Source of the DNA: Candidatus Eiseniibacteriota bacterium
Lineage (GTDB): Bacteria; Eisenbacteria; RBG-16-71-46
Direction: 5' to 3'
Assembly (NCBI GenBank): GCA_041498315.1
Contig: JBGQIE010000003.1
Coordinates: forward strand, 1 to 53,568
Length of the DNA stretch: 53,568 bases
Numbering within the stretch: the stretch's first letter is position 1; every line of letters begins with the position of its first letter. Below, piece after piece: positions 1-53,568 of this stretch. The position numbers and the translations under genes were made by a program. The notes below the pieces were generated by a model. The model ran no database searches and was not told the origin of the DNA. It saw only the letters and a list, made by a program, of their open reading frames with translations.

Positions 1-559
1 CCGGCGCCGCGGCGCGGGCGCGCGCGGCCCGGCGCGGGCCCGCGCCCGCCCGCCCCGGAGCGCCGCTCACCGCGATGAGGTCCCCGGCGCGCGCGCCGCG
101 CCGCGTCCACGCCCGTCCGGTCGCGACCTCGCCCAGCAGCGTCAGCGAAAGCCACTCCGGGCCCTCGGTCGCGGTGAGATTCCCGCCCACGACGACCGCG
201 CCCTCGGCCCCGAGCGCCCGCTCGAGCCCGCGCTCGAGCGCTACCAGCGCTTCGACCTCGTGGTCGGCGCGCGCCCCGATCGAGAGCAGCGCCCAGCGCG
301 GCAGCGCGGCCATCGCGGCCAGATCGCTGAGGTTCGCGGCCGCGAGCCGCGCTCCGCGCCCGGCGGGATCGAGCCACGCCGGCGCGTAGTGCCGGCCCTC
401 GACGAACGCGTCGGTGGTCGCGACCAGATCCATGCCCGGGGCCGGGCGCAGGATCGCGGCGTCGTCGCCCGGGCCCACGACGACCGTGGGGTGCGTCGCG
501 CGCCCGCGCATCAGCCGCGCGAGCGCGCCGAACTCGCCCAGGTCACGCAGCCGGGTCAC
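1..559 (-). CDS. thiL: Thiamine-monophosphate kinase (3' end outside window)
   Basis: Not in the ORF track. Manual translation from GTG at 559 gives MTRLRDLGEFGALARL..VVVGPGDDAAIL..LVATTDAFVEGRHY..AAANLSDLAAMAA..VVGGNLT, the typical ThiL motifs. Confidence 0.9.
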   Translation of the reverse strand, partial: MTRLRDLGEFGALARLMRGRATHPTVVVGPGDDAAILRPAPGMDLVATTDAFVEGRHYAPAWLDPAGRGARLAAANLSDLAAMAALPRWALLSIGARADHEVEALVALERGLERALGAEGAVVVGGNLTATEGPEWLSLTLLGEVATGRAWTRRGARAGDLIAVSGAPGRAGAGPRRAARARAAAP

Positions 560-1805
560 GGTGGCGGTCCACCTGCTCGTCGCGCGCGGGCAGCAGCACC
601 ACGAACAGCACCGCCGCGGCGATGGCCAGCGCCGCGTCGAGCCCGAATGTGGCCCGGGCGCCGAAGCGGTCCCACAGCCATCCGGCCAGGGCGCTCGCGG
701 GCAGCAGGGCCAGGCCGACCACCGTATGGTAGACGCCGAACGCGGTGGCGCGGCGCTCCGCGCCCACGAAGTCGGCGATCATGCTGCGCTCCGAGACCTC
801 GAGCAGCGCGCTGTGGAGCCCGAGCAGCAGGAAGGCGCCGATCACCAGGCCGCGCTCGGCGCGCCATGCCATGCCGGCGTAGATGAGCGCGTAGAGGGCG
901 TAGGCCGCGACCAGGAGACGACGACGCCCGATGCGGTCCGAGACGATCCCGACCGGGTACGAGAGCAGCGCGTAGGCGATGTTGTAGCCCACGTAGACCA
1001 GCGGCACCTGGATGGAGCTGAAGCCGGCGTCGCGGGCGCGCAGGAGCAGGAACGCGTTGCTGCTGTTGGCGAGCTGGAACAGGCCGTCGGCGACCAGGAA
1101 GCGCGCGAACGGTCCCCCCATCTCCCGCACCTGGTGGTGGAGCGGCGCCCGCTGCGCCGCCTGGTGGCGGGGCGCGCGCACGAACCAGCCCAGCACCGCG
1201 AGCGAGAGCGTCGCGGGGAGGGCCGACCACAGGAACACGCGCCGTAGATCGCCCGGGCTTCCGGCCAGCAGGGCGGCGGCGACCAGCGGCCCGATCGCCG
1301 CGCCCAGCGTGTCGAGGCCGCGGTGGAAGCCGTACGCACGGCCCCGGTAGCGCGGCTCGACCGAGTCGGCGATCAGCGCGTCGCGCGGCGGATTGCGCAG
1401 CCCCTTGCCGAGGCGGTCGGCGAAGCGCAGGCCCAGCACGGCGGGCCACGAGGCGGCGATCGCCATGGTCGCCTTGGCGACGGTCGAGAGCCCGTAGCCG
1501 AGCATCAGGAACGGCTTGCGGCGCCCGATGCGGTCCGAGAGCCAGCCCGAGCCCAGGCGCAGCAACGAGGCCGTGCTCTCGGCCACCCCCTCGATGAGCC
1601 CCAGGCTCGCGACCGAGGCCTTGAGCGTCCCGGTGATGAACAGCGGCAGCACGGGGATGATCATCTCGGTCGACACGTCGGTCAGCAGCGAGGTGAACCC
1701 GAGGGCGACGATGTTGCGGTTGATGCCGGCCAGGCCGCGCGCAGGCGCGGGGGGCACGGCGGGCGCTTGGGGCGCGGCGGCGGGCGCGGGCGGCGGGGTG
1801 CTCAC
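543..1805 (-). CDS. MFS transporter
   Basis: About 12 hydrophobic segments; motif-A-like GWLSDRIGRRK and GIVSDRIGRRR. Start uncertain (GTG 1805 or 1823). Confidence 0.9.
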   Translation of the reverse strand: MSTPPPAPAAAPQAPAVPPAPARGLAGINRNIVALGFTSLLTDVSTEMIIPVLPLFITGTLKASVASLGLIEGVAESTASLLRLGSGWLSDRIGRRKPFLMLGYGLSTVAKATMAIAASWPAVLGLRFADRLGKGLRNPPRDALIADSVEPRYRGRAYGFHRGLDTLGAAIGPLVAAALLAGSPGDLRRVFLWSALPATLSLAVLGWFVRAPRHQAAQRAPLHHQVREMGGPFARFLVADGLFQLANSSNAFLLLRARDAGFSSIQVPLVYVGYNIAYALLSYPVGIVSDRIGRRRLLVAAYALYALIYAGMAWRAERGLVIGAFLLLGLHSALLEVSERSMIADFVGAERRATAFGVYHTVVGLALLPASALAGWLWDRFGARATFGLDAALAIAAAVLFVVLLPARDEQVDRHRDPAA

Positions 1806-1875
1806 GGCGCGGGAGCCTAGCACAAGGATCGACCCGGTCGGGCGCCCACCCGTTCCGTGCGCCGGGGCGCGCCGG

Positions 1876-2697
1876 CTACTCGATCTGCGAACCGTTCGTG
1901 TTGAGCACCAGGTTGGTCCAAATCGCGAGCGAGCGCCGGACCGCGGCCACCCGGGTGGGATCGGGCGGGCCGCGCTTGTACTTGTAGAGGTAGACGACGC
2001 GGTCCTTCACGAGCACCATGGACATGCCGACCACCATCATCCAGGACTTCTTCTGGCCGTCCACGGTGGCCGTGAAGCGCGTCGCGGCCACGGCGCTGAA
2101 CGCCTCGTCGTCGTTGCGCATGATGCTGAGCGGCACCATGCGCCCGTCGTCGATCTCCACGTTGGAGATCGCCGAGCGCACCTCGGTCTCGGACGACGCG
2201 TCCATGACCTGCCGGAGCGGTGAGCCCATCGAAGCGATCTGAAGCCTGAAGCTCTCGTTGAGGGCGCGGCGCACGCGATAGAAGGCGTCGCAGTTGTCCT
2301 GGTCGTCGAAGGTCAGGCGCTTCGAGGTCTGAACGATCGCGAAGTCGACCAGGAGCTGGTCGTCGGCGTGGCGCTCCTGGTAGGAATCCCACACGAACGA
2401 GGGGATGAATACCGCCTCGAGGTAGAACTGCTTGGTGGTCGTGCCCTGGACGATGCCGTCGAGGATCCAGTCCTGCCCCATCACCGAGACCATGCCGGCG
2501 GGCGGCGGCACCAGGACCTTGTGCCGCTTGATCATGATCTGCGCCGGCGGCGCGGGAGCGCCGTCCTGCGGCCGCACCGAGGCGGACTCGGCGGACACGA
2601 AGGCCGCTGGGGACCCGGCGGGCACGAAGACCGCCGCGATCGCGGCCGCCACGATCAAGGGGGCAAGGCGTGCGTGGATGGCCCGCGTGCGGGGCAT
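1876..2697 (-). CDS. Hypothetical exported protein
   Basis: GGAG RBS before ATG, N-terminal signal-like hydrophobic stretch, protein-like composition; no family recognised. Confidence 0.7.
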   Translation of the reverse strand: MPRTRAIHARLAPLIVAAAIAAVFVPAGSPAAFVSAESASVRPQDGAPAPPAQIMIKRHKVLVPPPAGMVSVMGQDWILDGIVQGTTTKQFYLEAVFIPSFVWDSYQERHADDQLLVDFAIVQTSKRLTFDDQDNCDAFYRVRRALNESFRLQIASMGSPLRQVMDASSETEVRSAISNVEIDDGRMVPLSIMRNDDEAFSAVAATRFTATVDGQKKSWMMVVGMSMVLVKDRVVYLYKYKRGPPDPTRVAAVRRSLAIWTNLVLNTNGSQIE

Positions 2698-2829
2698 GGC
2701 GACTCCCTCCGTGGAGCACAGGGTTCGGCCCGGCGGGCCGGTGCAACCCCGGTATCGGTCCCGGAACGCCCCGACTTGAGGGGCACGCGCGGCGCGGCCC
2801 CGCGCCAGACCGGGGCTCGAGACCCCGCG

Positions 2830-4101
2830 CTAGTCGCCGGCCAGCGGGGCCCGCGCGCTTTCGCCGCGCGACACCACGACCGCCGCGGCCAGATCGCCGG
2901 TCACATTGAGCGTCGTGCGGCACATGTCGAGGAAGCGGTCCACGCCCAGGATCATGCCGATGCCCTCGGCCGGCACCCCCACCAGTCCCAGGATCATCAT
3001 GACCACCGGAATGGACCCCGCCGGCACGCCCGCGGTGCCGATGCCGCCCAGGATGCAGATGAACACCACGCTCAGCTGCTGCGAGAAGCCGAGGTGGACG
3101 CCGTAGAACTGCGCCAGGAACAGCACCGTCACCCCTTCGAACAGGGCGGTGCCGTTCTGGTTCGCGGTCGAGCCCACCGTGAGCACGAAGCGGCTCACGT
3201 GGGGCGGCAGCCCGAGCTCGCGCTCGGCGACCACCAGCGCGGTGGGCAGGGTGGCGTTGCTCGAGGCGGTCGAGAACGCGGTCAGCATGGCGGTGCGGAT
3301 GCCGCGGAAGAATCGCCACGGGCTCATGCCGCCCAGCCAGCTCACCGAAATCGAGTAGACCACGAACTGGTGGATCGCGAGCGCCCCCACGACCACCGCG
3401 ACGTAGGCGCCGAGCTGGCGCAGGACCCCGACGCCGAGCCGCGCGCTGAGCGTGAACAGCAGCGCCGCCACCCCGAGCGGTGCGATCTGGATGACCAGGC
3501 CGAGCAGGTGCATGACCACGTCGTAGAGTCCCTGGAGCGCCTCCTCGAAGCGCCGCGCGGGCTCGGTGCGCACCACCGCCAGCCCGATGCCGAGGAACAG
3601 GGCGAACACCATGAGCGCCAGCATGTCCCCGTCGCCCATCGCCTTGACGATGTTGCTGGGCACCAGGTTGACGAGGAAGTCCACGCCGGTCGCGCCGGCG
3701 GCCGCCGCGGGCGGCAGCGGGGCGGCCGCGGCCTGGGCTGCGAGGCGCTGCTTGAGCGCCGGCGAGAGCCCGTCGCCGGGGCGGAACAGGTTGACCATGC
3801 CGACCCCGAGCAGCACCGCGATGCTCGAGACCACGACGGTGTAGACGAGGGTCTTGAGCCCGATCCGCCCCAGCCGCCCGAGATCGCCCACCCCCGCCAC
3901 GCCGAGCGCGAGCGCCGAGACGATGAGCGGAATGACGAGCATGAACAGGAGCCGGAGGAAGATCCGGCCCGCCGGCTCGGTGACGAGATGGATGAAGCGC
4001 GCCAGCGCCGGGGAATCGCCGAAGCGCGCGTTCGCCGCCACGCCGAGCGCGAGCCCGGCGAGCAGCCCGATCAGCATGCGGAGCGGAAGCCCGCGGCTCA
4101 T
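2830..4101 (-). CDS. Dicarboxylate/amino acid:cation symporter (DAACS, GltP/DctA-like)
   Basis: Start MSRGLPLRML inside the 937-aa track ORF; motifs AFSTASSNATLP, TANQNGTALFE, GTAGVP, GVDRFLDMCRTTLNVTGD. Confidence 0.92.
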   Translation of the reverse strand: MSRGLPLRMLIGLLAGLALGVAANARFGDSPALARFIHLVTEPAGRIFLRLLFMLVIPLIVSALALGVAGVGDLGRLGRIGLKTLVYTVVVSSIAVLLGVGMVNLFRPGDGLSPALKQRLAAQAAAAPLPPAAAAGATGVDFLVNLVPSNIVKAMGDGDMLALMVFALFLGIGLAVVRTEPARRFEEALQGLYDVVMHLLGLVIQIAPLGVAALLFTLSARLGVGVLRQLGAYVAVVVGALAIHQFVVYSISVSWLGGMSPWRFFRGIRTAMLTAFSTASSNATLPTALVVAERELGLPPHVSRFVLTVGSTANQNGTALFEGVTVLFLAQFYGVHLGFSQQLSVVFICILGGIGTAGVPAGSIPVVMMILGLVGVPAEGIGMILGVDRFLDMCRTTLNVTGDLAAAVVVSRGESARAPLAGD

Positions 4102-4127
4102 GTGGCTCCCTCGCCCGCGCGCGCCGG

Positions 4128-5564
4128 CTAGGGGGTGGCCAACACCGTGCCCGGCCCCAGACTCTCGAGCGCGGGCTGCGCGGTCTTGGGATCGGAGACC
4201 ACCAGGATGCGCAGGTCGTTCACGCCGAAGCGCTGCTTGAGCACGCGCCGGACGTCGGCCATGGTGACGGCGTTGATGCGTTCCGCGTAGGTCTCGAGGT
4301 AGCGCGGGTCGAGCCCGTAGAACTCGATGTTGAGGATCTGCGCCGCCAGGGCGTCCGAAGCCTGGAGCCCGAGCGGGTACTGGCCGGTGAGGTAGCGCCG
4401 GGCCTTGGCGAGCTCCTCCTCGCTCGGTCCCTGGTCCACGAGCTTCTGCACCACGGCGAGCGAAGCGTCGATGCACTTGCGCAGCGTCTCGTTGCGCGTG
4501 AACGTCACGATGACGAAGGTGCCGGCGTTCCGGTACATGGACCAGCGGCTCCCGATGCCGTAGGTGAGCCCCTGGACGACGCGGATCTCGTTGACGAGCC
4601 GGGAGGTGAAACCGCCGCCCAGGATGGTGTTCGCGACCGTGATCGCGTAGTAGTCGGGCGAGTTGCGAGGCACGCCCAGGGTGGCGAGCCGGATCTGGGT
4701 CTGGGTGACCTCGGGCTTGCTCACGATCAAGACCTTCCGTCCGGTCACCGCCTCCGGCGCCCCGTAGACAGGAGCCGCGGCCGCCCCCGCGCCGCCCTTC
4801 CATGCGGCGAAGGCGGACTCGAGCGAGGCCACGACCTGGTCGGGATCGACGTCCCCGACCACCGCGAGCATCGAGTTGGCGGGCGTGACGTAATGCTTCT
4901 GGAACGCCATGACGTCGGCGCGCGTGATCGCCCCCACCGACGCCTGCCGGCCGATGACCGGGTGGGCGAGCGGGCTTTCGCCCAGCAGGAACGGACCCAA
5001 CTCGTTGTTCGCGAGCTCCGAGGGGTCGTCCCGGTCGCTCGCGATCTGCCCGAGCTTCTCGGCCTTCATGCGCGCGAACTCCTCGGCCGCAAACGACGGC
5101 GAGACGATCACGTCGCGGAACAGCTCGAGCCCGGACGCGTAGTCCTTGGTGAGCACGCTGCAGGTCACCGTGAGCTGCTCGGCTCCGGCGTTCGCGTCGA
5201 GCGTGCCCCCGACGAACGCGATCGCCTCGGCGAGCTGCCGGGCGGTGCGCTTGCCCGCGCCCTGGGTGAGGAGATCGGCGGTGAGGCTCGCGAGCCCCTC
5301 CTTGCCGGCCGGGTCGTTGACCGAGCCGGCGCGCACGACCAGCCGGAGGTCCACGAGCGGCACGCGGTGGGTGGGCATGACGAATACCGTGAGCCCGTTC
5401 TTGAGCGTGATCTTGCGCACCGGGGGAAGCCGGAGCGTCCCGGTGGCCGCCCGCGCGGGCGCGATCGCTCCGGGGCCGGTCGCGGCGAGCAGGGCGGCGG
5501 CCAGCAGGGCGGCGCCGGTCTTCACGAACCCGCGTGAGAACGACATGGAGGTTCCTTTCATCAT
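4128..5564 (-). CDS. M16 (pitrilysin-like) peptidase, non-catalytic subunit
   Basis: Signal peptide; LKNGL, RAGSVNDP, ILGGGFTSRL..EIRVVQGLTY; lacks HxxEH; ATGA overlap with upstream M16 gene. Confidence 0.88.
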   Translation of the reverse strand: MMKGTSMSFSRGFVKTGAALLAAALLAATGPGAIAPARAATGTLRLPPVRKITLKNGLTVFVMPTHRVPLVDLRLVVRAGSVNDPAGKEGLASLTADLLTQGAGKRTARQLAEAIAFVGGTLDANAGAEQLTVTCSVLTKDYASGLELFRDVIVSPSFAAEEFARMKAEKLGQIASDRDDPSELANNELGPFLLGESPLAHPVIGRQASVGAITRADVMAFQKHYVTPANSMLAVVGDVDPDQVVASLESAFAAWKGGAGAAAAPVYGAPEAVTGRKVLIVSKPEVTQTQIRLATLGVPRNSPDYYAITVANTILGGGFTSRLVNEIRVVQGLTYGIGSRWSMYRNAGTFVIVTFTRNETLRKCIDASLAVVQKLVDQGPSEEELAKARRYLTGQYPLGLQASDALAAQILNIEFYGLDPRYLETYAERINAVTMADVRRVLKQRFGVNDLRILVVSDPKTAQPALESLGPGTVLATP

Positions 5565-6952
5565 GGGGCCGTGGGGGCCGACGAGGCGGCCGCGGTCGCT
5601 TCCTTCTCGGGCACCAGCTCGACGACGGTGCGGCGGCGCGCATCGAAGACCTGCTTGGCGACGCGCTTGCAGTCGGCCGCGGTCACCGCGCGGTAGGTGG
5701 GAACGGTCTGGAACATTTTGCGGTAGTCGCCGAACACGTGCTCGTAGTAGCCGAGCGCCTGGCCCACGCCGTTGTTGGTCCTCATCTGGCGCACGAAGTG
5801 CGCTTCGAGCTGGTTCTTGGCCTTGTCGAGCTCGCGCGGCGTCGGTCCCTCGGCGATCATGCGCTGGAGCACGTCGTCCACCACCTTCTCGCCCTCGGCG
5901 GCGGTCTTGCCGGCCTTCATCTCGACGTAGATCTCGAACAGCGCCGGGTCGAGCCGGGTCTGGAACGAGGTGCTGGCCGAGAGCGCGATCTGCTTCTCGT
6001 ACACCAGCGCCTGGTGGAGCCGCGATGACTCGCCGTCGGAGAGGATCGACGACAGCACGTCGAGCACGTAGATGTCCGGGCTCGCCACCCCCGGAGCCTT
6101 GTAGCCCATCTCGAAGCTCACATCCTGCGCCGGATAGTGCACCTGGGCGCGGCGCTCGCCGCGCTGCTCGGGCTCGGAGTTGATGGGCGGCAGGGGCGGC
6201 TTCTGGGCCGGGATGCGGCCGAAGGCGCCCTGGATCTGGGCCAGCGCGCTCTTGGTGTCGAAGTCACCGGTGAGCACCAGGATGCAGTTGTTGGGCGCGT
6301 AGTAGGTGCGGAAGTAGTTGACCATCTCGTCGCGCTGGATGCGGTTCAGATCGCCCATCCAGCCCACGACCGGCCAGCGGTAGGACGCGGCGACGAACGC
6401 GGTGGCGTAGAGCTGCTCGTCGATCATGCCGGCGATGTCGTTGTCGGTGCGCAGCCGCCGCTCCTCCTTGACGACCTCGATCTCGCTCTTGAGCTGCTCG
6501 GGCAGCAGCGAGAGCGAAGCCATGCGGTCGGAGTCGAGGAACAGCACCTTGTCGAGCCGGTCCGAGGCGACGTCCTCGTAGTAGGCGGTCATGTCGCGGT
6601 CGGTGAACGCGTTCGAATAGCCGCCGTTCGACTCGAGGATCTTGTCGTATTCCTTGGGCGGCACCCGCTTCGAGCCGTTGAACATCATGTGCTCGAAGAA
6701 GTGCGAGATGCCGGTGATGCCGGGCGACTCGTTGCGCGAGCCCACCCGGTACCACTGCCAGAACGTGATCGTCGGGACGCTGTGGTCCTCGTGGGTGAGC
6801 ACGACCAGCCCGTTGGGGAGCGTGTGGCGCTCGACCACGAGCTGTTCGGGTGTCAGGGCGCCGGCCGGCGCGGCGGCGGCGCGATCGGGCCCCGGCGCCA
6901 CCACCGCGGTCGCGAGCAGGAAGGCCACCGCGGTGCGCGGAAGGATGTGCAT
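5561..6952 (-). CDS. M16 zinc peptidase, catalytic subunit
   Basis: GGAGG RBS before MHILPR; signal peptide; TGISHFFEHMMFNGS (HxxEH), NAFT, EVVKEERR. Confidence 0.92.
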   Translation of the reverse strand: MHILPRTAVAFLLATAVVAPGPDRAAAAPAGALTPEQLVVERHTLPNGLVVLTHEDHSVPTITFWQWYRVGSRNESPGITGISHFFEHMMFNGSKRVPPKEYDKILESNGGYSNAFTDRDMTAYYEDVASDRLDKVLFLDSDRMASLSLLPEQLKSEIEVVKEERRLRTDNDIAGMIDEQLYATAFVAASYRWPVVGWMGDLNRIQRDEMVNYFRTYYAPNNCILVLTGDFDTKSALAQIQGAFGRIPAQKPPLPPINSEPEQRGERRAQVHYPAQDVSFEMGYKAPGVASPDIYVLDVLSSILSDGESSRLHQALVYEKQIALSASTSFQTRLDPALFEIYVEMKAGKTAAEGEKVVDDVLQRMIAEGPTPRELDKAKNQLEAHFVRQMRTNNGVGQALGYYEHVFGDYRKMFQTVPTYRAVTAADCKRVAKQVFDARRRTVVELVPEKEATAAASSAPTAP

Positions 6953-7132
6953 GAGACCTCCGGAATGGACGGGCGGGACGTGGCGTGGGATTCCGGGCAG
7001 GATAGGAGGACGCCCCGCCCCGGGCAAGCCGGGCCGCACGAACGCGGCGAGGCGGCCGCCCGGCGGCGGGATTCCGGGCTCAGCGGCCCGCGGGTGACGC
7101 GCCGCGGCGCACCGCCTCGCGCCGGCCCGGGC

Positions 7133-8305
7133 TCAGCGGCCGCCCTCATCGTCGGGTGGCGCGGCGCCGCGGGCGCGCGCCCACAGGTCGCCCGACCACA
7201 CGATCTCCGCCCCCACCAGGTTCTGCCGGTAGCTGCCGGGATCGCTCGCGAGCGTGACCGCGCCGCCGTAGCGGGCGTCGTTGCTCTCGAAGCGGTCGAA
7301 GCCGCGCAGCGTCCAGTGCGAGCGCAGCTGCGCTCGCAGCCCCGCCTCGATCGTGTGCTTGAGGTCGCGGCGACCGAAGTGGGAGGTATCCTGCGGGCGC
7401 TCCGCGTCGTAGGAGCGTTGCTCGAGGCGGTAGGCGAGATCCGCGCCGGTGCGCAGCCCCGCGCGGCGCGAGAACTCGGTGCGGCCGCTCAATCCCCCCT
7501 GCCAGCCGTGGTAGCTCACGTCGGCGGTGGACAGGAGTGCCCCTGCGGAGAGGTTGCGGCCGTCGGCGAGGCTCTTGCGGTAGCCGCCGAGCAGCTCCAG
7601 CGCGGCGCGATGGGGGAGCCGCGTGAACCCCAGGGTGAGCTCGCCCTGGTGGGTGCCCGAGGTGCGCTCGGCGAAGAAGGGCGTGTAGGAGCGGCGCTCG
7701 AACTGGTAGCCGAATCCGAGCTGCGTGCCGCGCCGCAGCGACTGCGTCCATGCCGCCTCCCCGACCGCCAGATCGAACTGGGCGCGCTCGTAGACGCCGG
7801 GCGCGAACCCCGTCCCCGTCACGTGGAGCTGGCGCAGGTAGTAGGCCGGCAAGAGGTAGCCGCGCAGCGCGAGGCGGTGCCCCCCGGCGAAGCTCTCGCG
7901 CCAGGTGAGACCCGCCGAGCGGAAATCGACGGTGCGGTTGCGGGCGTGGTAGTCGCCGTCGCCCTTCAAGCGCACACTGTGCCGGCGGCCGTGGCCCTCG
8001 TCCCCCTCCCAGGTCAGGGCGAGCGAGGGATTGAAGGTCACGTCGTCGTGCGACTCGATCGCGAACCGGCCGGGCTGGGACACCGGATCCCAGGCGTCCA
8101 GTTCGCGTAGCTGCGGGTCCGAATACTGGAGCAGGTTGCTGTCGTACCAGGTCGAGAGGCCGACCGCGAGACCGAGGCTCTGGCCCGCCGCCGCCCATGC
8201 GCCCGGCGCGCCCACGATGAGCCCCACGAGCGCAAGTCCCGTGAACCCTCCGTGCCACGTCCAGCCGCGCCTGCGTTCCATGGAAGCTCCCTCGAGAGTG
8301 GTCAT
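7133..8305 (-). CDS. Outer-membrane beta-barrel protein, last gene of pgs operon
   Basis: Start at 8305 (ATGA overlap) or 8281 (GGAG RBS); signal peptide; N-terminal strand ending YDSN; alternating aromatic/polar strands (LGFGYQFERRSY, LELLGGYRKS, TGADLAYRLEQRSY). Confidence 0.72.
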   Translation of the reverse strand: MTTLEGASMERRRGWTWHGGFTGLALVGLIVGAPGAWAAAGQSLGLAVGLSTWYDSNLLQYSDPQLRELDAWDPVSQPGRFAIESHDDVTFNPSLALTWEGDEGHGRRHSVRLKGDGDYHARNRTVDFRSAGLTWRESFAGGHRLALRGYLLPAYYLRQLHVTGTGFAPGVYERAQFDLAVGEAAWTQSLRRGTQLGFGYQFERRSYTPFFAERTSGTHQGELTLGFTRLPHRAALELLGGYRKSLADGRNLSAGALLSTADVSYHGWQGGLSGRTEFSRRAGLRTGADLAYRLEQRSYDAERPQDTSHFGRRDLKHTIEAGLRAQLRSHWTLRGFDRFESNDARYGGAVTLASDPGSYRQNLVGAEIVWSGDLWARARGAAPPDDEGGR

Positions 8306-9201
8306 GGTTGGTTGCCGACGGAGGGCGCCGGAATCCGGGCGTGGATCTCCGCCGAGCCGCGCGCCGGTCGAACCAGATGGAATTCGATCTCGTGCAGCCC
8401 GCCGCCGACCGCGAGACTGAAACGGTCGAGCTTGGACGGCACGCGGTGCTCGAGCCCGGTGTACGTGGCCGCACCCGACTTGGTGGTGTGGAAATCGAGC
8501 GTGCGCAGCGTGCGCCCGTGCTCGACGACGCGCAGCCGATAGGCCTGGGCGCCGATCATCGCGGGCTCGTAGTCGAGACGCGTGATGCAGTCGAGCGTGC
8601 TCGGGCCGACCACGCGCAGCACGACCGGCCGGTCCGGCAGGATGCTGTAGTAGGCGATCGATTTCTCCCCCTCGATCACCGAGACGCTGCGCGAGGCCCG
8701 GACCGGGGTCAGGCTCACCCACTCGATCGGCGCCCGCGCGGGCTCGGCACGCTGGAGGCGCACCAGCACCTCCCGGAGTCCCGTGAGGACGAGCCGGATC
8801 GCGTGCGTGCCCGCGGGCACCTCGACGATCATCCGCCGCCCCGCGCCCAGCGCCGCGACCCCCTCGGCCTTCACGCCGCGCGCGGCCCCGGCGCGCTCGT
8901 CGGCCGCGCGCAGCGCCTGCTCCCCCTCGAGCGCCACGATCTGGTAGGCGGCCTCACCCTCCGGCCGCTCGGTGAGCACCGCGCGCGAGATGACGCGCAG
9001 CCGCGCCGGCCCGCTCACCGTGACCGTGAGCGGCGCCCGCGGCGTGAGCCGGAAGTAGGTGCGCGGCCTCTTGCGGACGGTCACGGTGACGGCGTCGTGC
9101 CCCGGCAGTTTCTCGATGCTCTCCCAGCCCGCGGCAGCCGCCGTGATGGCGAGGCCCAGCATCGCCAGGGCGGGGAACAGGGTGCGTGTCAGGAGGTTCA
9201 T
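8302..9201 (-). CDS. Exported protein with two tandem homologous beta-rich domains
   Basis: MNLLTRTLFPALAMLGLAITAAAA signal peptide; internal repeat TYFRLTPRAPLTVTVSGPARLRVISR vs AYYSILPDRPVVLRVVGPSTLDCITR; ATGA overlap with pgsW. Confidence 0.78.
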   Translation of the reverse strand: MNLLTRTLFPALAMLGLAITAAAAGWESIEKLPGHDAVTVTVRKRPRTYFRLTPRAPLTVTVSGPARLRVISRAVLTERPEGEAAYQIVALEGEQALRAADERAGAARGVKAEGVAALGAGRRMIVEVPAGTHAIRLVLTGLREVLVRLQRAEPARAPIEWVSLTPVRASRSVSVIEGEKSIAYYSILPDRPVVLRVVGPSTLDCITRLDYEPAMIGAQAYRLRVVEHGRTLRTLDFHTTKSGAATYTGLEHRVPSKLDRFSLAVGGGLHEIEFHLVRPARGSAEIHARIPAPSVGNQP

Positions 9202-10319
9202 TTCGGGGGTGTCCTCTCGGGGTGTGGCTGTCCCAGCAGCTGCTGGCGGAGGTCGAGCCGCAGCACGAACAGGTTGGCGAGCAGCACGAGCAGCGCGGCG
9301 CCGGCGGTGATCCACAGGTTGTAGCGCTTGCGGATGAACAGCATGCCCTGGCCCGCCGGCTCGGGGTTCGCCGCGCCGTCGGTGATGTCGAACTCGCGCG
9401 CCAGCCGCTCGACCTGGAGCAGGTGGATGACGGGGAGGCGGCGCTCGCCCAGCACGTTGATGACGCCGCGGTTCGGATAGTTGCGGGTCGTGAGGCGCTG
9501 GCTGAGGCCGGCGGGGATGAGCCGGCCGTTCTGGGCGCCGCCGAGGCTCGCGACCCCGCCGCCGACGTTGACGTAGAGCCTGATCGGCTTGCCGCGGGCG
9601 GCGGCGACCGAGTCGTAGAGGGCGACGCGCTCGCGCACCGCGACCAGCAGGTTGGGCGGATCGAGCAGACGGGCGCCGCCCCGGTCGATGGCGTCGATCA
9701 GGAGCTGGCGCCCGGCCGGCGACAGCCCGCGCCCCACGTCGCCCCCGCCCCCCAGCGAGGCCGCGAGCGAACGGTAGGGCCACAGCCCGGCCTTCACCGC
9801 GACCGCCTCCATGTCGAGCCAGCTCATCTCGGGGTCGGTGGCGCCGAACATCGAGGAGCCGGCCGACGTGATCAGGATGGGCTCGGCGCCGATCGCCCGG
9901 CAGGCGGCGAGCACCGCCAGGTTCATTCCCGGCAGCGAGCCCGTCATCCCCACGGCGACCAGGTCGCCGCCGCGCACCCCCGCCTGGAGCATCATCTGGG
10001 TCACCGCGGCCGCGAAGTTGGGATGCGCGGCCAGGCTTTTCGCCGCCTGGGCGCCGCGGTCGGTCGTGATGAGCGTGAACTCGGGCCCCACGAGCCCCGA
10101 GCCGGTGGGATCGTTGCGCGGGTCCACGGCGACGCCGCGCTCGCGCTTGGAGGTCGCGATCGCCCCCTCTGCCTTCTGCATCAGCCGCACTGCCTCGAGC
10201 TTCATCCGGTAGGCCTCGGCGTGCACCGGCGTGAGCGAGCGCTCCGCGACCGCGTAAGCGGCGAGCGCGAAGCAGGCCAGCCCGACGAGCGCCGGGGTCG
10301 AGGCGCGCGAGAGGCTCAT
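9198..10319 (-). CDS. pgsW: Poly-gamma-glutamate system protein PgsW
   Basis: N- and C-terminal TM segments; NDPTGSGLVGPEFTLITTDRG..K..HPNFAA, TGSLPGMN, GSSMFGA, YVNVGGG; directly follows pgsBC. Confidence 0.85.
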   Translation of the reverse strand: MSLSRASTPALVGLACFALAAYAVAERSLTPVHAEAYRMKLEAVRLMQKAEGAIATSKRERGVAVDPRNDPTGSGLVGPEFTLITTDRGAQAAKSLAAHPNFAAAVTQMMLQAGVRGGDLVAVGMTGSLPGMNLAVLAACRAIGAEPILITSAGSSMFGATDPEMSWLDMEAVAVKAGLWPYRSLAASLGGGGDVGRGLSPAGRQLLIDAIDRGGARLLDPPNLLVAVRERVALYDSVAAARGKPIRLYVNVGGGVASLGGAQNGRLIPAGLSQRLTTRNYPNRGVINVLGERRLPVIHLLQVERLAREFDITDGAANPEPAGQGMLFIRKRYNLWITAGAALLVLLANLFVLRLDLRQQLLGQPHPERTPPK

Positions 10320-10765
10320 CGGATGAGGTTCCCGGCGTTGATCAGCATGAGGAGCAGCCGCACCAGCACCGCGGTCGTGGTCATGACGCAGACGGTCTGG
10401 ACCACGCCCTGGCGCTCCATCCAATTGGCGATGAGCCCCGGGATGACGAAGCCGATGGTGCGCAGGTCCACCGGCAGGTCGTGGAGCTTGAAGACCAGCA
10501 GGTCGCGCGACAGGGCGCCGTAGATGAAGCCAATGAGCACCGCGACGACGATCCGGCGGCGGCCGTAGACCAGCGCGTAGCGCGACAACAGCTTGAGCGT
10601 GCCGAGGGTTAGCAGCGAGACCGCGACCGTGCCCACGATGCGCAGCGGCTCGTGGATCATGAGCGCCAGGTAGCCGGGCACGACCATGCCGCCCGCCGCG
10701 AGGCCGAGAGTCTCGGAGAAGACGAGACTGATCGCGAGCCCCAGGCCGATCGCCTCTTCAACCAC
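10316..10765 (-). CDS. pgsC: Poly-gamma-glutamate biosynthesis protein PgsC/CapC
   Basis: 149-aa hydrophobic protein with GGMVVPGYLAL, YGRRR, IGFVIPGLIANWMERQG. Confidence 0.95.
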   Translation of the reverse strand: MVEEAIGLGLAISLVFSETLGLAAGGMVVPGYLALMIHEPLRIVGTVAVSLLTLGTLKLLSRYALVYGRRRIVVAVLIGFIYGALSRDLLVFKLHDLPVDLRTIGFVIPGLIANWMERQGVVQTVCVMTTTAVLVRLLLMLINAGNLIR

Positions 10766-11936
10766 GTTCGACCGCCCGGTTGCTGAAGTGGAGCACGATC
10801 TCCTCGCCCAGCCCGACGATGTTGCCGATCCCGACCACCACGCCCCGGTCCTCGACCAGGTCGAGCACGTGCTCGTAGACGCGCTCCGCGTCGTACCCGC
10901 CCAGGTCGCGGATGCGATCCGCCGGAAGCCCGTGCTGGACGGCCTGGAACGCCACCAGCGCCGTGCCCCCGCCGGTCAGAACCACGAAGTCCGGATCGAG
11001 CCGTCGGCCCACGAGCTCGGCGATCTGGCCCGAGCGCTGGAGCCGGTCGGGGCGGCAGTTCGCGAGCACGATGCGCCGCACGCCCGGCTCGCGCCGATCG
11101 AGACCGAGACGCTGCCAGATGAGCAGCGTGGAGTCCGGGTCGTTGGCGGCGAACGCGTTCACGAACTCGACCACCCGCCGTCCGCTGCGCACCGTGTAGC
11201 GGCGCAGCACGCCGGGGTCGGGGGTCGCGGCCTGCATGCCGCGCAGCGCGGTCGCGCGGTCCACGCCGAGGTGGGCGCACACCGCGAGCGCGAGCGCCAC
11301 GTTCTCGGCGTGCTCGAAGTAGGAGAAACCCGCCAGATCCTCGCGGCCCACCCCCGACCCGTCCACGATCTCGAGCCGGGTGCCGCGCCGCCGTGCGACC
11401 GCTTCGAGGACCGGCGCGCGCGCGCGCTCGGCCGTGAACGCGTGGCCCCCCACCGGGAGGGTCTGCGCCAGCGCCTCGGCGGCGTCGTCCACGGTCGGAC
11501 CCATGACGTCGAGGTGGTCGGCGCGCACGTTGGTGATGACGCCCACCGTGCTCCGGATGAGCCGTAGCTCGGTCACCGGCTGGAGCTCGGGGCTCACCGC
11601 CATGCACTCGACGACCAGCGCGTCCGCTCCCGCCTCGAGCGCGCGCCGCACGACGCGGGTCTGCTCGATGATGTTGGGGCTGCCGACCCGGTAGACGTCC
11701 ACTTCGCCGCCGTCGGGGCCGATCATGCGCGCCATCGTGCCGGTCGTCTTGGCGAACACGCGCCGTCCGCCGGCCCTCAAGCCCCCAGCGATGAGGCGCG
11801 TGACGGACGACTTGCCGCGCGTGCCGTTGACGTGCACGCGGACGGGGATGCGGTCGAGATTGCGCTGGTGGCGACGCGATTCGAGGATACCGTAGGCCGC
11901 GAGGCCCACGGTCAGGACCACCGGGACGAGGATCAT
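10758..11936 (-). CDS. pgsB: Poly-gamma-glutamate synthase PgsB/CapB
   Basis: GGAGG RBS; N-terminal TM; HVNGTRGKSSVTRLI, KTTG, ECMAV, TNVRADHLDVMG, NAFAAND. Confidence 0.95.
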   Translation of the reverse strand: MILVPVVLTVGLAAYGILESRRHQRNLDRIPVRVHVNGTRGKSSVTRLIAGGLRAGGRRVFAKTTGTMARMIGPDGGEVDVYRVGSPNIIEQTRVVRRALEAGADALVVECMAVSPELQPVTELRLIRSTVGVITNVRADHLDVMGPTVDDAAEALAQTLPVGGHAFTAERARAPVLEAVARRRGTRLEIVDGSGVGREDLAGFSYFEHAENVALALAVCAHLGVDRATALRGMQAATPDPGVLRRYTVRSGRRVVEFVNAFAANDPDSTLLIWQRLGLDRREPGVRRIVLANCRPDRLQRSGQIAELVGRRLDPDFVVLTGGGTALVAFQAVQHGLPADRIRDLGGYDAERVYEHVLDLVEDRGVVVGIGNIVGLGEEIVLHFSNRAVERG

Positions 11937-12087
11937 GTCCTCCAGCTCGGTGCAGGATTCGGGCCCGGAGGGAGTGAGCCCGGCGGCCGGCCCAAGCGAA
12001 TGTCGCGCCGCATCCTGCCTCATCGCCGGGCAGGCGTCCACGCATCCAGACGGACCATCTCTCGCGCGGTGCCCGAACTCTGGCCGC

Positions 12088-13044
12088 TCAGTCCGGGAAC
12101 GCGACCAGGTGCGCGGCACGCTGCTCGTGCCACAACCCCGCCCCCGTGAAGCCCGGGCCCTCGAGGGCGAGTTGCTCGCCCAGCCCGCGCGAAGGCCGCG
12201 ACGTGATGCGCGCCCCCGCCACTCGCGCGAGCCAGTCGGTCGCCCCGATGCCCGGCGCCACCGCGGGGCTTCCGGGTGCCTGCTCGGCCGCCATGAGATA
12301 CGACGGCATCAGGCGACGGCCCAACGCCGCCCAGCTGTCCGGGTGCCCGATGATCTCGAGCCCCAGCAGGCGATGGTTCACGAGCGCGATCACGCCCACC
12401 TGTCCGGGCAGACTCTCGAACGCCCGCGCCTTCTCGGTCGCGGCGCCCAGCCGGGAGGCCACCCCTTCGTAGTAGTCGCGGCTCGCGGAGCGCGTCCTGC
12501 TCGCCTCCAGCGAAATTTCGACATCCTTCCAGAGCCTCGCCTGATCCACGTGGCCGATCGTGCGGGCTTCCTTCACGGTGGCCTGGCGAAGCGTCGGCTC
12601 GACGTGCGAGGGCGCCGCCTTGAATCCGCCCCACGATGGGGACCAGCGCCCCTGCTGCACGCAGCCCACCGGCACGCTCGCGGTCTGCCCCGCGCCGACC
12701 AGCACGCTGGCGACGACCGTGCGGTTCTGCTTCGCGCCGACGATCGCCTCGCCCTCGAGGAGGAGCACGGGCAGCGGGCCCCGGTTGCGCGCGAGCAGCT
12801 CGTTGACGACCCCCTGGCCCTGCTCGAGCACATCGAAGGTGCCGGCCTCGAGCGCCTGGTGCAGGAGCACGAACGGCTCCCCGGCTTCGCCACCGAGGAG
12901 CAGCGGCCAGACGTCGAGCCCGTGCGCCCGCTGCGGCTCGGCGAGCCGCAGGCGCCCGAGCCAGCCCGCGAGATCCGGGCCCGCGAGGGTGGCCCCGGCC
13001 TGATCTGACGTGAAGAGTTCGCGCGGATAGAGTGGGCGGTTCAT
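12088..13044 (-). CDS. ARPP-1 (DUF6569)-like domain protein
   Basis: AGAAAGGA RBS before MNRPLYP; motifs VLLLEGEAIVGAKQNR, VPVGCVQQGRW, DQARLW, GQVGVIALVN recalled from the ARPP-1/DUF6569 family. Confidence 0.75.
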   Translation of the reverse strand: MNRPLYPRELFTSDQAGATLAGPDLAGWLGRLRLAEPQRAHGLDVWPLLLGGEAGEPFVLLHQALEAGTFDVLEQGQGVVNELLARNRGPLPVLLLEGEAIVGAKQNRTVVASVLVGAGQTASVPVGCVQQGRWSPSWGGFKAAPSHVEPTLRQATVKEARTIGHVDQARLWKDVEISLEASRTRSASRDYYEGVASRLGAATEKARAFESLPGQVGVIALVNHRLLGLEIIGHPDSWAALGRRLMPSYLMAAEQAPGSPAVAPGIGATDWLARVAGARITSRPSRGLGEQLALEGPGFTGAGLWHEQRAAHLVAFPD

Positions 13045-13055
13045 GATGGAATCCT

Positions 13056-13178
13056 TTCTCTGAGCGGAGAACGTGGCGGGCATGCCGGTCCATTTGCCGG
13101 TTTGCTCGTCGCCTTCGACCGGCACTATAATCTCTGACTGGAGAATGGTCAAAGAATTTGTTTCCTGTAGAGAGAATG
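13056..13178. promoter_or_regulatory. Three candidate operators, consensus TTCTC-N6-GAGAA
   Basis: TTCTCTGAGCGGAGAACG (13056-13073), ATCTCTGACTGGAGAATG (13130-13147), TTTCCTGTAGAGAGAATG (13161-13178). Confidence 0.65.
13124..13152 (-). promoter_or_regulatory. Sigma70-type promoter of ARPP-1-like gene
   Basis: TTGACC-N17-TATAGT on minus strand in an AT-richer patch. Confidence 0.7.
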
Positions 13179-13188
13179 TCGCCAGTGG

Positions 13189-13217
13189 TTGCCGAACGGA
13201 CCTGCCAAAGCTAGGCT
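13189..13217 (+). promoter_or_regulatory. Sigma70-type promoter of XRE regulator (probably leaderless mRNA)
   Basis: TTGCCG-N17-TAGGCT; only 7 nt between -10 and ATG at 13225; no Shine-Dalgarno. Confidence 0.55.
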
Positions 13218-13224
13218 GTCCAGC

Positions 13225-14103
13225 ATGAAGCGTGGAACCAACCCCAAGCCGCGCACGAGGATTCCAGACCCGATCGGGCAGCGGATCAAGGACCTTCGGA
13301 CCGCTCGCGGAATGTCCCTTCAGGATCTGGCAGAGCGGGTGGGGGTCGCCCCTTCGCACGTTTTCCACGTCGAGAACGGGGACAAGGTCCCCAGCGAGGA
13401 GCTGGCGGCCGAGATCGCCCGGGTGCTGCAGGATGACGTGGATCTCTACCGCGCCTGGGCGAGGGCCCGGTCGCGCTCGGACTTCTACACCGCGGTGTCC
13501 TCGGCCGAGGTGCTCGCGCAGTACCTGCGCGACGTGGAATCGCAGCGGCTCGAGGAGGAGAAGGTGCCCGAGCAAGTCGCCGCCATGATGAAATGGGAGC
13601 GGCCCCGGGTCGGCGGCGGGTCGAAAGCGAAGCAACCCACCGCCCGCCTGATCGGTGCCCGTCAGGCGGCGATCGCTCCGCAGCCCGCGCGTCTGCTCGT
13701 CCCCCTGCTCGCCGCCGGCGCCGACCCGGGCCGGGAGCCCGCCTCCTCGCAGGGCGTCGAGGCCATCCGGCTCGACCCGCGCGCGCTCGACCAGAGCGAG
13801 CCACTCGAGCGGCCGTTCGCCTACGCGCTCACCCCCGCGACCACGAGCCGCGTCGCGGGGCTCCTGCCCGATCGCGGCGTCGCCATCTTCACGCGCCGCG
13901 TCCTGCCCGTGGTCGCGCACGAGATCTACGCGGTCCGGCACGAGGGACGCGTCGTGCTGAGCCGCGCGATGTGGAACGGGCGCGAGCTGCTGCTCCTGCC
14001 CGCCCCGGGCGCGAGCGATTTTCTCGTGCTCTTCGCGGAGAGCGAGGCGGCCGTGGCGGCGCTCATCGCGGGCCGGGTCGCCGTGGTGCGCGCCGAGCCC
14101 TAG
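13225..14103 (+). CDS. XRE-family HTH regulator with degenerate S24 (LexA/CI-like) C-terminal domain
   Basis: IGQRIKDLRTARGMSLQDLAERVGVAPSHVFHVENGDKVPS (HTH_3); C-terminal VPLLAAG..FAYAL..EIYAVRHEGRVVLSR resembles S24 fold. Confidence 0.8.
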   Translation: MKRGTNPKPRTRIPDPIGQRIKDLRTARGMSLQDLAERVGVAPSHVFHVENGDKVPSEELAAEIARVLQDDVDLYRAWARARSRSDFYTAVSSAEVLAQYLRDVESQRLEEEKVPEQVAAMMKWERPRVGGGSKAKQPTARLIGARQAAIAPQPARLLVPLLAAGADPGREPASSQGVEAIRLDPRALDQSEPLERPFAYALTPATTSRVAGLLPDRGVAIFTRRVLPVVAHEIYAVRHEGRVVLSRAMWNGRELLLLPAPGASDFLVLFAESEAAVAALIAGRVAVVRAEP

Positions 14104-14126
14104 GCCCGCCACCCCCGCCGAACGCC

Positions 14127-14468
14127 GTGCCCCTCCCACTCCACCTCGAGCGCCTGGCCCGCGAGTGCGTCGTCACGCCCTTCAAGTCCTCGGGCCCGGG
14201 CGGGCAGAAGAAGAACAAGACCGAGTCGAGCGTGCGCGTGCGCCACGTGCCGACCGGGATCACGCGCATCGCGACCGAGAGCCGCTCGCAGGCCCGCAAC
14301 CGCACGCTGGCACTCGAGCGGGTCTACGACGAGCTCAAGCGGCGCGCGCGCAAGCCCAAGCCCCGCACCCCGACCAAACCCACGCGTGCCGCGAAGGAAC
14401 GGCGCCTGGACGAAAAGAAGCGCGCGGGCGAGAAGAAGCGTCTGCGCGGGGCCTCATCCGAGGAGTAG
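14127..14468 (+). CDS. arfB: ArfB/YaeJ-like peptidyl-tRNA hydrolase (ribosome rescue factor)
   Basis: SSGPGGQKKNKTESSV (GGQ), ESRSQARNR, basic tail PRTPTKPTRAAKERRLDEKKRAGEKKRLR. Confidence 0.82.
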   Translation: MPLPLHLERLARECVVTPFKSSGPGGQKKNKTESSVRVRHVPTGITRIATESRSQARNRTLALERVYDELKRRARKPKPRTPTKPTRAAKERRLDEKKRAGEKKRLRGASSEE

Positions 14469-14494
14469 CGGGCGGGCCTCCCCCGGCACCGGCC

Positions 14495-15184
14495 TTAAGA
14501 GCGGTCGAACCCCTCGTGTTCGGCCGCGTCCTCCGCATGATGCTTGATGACGCGGGCCTCCGCGATGAACACGACCTCCTCCGCAACGTTGGTCGCCATG
14601 TCGCCCACCCGTTCCAGGTTGCGCGCGACCAGGATCAGCTCCAGCGCCCGAGTGATCGTCGCCGGATCCTCGGTCATGAAGGTGAGGAGATCGCGGAACA
14701 GCTGCCGGTTGAGATTGTCCACCTCGTCGTCGCGCCGGCAGATGCGACGGGCGGTCTCGGCGTCGTCGCGCACGAACGCGTCGAGCGCCTCATGCAGCAT
14801 GTCGCTCGCCAGCTCGGCCATGCGCGGGATGTCCACGCGCGGCTTGAGCTGCGGTTGCTCGGCGAGCCGCATCGCGCTGCCGGCGATGTTGACCGCGTGA
14901 TCGCCGACGCGCTCGAGGTCGTTCGAAATCTTGAGCGCCGAGGTGATGAAGCGCAGGTCGCGGGCGAGCGGCTGCTGAAGCGCGAGCAATCGCAGGCAGC
15001 GGTCGTCGATGTCAAGCTCGAGCCGGTCGATGAGCTTGTCGGCCGCGAACACCTCGCGCGCCAGCGCCGGATCGCGCCGCATGAGCGCGTCCACCGCCTT
15101 GAGGATGATGGCCTCGGCGTGGCCGCCCATGCGCAGCAGCTGCTCCCTGAGCGCCTCGAGCTCGCGTACGAAATGGCGTTCCAC
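14495..15184 (-). CDS. phoU: Phosphate signalling protein PhoU
   Basis: LQQPLARDLR, DLERVGDHAVNIA, LERVGDMATNVAE; follows pstB. Confidence 0.96.
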   Translation of the reverse strand: MERHFVRELEALREQLLRMGGHAEAIILKAVDALMRRDPALAREVFAADKLIDRLELDIDDRCLRLLALQQPLARDLRFITSALKISNDLERVGDHAVNIAGSAMRLAEQPQLKPRVDIPRMAELASDMLHEALDAFVRDDAETARRICRRDDEVDNLNRQLFRDLLTFMTEDPATITRALELILVARNLERVGDMATNVAEEVVFIAEARVIKHHAEDAAEHEGFDRS

Positions 15185-15202
15185 GTCCGTCTCCCGTTCC
15201 GG

Positions 15203-16051
15203 CTAGCCGAACCGGCCGGTGATGTAATCCTCGGTGAGCTTGACGCGCGGGCTCGTGAACAGCTGCTTGGTCGCGTCGGCCTCGACCAGCTCGCCGGAGA
15301 GCAGGAACGCGGTGCGGTCCGAAACCCGCGCCGCCTGCTGCATGTTGTGCGTCACGATCATGATGGTGTAGCGCGTCTTGAGGTCGAGCATGAGCTCCTC
15401 GATGCGCGCGGTGGCGGTGGGATCGAGCGCCGAGGCCGGCTCGTCCATGAGCAGGACCTCGGGGTCCACGGCGAGGCAGCGTGCGATGCACAGCCGCTGC
15501 TGTTGCCCGCCCGAGAGCCGCAACGCCGGCTGGCCGAGGCGGTCCTTGACCTCCTCCCACAGCGCCGCACGCTGCAGGCTGTCCTCGACCCGCGCCTCGA
15601 CCTCGAGGCGATTGCGGAGCCCGAGCATGCGCAGGCCGAACGCCGCGTTGTCGAAGATCGACTTGGGGAACGGATTGGGCCGCTGGAACACCATCCCGAC
15701 CCGCCGCCGCAGCGCCACCACGTCGGTGGCGGGATCGAGCACGTTCTCGCCCGAGACCCTCACCTCGCCCCGCGTGCGCACACCGGGGATGAGGTCGTTC
15801 ATGCGGTTGAAGGCGCGCAGCAGCGTGCTCTTGCCGCAGCCTGACGGGCCGATGATCGCGGTCACGCTGTTCGTCGGGACGTCGAGCGTGATGTTTCGCA
15901 GCGCGTGATGGGCCCCGTAGAAGAGATGAAAGTTTCGCGTCGCGAGCCGGCCTTCGGGCCGCGCGGCCTCGGTCGGCGCGACCGGACGGTCCGCGCCCGG
16001 GGCCGGGGCCGCCAGGCCGGCATTGATTCGCAGGGGTGTGTCCACGCTCAT
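15203..16051 (-). CDS. pstB: Phosphate ABC transporter ATP-binding protein
   Basis: [56 protein letters not shown]. Confidence 0.97.
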
Positions 16052-16097
16052 CAGCTTAGTCCGCGCGCGCCGCGGGCGCGAACGCTGACCGCCGCGC

Positions 16098-17021
16098 TCA
16101 TCGCCGCACGATCCCGCGGGTGGCGACGCGCACCAGCGCCGACACCAGCGTCACGAGCAGCAGCAGCACCAGCGCGGCGGTCCACGCCTGCCGATTCCAG
16201 TCCTCGTACGGCGCCCGTGCGTAGTCGAAGATGTAGACCGGCAGCGAGGCGATCGGCTGGTCGAGCGCCAGGGTCCAGAAGCGGCTGCCGAGCGCCGTGA
16301 ACAGCAGCGGCGCGGTCTCGCCCGCGGCGCGCGCGAGCGCCAGCAGGCAGGCGGTGATGACGGCGCCCGAGGCCGCGGGCAGCACCACGGAGTGGATCAT
16401 GCGCCAGCGCGGCGCCCCCAGGCCGAGCGCGGCCTCGCGGTAGGAGCGCGGCACCAGCCGCACCACCTCCTCGGTCGAGCGCACGATGGTGGGCAGCATG
16501 AGGAGCCCGAGCGCAACCCCGCCCGCGAGCGCGGAGAAGCGCCCCATCGGCACCACCACCAGCCCGTAGGCCGCGACCCCGACCACGATCGAGGGCACGC
16601 CCGAGAACACGTCGGCGGTGTAGCGCACCAGCGCTCCCAGCCGCCCGTCGCCGTATTCCGCGAGGTAGAGCCCGGCGCCCACGCCGACCGGCACCGCGAA
16701 CAACGCCGCGAGCCCGATCAGGACCAGCGTGCCGACGATCGCGTTCGCCACGCCGCCGCCCGGCTCCCCGACCGGCTTGGGCAGGTGGAGGAAGAAGTCG
16801 AGGCTGAGTCCGGCCAACCCCTTCGCGAGCAGGTGCCAGACGATCAGGGCGAGCGGCAGGATCACGACCGCGGCGGCGAGATGACAGAGCACGATGACGC
16901 CGCGGTCGTGCAGCCGGCGGGCCCGCGAGGGCCCGCGATTCTCGAGCGGCGCCGGCGGCCGGCGGCCCGAACCACCGGCAGGCCGCGCCCGGCCCGGCTC
17001 AGGCCGCGCCGGCGACGTCAC
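16098..17021 (-). CDS. pstA: Phosphate ABC transporter permease PstA
   Basis: [28 protein letters not shown]; operon position. Confidence 0.95.
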
Positions 17022-17988
17022 GTCGGCCTCCGGTGGCCCAGAGCACCAGCAAGCGCGCCACGCCGTTGACCAATACCGTGAAGCCGAACAGCACCAGCGC
17101 GATCTCGACCAGCGCCGAGAGGTGGAGCCGGCCGGTCGCCTCGGTGAACTCGTTGGCGATCACGCTCGCCATGGTCGCCCCGGGAGCGAGCAGCGAGGCC
17201 GAGATGCGATTGGTGTTCCCGATCACCATGGTCACCGCCATGGTCTCGCCCAGTGCCCGCCCGAGCGCGAGGATCACGGCGCCCAGGATCCCGGGGCGCG
17301 CGGCGTCGAGCGTGACGCCGATCGCCTCGGCGCGCGTCGCGCCCAGCGCCAGCGCCGCCTCGCGCAGCGTGCGCGGCATCGCGAGCAGCACCTCGCGCGA
17401 GATCGAGACGATGGTGGGCACGATCATGATTGCGAGCACGATCCCGGCGTTCAGCATGCCGATCCCGAACGGGTAGCCGCGGAACAGCGGCAGGAACCCC
17501 AGGTGGGCGATGAGCCACGGCTCGACCGTGACGCGCAGGAAGGGGGCGAGCACGAACATCCCCCAGATGCCGTAGACGATGCTCGGGATCGAGGCCAGCA
17601 GCTCGACCACGAACGATACCGCCTGGCCCACCCCGCGCGGCGCGATTTCGGCCAGATAGACCGCGGCGCCGACCCCGAGCGGAAGCGCGAGCACCAGCGC
17701 GAGCGTCGAGGACACCACCGTGCCGTAGAGGTAGGGCAGCGCGCCGAACTTCTCCGCCACCGGATCCCAGGTCGTGCCGACGAGGAAGCGCCAGCCGAAG
17801 GCGCGAATTGCGGGCAGCGCGCCGTGGGCGGTCTCCCACACGATCAGCGCGACCACCGCGAACACCGAGAGCGCCGCCAGCGCCAGCAGCCGGCGGTGAA
17901 GCTCGTCCGCCGACAGCCAGCGCGGGAGCGTCTTCGTGCGCGGGCGCGCGAGCGCCGCGGCGCGCATCGTGGTCATCCCGACACCCAC
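16999..17988 (-). CDS. pstC: Phosphate ABC transporter permease PstC
   Basis: ELLASIPSIVYGIWG, GRALGETMAVTMVIGN; operon position. Confidence 0.95.
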   Translation of the reverse strand: MGVGMTTMRAAALARPRTKTLPRWLSADELHRRLLALAALSVFAVVALIVWETAHGALPAIRAFGWRFLVGTTWDPVAEKFGALPYLYGTVVSSTLALVLALPLGVGAAVYLAEIAPRGVGQAVSFVVELLASIPSIVYGIWGMFVLAPFLRVTVEPWLIAHLGFLPLFRGYPFGIGMLNAGIVLAIMIVPTIVSISREVLLAMPRTLREAALALGATRAEAIGVTLDAARPGILGAVILALGRALGETMAVTMVIGNTNRISASLLAPGATMASVIANEFTEATGRLHLSALVEIALVLFGFTVLVNGVARLLVLWATGGRRDVAGAA

Positions 17989-18003
17989 CTCAGCGCCCTG
18001 CGC

Positions 18004-19044
18004 TCACGGCAGGATTCTCTTCCCGCCCGTCGTCAGCGTCCGCAGCGTGGCCTCGTTGACCTTCACCACCGCCTCGGGGAGCCGCGCGTAGTCGAGCGCC
18101 TCCACCATGGACTGGCCGTCGTGGATCGCCCAGCCGATGAAGTCGGCCAGCGCCTTTCCCCGCGTCGCGTCCTTCGTATCCTGATAGACGATCAGGAACG
18201 TCAGGCCCGAGATCGGATAGGCGTCGGGCGCCGCGGCGTTCACGATCGGCGTGCGCACGTCCTTCGCCAGTGCCGGCGCGGAGGCCGCGACCGCGGCGGT
18301 GATCGAGGCCAGCGTCGGCTCGACGAAGTTCCCGGACTTGTTGCGCACGTGAGCCACCGCGAGCTTGTTCTGCCTCGCATAGGCCAGCTCGACGTAGCCG
18401 ACGGCGCCCGGCGTCTGGCGCACCATGCCGGCCACGCCCTCGTTGCCCTTGCCGCCCACACCGCTCGGCCACGACACCGAAGTGTTGGCGCCGACCAGCT
18501 CCTTCCACTCACCGCTCACGGCCGAGAGGTAGGTGGTGAAGATGTTCGTGGTGCCGCTGCCATCCGAGCGGTGGACCGCGAGGATGGGCACCGCCGGCGG
18601 CGCCACGCCCGCATTGGCCGCCACGATCGCCTTGTCGTTCCAGGTCGTGATCTTGCCCATGAAGATGCCGGTGACGATCTCGGGAGTCAGCTTGAGCGGA
18701 GCCTGGAGGCCGGGCAGGTTGTAGGCCAGCACGACCGCTCCCGCCACGGTCGGAAAGTGGACGACCTTGCGCGGCATCTCCTTGAGCCGGTCGTTCGAGA
18801 GCGCCGCGTCGCTGGCGCCGAAGTCCACGGTGCCGGCCTTGACCTGCTGGATCCCGCCGCCGCTGCCGATGGACTGATAGTTGATCTCGACCCCGGTCTT
18901 CTGCTTGTAGGCGTCGAACCACTTGGAGTAGATCGGGTACGGAAAGGTGGCCCCCGCGCCGGTGAGATGCTGGGCGCAGGCGGGCACGGCCGCGAACCCG
19001 AGCAGGGCGAGGGCGCCGGCGATGCGGTGGATCATGTGCGTCAT
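18004..19044 (-). CDS. pstS: Phosphate ABC transporter substrate-binding protein
   Basis: GAGATFPYP, YQSIGSGGG, DFGASD, HRSDGSGTT; signal peptide. Confidence 0.96.
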   Translation of the reverse strand: MTHMIHRIAGALALLGFAAVPACAQHLTGAGATFPYPIYSKWFDAYKQKTGVEINYQSIGSGGGIQQVKAGTVDFGASDAALSNDRLKEMPRKVVHFPTVAGAVVLAYNLPGLQAPLKLTPEIVTGIFMGKITTWNDKAIVAANAGVAPPAVPILAVHRSDGSGTTNIFTTYLSAVSGEWKELVGANTSVSWPSGVGGKGNEGVAGMVRQTPGAVGYVELAYARQNKLAVAHVRNKSGNFVEPTLASITAAVAASAPALAKDVRTPIVNAAAPDAYPISGLTFLIVYQDTKDATRGKALADFIGWAIHDGQSMVEALDYARLPEAVVKVNEATLRTLTTGGKRILP

Positions 19045-19076
19045 GGATGACTTCCTTTCATTTCCAGGCACGGGGC

Positions 19077-20273
19077 TCAGGACTGGGGACGGCTGAACTT
19101 GTAGTAGAACGTGAGTCGCGCCTGGAGATCGTGGTGCGCGGGGAAGCCGGACGGCTTGCCCTTGCGGACGTACTGGGTGGCCTCGACGTTGGGCATGACG
19201 TGGATGTCTTTGAACGGCTGCCAGTCGACCCCGGCGATCCACAACTGCGAGTCGATCCGGTTCGCGAGGTTGCGATCGGGCGACCAGTGGTCGAAGCGCG
19301 CGAAGCCGGCGACCGTCGGCGTGACCGTGCCACGCGCGAACACCGAGACGCCGGCCGGCTCCCGGTTGGGCCCGGTGGGCCAGTGGTTGAGGCGCAGCAG
19401 ACCCTCGGCGCCGACGGCGACGCGGCGGAATTCGTACCCCGCGAAGAGCTTGTAGGTCGCGCGGTCGTAGATGCCCGGCACACTGTCGAGCGGCGCCACC
19501 GTGTCCTTGAGATTGAGCCGGACGTTCTCGTAATCGACGTAGGGCTCGATTCGCAAGTCGCCGAAGCGCAGCGGGAGCGTCAGGTAGTACTTCTTGTAGC
19601 GGTCGGTCTCGGGCTTTTGCCCCAGCCCGTCGCCGATCATCAGCGCGTAGCCGAAGTGGTGGTCGCCGTCCGCGAAGCCCTTGAGCTCGAGCCCGATGTC
19701 GGCCGCCGACCCGATGCCGCGGAAGTCGCCGATCGTCTTCTCGATCGAGCGGTACTGCCAGAACTCCTCGGCGTTCTCCCAGGTGGGGGTGCTCATCATT
19801 CCGAAGAAGAAGTCGCCGCGCGGGATCAGGCTTTTCGCCTGGAAGTAGGCGGCCTTCACGTTCGCCCCCAGCTTGCCGTCCGACGTCAGCGACTTGCTGT
19901 CGACCTCGAGCCGCAGACGCGTCGCGTAGCGGATCGAGAGATCGTTGTCGAGCTGGAAGTAGACGCGGCGCAGCTGGGTGCCGTTCAAGTCCTGCGTGGT
20001 CGGCTTGGTGGAGTTGTCGATGTAAGCCTTGCCCTGGTCGGCACCGCTCGCGTCGTAGACGTGGTTCGGATCGCCCGCGACGTTGTAGTAGAAGTCGCCG
20101 AACATGTAGCCGCTGATCCTGCCGCGCGGGAAGTCGGGCGGCGTGGGCGGCGCCACCACGATCGGCGCGGGCGGCGCCGCGGCGCTGTCGGGGCCGCCCG
20201 GAACAGCGCTCTGAGCGGCGCACGGTGCGGCGGCCGCGAGCATCAGCGCGAACAGCTGCAGTCGCTTTCTCAA
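19077..20273 (-). CDS. Putative phosphate-regulated outer-membrane porin
   Basis: GGAGG RBS before TTG (alternative ATG 20285); signal peptide; beta-strand pattern, QLRRVYF, C-terminal ARLTFYYKF; first gene of pst operon. Confidence 0.75.
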   Translation of the reverse strand: MRKRLQLFALMLAAAAPCAAQSAVPGGPDSAAAPPAPIVVAPPTPPDFPRGRISGYMFGDFYYNVAGDPNHVYDASGADQGKAYIDNSTKPTTQDLNGTQLRRVYFQLDNDLSIRYATRLRLEVDSKSLTSDGKLGANVKAAYFQAKSLIPRGDFFFGMMSTPTWENAEEFWQYRSIEKTIGDFRGIGSAADIGLELKGFADGDHHFGYALMIGDGLGQKPETDRYKKYYLTLPLRFGDLRIEPYVDYENVRLNLKDTVAPLDSVPGIYDRATYKLFAGYEFRRVAVGAEGLLRLNHWPTGPNREPAGVSVFARGTVTPTVAGFARFDHWSPDRNLANRIDSQLWIAGVDWQPFKDIHVMPNVEATQYVRKGKPSGFPAHHDLQARLTFYYKFSRPQS

Positions 20274-20346
20274 CGGGTCCTCCATCCGGATCTCGGGGGG
20301 AGCGCCCGGGGCCGTCCGGCCCGGGCCGCGTGCCGCCGACGGCCCG

Positions 20347-20402
20347 AACCTAGCGCGCTCCGGGTTGCCGGAAATCGCTGGGCTTGTTAACGCGGTGTTA
20401 CA
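20347..20402 (-). promoter_or_regulatory. Pho box array and -10 element upstream of porin-pstSCAB-phoU
   Basis: 11-bp periodic heptamers TGTAACA, GTTAACA, (CAGCGAT), GGCAACC, then 10 bp, then TAGGTT. Confidence 0.65.
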
Positions 20403-20749
20403 AATTCCTGGAAGTTCGGCTTGAACGCCGCGGCCCGCGCCGACGGGGCCTGGCCGCCCCGCGCTGCGGTGCCATTTCCTGGAGCCGCCGGCCCGGATCG
20501 CAAGGGCGTGCCAGGCCCTTGCGGCGGGCGACCGTGGTCGACTCCAAGCTCGAGGGGGGGCGGCGATGCGATCGGTGCAACTCCGAATCACGCGGCTGGA
20601 TCGCCGGCGCCTTCCGGGACCGCCTTGAAACCCGTCCGCGGCCGCCCCCCCTGCGCCGGGAAACCTAGGCGCCGGACAGGCGTGGCCGCGTGTCGGAGGT
20701 GTTACGGGAATGGAAAATGCGCGCGGCCGAAGACGATGCGGCTTGGGAG

Positions 20750-22534
20750 TCAGCCGCGGCGCGCGAGGGTCCCCTCGGGATCGCACGGGATCTCGAATCG
20801 GAACGTCGTGCCCACGCCCGGCTCGCTCGCGATCTTCACGTCGCCGCCGTGGAGCGTCACGATGTGCCGCACGATCGAGAGCCCGAGGCCGGTGCCGCCT
20901 TTCTCGCGCGAGCGCCCCTTCTCGACCCGGTAGAAGCGCTCGAAAATGCGCGGCTGGTCCTCGGGCGGGATTCCGGGCCCGGTGTCCACGACCTCGCACC
21001 ACGCCCGTACCGCGTCGCCCCCCAGCCGTACGTCCACCCGGCCACGCTCGGTGTACTTGATCGCGTTGTCGATCAGGTTCGCGAACACCTGCTCGATGCG
21101 CGCACGGTCCGCGCGCACCGTGAGCGGCTCGCCCGGCTCCACCTCGAAGAGCAGTCCAGCCTCGAGCGCGCGCGGTCGCAACGCGCTCGCGACGCGCGCC
21201 GCGGCCTCGCGCAGGTCGAACGACTCGAGCCGCAGCGTGGCGCCCGGCCGCTCGAGCTCGGCGAGCGACAGCAGGTCGGCGACCAGGGCCTCGAGCCGCA
21301 CCGCCTGGTCGCGGATGATGCGCACGAAGCCCTCGCGGTGCTCGCGGTCTTCGAGCCCGCCGTCGAGCAGCGTCTCGGCGTAGCCGCGCAGCGAGGTCAG
21401 CGGGGTGCGCAGCTCGTGGGCGGCGTTGGCCACGAAGTCCTGGCGCACCCGCGCCAGCATCTCGGCCTCGGAGAGATCGTGGACCACGAGCAGCAACGCC
21501 CCCGAGCCCCCGCCTTCGAGCGGCGTCGCCGACGCGCGCACCCGGCGCGGCCGCGGGCCCCACAACCGCAGCTCCGCCACGCGGCCGCCGCCGGCCGCGC
21601 GCGCCTCCGCCAGCAGATCGTCCAGCTCGGGCGCGCGCGCATAGGCGGCGAGCGGCGTGCCAGGGGCGGCCGGGAGCGGCTGCCCGAGCAGCTCCGCGAG
21701 GGCGCGATTCATGCGCGCGATGTGGCCGTCGTCGCCGATCAGCGCGACGCCGTCGCTCATCGAGGCCAGGATGCGTTCGCGTTCGTCGCGTTCGCGCTCC
21801 AGCACCTCGAGCCGCATGCGACGCTCCGCGGCCATGGCATTGATCGCGCGCCCCAGCCGCCCCAGTTCGTCGGCGGGCTGCTCGCGGGCGCGAGCGTCGG
21901 GGGCACCCGCCGCGAGCCGATTCGCAGCCAGCTCGAGCTGGGCGAGGCGCGTGACGTGCCGGCCGGTCGCCCACAACACCAGCGGCACGCTCAGCAGCAG
22001 GGCGAGGAGCGCCGCGGCGAGCGCGAGCCCCAGCAGCGAGCCTTCCAGACCCGCCACGCGCGCCAGCGGTTCGGCGAGGCGGATCGCGGCGAGCCCGCGC
22101 GTGTCACGCAGCGGCAGCGCCACGTAGAGCAGATCGACCCCCACGGTGTGGCTGTAGCGCTGTGCGCGTCCCGGCCGTCCGGCGAGCGCGGCGGCCACTT
22201 CGGGCCGTGACGCGTGGTTCTCGACCGCGGCCAGATCCGCGCGCGGCACCTCCGAGTCGCCCAGCACGCGCCCGGTCGCATCGAGCAGGGTGACGCGTGC
22301 GCCCAGCAGGGCCCCGAGCGTGTCGGCGAGCGCCGGGATTCCGCCCGGTTTCGCGGCGGGATCGACCGGCAGCGCCGCCGCCGCCCGCGCCGCCGCGCGC
22401 TCGAGATCCTCGAGATGGTGCGCGATCAGCCAGCCGCGCTGCTCGCGAATGGCGAGCGTGGTCATGATCGCGAGCGCGGCGGCGACGACGAGCGCGTGCA
22501 GCAGGAAGAGCCGCGCCCGTAGGGAAAGCATCAT
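20750..22534 (-). CDS. phoR: Sensor histidine kinase PhoR-like (HAMP-PAS-HisKA-HATPase)
   Basis: DFVANAAHELRTPLTSLRGYAETL, NLIDNAIKY, DTGPGIP, RFYRVEKGRSR, GGTGLGLSIV; two TM segments. Confidence 0.9.
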   Translation of the reverse strand: MMLSLRARLFLLHALVVAAALAIMTTLAIREQRGWLIAHHLEDLERAAARAAAALPVDPAAKPGGIPALADTLGALLGARVTLLDATGRVLGDSEVPRADLAAVENHASRPEVAAALAGRPGRAQRYSHTVGVDLLYVALPLRDTRGLAAIRLAEPLARVAGLEGSLLGLALAAALLALLLSVPLVLWATGRHVTRLAQLELAANRLAAGAPDARAREQPADELGRLGRAINAMAAERRMRLEVLERERDERERILASMSDGVALIGDDGHIARMNRALAELLGQPLPAAPGTPLAAYARAPELDDLLAEARAAGGGRVAELRLWGPRPRRVRASATPLEGGGSGALLLVVHDLSEAEMLARVRQDFVANAAHELRTPLTSLRGYAETLLDGGLEDREHREGFVRIIRDQAVRLEALVADLLSLAELERPGATLRLESFDLREAAARVASALRPRALEAGLLFEVEPGEPLTVRADRARIEQVFANLIDNAIKYTERGRVDVRLGGDAVRAWCEVVDTGPGIPPEDQPRIFERFYRVEKGRSREKGGTGLGLSIVRHIVTLHGGDVKIASEPGVGTTFRFEIPCDPEGTLARRG

Positions 22535-22770
22535 GCCTGGTCGCTCCGGGGAAACGTAGGAGCCAGCGAGTGTACGACGGAGCGTAGCGAGGCGGCCCAG
22601 GAGGGTCCAGCGATCAAGCGGCCCGCGCAAGACGCCCACGCCGGGCGCGGGTCACGCTCGTGCGCCTGCTCCCGGCGCGAGTCGTTGGCAGTCCGGACGT
22701 CGGGCCGCGGCGCATCGGCCAGAGAACGGTCACCGCGAGCGCGAGACTATCCGCGCCGGGGGCGCGACCG

Positions 22771-22788
22771 CATGACGGACGGGTTACC
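22771..22788 (-). promoter_or_regulatory. Possible Pho box upstream of phoR
   Basis: GGTAACC and CGTCATG at 11-bp spacing; weak match. Confidence 0.3.
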
Positions 22789-22828
22789 GCCGCGCAAATT
22801 CGAGCCGGGGAGCCGGGGGACCCACGCG

Positions 22829-23524
<696 letters not shown>

Positions 23525-23740
23525 GGCTCCCCCGGACGCCGCAGCGTCGCGCGCGATGCTACGGGGCCGCGTCGCGCGGGGTCAACCGCGCGCCCGCATG
23601 GGTCGCGCCCCTGACGCGTTTCGGGTTGTGGGAGCCGCGACCCCCGCGCTAGATTGCGGCGACATCCTGTCGCATCGTCCCGCGCCTTCTCCCTGGCCGC
23701 AGCGCGGCACGGGACTCCAATCGACTCCAGGGCGGTCCGC

Positions 23741-25444
23741 ATGACCGAGATCCGCCAGTCCCCGCGCTGGCTTCCAATCCTCAGCGTCGCAGCGTTTCTC
23801 GCCGTCGCGGGCCTGTTCATGCATGGCCCGGAGCGCGCCGTGAGCCTGGCGCGCGGCGTGGTGCGCGCCGAGCCCAGCTTCCGCGAGCTGCCGGCGGCGG
23901 CGGCCTGGTCGCTGCTGCGCATGACCGCCTCCTACGTGCTGTCGCTGGCGGTGGCGTGGGCGGCAGGCTACTGGGCGGCCGTGAGCCCGGCGGCGGCGCG
24001 CTTCATCCTGCCGCTTCTCGACGTCGGCCAGTCGGTCCCGGTGCTGGGCTTCTTCCCCGCCGCGATCTACGTGTTCGTCAACCTGCTCGGCGGCGGTCGG
24101 GTGTCGCTCGAGCTGGCCTCGATCTTCCTCATCTTCACGAGCCAGGCCTGGAACCTGGCGTTCGCGGTCTACGAGGGGCTCACGACCATCCCCTCCGAGA
24201 CCCGGGCGGCGGTCGACAGCATGGGCGTGCACGGCCTCCTGCGCCTGCGAGCGCTGCTGTTTCCGGCGTGCGTGCCCACCCTGCTCTACAACAGCATCCT
24301 GTCGTGGGCCAACGGCTGGTACTTCCTGATCGCGTGCGAGATCATCGTCGCCGGACCGGTCCAGTACGACCTGCCGGGGCTGGGCTCCGCGCTGTCGCGC
24401 GCGATCGCGAAGGGCGATCTGGCGCTCGCCGCCGCGACCCTCACGGTCCTGGTCGCGATCGTGCTGGTGCTCGAGCTGCTGGTGTGGCGCCCGCTGCGCG
24501 CCTGGTCGCGGCGCTACCGCTACGACACCCAGAGCGCGGGCGACGAGGAGGAGGCGCTGCCGAACCTGCCCGACCTCGGGCTTCCGGTGCTCATCCGCCC
24601 GCTGCGCCGCGCCGCCGAGGCGCTGTGGTCCCGCCTGCCCAGCATGGCCGTCAACCGCGGCCTCGACAGCGCCGGCCGGCGCGCGACCCGCCTGGTCGAG
24701 CTGCTGCGCTGGCCGCTCGTCGTGGCGTCCGCGGTGCTCCTGGTCGCCGCCCTGGTCCTCACCGCGCGGGTGCTCATGCCGCCCTGGCCCAGCGAAGCCG
24801 CCTCGCTTCCGCTCGCGCTCCTGTTCTCGTTCCTGCGCATCACCGCGGCCTACCTGCTCGCGCTCCTGTGGATCGTGCCGGTCGCGCTGTGGGCCAGCGA
24901 TCACGCGCGCGGCATGCGCTGGCTGTCGCTGGTCGCCCAGGTGGGGGCGTCGATCCCGGCGACCGGATTCTTCCCGGTGCTGGTCGCCCTGCTGGTCGGG
25001 CGCTTCGGCGGCATGGAGATCATCTCGGTCGCGCTCGCGCTCACCGGCATGCAGTGGTACCTGCTCTTCAACCTGCTCTCGGGGGTGCAGCGCGTGCCCT
25101 ACGATCTGCGCGAGTCGCTGCGCTCGCTCGGGCTCTCGCGCGGCGAGATCCACCGCCGGCTCGTGCTCCCCGCCTGCATGCCGTCGCTCGTCACCGGCAG
25201 CGTCGTGGCCTGGGGCGGCACCTGGAACGCGCTCATCCTCTCCGAGTACGTCGTGTACCGCGGGAAGGTGTACGAGGTGCTGGGCGTGGGCGCGCTCCTC
25301 AACCGCGCGACCTTCGGCACCGGCAGCCGCTCGATGCTGTTCCTGTCGCTGGCGGCGCTGGTCATCACGGTGGTCGCCTTCAACCGCCTGGTGTGGGACC
25401 GCCTCTACCGGTTCGTCCAGGACCGCTACCGGCTCGAGGGCTGA
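23741..25444 (+). CDS. ABC transporter permease, NitT/TauT family, duplicated membrane domain
   Basis: [49 protein letters not shown]. Confidence 0.88.
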
Positions 25445-25446
25445 GG

Positions 25447-26190
25447 ATGCTCACGCTCCGCAACGTGTACAAGAGCTTCGCCGACCGCGGGCGCGCGATC
25501 CCGGTGCTCGACGACATCACGCTCGACATCCCCGACGGCCAGCTGGTGTGCATCGTCGGCCCCTCGGGCTGCGGCAAGTCCACGCTGCTGCGGCTCATGA
25601 TGGGCCTGCTCCCGCTCACCTCGGGCTCGATCCTCTACAACGACCAGCCGCTCGCGGGCGTCAATCTGCGCGCGGCGATGGTGTTCCAGTCGTTCGCGCT
25701 GCTGCCCTGGCTCACCGTGCAGGGCAACGTCGAGCTGGGCCTCAGGGCCCGCGATCTGCCCGAGGCGGAGGTCCACAAGCGCGCCGCGTACTACCTCGAC
25801 AAGGTCGGTCTCGACGGCTACGAGGAGGCCTACCCGGGCGAGCTCTCGGGCGGGATGAAGCAGCGCGCCGGGCTGGCGCGCGCGCTGGCGGTCGAGCCCG
25901 ACATCCTGTTCATGGACGAACCGTTCGCGGGGCTCGACGCCCTGACCTCGGCGAACCTGCGCGAGGAGGTGCTGACGCTGTGGGCGGACAGCGCGCTGCC
26001 CGTCAACACGGTCGTCATGGTGACCCACATCATCGAGGAGGCGGTCCTGATGGCCGACCGGGTCGTCGTGCTGACCTCGCACCCGGGACGGGTCGCGGCC
26101 GACCTGCCGGTCACCCTCGAGCGGCCGCGCAACAAGCGCGACGAGGGCTTCGACCAGCTCGTGGACTCGATCTTCGAGAAGATCGTCTGA
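25447..26190 (+). CDS. ABC transporter ATP-binding protein, NitT/TauT family
   Basis: [32 protein letters not shown]. Confidence 0.93.
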
Positions 26191-26248
26191 GTCACCCCGG
26201 GCCCGGGCGGGGCATGCCCCGCCCCCGCCGGCGCGGTATCATGGAGCC

Positions 26249-27139
26249 ATGGCCCTTCACCACGACACTCGGGTCCTGACCGTCGAGCGGCTCGGCCCCG
26301 ACGACCTGGTCGAGACCTTCGCGTTTCTCGATCGCGACCCGGTCGTCAACGTCTACCTGATCGCCCTGACGCTCCGGGACGGCCTCGCCCACCCGCGCGA
26401 CGCGTTCTGGGCCGCCCGTCGCGAGGGCGAGATCGTGGCCCTTCACTACCTGGGCCCGCAGTCGGGCGCCATCCTGCCGGTGGGCGACGACCCGGCGGGC
26501 CTGCGGCTGCTCGCCGAGGAAGCCTGCGAGCGCCTGCACGCGCTGCCGCGCCGCTTCCAGGTCATCGGCCCGCGCGCCGCGGCCGAGCCGTTCGTCGCCG
26601 CGTTCGCGGCCGCCGGGATCCTGCCGCGCCTCGAGCGCGCGCAGATCTACATGGCGGTCGAGCGCGACGGGCTCGACGCCCCCGGGCGCCTCGCCGAGCT
26701 GCGGCCGGCGGCCCCCGAGGATCACGACCAGGTGTTCGCGAGCGGCGCCCGTCTGCGCATCGAGGAGCTGGGCGAGGACCCGCGCGAGGCCGACCCGATG
26801 TCCTATGCGCGCCGGGTCGAGGAGGAGTGCCGCGACGGGCACACCTTCGTGTGGATGGACGCCCGGGGCCTGCGCTTCCGGGCGAGCGTGAGCGCGGTGA
26901 CCGGGGACGCCGCGCAGGTGTCGGGCGTGTACACGCCGCCCGCGCTGCGCAATCGCGGCATCGCCACGCGCGGAGTGGGCGAGCTGTGCACGCGCCTGCT
27001 CGAGCGCAGCCGCGCCGCCTGCCTGTTCGTGAACGACGTCAACCCGCCGGCGATCGCGGTCTACCGGCGGCTCGGCTTCACGCCCCGCGCCGAGTGGATC
27101 TCGGCGTTCTACACCGAGCGCCCCCGGCCCCAGCCCTGA
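26249..27139 (+). CDS. GNAT-family acetyltransferase
   Basis: QVSGVYTPPALRNRGIA, LFVNDVNPPAIAVYRRLGF. Confidence 0.88.
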   Translation: MALHHDTRVLTVERLGPDDLVETFAFLDRDPVVNVYLIALTLRDGLAHPRDAFWAARREGEIVALHYLGPQSGAILPVGDDPAGLRLLAEEACERLHALPRRFQVIGPRAAAEPFVAAFAAAGILPRLERAQIYMAVERDGLDAPGRLAELRPAAPEDHDQVFASGARLRIEELGEDPREADPMSYARRVEEECRDGHTFVWMDARGLRFRASVSAVTGDAAQVSGVYTPPALRNRGIATRGVGELCTRLLERSRAACLFVNDVNPPAIAVYRRLGFTPRAEWISAFYTERPRPQP

Positions 27140-27157
27140 GCCCGGCCGGGACGCCGC

Positions 27158-28126
27158 TCAGCGGCGCGAGGCCAGGTTCCCGAGCGCCGCGGCCAGCCCG
27201 GCGTGGAGCGCCTTGACGTCCGCGGGCTTCCAGGTCGAGGGATCGGCGCGCACGAACGTGGTCTTGTCGACGCGATTGTCGAAGCGCGCGATCGGCAGGT
27301 TGAAGCTGCGCCCGCGGGTCTCGACCCGCACCGTGTCGGGCTGGTCGGAGTGCTGGATCAGCCACTCCATGTCGTCGCACCCGTAGTCGCCCAGCATGAC
27401 CGCCAGGGGCACCCCGTGATGGAGGATCGAGCCCGGGTCGTTGGGGTCGGTGCGCTCGCGGTTCTTGCGCCGCGATTCCTCCGGAGTCACCCACACGTAT
27501 AGAATCGACGCCTTCGAGAGGATGGCGTCGCTGAAGCGCGCGAGCGAGTAGCGGTAGCCGAGCGGGGGTGGCAGCGGCGGCGCCGCGCCGTCGGGCCCGC
27601 CACGCGCCGCCTCGATCACGACCGTGCGCCCCTGGAGGCTGTCGGGGACCCCGGCGTTCTTCGCGCGCAGCAGCTCCGCGGCCTCGCCCTCGAGCGCGCG
27701 GGCGAGCTCGCGCCGCAGGGCGGCGGGCAGGGCGCCCAGCTCGGGCTCGCCCCCCACCCGGCGGCGCGCCTGGTCGAAGCGCTCGAGCAGCCACTCGCCC
27801 GCGGCCGCGGGGGCCGGGCGCCGGCGCTGGACCAGGTCGTCGAAGTCCTCGTTGAGGAGCTCGACCAGCGTGCCCCAGTCGAGCGGCTGCTTCATGGGCA
27901 GCTCGTCGGAGTCGAAGAAGATCCCGTCGGCGCCGCGCGCGCGCAGCTCCTGGCTCACCCGGCGCATCATGTGAACGTAGGGGTAGTCGTCGAGCTGGAC
28001 CGTGGGTCCGAGGCTGAACTCGTCGCGGCACTGCTCCTCGGTCAGGTGGGCGAGATAGCGGCGCACCTCCGATTTGCCCGAGGCGGGCAGGGCGAGCAGC
28101 AGCAGAATCTCGATCGGCCGGGGCAT
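27158..28126 (-). CDS. Hypothetical P-loop (kinase-like) protein
   Basis: ILLLLALPASGKSEV at N-terminus, VVIEAARGG, ILYVWVTPEESRRKNRER lid-like segment. Confidence 0.7.
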   Translation of the reverse strand: MPRPIEILLLLALPASGKSEVRRYLAHLTEEQCRDEFSLGPTVQLDDYPYVHMMRRVSQELRARGADGIFFDSDELPMKQPLDWGTLVELLNEDFDDLVQRRRPAPAAAGEWLLERFDQARRRVGGEPELGALPAALRRELARALEGEAAELLRAKNAGVPDSLQGRTVVIEAARGGPDGAAPPLPPPLGYRYSLARFSDAILSKASILYVWVTPEESRRKNRERTDPNDPGSILHHGVPLAVMLGDYGCDDMEWLIQHSDQPDTVRVETRGRSFNLPIARFDNRVDKTTFVRADPSTWKPADVKALHAGLAAALGNLASRR

Positions 28127-28269
28127 GAGCCGCGCACTATAACGACGGCCCTTGGGCCTCGCAATGGAGCGGCCGCGCAGTTTTTCCTTGCCGGACTCGG
28201 CCGGGTTTGCGACGGTGGGAAGCCGCCGGGAAGGATTCCCGCGCGCCATCGAGAACAGGGAGGTGCATC

Positions 28270-28911
28270 ATGAAGCGCATTCCTGGCGCGGCCGCCATGC
28301 TCGCCGCCGCGCTGCTCGTCGCGGTTCCCGCCACCGCCCAGGTCTTCGGCCAGCTCCAGAGCGCCGAGGTCCTCGCCCTCAACGGTCATCAGGCCGGTTT
28401 CTATCTCAACGCCGGCGACAACACGCTCGGCGGGCTCGCGCAGCTGCGGATGAGCCTCTACCCGGGCTTCGATTTCGGATTCCAGGGCGGCCTCCAGCGC
28501 GTCTCGTGGAAGAGCGTGGATCGCACGACGCTGCGCCTGGGCGGCGATCTGCGCGCCTCGGTCGCGCACTCGGGCGAGGGCTTCCCGTTCGATGTCGCGG
28601 TGGGCGGCGGACTGGGCGTGGAGACCAGCGACAACTACCACGTCCTGACGCTCATGCCCTCGGGAGTGGTGAGCCACTCGTACGGCGTGGGTCAGAACGG
28701 AAGCATCTCGCCCTATCTGGGGCTCGGGATCTCGTTCGCCAACGTGGATGCGGGAACCACGCGGCAGACCTTCCTCTCCCTCCCGCTGCGGCTGGGCGCC
28801 GACTTCCGCGTCATGCCCGGCATGAGCCTCGCGGCCGAGTTGCAGATCCCGATCGGAGACGGATTCAACGACAGCTTCGGGGTCATGACCGGGGTCAATC
28901 TGCCGTTCTGA
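28270..28911 (+). CDS. Small outer-membrane beta-barrel protein
   Basis: GGAGG RBS, signal peptide ending ATA, amphipathic strands, C-terminal GVNLPF. Confidence 0.75.
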   Translation: MKRIPGAAAMLAAALLVAVPATAQVFGQLQSAEVLALNGHQAGFYLNAGDNTLGGLAQLRMSLYPGFDFGFQGGLQRVSWKSVDRTTLRLGGDLRASVAHSGEGFPFDVAVGGGLGVETSDNYHVLTLMPSGVVSHSYGVGQNGSISPYLGLGISFANVDAGTTRQTFLSLPLRLGADFRVMPGMSLAAELQIPIGDGFNDSFGVMTGVNLPF

Positions 28912-29199
28912 GCGCCAGCGACGCCCCCGCGCGAGCGTCCTCGGGCCTCCCGGCTCGCGACGACTCAGCAAAATCATTCCGCGCAATGCTTTGCGCGATA
29001 AGGCGGGGCGCCAAAAACCGGCTTGTCTGCCCCGGGGGCCGGTGCTAGCCTTCCGGCCCCTGATGAGGCATCCGTCCCACGCCTCGTTCTGGGCTCGGCA
29101 CGTAATCCTTCGAAAATTATGATTCAAAACGACTTACCCTCAGGCCCGACGGGCATGAGGGATTCGGCTTCGGACCCTTCGGCTGGCTTCCGGATGGCG

Positions 29200-29380
29200 C
29201 TGTGCAAAGCCTGTGGAGGAAAGGGGGCGAAAAGGGCCGCAAAATGTTGCAAGGTTAGTCTTTAAGACATTCTGAACCGGTGTTAGTAACTACCTTGTGC
29301 ATTTTCCACAGATTTCCACACCACGGGGCCATGGTCGCGTCGAAACGGTGGTTTCGCACCCCTGGACCCTGTGGATTAGC
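29200..29380. promoter_or_regulatory. oriC part 1 / dnaA promoter region with DnaA boxes
   Basis: AT-enriched intergenic region; TTTTCCACA 29302-29310, ATTTCCACA 29312-29320, TGTGGATTA 29370-29378, TGTGGAGGA 29212-29220. Confidence 0.75.
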
Positions 29381-29409
29381 CCGCCACCCATTCAGCAAGG
29401 ACAGTTGAA

Positions 29410-30807
29410 ATGGCCGGCCAGCCCGAGAAGTCGAAGGAAGTCCTTCACGTCTGGGCGCAGGTCCTCGCGTCGGTGAAGAGCCGGATCGAAAGCGAGCAGG
29501 CGTTCGAGACCTGGTTCAAGCCGATCACCCCGCGCGAGATCAGCCCCCAGCTCGTCGAGCTCGAAGTCCCCAACGCGTTCTTCGTGGACTGGATCCACGA
29601 ACACCACCTTCCCGCCCTGCGCCAGAGCCTCATCCAGGTGCTGGGCGCGACACCCGAGATCCGCTTCACCCCGCACGAGCCCGCGGCCCTGCCCCACGGG
29701 GCGCCCACGGTGCCGCCCGAGCTGCGACCCGCGGGTCCGACGGGTGCTCAGGCGATCGCCGCCCCGCGCTCCTGGCTCGAGAGCCAGCTCAATCCGCGCC
29801 TCACGTTCGATTGCTTCGTCGTCGGCCCGAGCAACCGCTTCACCCACGCCGCATGCCGCGCCGTCGCGGCGCGTCCCGCGACGGTCTACAACCCGCTCTT
29901 CATCTTCGGCGGCTCCGGGCTCGGCAAGACCCATCTGCTCCACGCGGTCGGCCACGCGGTCAAGCAGGCGCGCCCCGAGGCCCGGGTGTTCTACGTGCCG
30001 GCCGAGCGCTTCACGAACGAGATGATCTATTCGATCCAGCACGCCCAGACGCTGGCGTTCCGCAACAAGTACCGCAACGTGGACGTGCTGCTCATCGACG
30101 ACATCCAGTTCCTGGCCGGGAAGGAGAGCACCCAGGAGGAGTTCTTCTACACGTTCAACGCGCTGCGCGACGCCCACAAGCAGATCGTCGTGACCGCGGA
30201 CAAGCCGCCCAAGGACATCCAGAAGCTCGAGGAACGGCTCACCTCGCGCTTCAACCAGGGCCTGGTCACCGACATCCAGCAGCCCGATCTCGAGACCCGG
30301 ATCGCGATCCTGCGCAACCGCTTCGAGCAGGAGGGCGAGGGACGGGCGCTGCCCGAGGACGTGCTGCTGCTCATCGCCGATCGCATTCGCAGCAACATCC
30401 GCGACCTCGAGGGATGCCTGGTGCGCCTCATGGCCGTGGCCTCGCTCACCCACCGCGACATCACGCTCGAGCTCGCCGAGGAGGTGCTCCAGCACTACGT
30501 CAACCCCGAGGTCGACCAGATGACGCCCGAGCGCATCCTGCTCATGGTGGGCGAGCGCTTCGGCATCGACGGCGAGGCGCTGTGCGGGCCGCGACGCACG
30601 CGCACCGTCGCGCTGCCGCGCCAGGTCGCGATGTACCTCACGCGCCAGCTCACCGACCTGTCGCTGGTCGAGATCGGGCGCATGTTCGGAGGCCGCGACC
30701 ACACCACCGTGATGTACGCCTGCGACAAGGTGGGCACGATGATCACCAAGGACGACGGTTTCGCCGAGAAGATCAACGGTCTGATCTCCACCCTCGCCTC
30801 CGGATGA
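29410..30807 (+). CDS. dnaA: Chromosomal replication initiator DnaA
   Basis: YNPLFIFGGSGLGKTHL, LIDDIQFL, RLTSRF, GGRDHTTV. Confidence 0.98.
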   Translation: MAGQPEKSKEVLHVWAQVLASVKSRIESEQAFETWFKPITPREISPQLVELEVPNAFFVDWIHEHHLPALRQSLIQVLGATPEIRFTPHEPAALPHGAPTVPPELRPAGPTGAQAIAAPRSWLESQLNPRLTFDCFVVGPSNRFTHAACRAVAARPATVYNPLFIFGGSGLGKTHLLHAVGHAVKQARPEARVFYVPAERFTNEMIYSIQHAQTLAFRNKYRNVDVLLIDDIQFLAGKESTQEEFFYTFNALRDAHKQIVVTADKPPKDIQKLEERLTSRFNQGLVTDIQQPDLETRIAILRNRFEQEGEGRALPEDVLLLIADRIRSNIRDLEGCLVRLMAVASLTHRDITLELAEEVLQHYVNPEVDQMTPERILLMVGERFGIDGEALCGPRRTRTVALPRQVAMYLTRQLTDLSLVEIGRMFGGRDHTTVMYACDKVGTMITKDDGFAEKINGLISTLASG

Positions 30808-31020
30808 ACGGTGAGCAACAGGTGGACAAATGGGGAAAACACCGCCCCGCTGGAGCGACGCGGGACGGTGTGTGTAATGAGGCCGACTTGTTCACAGCCG
30901 CTCTCGATGTTGTAATCCGTTGCGCGTGAAAGCATTACGTCTCATCCGCAGGCTCTCATCACAATCCCAACAGCGCCTTCTACGACGGTCTTCTTAATGA
31001 TTGAAATACATAGACTTAGA
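30808..31020. other. oriC part 2: degenerate DnaA boxes, DnaA-trio-like tract and AT-rich unwinding element
   Basis: TGGGGAAAA, TGTGTGTAA, TTGTTCACA; TCATCACAATCCCAACA-GCGCC-TTCTACGAC followed by TTCTTAATGATTGAAATACATA. Confidence 0.72.
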
Positions 31021-31171
31021 AGGCTGTCGGGAGAGTCGAAATCGCTTGCGGCCCGAACCACCGCCGCCTATGATGCGGCTCGCTAGGCCCTGACCCCTTC
31101 CGGGGCGGGCCGCTCCCGAGCGTGGAACTGTCGGCCCCCCTTGGGTTTCCCTCGAGTCACGGAGTGATCGT

Positions 31172-34573
<3,402 letters not shown>

Positions 34574-34574
<1 letters not shown>

Positions 34575-35203
34575 TGCGGCTGCCTCGCGGATCGTGCGCG
34601 CGCGCCGTCGGGCTGATCGGGCTCTGCCTCCTGCCCGGCCTGCCGGCCGCGCGCGCGTCGGCCGCGGCGTTCGGGATTCCCGAGGTCACGGGCAGCCTCG
34701 CCAGCACGTTCGCGATCGCGGGCGATGTGAAGAAGGGCGGCGCCGCGGTGCAGCTGAGCGGACTGTGGCCGGTGGGAGGCCCCGCGGGCCCGGCGAGCTT
34801 CGGACTCGGCCTGTGGGCGGCGGACGCGGGACAGGCGGTGGTCCGGCTTCGCGACCCCAACGACGGCGTCGATCTCGGGGCGGTCGGAGCCCCCTCGGTG
34901 GCGGCGATCGGCATCGGGATGGTGGCGGACCTCCACCCCGACGTCATGCGGCGCAAGGACGACTCGGGGGCGGCGACCGGCCCCTTCCTGAGCGGGGCCC
35001 TGGGCATCTACAAGGTGAGCACCAGCGCGCAGCAGCGCCTGATCCACGCCGACGGCAGCCTGGGCTGGAGCGCCGGGGGCGGCTGGCGCTTCCGCATCGC
35101 CAACCGCGTCACCATCGGACCCGCGCTTCACTACCATCGCCTCATATTCGACGACCGGCTGGCCCGCTTCATGACCGCCGGCCTGGATTGGGTTTGGCGC
35201 TGA
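34574..35203 (+). CDS. Hypothetical exported, probably beta-barrel, protein
   Basis: TGATG overlap with gyrB; signal peptide; strands PFLSGALGIY, LGWSAGGGWRF, FMTAGLDWVWR. Confidence 0.65.
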
Positions 35204-35212
35204 GGAGATGAC

Positions 35213-37756
35213 ATGTCGCTGAACGACCGCACCAAGATCGTCCATACCAAGATCGAAGACGAGATGAAGACCAGCTACATCGATTACTCGATGTCGGTCA
35301 TCGTCTCGCGGGCGCTGCCGGACGTTCGCGACGGCCTCAAGCCCTCGCAGCGCCGCATCCTGGTGGCGATGAACGATCTCAACCTGAGCCCGGGCCGCGG
35401 CTACCGCAAGTGCGCCAAGATCGCCGGCGACACCTCGGGCAACTATCACCCGCACGGCGAGGCGGTCGTCTACCCGACGCTGGTACGCCTCGCGCAGCCC
35501 TGGGTCATGCGCTATCCGCTCGTCGACGGCCAGGGCAACTTCGGCTCGATCGACGGCGACGCCCCGGCGGCGATGCGATACACCGAGGCGCGGCTCACCG
35601 CGCTCGCGGTCGAGATGCTCGCGGACCTCGAGAAGCAGACCGTCAACTTCCGCCCCAACTACGACGAGACCCGCGAGGAGCCGAGCGTGCTCCCGGGCGT
35701 GCTCCCCAACCTGATCGTCAACGGGTGCTCGGGGATCGCGGTGGGCATGGCGACCGAGGTGCCCCCGCACAACCTCACCGAGGTGTGCAACGCGATCGCC
35801 CTCGTCATCGATCACCCGGACGCGACCCCGTCCCAGATCATGAAGCTGGTGCGCGGGCCCGACTTCCCGACCGGCGGGATCATCAACGGCGTCCAGGGCA
35901 TCCGCGACTGCTACACGACCGGCCGCGGCCTCATCAAGGTGCGCGCCCGGGTGATCGTCGAGGAGGGCAAGGGCGGGCGCATGAGCCTGATCGCGACCGA
36001 GATCCCGTTCCAGGTCAACAAGGCGACGCTGCTCGAGAAGATCGCCGACCTGGTGCGGGAGGGCAAGGTCACCGGGATCAGCGACCTGCGCGACGAGTCC
36101 GATCGCGACGGCATGCGGATCGTCATCGAGCTCAAGAAGGACGCGAACCCGCGGGTCGTGCTCAACCAGCTGTTCGTGCACACGCCGCTCCAGGCCACCT
36201 TCGGCGCGATCATGCTCGCGCTCGTCAACAACCGGCCCCAGGTCCTCACCCTGCGCGCCCTGATCGACGAGTACATCCGCCACCGGCAGGAGGTGGTGCG
36301 GCGGCGCACCGAGTTCGACCTCGCCGAGGCCGAGAAGCGCGCCCACATCCTCGAGGGCCTCAAGATCGCGCTCGACAACCTCGACGCGGTCATCGCGCTG
36401 ATCCGCAAGGCCAAGGACGTCGAGACCGCGCGCGCCGGGCTGATGACGAGCTTCAAGCTCACCGAGATCCAGGCCAACGCGATCCTGGAGATGCGGCTCG
36501 CCCGTCTCACCGGGCTCGAGCGCTCGAAGATCGAGCAGGAGTACCTCGAGGTCATCCAGCTCATCGAGCAGCTGCGCAGCATCCTCGCGAGCCCCGCGAA
36601 GATGCTCGCGATCATCAAGGGCGAGGTCGAGCGCCTGCGGGACAAGTACGGCGACGAGCGACGCACCGAGATCGCGGTCGAGGAGGGCGAGATCGGCTAC
36701 GAGGACACGATCGAGCAGAAGGACATGGTCATCACGATCTCGCACGCCGGCTACATCAAGCGCCAGGAGGTGAGCGCCTATCGCTCCCAGCGCCGCGGCG
36801 GCAAGGGCGTCATCGGCGCGCGCACCAAGGAAGAGGACTACATCGAGCACCTGTTCGTCGCGAACACCCACGCCTACCTGCTCATCCTCACCGACCGCGG
36901 CCGCTGCTACTGGCTCAAGGTCCACGAGGTCGAGCAGGCCGGGCGCATGGCGAAGGGCCGGCCGCTCGTCAACCACCTCGAGGGGATGAGCCGCGAGGAG
37001 CGGGTCCAGGCGGTGGTCGCGGTCAAGGAGTTCGATGACCGGCACTACCTGGTGTGCGCGACCCGCAAGGGGCTCATCAAGAAGACCGTGCTGTCCGCCT
37101 ACAGCCACCCGCGCAAGGCCGGCATCAACGCCGTGCTGCTCGAGGAGGGCGACGGGCTCATCGACGCGATGCTGACCGACGGCACCCAGGACATCATCCT
37201 CGCCAAGAAGAAGGGGCTCGCGATCCGCTTCCACGAGAGCGAGGTGCGGCCGATGGGCCGCACCGCCTACGGCGTCAAGGCGGTGACCCTCGACGACGAG
37301 GCCGACGAGGTCGTGAGCATGGTGGGGGTCAAGCGGCAGGCGACCCTGCTCGCCGTGACCGAGCACGGCTACGGCAAGCGCAGCGAGATCTCGGAATACC
37401 GGGTCTCGCATCGCGGCGGCAAGGGCATCATCACGATCAAGACCACCGACCGCAACGGCAACATCGTCGCGGTCAAGGAGGTCGTGGACGGCGATGAGCT
37501 GATGATCATCACGCGCTCGGGCCAGCTCATTCGCATGCCGGTGAGCGGAATCTCGGTGATCGGTCGCAACACCCAGGGCGTGCGCCTGGTCAACCTGGCG
37601 GTCGCCGAGGGCGGCGAGCTGCTGCCCGACGCGGTCGCGGCGGTCACCCGGGTCGTGAGCGAAGAGGACGTGGGCGTGAGCCCGGCGGGCGACGGCGTTC
37701 CGCCCGCGGGCGAAGCGGAAGCCGCGGCGGAGGAGCCGGGCCCCGATACGGCGTAG
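35213..37756 (+). CDS. gyrA: DNA gyrase subunit A
   Basis: RALPDVRDGLKP, YHPHG, AAMRYTEAR, GyrA-box QRRGGKG. Confidence 0.98.
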   Translation: MSLNDRTKIVHTKIEDEMKTSYIDYSMSVIVSRALPDVRDGLKPSQRRILVAMNDLNLSPGRGYRKCAKIAGDTSGNYHPHGEAVVYPTLVRLAQPWVMRYPLVDGQGNFGSIDGDAPAAMRYTEARLTALAVEMLADLEKQTVNFRPNYDETREEPSVLPGVLPNLIVNGCSGIAVGMATEVPPHNLTEVCNAIALVIDHPDATPSQIMKLVRGPDFPTGGIINGVQGIRDCYTTGRGLIKVRARVIVEEGKGGRMSLIATEIPFQVNKATLLEKIADLVREGKVTGISDLRDESDRDGMRIVIELKKDANPRVVLNQLFVHTPLQATFGAIMLALVNNRPQVLTLRALIDEYIRHRQEVVRRRTEFDLAEAEKRAHILEGLKIALDNLDAVIALIRKAKDVETARAGLMTSFKLTEIQANAILEMRLARLTGLERSKIEQEYLEVIQLIEQLRSILASPAKMLAIIKGEVERLRDKYGDERRTEIAVEEGEIGYEDTIEQKDMVITISHAGYIKRQEVSAYRSQRRGGKGVIGARTKEEDYIEHLFVANTHAYLLILTDRGRCYWLKVHEVEQAGRMAKGRPLVNHLEGMSREERVQAVVAVKEFDDRHYLVCATRKGLIKKTVLSAYSHPRKAGINAVLLEEGDGLIDAMLTDGTQDIILAKKKGLAIRFHESEVRPMGRTAYGVKAVTLDDEADEVVSMVGVKRQATLLAVTEHGYGKRSEISEYRVSHRGGKGIITIKTTDRNGNIVAVKEVVDGDELMIITRSGQLIRMPVSGISVIGRNTQGVRLVNLAVAEGGELLPDAVAAVTRVVSEEDVGVSPAGDGVPPAGEAEAAAEEPGPDTA

Positions 37757-37832
37757 GACCCGAGCGCGAGCCGCGCGGCCCGCTCCGGAAGCGGAGCGGA
37801 ATCGAGCCCCGCGGCTCTTCACATGGGTCCGC

Positions 37833-37850
37833 TTGTGAAAACATTCACCT
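37833..37850 (+). promoter_or_regulatory. Rex operator (ROP)
   Basis: TTGTGAA-AACA-TTCACCT versus consensus TTGTGAA-N4-TTCACAA, just upstream of rex. Confidence 0.75.
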
Positions 37851-37895
37851 GCGGCGCGGGCCGGCCGATGAAGCCCGCCGCCGCGACGGAAACGC

Positions 37896-38552
37896 ATGGC
37901 GCGCATCTCCGAATCGACCGTCCGCCGTCTGTCCCACTACTACCGGGTCCTCGAGGAAGTCCACGCCGAGGGCAAGCGGATGATCTCGTCGCACCGGCTT
38001 GCCGAGCGCGAGGGCGTGACCTCGGCCCAGGTGCGCAAGGATCTGTCCTATTTCGGCTCGTTCGGCCGCCGCGGGCTCGGCTACAAGGTCGAGCACCTGC
38101 GCGAGGAGATCCGCTCGATCCTGGGGCTCGACCGGCGCTGGCGCGTCGCCCTGGTGGGCGCGGGCCACATCGGATCGGCGCTGCTCGCCTACCGCGGGTT
38201 CGCCGCCCAGGGCTTCGACGTGGTCGCGATCTACGACCGCGATCCGGGCCGGGTGGGCCAGAAGATCGCGGGCCTCGTGGTTCAGGACGCGGCCGCCATC
38301 CCCGGCGTCGCCGCGCTCGGCGTGGACATCGGCGTCATCGCGACCCCGCCCGCGGCGGCCCAGGAGGTGGCCGAGGCGCTGGTCGCCGCGGGGGTGCACG
38401 GCATCCTCAATTTCGCCCCGCGCAAGCTGTTCGTCCCCGCGAACGTGGCGCTGCGCACCGTGGACATGACGATGGAGCTCGAGAGCCTCTCCTTCGCGCT
38501 CCACCAGGCTCGCGCGCCGCGCCGCCGTCGCGCCCGCGCCGGCGGCGAGTAG
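37896..38552 (+). CDS. rex: Redox-sensing transcriptional repressor Rex
   Basis: TVRRLSHYYR, QVRKDLSYFGSFGRRGLGY, VGAGHIG, GILNFAP. Confidence 0.96.
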   Translation: MARISESTVRRLSHYYRVLEEVHAEGKRMISSHRLAEREGVTSAQVRKDLSYFGSFGRRGLGYKVEHLREEIRSILGLDRRWRVALVGAGHIGSALLAYRGFAAQGFDVVAIYDRDPGRVGQKIAGLVVQDAAAIPGVAALGVDIGVIATPPAAAQEVAEALVAAGVHGILNFAPRKLFVPANVALRTVDMTMELESLSFALHQARAPRRRRARAGGE

Positions 38553-38594
38553 CGGATTTCGCCGCCCCGGCCGCGCCCGGGCGCCCGCGCCGCG

Positions 38595-39461
38595 ATGGTG
38601 GCGGCGACCCTGCTGTGGGGCGCCACCTTCGTCGCCTCGCGCGACCTGCTGCACGCGATCGGACCCGTCGAGCTGGTGTGCGTGCGGTTCATCGCCGCCG
38701 CGGCGGTCTTCGCGCTCGTCCTGCTCGCGCGCCGTCTCGTCCGCGGACGTGCGGCCGCCGGGGAGGCACGCGGAGGCGTGGCCGCGGCACTCGCGGGCGG
38801 TGCGGTCTCGGGGCTCCTGGGGGCGGGTGGCTACCTGTTCCAGGCCGTCGGCCTCACGCGCACCAGCGCGGGCAGCTCGGCGTTCCTGACCTGCGTGGGC
38901 ACCGTGTTCGCCGCGCTGTTCGCATGGCCGCTGCTGGGCCAGCGTCCTTCGGGCGCACTGGTTCAGGGCATGGTGCTCGCGCTCCTGGGCTCGTTGCTCC
39001 TGTCGTCGGGCGCCGGCTTCTCCGTCGGGCCGGGGGAGGCCTGGACGCTGGCGGGGGCGGTGGTCTACGCGCTCCAGATCGTTGCGGTGGCGCACTGGGT
39101 GGTTCGCGCCGACGTGCTCCTGCTCACCGGGGTCCAGACCGCGGTGGTGGCACTCGTTCTGCTGCCGTTCGCGGGCCGCGCCCCGGTGGAGCTTGCGGCC
39201 CTGGGCGCGACCGACCTGTGGCGCCTCGCCTACCTCGCGCTCGCCGGCAGCCTGATCGCCCCGCTCCTCCAGGTCACAGCACAAGCCGCGCTCAGCGCCG
39301 GGCGGATCGCCCTGCTGTTCGCGCTCGAGCCGGTCTTCGGGTTGGGGTTCGCGCTCACGCTGGGCGGCGAGCGCTTCGCCGCCCACTGGTGGCTGGGCGC
39401 GGCGCTCATCCTTTCCGGCGTGCTGCGGGTGGAGTGGCGCGGGCGGGCGGGCGGGACTTGA
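38595..39461 (+). CDS. EamA/DMT family transporter
   Basis: LWGATF, FQAVGLTRTSAG, LFALEPVF; about 10 TM. Confidence 0.88.
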   Translation: MVAATLLWGATFVASRDLLHAIGPVELVCVRFIAAAAVFALVLLARRLVRGRAAAGEARGGVAAALAGGAVSGLLGAGGYLFQAVGLTRTSAGSSAFLTCVGTVFAALFAWPLLGQRPSGALVQGMVLALLGSLLLSSGAGFSVGPGEAWTLAGAVVYALQIVAVAHWVVRADVLLLTGVQTAVVALVLLPFAGRAPVELAALGATDLWRLAYLALAGSLIAPLLQVTAQAALSAGRIALLFALEPVFGLGFALTLGGERFAAHWWLGAALILSGVLRVEWRGRAGGT

Positions 39462-40926
39462 GCGCGTCGTCGAGCCACAGCAGGAAGCGGGGGAGCAGCG
39501 TGGAGTCGGAGCGGAGCTGGGCGACGCCGTGGCCGGCCTGGGTGCCCTCGACGACCCGCGAGGCGGCATGGTTCCCGGCCTGGTAGAGCAGGTCGGTGAC
39601 CTCGTAGCTGAAGTCGAAGTCCTCGGGCGCGATCTGGAAGAAGGCCGGCACGCGCGACGCGCCTAGGTCGGCGCACATCGGGCCGCGGTCCACCTCGGGG
39701 ATGAACGGGCTCACGAGCAGCAGGGCGCGCACGCTTCGATCGAGCCGCGCGGCCTGGGCGGCGCTGACGCAGGTCGAGGTGGTGCCGACGACCAGGATGC
39801 GGGTGGTGTCGACCGGGGTCGTGGCGGCGAGCTGGCGCAGCGCCGGACGCACGTCGAGCGCGCACTGGCGCTCGAGCTTCTCCTCGCGCCCCTCCCAGGC
39901 GTCGGGGAGCGGACAGGCGGGTGAGACCGACCAGTCGGTTCCGCGCGCGGGGACCAGGATGGTCGAGACCCCGTGGCCGCGCAGCGCGATGACCAGGCTG
40001 TCGTAGGCGGCGAGCGTGTCGCTGGGCGCCATGAGCACGACCGCGCCGGGGGCGCGCGCCGGCGACGTCGCGCCGCCCGCGGGCACCACGATGCCGGTGA
40101 GCCGGAATCCGTCGGTGCCGGGAAAGAGCACGCGCCGGCCGCCCCAGGACTCGAACAGCCGCTGCGCGCGCGCGTCGCGCCCATGGATCTCGGCGTCCAC
40201 CCGCGCCCCGGGCGGCACGCGCTCCCCGAGCTTCGCCGCCGCGGCCTCGAGCTGCTGCATGACGTCGGGGTCCTGCTTGCGCGAGGCCACCGCGACCGGA
40301 AACAGGAGGTCGTAGGCCTTGCGTGCGTCGCCGGTCGCGAGCGTGGGCAGGGCCATGCGATAGCGCCACTCCCACCGCAGGCCGGGCATGTCCTCGGCGG
40401 CCTGGAACATCGCCGCGGCGCTGTCGGCATGGCCGGCCAGGAAATGGGCCCACGCCATCCGCCGCTCGAGCCACACCAGCGTGTAGGCGGTCTCGCTGCC
40501 GGCCTCGGCGATCGCGGGCGCGAGCTCGCGCAGCACCGCCGCGGCATCCCCCGGCGCCTCGCGGAGCAGGCGCGCGTCGGTCAGCGCCAGCAGCTCTTCG
40601 CGACTGTTGCGCAGGCTCAAGGCCGACTGGTAGGCGGCGATGGCGCTGTCGAGCAGGCCGGCGCGGGAGAAGCTCTCTCCCTGATAGTAGCGGGCCTCGC
40701 CGGCCGAGTTCGGATTGTGGGCGGCCTCGGCGTTCGCGAGCGAGTCGAGCTGGGCGCGCAGGCTCGCGGCCGACACCGCCCGGGAGAGGATGGCCTGGGT
40801 GGGCGTCGCGGGAATGGCGGCGAGCGTGGGCGTCGCGAGCAGCGCGGCCAGGGCGGCGGCGCCGGCGAGCGTCACCGCCCCGCGGCGCCAGCGGCCCGGC
40901 CGCTCCTTCGTTTGCTCGCGCATCAT
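39406..40926 (-). CDS. Exported protein with TPR-like helices and C-terminal alpha/beta-hydrolase-like domain
   Basis: Signal peptide; EARYYQGESFSRAGLLDSAIAAYQSAL; FPGTDGFRLTG, VDTTRILVVG, ALLLVSP, AGHG. Confidence 0.65.
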   Translation of the reverse strand: MMREQTKERPGRWRRGAVTLAGAAALAALLATPTLAAIPATPTQAILSRAVSAASLRAQLDSLANAEAAHNPNSAGEARYYQGESFSRAGLLDSAIAAYQSALSLRNSREELLALTDARLLREAPGDAAAVLRELAPAIAEAGSETAYTLVWLERRMAWAHFLAGHADSAAAMFQAAEDMPGLRWEWRYRMALPTLATGDARKAYDLLFPVAVASRKQDPDVMQQLEAAAAKLGERVPPGARVDAEIHGRDARAQRLFESWGGRRVLFPGTDGFRLTGIVVPAGGATSPARAPGAVVLMAPSDTLAAYDSLVIALRGHGVSTILVPARGTDWSVSPACPLPDAWEGREEKLERQCALDVRPALRQLAATTPVDTTRILVVGTTSTCVSAAQAARLDRSVRALLLVSPFIPEVDRGPMCADLGASRVPAFFQIAPEDFDFSYEVTDLLYQAGNHAASRVVEGTQAGHGVAQLRSDSTLLPRFLLWLDDALKSRPPARATPPAARRKG

Positions 40927-41663
40927 CCCGCCTCCGCTCGCGTGGGTGATCCCGCGATCTCGAGGAACACGCGCTCGAGCGGGGACGTTCCGGGCGCCAC
41001 CCCACCCCAGTCGGCGCGGCCCAGCTCGCGCGTGATCCGCCCGCGATGGAGGATGATGGCGCGATCGCAGAGCCGCTCGATGGTCTCGGTGACGTGGCTC
41101 GAGAATAGTACCGCGCTTCCGGCGTCCGCCAAAACGCGCAGCTCCGCGCGCGCCGCGATCGCGGCCGCGGCATCGAAGCCCTCGAGCGCCTCGTCGCACA
41201 GCAGCAGCGCGGGGCGGTGGAGGATGGCGGCGACGAACGAGAGCTTCTTGCGCATCCCGTGCGAGTAGCTTCGCACCGGCTCGTCGGCCCGCGCGTCGAG
41301 CTCCATGCGCTCGAGCAGCGCGTGGGCGCGATCGCGCGCCGCCGCCGGATCGAGGCCGCGCACCGCGGCCAGGAACGCCAGGGTCTCGGCGGCCGAGAGC
41401 TCCTCGTAGAAGTCCGGCTCCTCCGCGGCGTAGCCGAGGCGGCGCTTGGCCTCGATCGGGCGCTCGAGCAGATCGACGCCGGCGATCCGGATCCGTCCCG
41501 CATCGGGCGGCTGGAGTCCGGCGACGGTGCGCAGCAGCGTGCTCTTGCCGGCGCCGTTCGCCCCCAGCAGGCCGGTGATCTCGCCCCCACGCGCCTCGAG
41601 GCTCACGCCGTCGAGCGCGACCAGCGCCCCGTAGCTCCGCGTGAGGCCGGCGACCTCGAGCAT
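40923..41663 (-). CDS. ABC transporter ATP-binding protein
   Basis: GANGAGKST, YSHGMRKK, LLCDE, SSH. Confidence 0.92.
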   Translation of the reverse strand: MLEVAGLTRSYGALVALDGVSLEARGGEITGLLGANGAGKSTLLRTVAGLQPPDAGRIRIAGVDLLERPIEAKRRLGYAAEEPDFYEELSAAETLAFLAAVRGLDPAAARDRAHALLERMELDARADEPVRSYSHGMRKKLSFVAAILHRPALLLCDEALEGFDAAAAIAARAELRVLADAGSAVLFSSHVTETIERLCDRAIILHRGRITRELGRADWGGVAPGTSPLERVFLEIAGSPTRAEAG

Positions 41664-42913
41664 CACGACCCCGCGGGCGCGGACCAGCGGCGCAGCCCGA
41701 TGGCGGAGTGAACGAGGGCCGCGAGCAGCAGCACCCAGCCCAGCAGCGGGATCATGAGGCTCGCGGCGACGGCCACGGCCAGGCTCACGCCGAGCACGCG
41801 CCGGGCATGGTCGGCGCGCGGGTGGAGCGTGATGCCGAGCTGCGCCCCGTAGAGCCCCAGGGCGAGTGCGGCGCCCGCGGTCCACGCCAGGAACACCGCG
41901 AGCGCCGGTGGCGCCAGCGCGGGCCGCGCGAGCACCTGGAAGGCGGCGAGCGCGCCGGCGCCCGTCAGCGCCCAGGCGGCGCGCGCTCCCCACACCGGTG
42001 CGGCGCCGAGCGGCAGGCCGCGCAGGGTCGCGAACGGATCGGCGCCGGCCAACTCGATCAGCCATCCCGCGAGCAGCGCTCCCGCGGTGAGCGCGAGCGC
42101 GAACGCCGCGAGGTGCGCGAAGGCGGGGTCCACGGGCAGCCGCCACACCAGGGCGGAGAGCGCCATGACGACGATGAGACTCCGCCCGCGGGCCTGGACT
42201 GGAGGGTTGCGGAGCGCGAGGAGGAGGTCCTTGCGCCACAACGCGCGCCACGGCGCCTCCCGGCGCCAGCGCACGCGCGGCAGGCGCACCGAGCGGGCCT
42301 CGGGCGGGCCGAGTGCCAGGGGGCGCTCGATCGGATGGGGCCGCGACAGCTCGAGGCCGCCCGCGGCGGCCGTGGCCGGCGACGCGAGCAGGAGCGCGAT
42401 CGCGCAGCCCGCGTGCCCGGCGGGAACCAGGAGCGAGGCGAACGCGGCGGCGATGAGGAGCAGGAGCGGGGCGGGCACGAGCCCCACGGCGGCTGCCAGG
42501 GCGCCGAGCGCCGGGACCAGCGCCCACGGCACGATCCGGCGCGCCTCCCAGGCCAGGTGGCGCGCGATCGCGGGCGGGGGGATGGGCAGCGCGAGCCACG
42601 CCGGCTCCGGCCGGTCGGGGCCGCGCAGGCGTCGGGCGTAGCGCGCCCCGGCCGCGATCGCCGCCACCAGGGCGAGAGCCAGGAGCCGCAGCGCGAGCGC
42701 GCGCGCCGCGGCCCCGGGGCCGCCGGCCCGCGCGATCCCGTCGAGCGGAATGCGAAGCTGCCAGCCCACGAACGCGGCGATCAGCGCCGCGATGGCCGCG
42801 ATCTCGAGACGCAGCACCGGGTCGAGTTGCTGGAATCGTCGTCGGAGCAGCGCGCCTTCGAGGTCGCGGAAGGCGCTCGCGAGCGGCACGGGAGGCATCG
42901 GGGTCCGATTCAT
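41663..42913 (-). CDS. Membrane protein, putative ABC exporter permease
   Basis: Multiple TM segments, ALWRKDLLLALRNP motif typical of ABC-2-type permeases; TGATG overlap with ATPase. Confidence 0.7.
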   Translation of the reverse strand: MNRTPMPPVPLASAFRDLEGALLRRRFQQLDPVLRLEIAAIAALIAAFVGWQLRIPLDGIARAGGPGAAARALALRLLALALVAAIAAGARYARRLRGPDRPEPAWLALPIPPPAIARHLAWEARRIVPWALVPALGALAAAVGLVPAPLLLLIAAAFASLLVPAGHAGCAIALLLASPATAAAGGLELSRPHPIERPLALGPPEARSVRLPRVRWRREAPWRALWRKDLLLALRNPPVQARGRSLIVVMALSALVWRLPVDPAFAHLAAFALALTAGALLAGWLIELAGADPFATLRGLPLGAAPVWGARAAWALTGAGALAAFQVLARPALAPPALAVFLAWTAGAALALGLYGAQLGITLHPRADHARRVLGVSLAVAVAASLMIPLLGWVLLLAALVHSAIGLRRWSAPAGS

Positions 42914-43000
42914 GACAGGGCGGGTATTCTATCCGAAGCGCGCCCTTACCCCGCAGCGCGATTGCGGCGCGGCGCGCTCCGGTGGCACCATGCGCCCACC

Positions 43001-43951
43001 ATGGAACGTGCGGCGGTGGTCTACTCGGCGCGCTACGCGTGCGACATCGGCCCGCACGTCTTTCCGGTGGCCAAGTTCCGGCTGGTGCGCGACGCGCTGG
43101 TCGAGGCCGGAACGGTCGCCGCGGCCGACATCCTCGAGCCTGCGCCGGCCACCCGCGAGGAGCTGCTCCTCGTCCATACCCCGGAGTACCTCGACGACCT
43201 CGACCAGCTGCGCTGGACCCCGCGCACCCTGTACTCCGAGCTGCCGCTCGAGCACGACATCGTGCGCGCCTACATCCTGGCCGCGGGCGGGACGACGCTC
43301 GCCGCGCGCGCGGCGCTCGAGCGCGGCGCCGCGGTCAATCTCGGCGGGGGCTTCCATCACGCGGGTCCGGGCCGCGCCGAGGGTTTCTGCTACATCAACG
43401 ATCTCGCGGTCGCGATCCGGGTGCTCCAGCGCGAAGGCCGCCTGCGGCGCGCCGCGGTCGTGGACCTCGACGTCCACCAGGGCAACGGGACCGCGCAGGT
43501 CTTCGAGGGTGATCCGACGGTGTTCACGCTCTCGCTGCACCAGGAGAACAACTACCCGGCGCCCAAGGCGCGCAGCAGCCTCGACGTCGGGCTGGCCGAC
43601 GGCACCGCGGACGCGGCGTATGGCGCGCGGCTCCACGACGCGCTCGCGAGCGTGTGGGAGTTCGAGCCCGGGCTCGTGCTCTACCAGGCGGGCGCCGATC
43701 CGTTCCGGGACGATCAGCTCGGCGGCCTGGCGCTGAGCCTCGCCGGCCTCGAGGCGCGCGACCGCGCGGTGCTCGAGGGCTGCGCCGAGCGCGGGATTCC
43801 GGTCGCCGCCACCCTCGGGGGCGGCTACGCGCGCCGCCTCGAGGACACGCTGCGCATTCACGAGCAGACCTGCCGCCTGGTACTCGCGCGCGCGGGGCTG
43901 GGCCCGGCGGCGCCCGCCGGCGGCCACGACCGCGCCGGGGGCCGGACGTGA
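43001..43951 (+). CDS. Histone deacetylase family protein
   Basis: GGGFHHA, GFCYIND, DLDVHQGNGT, YQAGADP, GGGY. Confidence 0.93.
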   Translation: MERAAVVYSARYACDIGPHVFPVAKFRLVRDALVEAGTVAAADILEPAPATREELLLVHTPEYLDDLDQLRWTPRTLYSELPLEHDIVRAYILAAGGTTLAARAALERGAAVNLGGGFHHAGPGRAEGFCYINDLAVAIRVLQREGRLRRAAVVDLDVHQGNGTAQVFEGDPTVFTLSLHQENNYPAPKARSSLDVGLADGTADAAYGARLHDALASVWEFEPGLVLYQAGADPFRDDQLGGLALSLAGLEARDRAVLEGCAERGIPVAATLGGGYARRLEDTLRIHEQTCRLVLARAGLGPAAPAGGHDRAGGRT

Positions 43952-44904
43952 TCCGCGCCTGGATCGCCGACGCCGAGGGCGTGCGCGAGATCGAGCCCGG
44001 CGAGGCGCTCGAGGCCGCCCAGGAGGGGACGGCGAACGCCTGGGTCGATTTCGAATCGGAGAGCGAGCCCTCGATCCGCGCCGTGCTCGGCCTGCTCGAC
44101 ATCCACCCGCTCGTCATCGACGACATCGCGGTGGATCTCAACCGGCCCAAGGTGGACGATTTCGGGACCTACCTCTACGTCGCGGTCCATTCGGCGCGCT
44201 GGGACGACGACCGGCCGGTGATGCGCGAGATCGACATGGTGCTCGGCGGGCGCTACCTCATCACCTCGCACGACGAGACGACGCGCTCGGTCGCCGCCGC
44301 CCGCCAGGTCATCGTGCGCCGCCCCTCGCTGCTCCAGCGCAATCCCGCCATCCTGCTCCACTACATCCTCGACGACATGGTCGACAACTACCTGCCGATC
44401 GTGGACCACATCTCGGAGGAGCTCGACGAGCTCGAGGAGCGCGTGCTGGGCGACAGCGACCCGGCGGTGGTGCAGCAGAAGATCCTGCACCTCAAGCGCG
44501 GTCTGTCGGCGCTGCGCCGCATCGTCGGGCCGCAGCGCGACATCCTGCTCGCGCTGACGCGCGACGAGTTCAGCGTCGTGCCCGCCGAGCTGCGCCCCTA
44601 CCTCCGTGACGTGTACGACCGCCTCGCCCGGGTCACCGACCTGTTCGACTCGTTCCGCGACGAGACCGGCTCGCTGCTCGACCTGCACGTTTCGACCGTC
44701 TCGAACCGGCTCAACGTCATCATCAAGCGGCTCACCGTGCTGGCGACGGTCGGTCTGCCCCTCACGATCATCACCAGCTACTACGGCATGAACTTCGCCC
44801 TGCCTGAATATCGCTGGCCCCATCCCGAGCTGGTGGTCATCGGGCTCATGGCGGCGAGCGCGCTCGTGACGTGGGCGGTGCTCAAGTGGACGCGATGGAT
44901 GTAG
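43948..44904 (+). CDS. corA: CorA-family Mg/Co transporter
   Basis: RPKVDDF, YLRDVYD, YYGMNF (GMN motif), two C-terminal TM. Confidence 0.9.
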   Translation: MIRAWIADAEGVREIEPGEALEAAQEGTANAWVDFESESEPSIRAVLGLLDIHPLVIDDIAVDLNRPKVDDFGTYLYVAVHSARWDDDRPVMREIDMVLGGRYLITSHDETTRSVAAARQVIVRRPSLLQRNPAILLHYILDDMVDNYLPIVDHISEELDELEERVLGDSDPAVVQQKILHLKRGLSALRRIVGPQRDILLALTRDEFSVVPAELRPYLRDVYDRLARVTDLFDSFRDETGSLLDLHVSTVSNRLNVIIKRLTVLATVGLPLTIITSYYGMNFALPEYRWPHPELVVIGLMAASALVTWAVLKWTRWM

Positions 44905-44929
44905 GCTGCGCGCGGCGCGGGGAGGGAGT

Positions 44930-45186
44930 CCCGCGCACACATCCAACCTGAAGATGAAGGAGAGAGGGGACCCGCCTTACTCGGCGCCTTAGAGGGAAGT
45001 CGTCTTGGGCGGACAACTCCAGCGCCTTGCAGCTCCCTTCCCGCGAGGCCCGGTTCCGATCCTCCCGGCTCACCTCGCTCGTGTCGCCGGTTGCAATCAG
45101 AAGTCAGGCAGAATACGCGCAGCGAACGCATTCTCGAGTCGGATAGGAAAGCTCCCTGCCAAGGAGTTCTTTCTGCCCAGCTGTAC
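44930..45186 (-). ncRNA. Candidate structured non-coding RNA (family not identified)
   Basis: Own promoter upstream, no credible downstream ORF, several stems with G.U pairs only on the minus strand; ends approximate. Confidence 0.6.
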
Positions 45187-45191
45187 CCGGA

Positions 45192-45220
45192 AGTTTGTGT
45201 CCGCTCCCGTCGCCTGTCAA
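45192..45220 (-). promoter_or_regulatory. Sigma70-type promoter of candidate ncRNA
   Basis: TTGACA-N17-CAAACT. Confidence 0.65.
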
Positions 45221-45264
45221 GGCTCGAAGTGACACCCGCACGCCCGCGGCCATTCGCGCGGGCG

Positions 45265-46488
45265 CTAGCGCTTCTTCGCCGTCTTCTTGTCCGATGACGG
45301 GGCCGGCTTCGGAGGCGGTGGCGGCTTGGGAGCATCCCCCGTCACCTCGAGCGAGACGTCGTCGAAGTACACCCGGCCCGGGGCCGGCGACTGATACGAG
45401 CACCACGCCCAGACCTCGTAGGTGTCGGGCGGCGCGTCGCCCTCGACGCTGACGAGGGTCCAGTCGTTGGTCCCCGAGTAGAGCTTCGGCACCGGGTGGC
45501 GGGCGCCATCGATCGTCTTGAAGAACAAAGCCACGTTCGCGGTGCCCCGCAGGCTGTCGGTCTTGAGCCATCCCGACAATCGCAGATGCTTGCCCGCGAG
45601 CCCGCGATTGATGACCGCCTGGCAGGCGCCGGTGGCGATCTGGTTGAATCCCGCGCCCGCGTCCTCGAAGTGGATGCACGCCTTGCCGGAATGCGAGAGC
45701 GTCGTGTCGCGCTCGACGCGCTGCCCCTCGTAGGGTGGCATCGAGTACTCCCACAACGTGCCGTCGCCCTCGAATCCCGGATCGGCGAGCAGGTTGGCGC
45801 CCACCGCCACCGGGGCGGGCGGCTGGGCGGACTCGAGGGTCAGGGACGCGTCGTCGAACAGCACCTGGCCGGTGCCGGTGAGGCCGGCGCTCAGCCGCAG
45901 CCAGGTGGTCGTCGGAGGAATGAACAGGCGCACCTCGCGCCGCACCCAGTCGGTCTCGGTATCCAAGAAGTACTTGTAGGTCCATCCCATCTCGAGCATC
46001 GGGTCGTCCACCGTGTTGATGCGGAGCGAGTCGGCCGCCCGCAGCCGCGACACCCCCCAGATCTTCGCCATCTTGCTGAGCGAGTCGCGGTAGATCGCGG
46101 CGCGGATGTACGCGCGGCCCTGGAGCCCGTTGCTGCGCGTCCACATCGAGAACACGACATCCTTGCCCCACCAGCTCCGATCGACGATCAACCCCTGGTT
46201 CCAGTTGTAGGCCATGAAGAACAGCGTGCTGAGGTTCGCGATGCTGACCGCGTAGTTGCCGCTGTGGACCAGGAACGTGTCGCGTCCGAAGAACACCGAC
46301 ATGAGCCCCGAGGCCGCCGTGTCCCAGGCCGCCGGCATCCACGGGTGGCCGGGGAGCGGCTGCTCGAATCCGGGATTGTCGAGCAGATTGGGTGAGGGCT
46401 TCGGAGCCGCGGCCGCGGTGCCGGGCCCGGCGGCGAGCAGCAGCAAGCTCGAGAGCGCCAGCAGGCGCGCGAATCGGGACAGCGACAT
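45265..46488 (-). CDS. Exported protein with two carbohydrate-binding-like (CBM4/9-type) domains
   Basis: Signal peptide; repeated NLLDNPGFE / NLLADPGFE starts and VLFDDASL / VYFDDVSL ends. Confidence 0.75.
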   Translation of the reverse strand: MSLSRFARLLALSSLLLLAAGPGTAAAAPKPSPNLLDNPGFEQPLPGHPWMPAAWDTAASGLMSVFFGRDTFLVHSGNYAVSIANLSTLFFMAYNWNQGLIVDRSWWGKDVVFSMWTRSNGLQGRAYIRAAIYRDSLSKMAKIWGVSRLRAADSLRINTVDDPMLEMGWTYKYFLDTETDWVRREVRLFIPPTTTWLRLSAGLTGTGQVLFDDASLTLESAQPPAPVAVGANLLADPGFEGDGTLWEYSMPPYEGQRVERDTTLSHSGKACIHFEDAGAGFNQIATGACQAVINRGLAGKHLRLSGWLKTDSLRGTANVALFFKTIDGARHPVPKLYSGTNDWTLVSVEGDAPPDTYEVWAWCSYQSPAPGRVYFDDVSLEVTGDAPKPPPPPKPAPSSDKKTAKKR

Positions 46489-46541
46489 GATCGTCCTTTC
46501 GGGGTGGAGTCCGGGGCCGGCGAACGCGGCCGGAGGCGGGA

Positions 46542-46571
46542 ATTATCGGGACTCGCGCGACCGCGGGTCAA
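46542..46571 (-). promoter_or_regulatory. Putative sigma70 promoter of CBM-like gene
   Basis: TTGACC-N18-GATAAT. Confidence 0.45.
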
Positions 46572-46614
46572 GCAGTTTTGCCGCCTCCGCGGTTCTGGGT
46601 AGAGTCATTCACGC

Positions 46615-47451
46615 GTGCCTGACTGGTTCTTCACATCCGACCTCCATGGCCAGGGCGCCCTCTACGAGCAGGTCGTGGCCATGACCGCCGCGCGGCGCCC
46701 GCGCGCCGTGCTCATCGGCGGCGACCTCGCGCCGCACGCGGTCGGCGCCGAGGGCCTCCAGCGCCAGCGCGTCTTCCTCCAGGGCTTCCTGGTCGAGTTC
46801 GCGCGCCGGCTGCTCGAGGGTTCGCCGGGGACGCACCTGCTGCTCCTCATGGGCAACGACGACTGGAGCGCGAACGCCGACTGCCTCGAGGAGCAGGACG
46901 GGGCGCTGTGGACCGTGATCCACGGCCGCGCCTGCCGCGTGGACGACATCCGGGTCGCGGGGCTCTCGTGGGTGCCGATCACGCCCTTCGGGCTCAAGGA
47001 CTGGGAGCGCTGGGAGGACGGCGCGGAGGAGAACCCGGCGCGGCTCGAGGGCTGGGTGAGCGCCGGGCGCGAGGTTCAGCCCCATCGCTTCGACCCCGCC
47101 CGGCGCACGCCCACGATCGCGGGGGCGCTCGAGGACCTGGCCCGGCTCGGGCCCCCGGGCGAGACGCTGTACGTGCTCCACTCCCCGCCGTGCGGCACGC
47201 GCTGCGACATGATCGGCGCTTCGAGCCACGTCGGGTCGCGGGCGATCCGCGCCTTCATCGAGCGCCACCAGCCGCCGCTGGTGCTGAGCGGGCACATTCA
47301 CGAGTCGCCGCGCGTCTCGGCCTCCTACCGCGACACCATCGGGCGCACGATCGTGGTCAATCCCGGACAGTTCGGAACCTCGCGGCTGTGCGGGGTGTGG
47401 TTCGATCCCGAGCGCATCGCCGAGACGCTCGCGCACACCGTGCACGGCTGA
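46615..47451 (+). CDS. Metallophosphoesterase (Icc-like)
   Basis: SDLHG, GGD, GNDD, HSPP, GHIHE, NPG. Confidence 0.9.
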   Translation: MPDWFFTSDLHGQGALYEQVVAMTAARRPRAVLIGGDLAPHAVGAEGLQRQRVFLQGFLVEFARRLLEGSPGTHLLLLMGNDDWSANADCLEEQDGALWTVIHGRACRVDDIRVAGLSWVPITPFGLKDWERWEDGAEENPARLEGWVSAGREVQPHRFDPARRTPTIAGALEDLARLGPPGETLYVLHSPPCGTRCDMIGASSHVGSRAIRAFIERHQPPLVLSGHIHESPRVSASYRDTIGRTIVVNPGQFGTSRLCGVWFDPERIAETLAHTVHG

Positions 47452-47614
47452 GGGCGTGGCCGCCGGGGCCAACCCCGGGCCCGGATTGTCATGCGCGCGG
47501 AGGCCGCGTCAAGACCGGGCAAAACCCGTGCGGCGGGATGAAGGCCCGGCGCATCCCATGCTACACTCCCGCCTTGGTTGAGGGCCTCCCCGGTCACCTT
47601 CGTTGAGGACTTCC

Positions 47615-48133
47615 ATGAGACGAATGCTGTCGTGGGCCGCGGTCGCCCTTGCCATCCAGGTCGTGGCGGGGCCGCTGCCGGCCGCACCCGCCCGCGCCGG
47701 GAGCGCGGGCCTCAAGTGGCAGAACTGGGACTCCGGCCTGCGCGTCGCGGTCAAGACCCAGCGCCCGGTGCTGGTCGACGTGTACACGGACTGGTGCGGA
47801 TGGTGCCGGCGCATGGATCGCGACGTCTACACGCGCGACGACGTGCGCGACTACCTGTCGCGGCGCTTCGTGACCGTCAAGCTCGACGCCGAGGCCACCG
47901 ACGAGGCGAGCTACCAGGGCAGGATGTACACCTCGCGCTCGCTCGCCGGACGTTTCGGGGTCTCCGGCTATCCCACCACGATCTTCCTGCGCGCCAACGG
48001 CGAGCACCTCGTCAACGTCCCCGGCTACGTGCCGGGCGACCGGTTCCTGCTCCTGCTGCGCTACGTCGGCGAAGGCGCGATGGACCACGGCCAGTCGTTC
48101 GACGATTTCGTGAAGAGCGACGCCGCGCACTAG
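47615..48133 (+). CDS. Exported thioredoxin-fold protein (SoxW/DUF255-like)
   Basis: Signal peptide; DVYTDWCGWCRRMD; GYPT cis-Pro loop. Confidence 0.88.
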   Translation: MRRMLSWAAVALAIQVVAGPLPAAPARAGSAGLKWQNWDSGLRVAVKTQRPVLVDVYTDWCGWCRRMDRDVYTRDDVRDYLSRRFVTVKLDAEATDEASYQGRMYTSRSLAGRFGVSGYPTTIFLRANGEHLVNVPGYVPGDRFLLLLRYVGEGAMDHGQSFDDFVKSDAAH

Positions 48134-48155
48134 GCGCGGCCGCCACGCGACCCCC

Positions 48156-48818
48156 ATGCCGCTGCTCGCGGGTGCCCGGCTGGTCGCGGTGGACACCGAG
48201 ACCACCGGGTTCGATCCCTCCGCCGGCCACGAGCTGATCGAGGTCGCCTGCGTGACCCTGGCCGACGGCGAGGTCGGGGAGACCTGGTCGAGCCTGGTCC
48301 GGCCGGCGCGGCCGATTCCCCCCGACGCCACCCGCATCCACGGCATCAGCGACGCCATGGTCGCCTTAGCACCCGGTCCGGCCGAGGTGGCCGCCCTGCT
48401 GGCGCGCGCGTGCGGCGATGCGCCGCTCGTGTTCCACAACGCGCGCTTCGACCTGCCGTTCCTCGCCGCGCTGCTGCGCGCGGGCGGGCTTCCGCCGCTC
48501 TCGAACCCCATCATCGACACGCTCGGGCTCGCGCGCGGGATCCTGTCCGCGAAGGAGAACTCGCTGGCGGCGCTGGCGCGCGAGCTCAACCTGCCGCCCG
48601 AGACCGCCCACCGCGCGGCCGGGGACGCGCGGACGACCGCGCGGCTCCTGCTCCATCTGGCGCCGCGCTGGGAGGAGAAGCACCCCGGGGGCTCGCTCGC
48701 CGAGCTGGCCGCCGCGAGCCAGGACGTGGAGCGCCGTACGCGCCGCGGCCCCGACCGGATCGGGGGGGAGCCGGCGCGCGGGGAGCGCGCGCGCGAGCCC
48801 GCGGCCGCCCCACGCTGA
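48156..48818 (+). CDS. DEDDh 3'-5' exonuclease (DnaQ-like)
   Basis: VDTETTG, HNARFDLPFL, HRAAGDA. Confidence 0.9.
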   Translation: MPLLAGARLVAVDTETTGFDPSAGHELIEVACVTLADGEVGETWSSLVRPARPIPPDATRIHGISDAMVALAPGPAEVAALLARACGDAPLVFHNARFDLPFLAALLRAGGLPPLSNPIIDTLGLARGILSAKENSLAALARELNLPPETAHRAAGDARTTARLLLHLAPRWEEKHPGGSLAELAAASQDVERRTRRGPDRIGGEPARGERAREPAAAPR

Positions 48819-48934
48819 ACCCCGGGCGGGCCCGGCGCCGGTTGACAGCCGGGCGGGCGACTGAAAGGCTATTCGCCCTTTTCCCGCGACCGATCCGCGC
48901 CCCGGCCTGCGGGCGCTTCGTCCGAGGAGGTTCC

Positions 48935-49405
48935 ATGACCGCCACCGCATTGCTCGAGGTCGGACAGACCGCGCCGGAGTTCCGGCTGCGGGGCCCCGGG
49001 GGGCAGTTCGTGAGCCTGTCGGAGTACCGGGGGAAGAAGCACGTCGTGGTCGTGTTCTTCCCGCTCGCCTTCTCGCCCACGTGCTCGCACCAGCTGCCCG
49101 ACATCCAGAAGGAGATGCGGCGCTTCGAGACCCTCGATGCGGTCGTTCTGGGCATCAGCGTGGACAGCCACTACGCGAACGAGGCGTTCGCCCGCTCCCT
49201 CGGCCTGTCGTTTCCGCTGCTGTCGGACTTCGACCATGCGACGAGCCAGGCCTGGGGCATGCTGCTGCCGCAGTATCGCTACAGCGCGCGCGGGATCTTC
49301 GTCGTGGACAAGCAGGGGCGGCTCGCCTACCGCGACGTGGCGCCGACCCCGGCCGACATCCCCGGCAACGCCGGGGTGATCGCGGCCCTCGAGCGTCTGG
49401 CCTAG
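48935..49405 (+). CDS. Peroxiredoxin (AhpE/BCP-like, single Cys)
   Basis: GGAGG RBS; FFPLAFSPTC, GISVDS, FPLLSDF; TTGACA at 48842 upstream. Confidence 0.88.
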   Translation: MTATALLEVGQTAPEFRLRGPGGQFVSLSEYRGKKHVVVVFFPLAFSPTCSHQLPDIQKEMRRFETLDAVVLGISVDSHYANEAFARSLGLSFPLLSDFDHATSQAWGMLLPQYRYSARGIFVVDKQGRLAYRDVAPTPADIPGNAGVIAALERLA

Positions 49406-49430
49406 GCCCAGGGGGCGTCGCGGGCGCGCC

Positions 49431-50807
49431 ATGCAACCGACGGCGCCGGTCGTGCTGGTCGTGGACCGCGAGAGCGAGGCGACGCGCGCCCTGGTCGCCT
49501 ACCTGCGCGCCCGCGCCCTCGAGGTCGTGTGGGCGCGCGATGGCGAGAGCGCCTTCGGAGCACTCGACCAGACCCCGGTGGACTGCCTGGTCACCGAGCT
49601 GCGGGTCCCGCGCATCGACGGCATGACGCTGCTGCGTCGCGCCCGCGAGAAGCACCCCGAGCTGTGCGCGGTCGTGATCACCGACCGGCCCGGCGTCGAG
49701 ATGGCGGTCGAGGCGATGCGGCAGGGGGCGGCCGACTTCCAGGTCAAGCCGCTCAACCACGAGAAGCTGCTCGCCGTGCTGCGCCACGGTCTCGAGCACC
49801 AGGCAATGGCCGCGCGCGTCGCCGAGATGGAGGCGCAGCTCGACCAGCGCTTCGGCTTCGAGGCGCTCCACGGCAGCTCGCGCAGCCTCCAGCGCGTGCT
49901 CGAGCAGGTGCGTCACATCGCCCCGACGCGCGCCCCGGTCCTCATCGAAGGCGAGCCCGGCACCGGCAAGGGGCTGCTCGCGCAGACCATCCACCGGAAC
50001 AGCCCGCGCCGCGGCGAGCGCTTCGTGTGGGTGAGCTGCGCCGCGCTCGCGCCCGAGGCGATGGAGGGCGAGCTGTTCGGCGTCGAGCCGGGGGCGCCCG
50101 CGCCCTCCGGGGGGGCTGCCGTGGCGACGGGGGCGCCGGGCCGGTTCGAGCAGGCGGACGGCGGCACGCTCTACCTCGAGGACGTCGGCCTGCTGCCGCC
50201 GCCGGTCCAGGTCCGGCTGCTGCGCGTGCTCCACGACCGCTCCTTCGAGCGGGCGGGCGGAACCGGGACACTCAAGGCCGACGTGCGGCTCATCGCCGCG
50301 ACCCCGCGCGATCTCGCTCCCGACGTGCATGGGGGCCGCTTCCGTGCCGACCTCTACGAGCGTCTGAGCGTCGTGCGGGTGCAGATGCCGTCGCTGCGCG
50401 AGCGGCGCGAGGACATCCCGCTCCTGATCGAGGACTTCCTGCGCGAGCTCAACCGCGAGCACGGGCGCAAGGTGACCGGCGTCACCCGCGGGGCGCTCGA
50501 GCGGCTCATGCGCTATCCGTGGCCCGGCAACGTGCGCGAGCTCAAGAACGCGATCGAGGGCATGGTCGTGTTCGTCGAGGGCCGGCGCGCCCTCGATCTC
50601 TCCGACCTGCCCGAGCCGCTGCGCGAGATCGAGAGCGCGGGGGAGAAGCTCGAGCTCACGGTGGGCATGACCCTCGAGGAAGCCGAGCGCCGGCTGGTCG
50701 CCGCCACCCTGAGCCACACCGGCTTCGACAAGGTGCGCGCGGCGGCGATGCTCGGGATGGGGCTGCGCACCCTGTACCGCAAGATCAAACAGTACGGGTT
50801 GCGCTAA
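49431..50807 (+). CDS. Atypical NtrC-family regulator (REC-AAA+-Fis HTH)
   Basis: GEPGTGKG, GRFEQADGGTL, WPGNVREL, TLYRKIKQY; key motifs degenerate (see findings). Confidence 0.9.
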   Translation: MQPTAPVVLVVDRESEATRALVAYLRARALEVVWARDGESAFGALDQTPVDCLVTELRVPRIDGMTLLRRAREKHPELCAVVITDRPGVEMAVEAMRQGAADFQVKPLNHEKLLAVLRHGLEHQAMAARVAEMEAQLDQRFGFEALHGSSRSLQRVLEQVRHIAPTRAPVLIEGEPGTGKGLLAQTIHRNSPRRGERFVWVSCAALAPEAMEGELFGVEPGAPAPSGGAAVATGAPGRFEQADGGTLYLEDVGLLPPPVQVRLLRVLHDRSFERAGGTGTLKADVRLIAATPRDLAPDVHGGRFRADLYERLSVVRVQMPSLRERREDIPLLIEDFLRELNREHGRKVTGVTRGALERLMRYPWPGNVRELKNAIEGMVVFVEGRRALDLSDLPEPLREIESAGEKLELTVGMTLEEAERRLVAATLSHTGFDKVRAAAMLGMGLRTLYRKIKQYGLR

Positions 50808-50897
50808 AGCTCAACTACCCGCCCCTTCGCGCCGATAACCCGCCGAACCCAGCCCCGACCCGGCGCTCCCGGCTCGCGGCAGAGGCGGAGGATTGCG

Positions 50898-51749
50898 GTG
50901 GGCGAGCCCGAGCGTAACGAGGACGAGGAGCCGGCGGCGGAAGACGGGACCCCCGCGGGCCCGAAGCCGGTCGCGAAGCCCGACTGGCTCGTGGGCGCGC
51001 ACGAGGCGCTCGAAGCGGAGTTCTCGCACCCCGAGGCCGATCCGGACCGAGCTCGGCCCGAGCTGCGTTCCGCCGTCCCGCCGCCGCCGCGCGACCCCGA
51101 GCGCCCGCGACCGGTCAATCCCTACCAGGGTTTCGCGCAGTCCGCCGCGGGGCGGTCGTTCACCTCGGGGTGGATGGAGTCCGGGTACTCGACCGCAAGC
51201 CGGCCGCCCTCATCCGATCCGCCGGCGCCCGCCGAGACCGAATCGGCCACCCACCCCTCCACGCCGGACGACGACGAGCCAGCGGACGAGACCAACGAGC
51301 TGGCGGGCCCAGGGACGCCCACCGCGGAGGCGGACAAGGCGCTGTGGGTCGCGCCGGAGCCGCCGCGCAAGCCATGGTGGGAGTCGCTGCTCGTCCAGGC
51401 GCTCACCCCGGCCGGGCTCGCCTTCGCCGGCGGCGCCGCGATCGCGATCGTCCTCGCCGTCGTGCTGCTCGGGCCCAAGGACACCAGCGTTTCGCTCGCG
51501 AGGATCCGACACCATCCGGGCGACTACGATGGCCGGAGCGTCAAGGTGCACGGCAAGGTGGGCGAGGTCTACTCGGTGGGCGGCGGATACTCCTTCTACC
51601 TGCTCCAGGGCCGCGACACGATGGTCGTGTTCACGCGCTCGCGCACGCCGGTGACGAACGCTCACGTCACGGTGAGCGGCGTCATCAACGTCGGCGTGCT
51701 CGATGGCGAGCAGCGCCAGGCCCTGTTCGAGACCGCGGCACAGCCCTAG
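50898..51749 (+). CDS. Hypothetical membrane-anchored protein with C-terminal OB-fold-like domain
   Basis: GGAGG RBS; acidic Pro-rich N-terminus, one TM, YDGRSVKVHGKV..YLLQG..VTVSGVI. Confidence 0.65.
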   Translation: MGEPERNEDEEPAAEDGTPAGPKPVAKPDWLVGAHEALEAEFSHPEADPDRARPELRSAVPPPPRDPERPRPVNPYQGFAQSAAGRSFTSGWMESGYSTASRPPSSDPPAPAETESATHPSTPDDDEPADETNELAGPGTPTAEADKALWVAPEPPRKPWWESLLVQALTPAGLAFAGGAAIAIVLAVVLLGPKDTSVSLARIRHHPGDYDGRSVKVHGKVGEVYSVGGGYSFYLLQGRDTMVVFTRSRTPVTNAHVTVSGVINVGVLDGEQRQALFETAAQP

Positions 51750-51830
51750 CACCGGCGAAGAACGCCGCCCGGCCCTCCCCGGCCGCGCACTTTCGGCGCC
51801 CCGCCACTCCGCGACGCCCAATCCCCCCGC

Positions 51831-51884
51831 TTGACATCGGCGCCCCTATTTGCGAAGTTGGCGCCCGCCTGAGCAGAGCGCCAG
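51831..51884 (+). promoter_or_regulatory. groESL promoter with degenerate CIRCE-like inverted repeat
   Basis: TTGACA at 51831; TTGGCGCCC-N9-GAGCGCCAG at 51858-51884 versus TTAGCACTC-N9-GAGTGCTAA. Confidence 0.5.
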
Positions 51885-52064
51885 AATAGCTTTGCCATTT
51901 GGGCAAAACCACTACTGGCCCACTCGATCGGCGACACAGGTGACCCCGATAACATCCTTGTTTCGCGCTGGGTTGCGGTTCGCGCCGTGCCCGGATCCGG
52001 GCCAGCGGGCCACCCGCATCACATCCACTGCCCCACCGTGGGGCGCATTCCGAGGAGGAAGAGC

Positions 52065-53568
<1,504 letters not shown>

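Follow-up and report, generated by a model that had tools for sequence, protein, structure and literature searches.

A five-gene poly-gamma-glutamate cassette in Eisenbacteria and its candidate outer-membrane exit channel

Poly-gamma-glutamate (PGA) occurs in capsules and biofilms and is used industrially, and almost all work on its secretion has, to our knowledge, dealt with bacteria that have one membrane. How could such a polymer leave a cell that is enclosed by two? This question is raised by five genes on the minus strand (7133-11936) of a 53,568-nucleotide stretch of DNA from a sediment bacterium of the Candidatus Eiseniibacteriota (contig JBGQIE010000003.1), hereafter the window. The host has two membranes, as indicated by its BamA (441 bits, cut-off 297) and LpxC (302 bits). 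An earlier note on this DNA knew of no characterised outer-membrane PGA exporter, and the literature searched describes neither such an exporter nor a route by which PGA crosses the periplasm and the outer membrane. The same block of five genes is found in several phyla, which makes it the best candidate for the exit of PGA from two-membrane cells, and the five genes probably constitute a trans-envelope cassette for both the synthesis and the secretion of the polymer.

The ORF listing and the translations give overlaps of 8, 4, 4, and 4 bases at the four junctions, as the earlier note had claimed, although the last of these (sequence ATGA) hinges on the use of the first ATG of the terminal gene. 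This gene, here called the barrel gene (7133-8305, minus strand), then encodes 390 residues. The gene call of the public collection has 382 residues, because it begins at the second ATG, located 24 bases behind the one at 8305, and would replace the overlap by a gap of 20 bases after the preceding gene. In three relatives (L003, L005, and L006) there is likewise a 4-base overlap between the barrel ORF, as drawn by script from the first start codon, and the stop of the gene before it. The G+C content of the window is about 72%, and long spurious ORFs are therefore present in every frame. The two ORFs without a family name are real genes because they have homologues (62 for the fourth gene, P2, and 31 for the barrel), conserved columns, and confident folds. 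In 3900-13300, a promoter and terminator scan detected no terminator and a single promoter-like site, which precedes the neighbouring ARPP-1 gene.

The first three genes are identified by NCBIfam, each above its curated cut-off. PgsB, the ligase subunit of the PGA synthase (10758-11936, minus strand, 392 residues), matches the NCBIfam equivalog TIGR04012 with 426.4 bits (cut-off 222.7) over residues 6-383, contains a Mur_ligase_M match in Pfam (E-value 2.7e-10), and has one hydrophobic segment (residues 1-19), which represents its single N-terminal membrane anchor. The gene of the membrane subunit PgsC (10316-10765, minus strand, 149 residues) starts with GTG and overlaps pgsB by 8 bases, and its product matches TIGR04011 (122.6 bits, cut-off 96.45) as well as the Pfam family CapC (PF14102, E-value 1e-34), and has the four hydrophobic segments of a small polytopic membrane protein. 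For both families it is established that they polymerise glutamate at the inner membrane. The third gene (9198-10319, minus strand, 373 residues), encoded directly after pgsB and pgsC and overlapping pgsC by 4 bases, belongs to TIGR04332 (276.4 bits, cut-off 100). The NCBIfam name of this family is "poly-gamma-glutamate system protein", while "PgsW", which we keep for convenience, is the name given in the earlier note; in literature searches PgsW only appeared in unrelated uses of the letters. Among the literature searched, the NCBIfam term itself occurs in a single Francisella paper. The hydrophobic segments of PgsW (residues 6-24 and 335-353) flank a periplasmic domain of about 310 residues, and the stretch between them is basic (pI 10.0). 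A profile search against the sequences of solved structures revealed no relative of PgsW, the only matches being two spidroins at chance level.

With this beginning the operon resembles the Bacillus PgsBCA(E)/CapBCADE systems, with which it shares the PgsB and PgsC equivalogs, their order at the start of the operon, and their tight coupling. However, the third gene is of the TIGR04332 type, and the operon encodes neither PgsA/CapA nor CapD or PgdS. The best match to PGA_cap (PF09587, PgsA/CapA) in the genome has 21 bits, below the cut-off of 27, and given that the genome is 82% complete a copy might be located in the unassembled part. In addition, the cassette codes for a protein of the periplasm and a barrel of the outer membrane, neither of which would be needed in a cell with one membrane. 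Compared to the pgsB-pgsC-TIGR04332 cassette as known to NCBIfam, all three members are present, above the cut-offs, and in the same order. NCBIfam has no model for genes four and five, which are nearly as constant as the third, as becomes evident from the gene neighbourhoods.

In the 206 genomes of the phylum, TIGR04332 was identified in 67, P2 in 66, and both in 65, and in all of the latter (65/65) P2 directly follows pgsW. Because a protein search with PgsW returned close relatives only, loci of other families supplied the alignment for a wider scan. The species-wide collection contains at least 580 pgsW loci. Among the best 80 of these, P2 follows pgsW in every case and the barrel follows P2 in 65, while the remaining 15 loci either end with the contig (seven), have the barrel just upstream of pgsB (two), or have no barrel (six). 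Far lower scores, 40-48% identity to the PgsW of the window, and labels of other phyla characterise 49 of the 80, the labels being mostly those of Bacteroidota and Ignavibacteriota but also of Zixiibacteriota, Nitrospirota, and others. Thus, the survey of pgsW loci that the earlier note had called for found the two genes together with pgsW, and chance adjacency in this one genome is rejected by these counts. According to a hand tally, the phylum has 43 strong matches to the barrel, of which 32 are adjacent to pgs genes and seven are located away from them. Homologues of both genes are mostly found beside pgsBCW, in favour of the earlier note. Four families of the phylum (f7, f9, f11, and f13) have weak barrel matches only, 4-25 kb off or on other contigs.

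What kind of proteins are these two companions? P2 (8302-9201, minus strand, 299 residues, overlapping pgsW by 4 bases) belongs to no Pfam or NCBIfam family and has no relative among the sequences of solved structures in a profile search. It begins with a signal-peptide-like hydrophobic segment (residues 3-21), and the AF2 model (pLDDT 88.3) consists of two all-beta domains. These are homologous CBM-like beta-sandwiches (jelly-rolls), followed by a conserved C-terminal tail, and the internal duplication is also detected by hhalign (98.3%, E-value 2e-14). One of the domains matches CBM51, CBM35, CBM6, and CBM22 with Z-scores of 8-9.3 and rmsds of 2.8-3.8, which is the middling range for the tool. 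BcsB is among the matches that span both domains (Z-scores 8.3 and 7.9, with high rmsd). Mature P2 is basic (pI 10.3), and this is a property of the whole family, with a median pI of 9.9 in 36 relatives and, in 42 orthologues of other phyla, a median pI of 9.6 and a median net charge of +14.5. In five cases, comprising three cluster representatives and two genomes, PgsW and P2 are fused. The fusions retain a third hydrophobic segment, which places P2 in the periplasm.

The barrel protein matches no family of NCBIfam and none of Pfam up to an E-value of 1, including Alginate_exp and other barrel families, and 2 of its 31 homologues have a precomputed PF13505 match. In a profile search it showed no sequence relationship to any solved chain. 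The barrel-like character noted before is supported by the AF2 model, which is a closed barrel of 14 strands (pLDDT 82.1, pTM 0.78). The best structural match is CymA (Z-score 24.0, rmsd 3.3, 287 of 312 residues aligned), followed by OmpG (Z-score 21.1, 245 of 252 residues), while PgaA, BcsC, and PelBC score lower (13.9-14.6). With one exception, a TonB-dependent transporter complex, the Foldseek matches listed are all outer-membrane beta-barrels, and so are nearly all VIA structural matches. A hydrophobic segment is present near the N-terminus (residues 21-39), and the product of 7133-8305 thus combines an N-terminal signal segment with a closed, even-stranded barrel as expected for outer-membrane beta-barrel proteins. 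The last strand ends at the nearly invariant W375, and of the roughly 15 poorly conserved residues behind it those at 381-390 have a pLDDT below 50. As checks on the structure the earlier note had named the strand number, which the model provides, and a basic lumen, of which a count from strand parity and hydropathy, made without coordinates and too crude to be decisive, gives no sign (19 basic and 18 acidic lumen-facing residues). Across the family the pI of the barrel ranges from 4.9 to 9.7. A complex prediction for barrel residues 38-390 and P2 residues 24-299 (score 0.13, mark 0.32) gave no answer and is neutral either way.

CymA and OmpG are monomeric 14-stranded outer-membrane channels that import sugars, and we know of such 14-stranded channels only in uptake, not in export. 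The barrel of the cassette has the same strand number but only 9% sequence identity to them, and its gene context points to export instead. The overall logic of the cassette is that of the synthase-dependent exopolysaccharide systems for alginate (Alg8/44-AlgK-AlgE), PNAG (PgaCD-PgaA), cellulose (BcsAB-BcsC), and Pel (PelB/C), in which one operon encodes the polymerase of the inner membrane, a polymer-binding component in the periplasm, and a barrel in the outer membrane. However, the present polymer is a polyamide, for which an ATP-dependent ligase takes the place of a glycosyltransferase, and the barrel is smaller and CymA/OmpG-like, while the export porins for exopolysaccharides are larger and have 16-18 strands. 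The barrel protein of the window has 14 strands and no TPR domain, and can therefore not be assigned to the PgaA/BcsC/PelB type of porin, which combines TPRs with 16 strands. One barrel relative in another family of the phylum (L034:12484-14514) does carry N-terminal TPR repeats.

Based on these comparisons, PgsB and PgsC would make polyglutamate at the inner membrane, and PgsW, with its basic periplasmic domain between two membrane helices, would stand in for the absent PgsA/CapA. P2, free in the periplasm or tethered where it is fused to PgsW, is supposed to bind the emerging polyanionic chain and to guide it across the periplasm, as BcsB does with cellulose. The 14-stranded barrel could then be the exit pore for PGA in the outer membrane, in a role like that of AlgE, PgaA, BcsC, and PelB. 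While the gene identities, folds, charges, membrane topology, linkage, and fusions come from the analysis itself, the contacts between these parts, the binding of the polymer by P2, and the passage of PGA through the barrel are what we infer from this arrangement. The earlier note had proposed that the last two products are a periplasmic adaptor and an outer-membrane channel. The barrel fold and the genetic linkage support this division, but the term adaptor is too loose. Being built from tandem CBM-like beta-sandwiches and sometimes fused to PgsW, P2 appears to resemble BcsB of cellulose synthase more than it resembles a membrane-fusion adaptor, the two likenesses to BcsB being the jelly-roll fold and the membrane tethering in the five fusions.

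Gene replacements and paralogues give further hints to the role of the barrel. Of the six loci lacking it, three have P2 followed by a TonB-dependent-type barrel (OMP_b-brl_3 and Plug domains), once with an intervening hydrolase gene, and a fourth is adjoined by an Alginate_exp barrel. Two barrel paralogues follow genes for a family-2 glycosyltransferase and a beta-helix protein, one of them also together with a chondroitinase-B-like lyase. Both nest inside the pgs-linked clade of a FastTree tree, which has local support values and is rooted at the midpoint only. In contrast, five of the seven pgs-distant barrel matches stand alone, and four of these adjoin a cytochrome oxidase operon. Because the stand-alone genes are mostly found in genomes without detected pgsW, the barrel can persist without PGA synthesis.

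These observations also bear on other explanations of the locus. It could be that P2 and the barrel do not export PGA but hold or process it, with P2 binding it in the periplasm or on the cell surface as anchor, chain-length ruler, or cation store and the barrel as membrane anchor or site of surface display. A basic, CBM-like P2 suits binding as well as guiding, and a Gamma_PGA_hydro or gamma-glutamyltranspeptidase gene adjoins some of the cassettes. Bacillus also has dedicated enzymes for anchoring and cleaving PGA, CapD and PgdS (PMC3815933). However, an anchor would leave the route of the polymer to the surface unexplained, the nearest folds of the barrel are open channels, and both the barrel replacements and the paralogues in polysaccharide-synthase operons suit a pore better, so that we regard holding or processing as unlikely. 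Alternatively, the barrel might be a merely co-transcribed porin for the uptake of glutamate, peptides, or cations needed for synthesis, with PGA leaving the cell otherwise or staying in the periplasm. The top structural matches are uptake channels, the stand-alone paralogues beside the cytochrome oxidase operon mostly occur without detected pgsW, and the crude lumen count gives no sign of a basic lumen. On the other hand, it would be unusual for a general porin to follow P2 immediately in 65 of 80 loci (the best 80 of at least 580) from several phyla, and a relative with TPRs and paralogues in glycosyltransferase/lyase operons are marks of polymer-export porins. An uptake function is thus quite improbable.

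Just as improbable is that the product is something other than free PGA, for example a gamma-glutamyl modification on a component of the envelope or a mixed polyamide that is handled by the last two proteins. In literature searches we found no carrier of a TIGR04332-type cassette for which production of PGA has been demonstrated, and the third subunit differs from PgsA. Further chemistry is also hinted at by the clusters of other families in the phylum, which are accompanied by HGSNAT_cat acyltransferase-like genes and by genes for FGE-sulfatase/LVIVD lipoproteins. Against this, the scores of PgsB and PgsC exceed the equivalog cut-offs by far, Gamma_PGA_hydro genes are present in three of the related loci, namely of those without the barrel, and a gamma-glutamyltranspeptidase gene is found beside another related cassette. 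A consistently basic P2 and a basic periplasmic domain of PgsW are also what would suit a polyanion.

Returning to secretion of PGA as the preferred reading, the chances are about even that PgsB-PgsC-PgsW-P2-barrel represents a previously undescribed class of trans-envelope secretion machines for a poly-amino-acid, widespread in two-membrane bacteria such as Eisenbacteria, Bacteroidota, Ignavibacteriota, Zixibacteria, and their kin. P2 would be a polyanion-binding guide built into the synthase complex, and the barrel a modular exit pore that has moved, in the course of evolution, between operons for polyglutamate and operons for polysaccharides. The cassette supplies two concrete, family-less proteins as candidates for PGA export in two-membrane bacteria, and both accompany the synthase in hundreds of species (with linkage counted in the best 80 of at least 580 loci), including many Bacteroidota labelled as environmental samples. 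If secretion is confirmed, a polyamide would have to be added to the polymers exported by synthase-dependent systems, and engineers would obtain parts for producing PGA in Gram-negative hosts. Tools that search for capsules could then include an outer-membrane component in the polyglutamate class, for which the PGA model of CapsuleFinder comprises CapABCDE only in the part of its description considered (PMC5542703). Among the runs listed in a sequencing-run search there was no RNA run containing the operon, but the operon is present, in part or completely, in 24 DNA runs from sediment metagenomes.

The cassette comprises five genes on the reverse strand, namely pgsB (10758-11936, 392 aa), pgsC (10316-10765, 149 aa, with a GTG start), pgsW (9198-10319, 373 aa), the gene of the 299-aa exported protein P2 (8302-9201), and the gene of a 390-aa outer-membrane protein, here called the barrel (7133-8305). 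The first three belong to NCBIfam families TIGR04012 (426 bits, cut-off 222.7), TIGR04011 (122.6 bits, cut-off 96.45), and TIGR04332 (276 bits, cut-off 100), respectively. P2 and the barrel match no family of either Pfam or NCBIfam at E <= 1. The overlaps of 8, 4, 4, and 4 bases reported in the earlier note are present in the open reading frames as drawn, except that the last one depends on the choice of the start codon. In the gene call of a public collection (P0006) the barrel starts at the second ATG and has 382 aa, so that the last overlap may become a 20-base gap. The 4-base overlap ahead of the barrel is kept in three relatives, also in script-drawn reading frames. With a G+C content of about 72%, the window has long reading frames in every frame.

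A scan with the PgsW alignment, using one genome per species, revealed at least 580 loci, of which the best 80 were examined. PgsW is 65-79% identical to that of the window in 31 of these, a few of which are labelled otherwise, and the remaining 49 have much lower scores, at 40-48% identity, and bear labels such as Bacteroidales, Lentimicrobiaceae, Ignavibacteria, Melioribacteraceae, Zixiibacteriota, and Nitrospirota. The earlier note had proposed a survey of pgsW loci for the joint presence of both accessory genes, and most of the neighbourhoods contain the two. Among the best 80 of the at least 580 loci, a profile scan of the reading frames places P2 directly after pgsW in all 80, and the barrel follows P2 directly in 65, including 40 of the 49 distant loci. 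In two of the 80 the barrel is found just upstream of pgsB instead, and in seven the sequence breaks off no more than 1 kb from P2. The barrel is absent in six of the 80 loci with at least 2.4 kb of sequence left to search. Other outer-membrane barrels are found in some of the barrel-less loci. A TonB-dependent-type barrel (OMP_b-brl_3 and Plug) comes after P2 in L078:11025-14181, L118:11076-14239, and L081:7748-9898, in L118 with a hydrolase gene in between, and an Alginate_exp barrel is convergent to P2 in L061:3136-4692. Three barrel-less loci encode a Gamma_PGA_hydro protein (L078, L118, and L089:3258-3914). Five of the examined loci (L048, L052, L070, L074, and L086) come from assemblies labelled Dormiibacterota, Acidobacteriota, Omnitrophota, Hyphomicrobiales, or Clostridia. 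Their PgsW is 70-74% identical to that of the window with the exception of L086, the locus labelled Clostridia, whose barrel groups with those of Bacteroidota in the tree. These labels could reflect errors in binning or labelling, or gene transfer.

Of the 206 genomes of the phylum, 67 have a match to TIGR04332, 66 to P2, and 79 to the barrel profile. According to the tabulated positions, the 65 genomes with both PgsW and P2 always encode them on a single contig, where P2 comes immediately downstream. Only one of the two is found in three genomes: G091 has PgsW alone, G135 a PgsW fragment alone, and G164 a P2 fragment together with a barrel at a contig end and no PgsW match. The full PgsW gene of G091 (L040:234-8086) belongs to a cluster in which gamma-glutamyltranspeptidase and DUF6305 genes lie directly upstream of pgsB, preceded by a porin-like gene of 429 aa. 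By a hand tally of the 43 strong barrel matches in the phylum (E <= 1e-40), 32 lie directly after P2, two are separated from P2 by contig ends, seven lie elsewhere, and two are on fragments of contigs that are too short for their position to be judged. Family f10 has a weaker barrel match about 1 kb after P2, which at one examined locus, L036, makes up the C-terminal portion of a script-drawn reading frame of 700 aa. Families f7, f9, f11, and f13 have only weak barrel matches, 4-25 kb off or on other contigs. At four such loci a conserved block lies upstream of pgsB, in which the weak barrel is accompanied by an FGE-sulfatase/LVIVD lipoprotein and by an acyltransferase-like gene of the HGSNAT type; the Pfam run on both accessory proteins covers one of these four (L033). 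The pgs clusters of other families (L033:2-7225, L031:9123-17001, L034:8822-16000, and L036:1158-3698 and 10142-11326) are joined to three further genes, which encode a lipoprotein-like protein of about 840 aa that contains LVIVD repeats as well as an FGE-sulfatase domain, an HGSNAT_cat acyltransferase-like membrane protein of 370-390 aa, and a large protein in which a C25-peptidase or FlgD_ig domain is present. None of the three is part of the operon in the window. The barrel relative of genome G081 (L034:12484-14514, reverse strand, 676 aa) has N-terminal TPR repeats ahead of its barrel part, which is the architecture of the export porins PgaA, BcsC, and PelB.

P2 and PgsW are also joined physically. 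Three of the 150 P2 relatives listed are fusions of about 680 aa in which a complete TIGR04332 domain precedes P2, and the same fusion is encoded in two genomes of the phylum (L031 and L032). The fusions keep both membrane segments of PgsW and have a third hydrophobic segment at the position of the P2 signal peptide, which places the P2 domains in the periplasm, beside the PgsW domain. In P2 itself the N-terminus is a hydrophobic segment without a nearby cysteine. A model built from an alignment of 36 relatives has two all-beta domains (pLDDT 88.3, pTM 0.51), and the two halves are homologous to each other (hhalign 98.3%, E 2e-14). The single domains resemble CBM51, CBM35, CBM6, and CBM22 with Z-scores of 8-9.3, a range rated middling by the tool, and BcsB of cellulose synthase is among the matches to both domains (Z 8.3 and 7.9, likewise middling). 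P2 is basic, with a pI of 10.3 in the window, a median of 9.9 in the 36 relatives, and a median pI of 9.6 and net charge of +14.5 in 42 orthologues of other phyla; PgsW likewise has a basic periplasmic portion (pI 10.0). The final dozen residues rank among the most conserved in the alignment of the 36 relatives. With the P2 profile, 786 of 1.84 billion cluster representatives are matched at E <= 0.001, and the nearest protein-atlas clusters are from Eiseniibacteriota, Bacteroidota, and Fidelibacterota, all without a name.

The product of 7133-8305 is predicted to fold as the beta-barrel that the earlier note had expected. The AlphaFold2 model, based on 30 relatives, has 14 strands (pLDDT 82.1, pTM 0.78), and the Foldseek matches listed are all outer-membrane barrels except for one TonB-dependent transporter complex. 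In a second, independent structural search the ranking is led by CymA (Z 24.0, rmsd 3.3, 287 of 312 residues aligned) and OmpG (Z 21.1, 245 of 252 residues), followed by FadL-type and BAM-associated barrels (Z about 17) and the polysaccharide porins PgaA, BcsC, and PelBC (Z 13.9-14.6). The basic lumen that had been anticipated is not demonstrated, because a crude parity count gives 19 basic versus 18 acidic lumen-facing residues, and because the pI of the barrel is 8.8 in the window but lies anywhere between 4.9 and 9.7 among the family members.

The sequence comparisons and structure models of the cassette together fit a proposed secretion line for poly-gamma-glutamate (PGA) across both membranes. 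The polymer would be synthesised by PgsB and PgsC at the inner membrane with PgsW in place of PgsA, the basic, CBM-like P2 would receive the polyanion in the periplasm, and the barrel would be the exit. This reading is supported most strongly by four observations, namely the gene order, which is constant across phyla, the PgsW-P2 fusions, the other barrels that replace the barrel in situ, and barrel paralogues in polysaccharide operons. Two such paralogues are preceded by genes of a family-2 glycosyltransferase and a beta-helix protein. One of the two is also accompanied by a chondroitinase-B-like lyase, an arrangement typical of synthase-dependent polysaccharide operons. The reading is weakened by the unproven charge of the lumen and by the existence of stand-alone paralogues, which show that a barrel of this kind can be of use where the synthase is missing. 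Five of the strong matches are of this kind, and the genomes encoding them have no pgsW match in four cases and only a fragment in the fifth. Four (L025, L028, L029, and L030) are located just upstream of an operon of cytochrome c and cytochrome oxidase (COX1-4), and in L025:2982-12399 genes of an M4-type protease and an emfourin inhibitor are on the other side. In a tree of 80 barrels built with FastTree, the stand-alone and the glycosyltransferase-linked paralogues form one clade each (support 100 and 99), and both nest inside the clade of pgs-linked barrels from the family to which the window belongs. The root is placed at the midpoint and does not give the direction in which the barrel genes moved.

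The window is contig 3 of a metagenome-assembled genome of 3.1 Mb that is 82% complete, and close homologues of its proteins bear the public name 'Candidatus Eisenbacteria'. Profile searches identified BamA (441 bits, cut-off 297) and LpxC (302 bits), and the host cell therefore has a lipopolysaccharide-containing outer membrane. A match to PgsA/CapA above the cut-off is not found across this genome at its 82% completeness. It encodes a single copy of the barrel, and a gamma-glutamyltranspeptidase elsewhere. An outer-membrane component for PGA is not described in the literature searched, which comprised openly accessible papers. In the accessible parts of the CapsuleFinder paper (PMC5542703) the PGA capsule model consists of CapABCDE only, and two-membrane bacteria are said to require an extra protein for the outer membrane. 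The available part of a 2026 review (PMC13721041) treats the Bacillus CapBCE complex only, and that of a 2013 review (PMC3815933) presents Fusobacterium nucleatum as the Gram-negative producer, in which the localisation of PGA is said to need study.

The scanned region contains no terminator-like site, including the 93 bases between the barrel and two downstream M16 peptidase genes (4128-5564 and 5561-7039, reverse strand), which overlap each other by 4 bases, and RNA data for the operon were not found. An unrelated ARPP-1 domain gene (12088-14139, reverse strand; PF20208, E 8e-60) lies 151 bases upstream of pgsB; the true gene is probably shorter than this long reading frame. It adjoins a divergent HTH_3 regulator gene (13189-14103, forward strand), and the sole promoter-like site of the scanned region (13124-13152) is between these two genes. 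Further upstream, a PhoU gene (14495-15184, reverse strand; PF01895, E 9e-53) is followed by reading frames on the same strand at about 15203-17988.

Follow-up and report, generated by a model that had tools for sequence, protein, structure and literature searches.

The minus strand of the window (the whole stretch of DNA analysed, 53,568 nt) carries what comparison of homologues identifies as a non-coding gene of its own, encoding a structured RNA of ~230 nt. By the same comparison the RNA is a new class with no catalogued family match; newness concerns the RNA class, and function is inferred. The original prediction of a new class with its own sigma70 promoter thus held up on four counts: conservation, covariation, promoter conservation and no Rfam match. 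The features of the locus are collected in Table 1.

Table 1. Features of the RNA locus and its neighbours (positions in the window).
Feature	Position	Strand	Remarks
407-aa lineage-specific gene	45265..46488	-	upstream of RNA on same strand; no Pfam family
-35 box TTGACA	45215..45220	-	TTGAC in 70/70 homologues
-10 box CAAACT	45192..45197	-	17-nt spacer; family consensus cA(c/g)AcT
RNA gene, ~230 nt	44957..45186	-	covariance model R1 match 44957-45187
P1 5' strand ACAGCU	45179..45184	-	GCAGCY in most; pairs with AGCUGC 45029-45034
GGGC linker	45175..45178	-	predicted pseudoknot partner of GCCC 45007-45010
P2 hairpin	45147..45173	-	GAAAG/CUUUC, CUCC/GGAG; loop UUGGCAG 45156-45162, GGCA invariant
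P3 and P4 5' strands	45135..45143	-	partners 45035-45037 and 45040-45043; join two three-way junctions
P5 hairpin, 9 bp	45110..45134	-	loop UCGCUGC 45119-45125, GCUGC invariant
P6 rod, ~21 bp with internal loops	45048..45109	-	sequence variable, length near-constant
P6 tip loop GAGCGAG	45074-45080	-	GCGA core 45075-45078, kept in 70/70
SD-like GAGGUGA	45070-45076	-	overlaps P6 tip
P7	44983..45026	-	lower and upper stems separated by a one-sided C-rich bulge; 7-nt loop containing GCCC
P8 terminal hairpin	44957..44978	-	C-rich loop UCCCC, CCUC-type 3' strand
corA Mg2+ transporter gene	43948..44904	+	PF01544, E 2.8e-63; neighbour, outside RNA

The RNA lies in a 360-bp gap (44905-45264) between corA and a gene for a 407-aa protein. 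As first described, these neighbours are convergent and the gap is mildly less GC-rich (61-66%) than the flanking coding DNA (mostly 64-80%). Among 80 neighbourhood loci, some of them duplicates, corA was convergent with the RNA at 50, four of the six sister-family sequences among them. A deacetylase-domain gene lay downstream at 58 loci, convergent wherever seen, like corA, and ten loci showed neither gene. The 407-aa gene stood upstream at 71 loci and was absent upstream in the sister family, so that the upstream neighbour is not the same in the two families. The 407-aa protein has a signal-peptide-like start and two similar domains; its look-alike clusters consist of hypothetical proteins, and in one of them 27% of the members have CBM_4_9.

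The predicted minus-strand promoter, TTGACA-N17-CAAACT, was found to be conserved. TTGAC was present 34-39 nt 5' of the RNA in 70/70 distinct homologues, against 0.006 expected per sequence, and an xAxxxT box followed after 16-18 nt in all 70 (best of three spacers taken), with A2 and T6 of the -10 box kept throughout. The spacer was 17 nt long in 42 homologues, 18 nt in 26 and 16 nt in two. Note that a consensus promoter scanner did not list this promoter, CAAACT matching only 3/6 positions. In the comparison of homologues, promoter conservation is far beyond chance. Because the promoter is conserved in all 70, it fixes the strand of the RNA and places the predicted start near 45186. This predicted 5' end was placed from the -10 box, and the predicted 3' end, near 44957, from the last conserved hairpin.

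No conserved start codon or reading frame was found among the 70 homologues, whose lengths spread over all three phases. Only 15/70 have a start codon after the SD-like motif, at scattered positions, and the earlier statement that the promoter serves no credible protein was borne out. The RNA does not appear to be a leader, since corA and the deacetylase gene, wherever they were seen downstream, converge on it; a riboswitch or T-box leader was likewise rejected. Only the divergent copy in genome G079 was noted with a same-strand gene behind it. There, a gene resembling a peptide transporter is inserted between the RNA and corA, and this copy may be on its way to decay or to becoming a leader.

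Metatranscriptome contigs from 4/4 runs (3 studies) cover 44953-45173, i.e. the body of the RNA, and one contig of 172 nt is identical to it with zero differences. These sequences were retrieved with this very stretch and as contigs only, and DNA carry-over in the RNA libraries is possible. The flanking genes obtained only short, unlike pieces and no matching contigs, a result that cannot rank expression. No U-rich terminator was found at the RNA 3' end, and a GC-rich hairpin (44915-44960) lies immediately beyond it. A longer 3' end or read-through into this hairpin region is possible, because the RNA contig of a related strain extends 68 nt past 44953 into similar sequence. The missing terminator and the extended contig, together with the frequent convergent corA, would suit a cis-acting sensor (e.g. 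of Mg2+) that controls antisense read-through into corA. However, the RNA is unchanged where corA is missing and the deacetylase or another gene adjoins, and neither a conserved terminator/antiterminator alternative pairing nor a riboswitch match was found, leaving this reading only a slim chance.

The folding energy of the RNA was no better than that of shuffled sequences, with z = -0.23 for 44930-45220 and z = +0.19 for the trimmed RNA; the plus strand gave z = +1.68. Because the energy is unremarkable, single-sequence stems alone are insufficient to make the case. Covariation supports a fold of two nested three-way junctions, P1-P2-P3 and P4-P5-P6, followed by the hairpins P7 and P8. In a sequence-only alignment of 22 homologues, two-sided change was seen in 29/42 predicted pairs. 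A blind covariation test (an in-house approximation of R-scape) on a sequence-only alignment of 70 ranked model pairs in the top 9 of 23,220 column pairs, four of them exceeding the maximum of every one of 25 tree-based nulls. The helices were thus recovered blind in homologues from related genomes. A model-fitted alignment, which leans to the model, had 90% of cells paired, compared with 39-52% in slid controls, and two-sided change in 45/66 pairs; the lower stem of P7, misaligned in this alignment, was examined by folding instead. P1 was paired in 99% of cells with two-sided change at 4/6 pairs, and P5, which took the top rank in the blind test, changed on both sides at 9/9 pairs. The P6 rod folds with z = -4.31, and its length ranges over 39-48 nt (41-44 in 58/70).

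Three hairpins originally drawn from the single sequence correspond to P2, P5 and upper P7 and are supported by the homologues. The P5 stem, GAAUGCG/CGUAUUC, is paired in 83-99% of homologues per position. CUCCUU/AGGGAG (84-100% paired) stands except for its inner U-G/U-A, which probably form part of a 7-nt loop (C-C in 9/70), and in GGAGUUGUC/GACGACUUC the inner six pairs are retained (67-99%) but the outer three are not (3-30%). In contrast, the nested rod drawn alongside them was lost on comparison: GGAACC/GGGUCC pairs in 24-57% and GGGAAG/CUUCCC in 1-44% at four of six positions, and CAACC/GGUUG and GAGGUGA/UCAUCUU have arms beyond the conserved span. This rod, the basis for the 6S/Ms1 suggestion, is an artefact of folding one sequence alone. 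The supposed switch pairing GGCAGAA/UUCUGCC falls to 44% and 6% at the two final positions.

The column profile contains five invariant unpaired words, GGGC, GGCA, GCUGC, GCGA and GCCC, for which tertiary contacts can be proposed. GGGC after P1 is predicted to pair with the P7 loop as a pseudoknot. The GGGC/GCCC pairing is nearly invariant (98% of cells paired), and in a sole compensating genome (L173) both sides are altered together (GGCCAC/GUGUC). GGCA in the P2 loop and GCUGC in the P5 loop are able to kiss by three or four pairs; GGGC and the P2 loop are 18 nt apart in 64/70 homologues, and the P2 and P5 loops 35-38 nt apart in 66/70. Judging from invariance and spacing geometry, a kissing contact between these loops is probable. 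Loop-loop packing of neighbouring hairpins is known from the T-box, the M-box and the SRP Alu domain. Alternatively, the partner of the P5 loop could be the rod tip (GCU/AGC).

The rod tip may make a third contact. GCGA is present in all 70 homologues and occurs as a plain tetraloop in the G079 copy, which points to a GNRA-like loop that would dock on the minor-groove side of an invariant helix. The G079 copy keeps the promoter, GGGC/GCCC, GGCA and GCUGC, and its rod tip is reduced to the canonical tetraloop CACGG-GCGA-CCGUG. Docking of such loops prefers CC:GG/CU:AG steps. Invariant steps of this kind are found in P2 (CC:GG in 69/70, CU:AG in 62/70), and candidate docking sites are P2 CUCC/GGAG or the end of P1. 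GYRA/helix docking uses two Watson-Crick pairs (PMC7913685, PMC2275092). Two loci have insertions at the tip with GCGA kept, ~45 nt long 3' of the tip in L125 and 5 nt long within the tip loop in L180. A further candidate pairing, between GAGG of the rod tip and CCUC of the P7 bulge, was rejected; it is feasible in most homologues, and the 23 without it show no compensating complement (p = 0.62).

Nested junctions, a pseudoknot, a kissing loop and GNRA-like docking are all packing devices of large ribozymes (PMC2275092), and the RNA might in principle be a ribozyme or catalyse RNA processing, its invariant core being small. We consider this very unlikely: few invariant unpaired nucleotides remain after the tertiary pairs are assigned, likeness to Rfam ribozymes is absent at E<=10, RNase P RNA is separate, and no mobile-element or processing-gene context was seen at the loci.

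The rod tip could also act as a decoy for ribosomes. In this case the tip would open and offer GAGCGAGGUGA to the 16S anti-SD with no start codon behind it, and 30S subunits would be parked or titrated. When the 16S rRNA of a relative was divided into 1,509 windows of 12 nt, the 11-mer GAGCGAGGUGA paired best with the anti-SD (-12.7 kcal/mol); this pairing reaches -11 or better in 55/70 homologues, and the median homologue score was equalled by 0/3,000 random genomic 14-mers. In cases of a disrupted tip stem, the 3' GUGA base was retained 24 times versus 8; however, a similar 3' bias exists in the P7 upper stem (16 versus 6). Moreover, the invariant C is a mismatch, and GUG is changed with stem compensation in several homologues. 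Because the match was noticed after the fact (an equally good site occurs in 4% of random 230-nt windows), needs melting of the tip stem (by itself the tip loop reaches just -3.2) and has disappeared from G079 (no SD-like motif, GCGA tetraloop kept), we retain the 30S decoy as a rival explanation, and a quite unlikely one.

CCCC was present in 69/70 RNA tails, and in 66/69 it was unpaired in a hairpin below -5 kcal/mol. The 3' strand of P8 reads CCUC(C/U) in 62/64 tails of family f1; in the sister family this hairpin is reduced. The P7 bulge is CCUCUAA here and NCCCUC in most homologues. C-rich seeds of this kind are used by RsaE/RoxS and RNAIII, regulators that pair with mRNA ribosome-binding sites. 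A base-pairing regulator with the P8 loop and the P7 bulge as seeds would be consistent with a CCCC loop unpaired in 69/70 homologues and a C-rich 6-nt bulge in most. Nevertheless, four fifths of the RNA is conserved tertiary core, which such sRNAs do not need, and CCUC is missing from the P7 bulge in 23/66 folds, making this role decidedly improbable.

The RNA is confined to a small group of genomes. BLAST of the gap gave a match in 21/24 same-family genomes, at one site each. A covariance model built from 22 same-family sequences matched 55/59 family genomes and 5/6 genomes of the sister family, but 0/3 genomes of the order's third family and 0/82 other genomes of the phylum (0/85 together). 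The RNA was single copy in 60/61 positive genomes. The exception, G134 (contigs C301 and C136; L131 and L133), has two near-identical copies in an assembly that is 4% contaminated, and these probably stem from two strains binned together. A second model, in which the sister family had more weight, gave true matches of at least 117 bits and noise of at most 22 bits in 40 genomes. A pattern scan of all GTDB species returned 61 loci, 43 titled Candidatus Eisenbacteria and five with other names, and the covariance model confirmed 60/61; a 28-nt match (L022, genome G038) was confirmed by neither model and discarded. Because four of the five oddly named loci have the same neighbours, we assign the RNA to the Eisenbacteria lineage. 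Records L079, L083, L098 and L113, titled as other phyla, contain the RNA with Eisenbacteria-type neighbours and are likely mislabelled bins.

Wider searches added no new subtype. A promoter-anchored pattern gave six matches in 50 genomes beyond three family controls, the level of the reversed control. In f2 genomes, whose deacetylase locus differs, the RNA was found in 0/3. Viral pattern scans (39 and 13 loci) produced no full match; locus L202 has three look-alike loops but was rejected, lacking P1, the 3' domain and the promoter. In metagenomes, 36/80 scanned loci (at least 117 were found) were full matches, representing both known subtypes, and nothing more distant was present among the loci scanned.

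Four apparent absences were traced to their loci. In G079 the divergent copy is present at L358:2789-3009 and had been missed by the search filters, and in G159 the copy is cut by the contig end. In G018 (L356, contig C154, after 6181) the sequence behind the 407-aa gene switches abruptly from high to low GC; the low-GC DNA reads like an rny gene, and the contig looks chimeric. The RNA site of G154 (L357:1-375) holds other DNA, transposase-fragment-like, and the RNA may have been disrupted or displaced. Because the filters overlooked the G079 copy, absence elsewhere means 'not found'. As judged by these sequence searches, the RNA has a narrow range, two families of uncultured Eisenbacteria.

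Rfam 15 gave 0 matches at gathering scores over the whole window, and the predicted novelty stands. At E<=10, the gap alone returned three junk matches of 13-14 bits, with no ribozyme and no ykoK or other riboswitch. A published description of the RNA was not found in a literature search that excluded supplements, where large motif lists sit. Identity with tmRNA, RNase P RNA or SRP RNA had been denied at the outset, and each was indeed found at a separate locus. ARAGORN places tmRNA on contig C41, and the new RNA locus has neither a tmRNA model match nor a conserved frame; the genuine RNase P RNA (RF00010) is on C183 (279 bits) and the genuine small SRP RNA (RF01854/RF00169) on C174. A tRNA-Sec is also listed by ARAGORN in the source genome (G000). 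A lone 16-nt stretch that duplicates the P2 hairpin and lies upstream of an ORF resembling a sigma factor (G000:C97 near 1787, minus strand, L324) was dismissed as chance. It is unmatched by the profile and not conserved in 40 relatives, and hairpins of this type are not clearly enriched (12/901, versus 6-16 of 1,257-2,339 for six control loops).

With 6S and Ms1 the RNA shares size class, independent sigma70 transcription and single copy number, features that would also suit a second RNA-polymerase-binding RNA (6S/Ms1/CoRP-like) beside canonical 6S. Published work adds that Ms1 homologues can be without detectable sequence likeness (PMC9130861) and that further polymerase-bound RNAs exist (PMC11077062). 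However, the covarying fold has no end-to-end rod or central bubble. The 6S model RF00013 does not match at the RNA locus and matches another locus in 37/41 genomes, and a separate canonical 6S was found in 23/24 same-family relatives; in G012, 6S lies at 3.53 Mb and the new RNA at 1.15 Mb. In the source genome (82% complete), none of 6S and its usual neighbours ygfA and rny was found, and two 6S-like matches each were seen in G027, G039 and G040. The Ms1 model RF02566 was silent at the locus and above cut-off in 0/5 genomes, its best matches reaching 13-16 bits at other loci. Both 6S and Ms1 are rods with a central bubble, whereas the Eisenbacteria RNA is a multibranched knot with unpaired ends. 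Ms1 is described as having a central bubble, short 5' and 3' hairpins and HAD hydrolase synteny (PMC9130861); the neighbours here are corA, the deacetylase gene and an unknown gene, and neither the structure nor the synteny of Ms1 is present. Thus, the divergent 6S/Ms1-like RNA of the original prediction did not survive, and a polymerase-binding role is very improbable.

GGCA in the P2 loop reads like the glycine specifier of a T-box. In contrast to T-box and SRP RNAs, the Eisenbacteria RNA has no T-box bulge (the column profile contains no conserved unpaired UGGN), no downstream regulated gene and no SRP S domain. A reading of the loop UUGGCAG as a partner of tRNA-Gly(GCC) was also set aside; it is complementary to the anticodon loop, but a chance fit is common and there is no CCA-binding element.

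Closer parallels are offered by raiA and OLE RNAs. raiA RNA is ~200 nt, abundant, single-locus, trans-acting and KhpA/B-bound (PMC12968392). The new RNA resembles it in size (~200-250 nt), single locus, own promoter and multi-junction fold with two pseudoknots, which are predicted in the new RNA, raiA being trans-acting and of unknown function (PMC12968392, PMC10861870). Nevertheless, there is no sequence match between the two, and the raiA model RF03072 was above cut-off in 0/5 genomes and had no match at the RNA locus. P1 of raiA joins the 5' and 3' ends, and raiA has a UUAGACGUAA linker and a PK linker between P5 and P6; P1 of the Eisenbacteria RNA closes only the 5' 160 nt, its 3' strand lying ~70 nt before the 3' end with two hairpins after it. 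In OLE RNA, bS21 binds a mimic of the SD:anti-SD duplex, and the RNA is linked to Mg2+ stress (PMC12054373). The likeness to OLE consists of a proposed role as an ornate trans-acting RNP RNA, the loosely duplex-like P8 and corA as a neighbour. However, OLE is ~600 nt long and tied to oapA, and the Eisenbacteria RNA has no Rfam match and no obligatory corA link. Its range of two families is narrow, unlike that of OLE or of raiA, which occurs in Bacillota/Actinomycetota.

By analogy with raiA and OLE, we propose, at roughly even confidence, that the ~230-nt RNA is a compact three-dimensional unit serving as a trans-acting RNP scaffold, with the C-rich bulge and the terminal hairpin as its binding face. 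As covariation shows, P1 closes the 5' domain of two nested three-way junctions, with the P7 and P8 hairpins following. GGGC would knot onto the P7 loop, GGCA of the P2 loop would kiss UGC of the P5 loop, and the GCGA tip of the fixed-length rod would dock on an invariant helix from the minor-groove side. These internal contacts would consume the invariant purine-rich loops and leave the C-rich P7 bulge and P8 facing outward, to be bound by a conserved protein. The likeliest partner would be a translation-related RNA-binding protein of the bS21, bS1 or KH type.

A more specific version of the scaffold, which we think unlikely, is an ornate housekeeping RNA that engages translation. Its rigid knotted core would hold a terminal hairpin mimicking SD:anti-SD and a rod tip complementary to the anti-SD, and the RNA would bind bS21/30S platform and regulate initiation or ribosome storage in slow-growing soil/sediment bacteria. 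The match of GAGCGAGGUGA to the anti-SD is the one signal in the sequence that hints at a link with translation. Note that the SD:anti-SD likeness of P8 is loose, with GGAGG in 6/64 tails and CCUCC in 35/64.

Few bacterial RNAs are both large and intricate in fold, and the ones whose role is understood (RNase P, tmRNA, SRP, 6S) carry out core tasks. The RNA described here would be an extra conserved RNA machine beside the complete standard set of housekeeping RNAs, in an uncultured lineage without one described so far. It is single copy and keeps a strong promoter across two families. Its size of 230 nt and its many natural variants make it directly accessible to probing, cryo-EM and pull-down.
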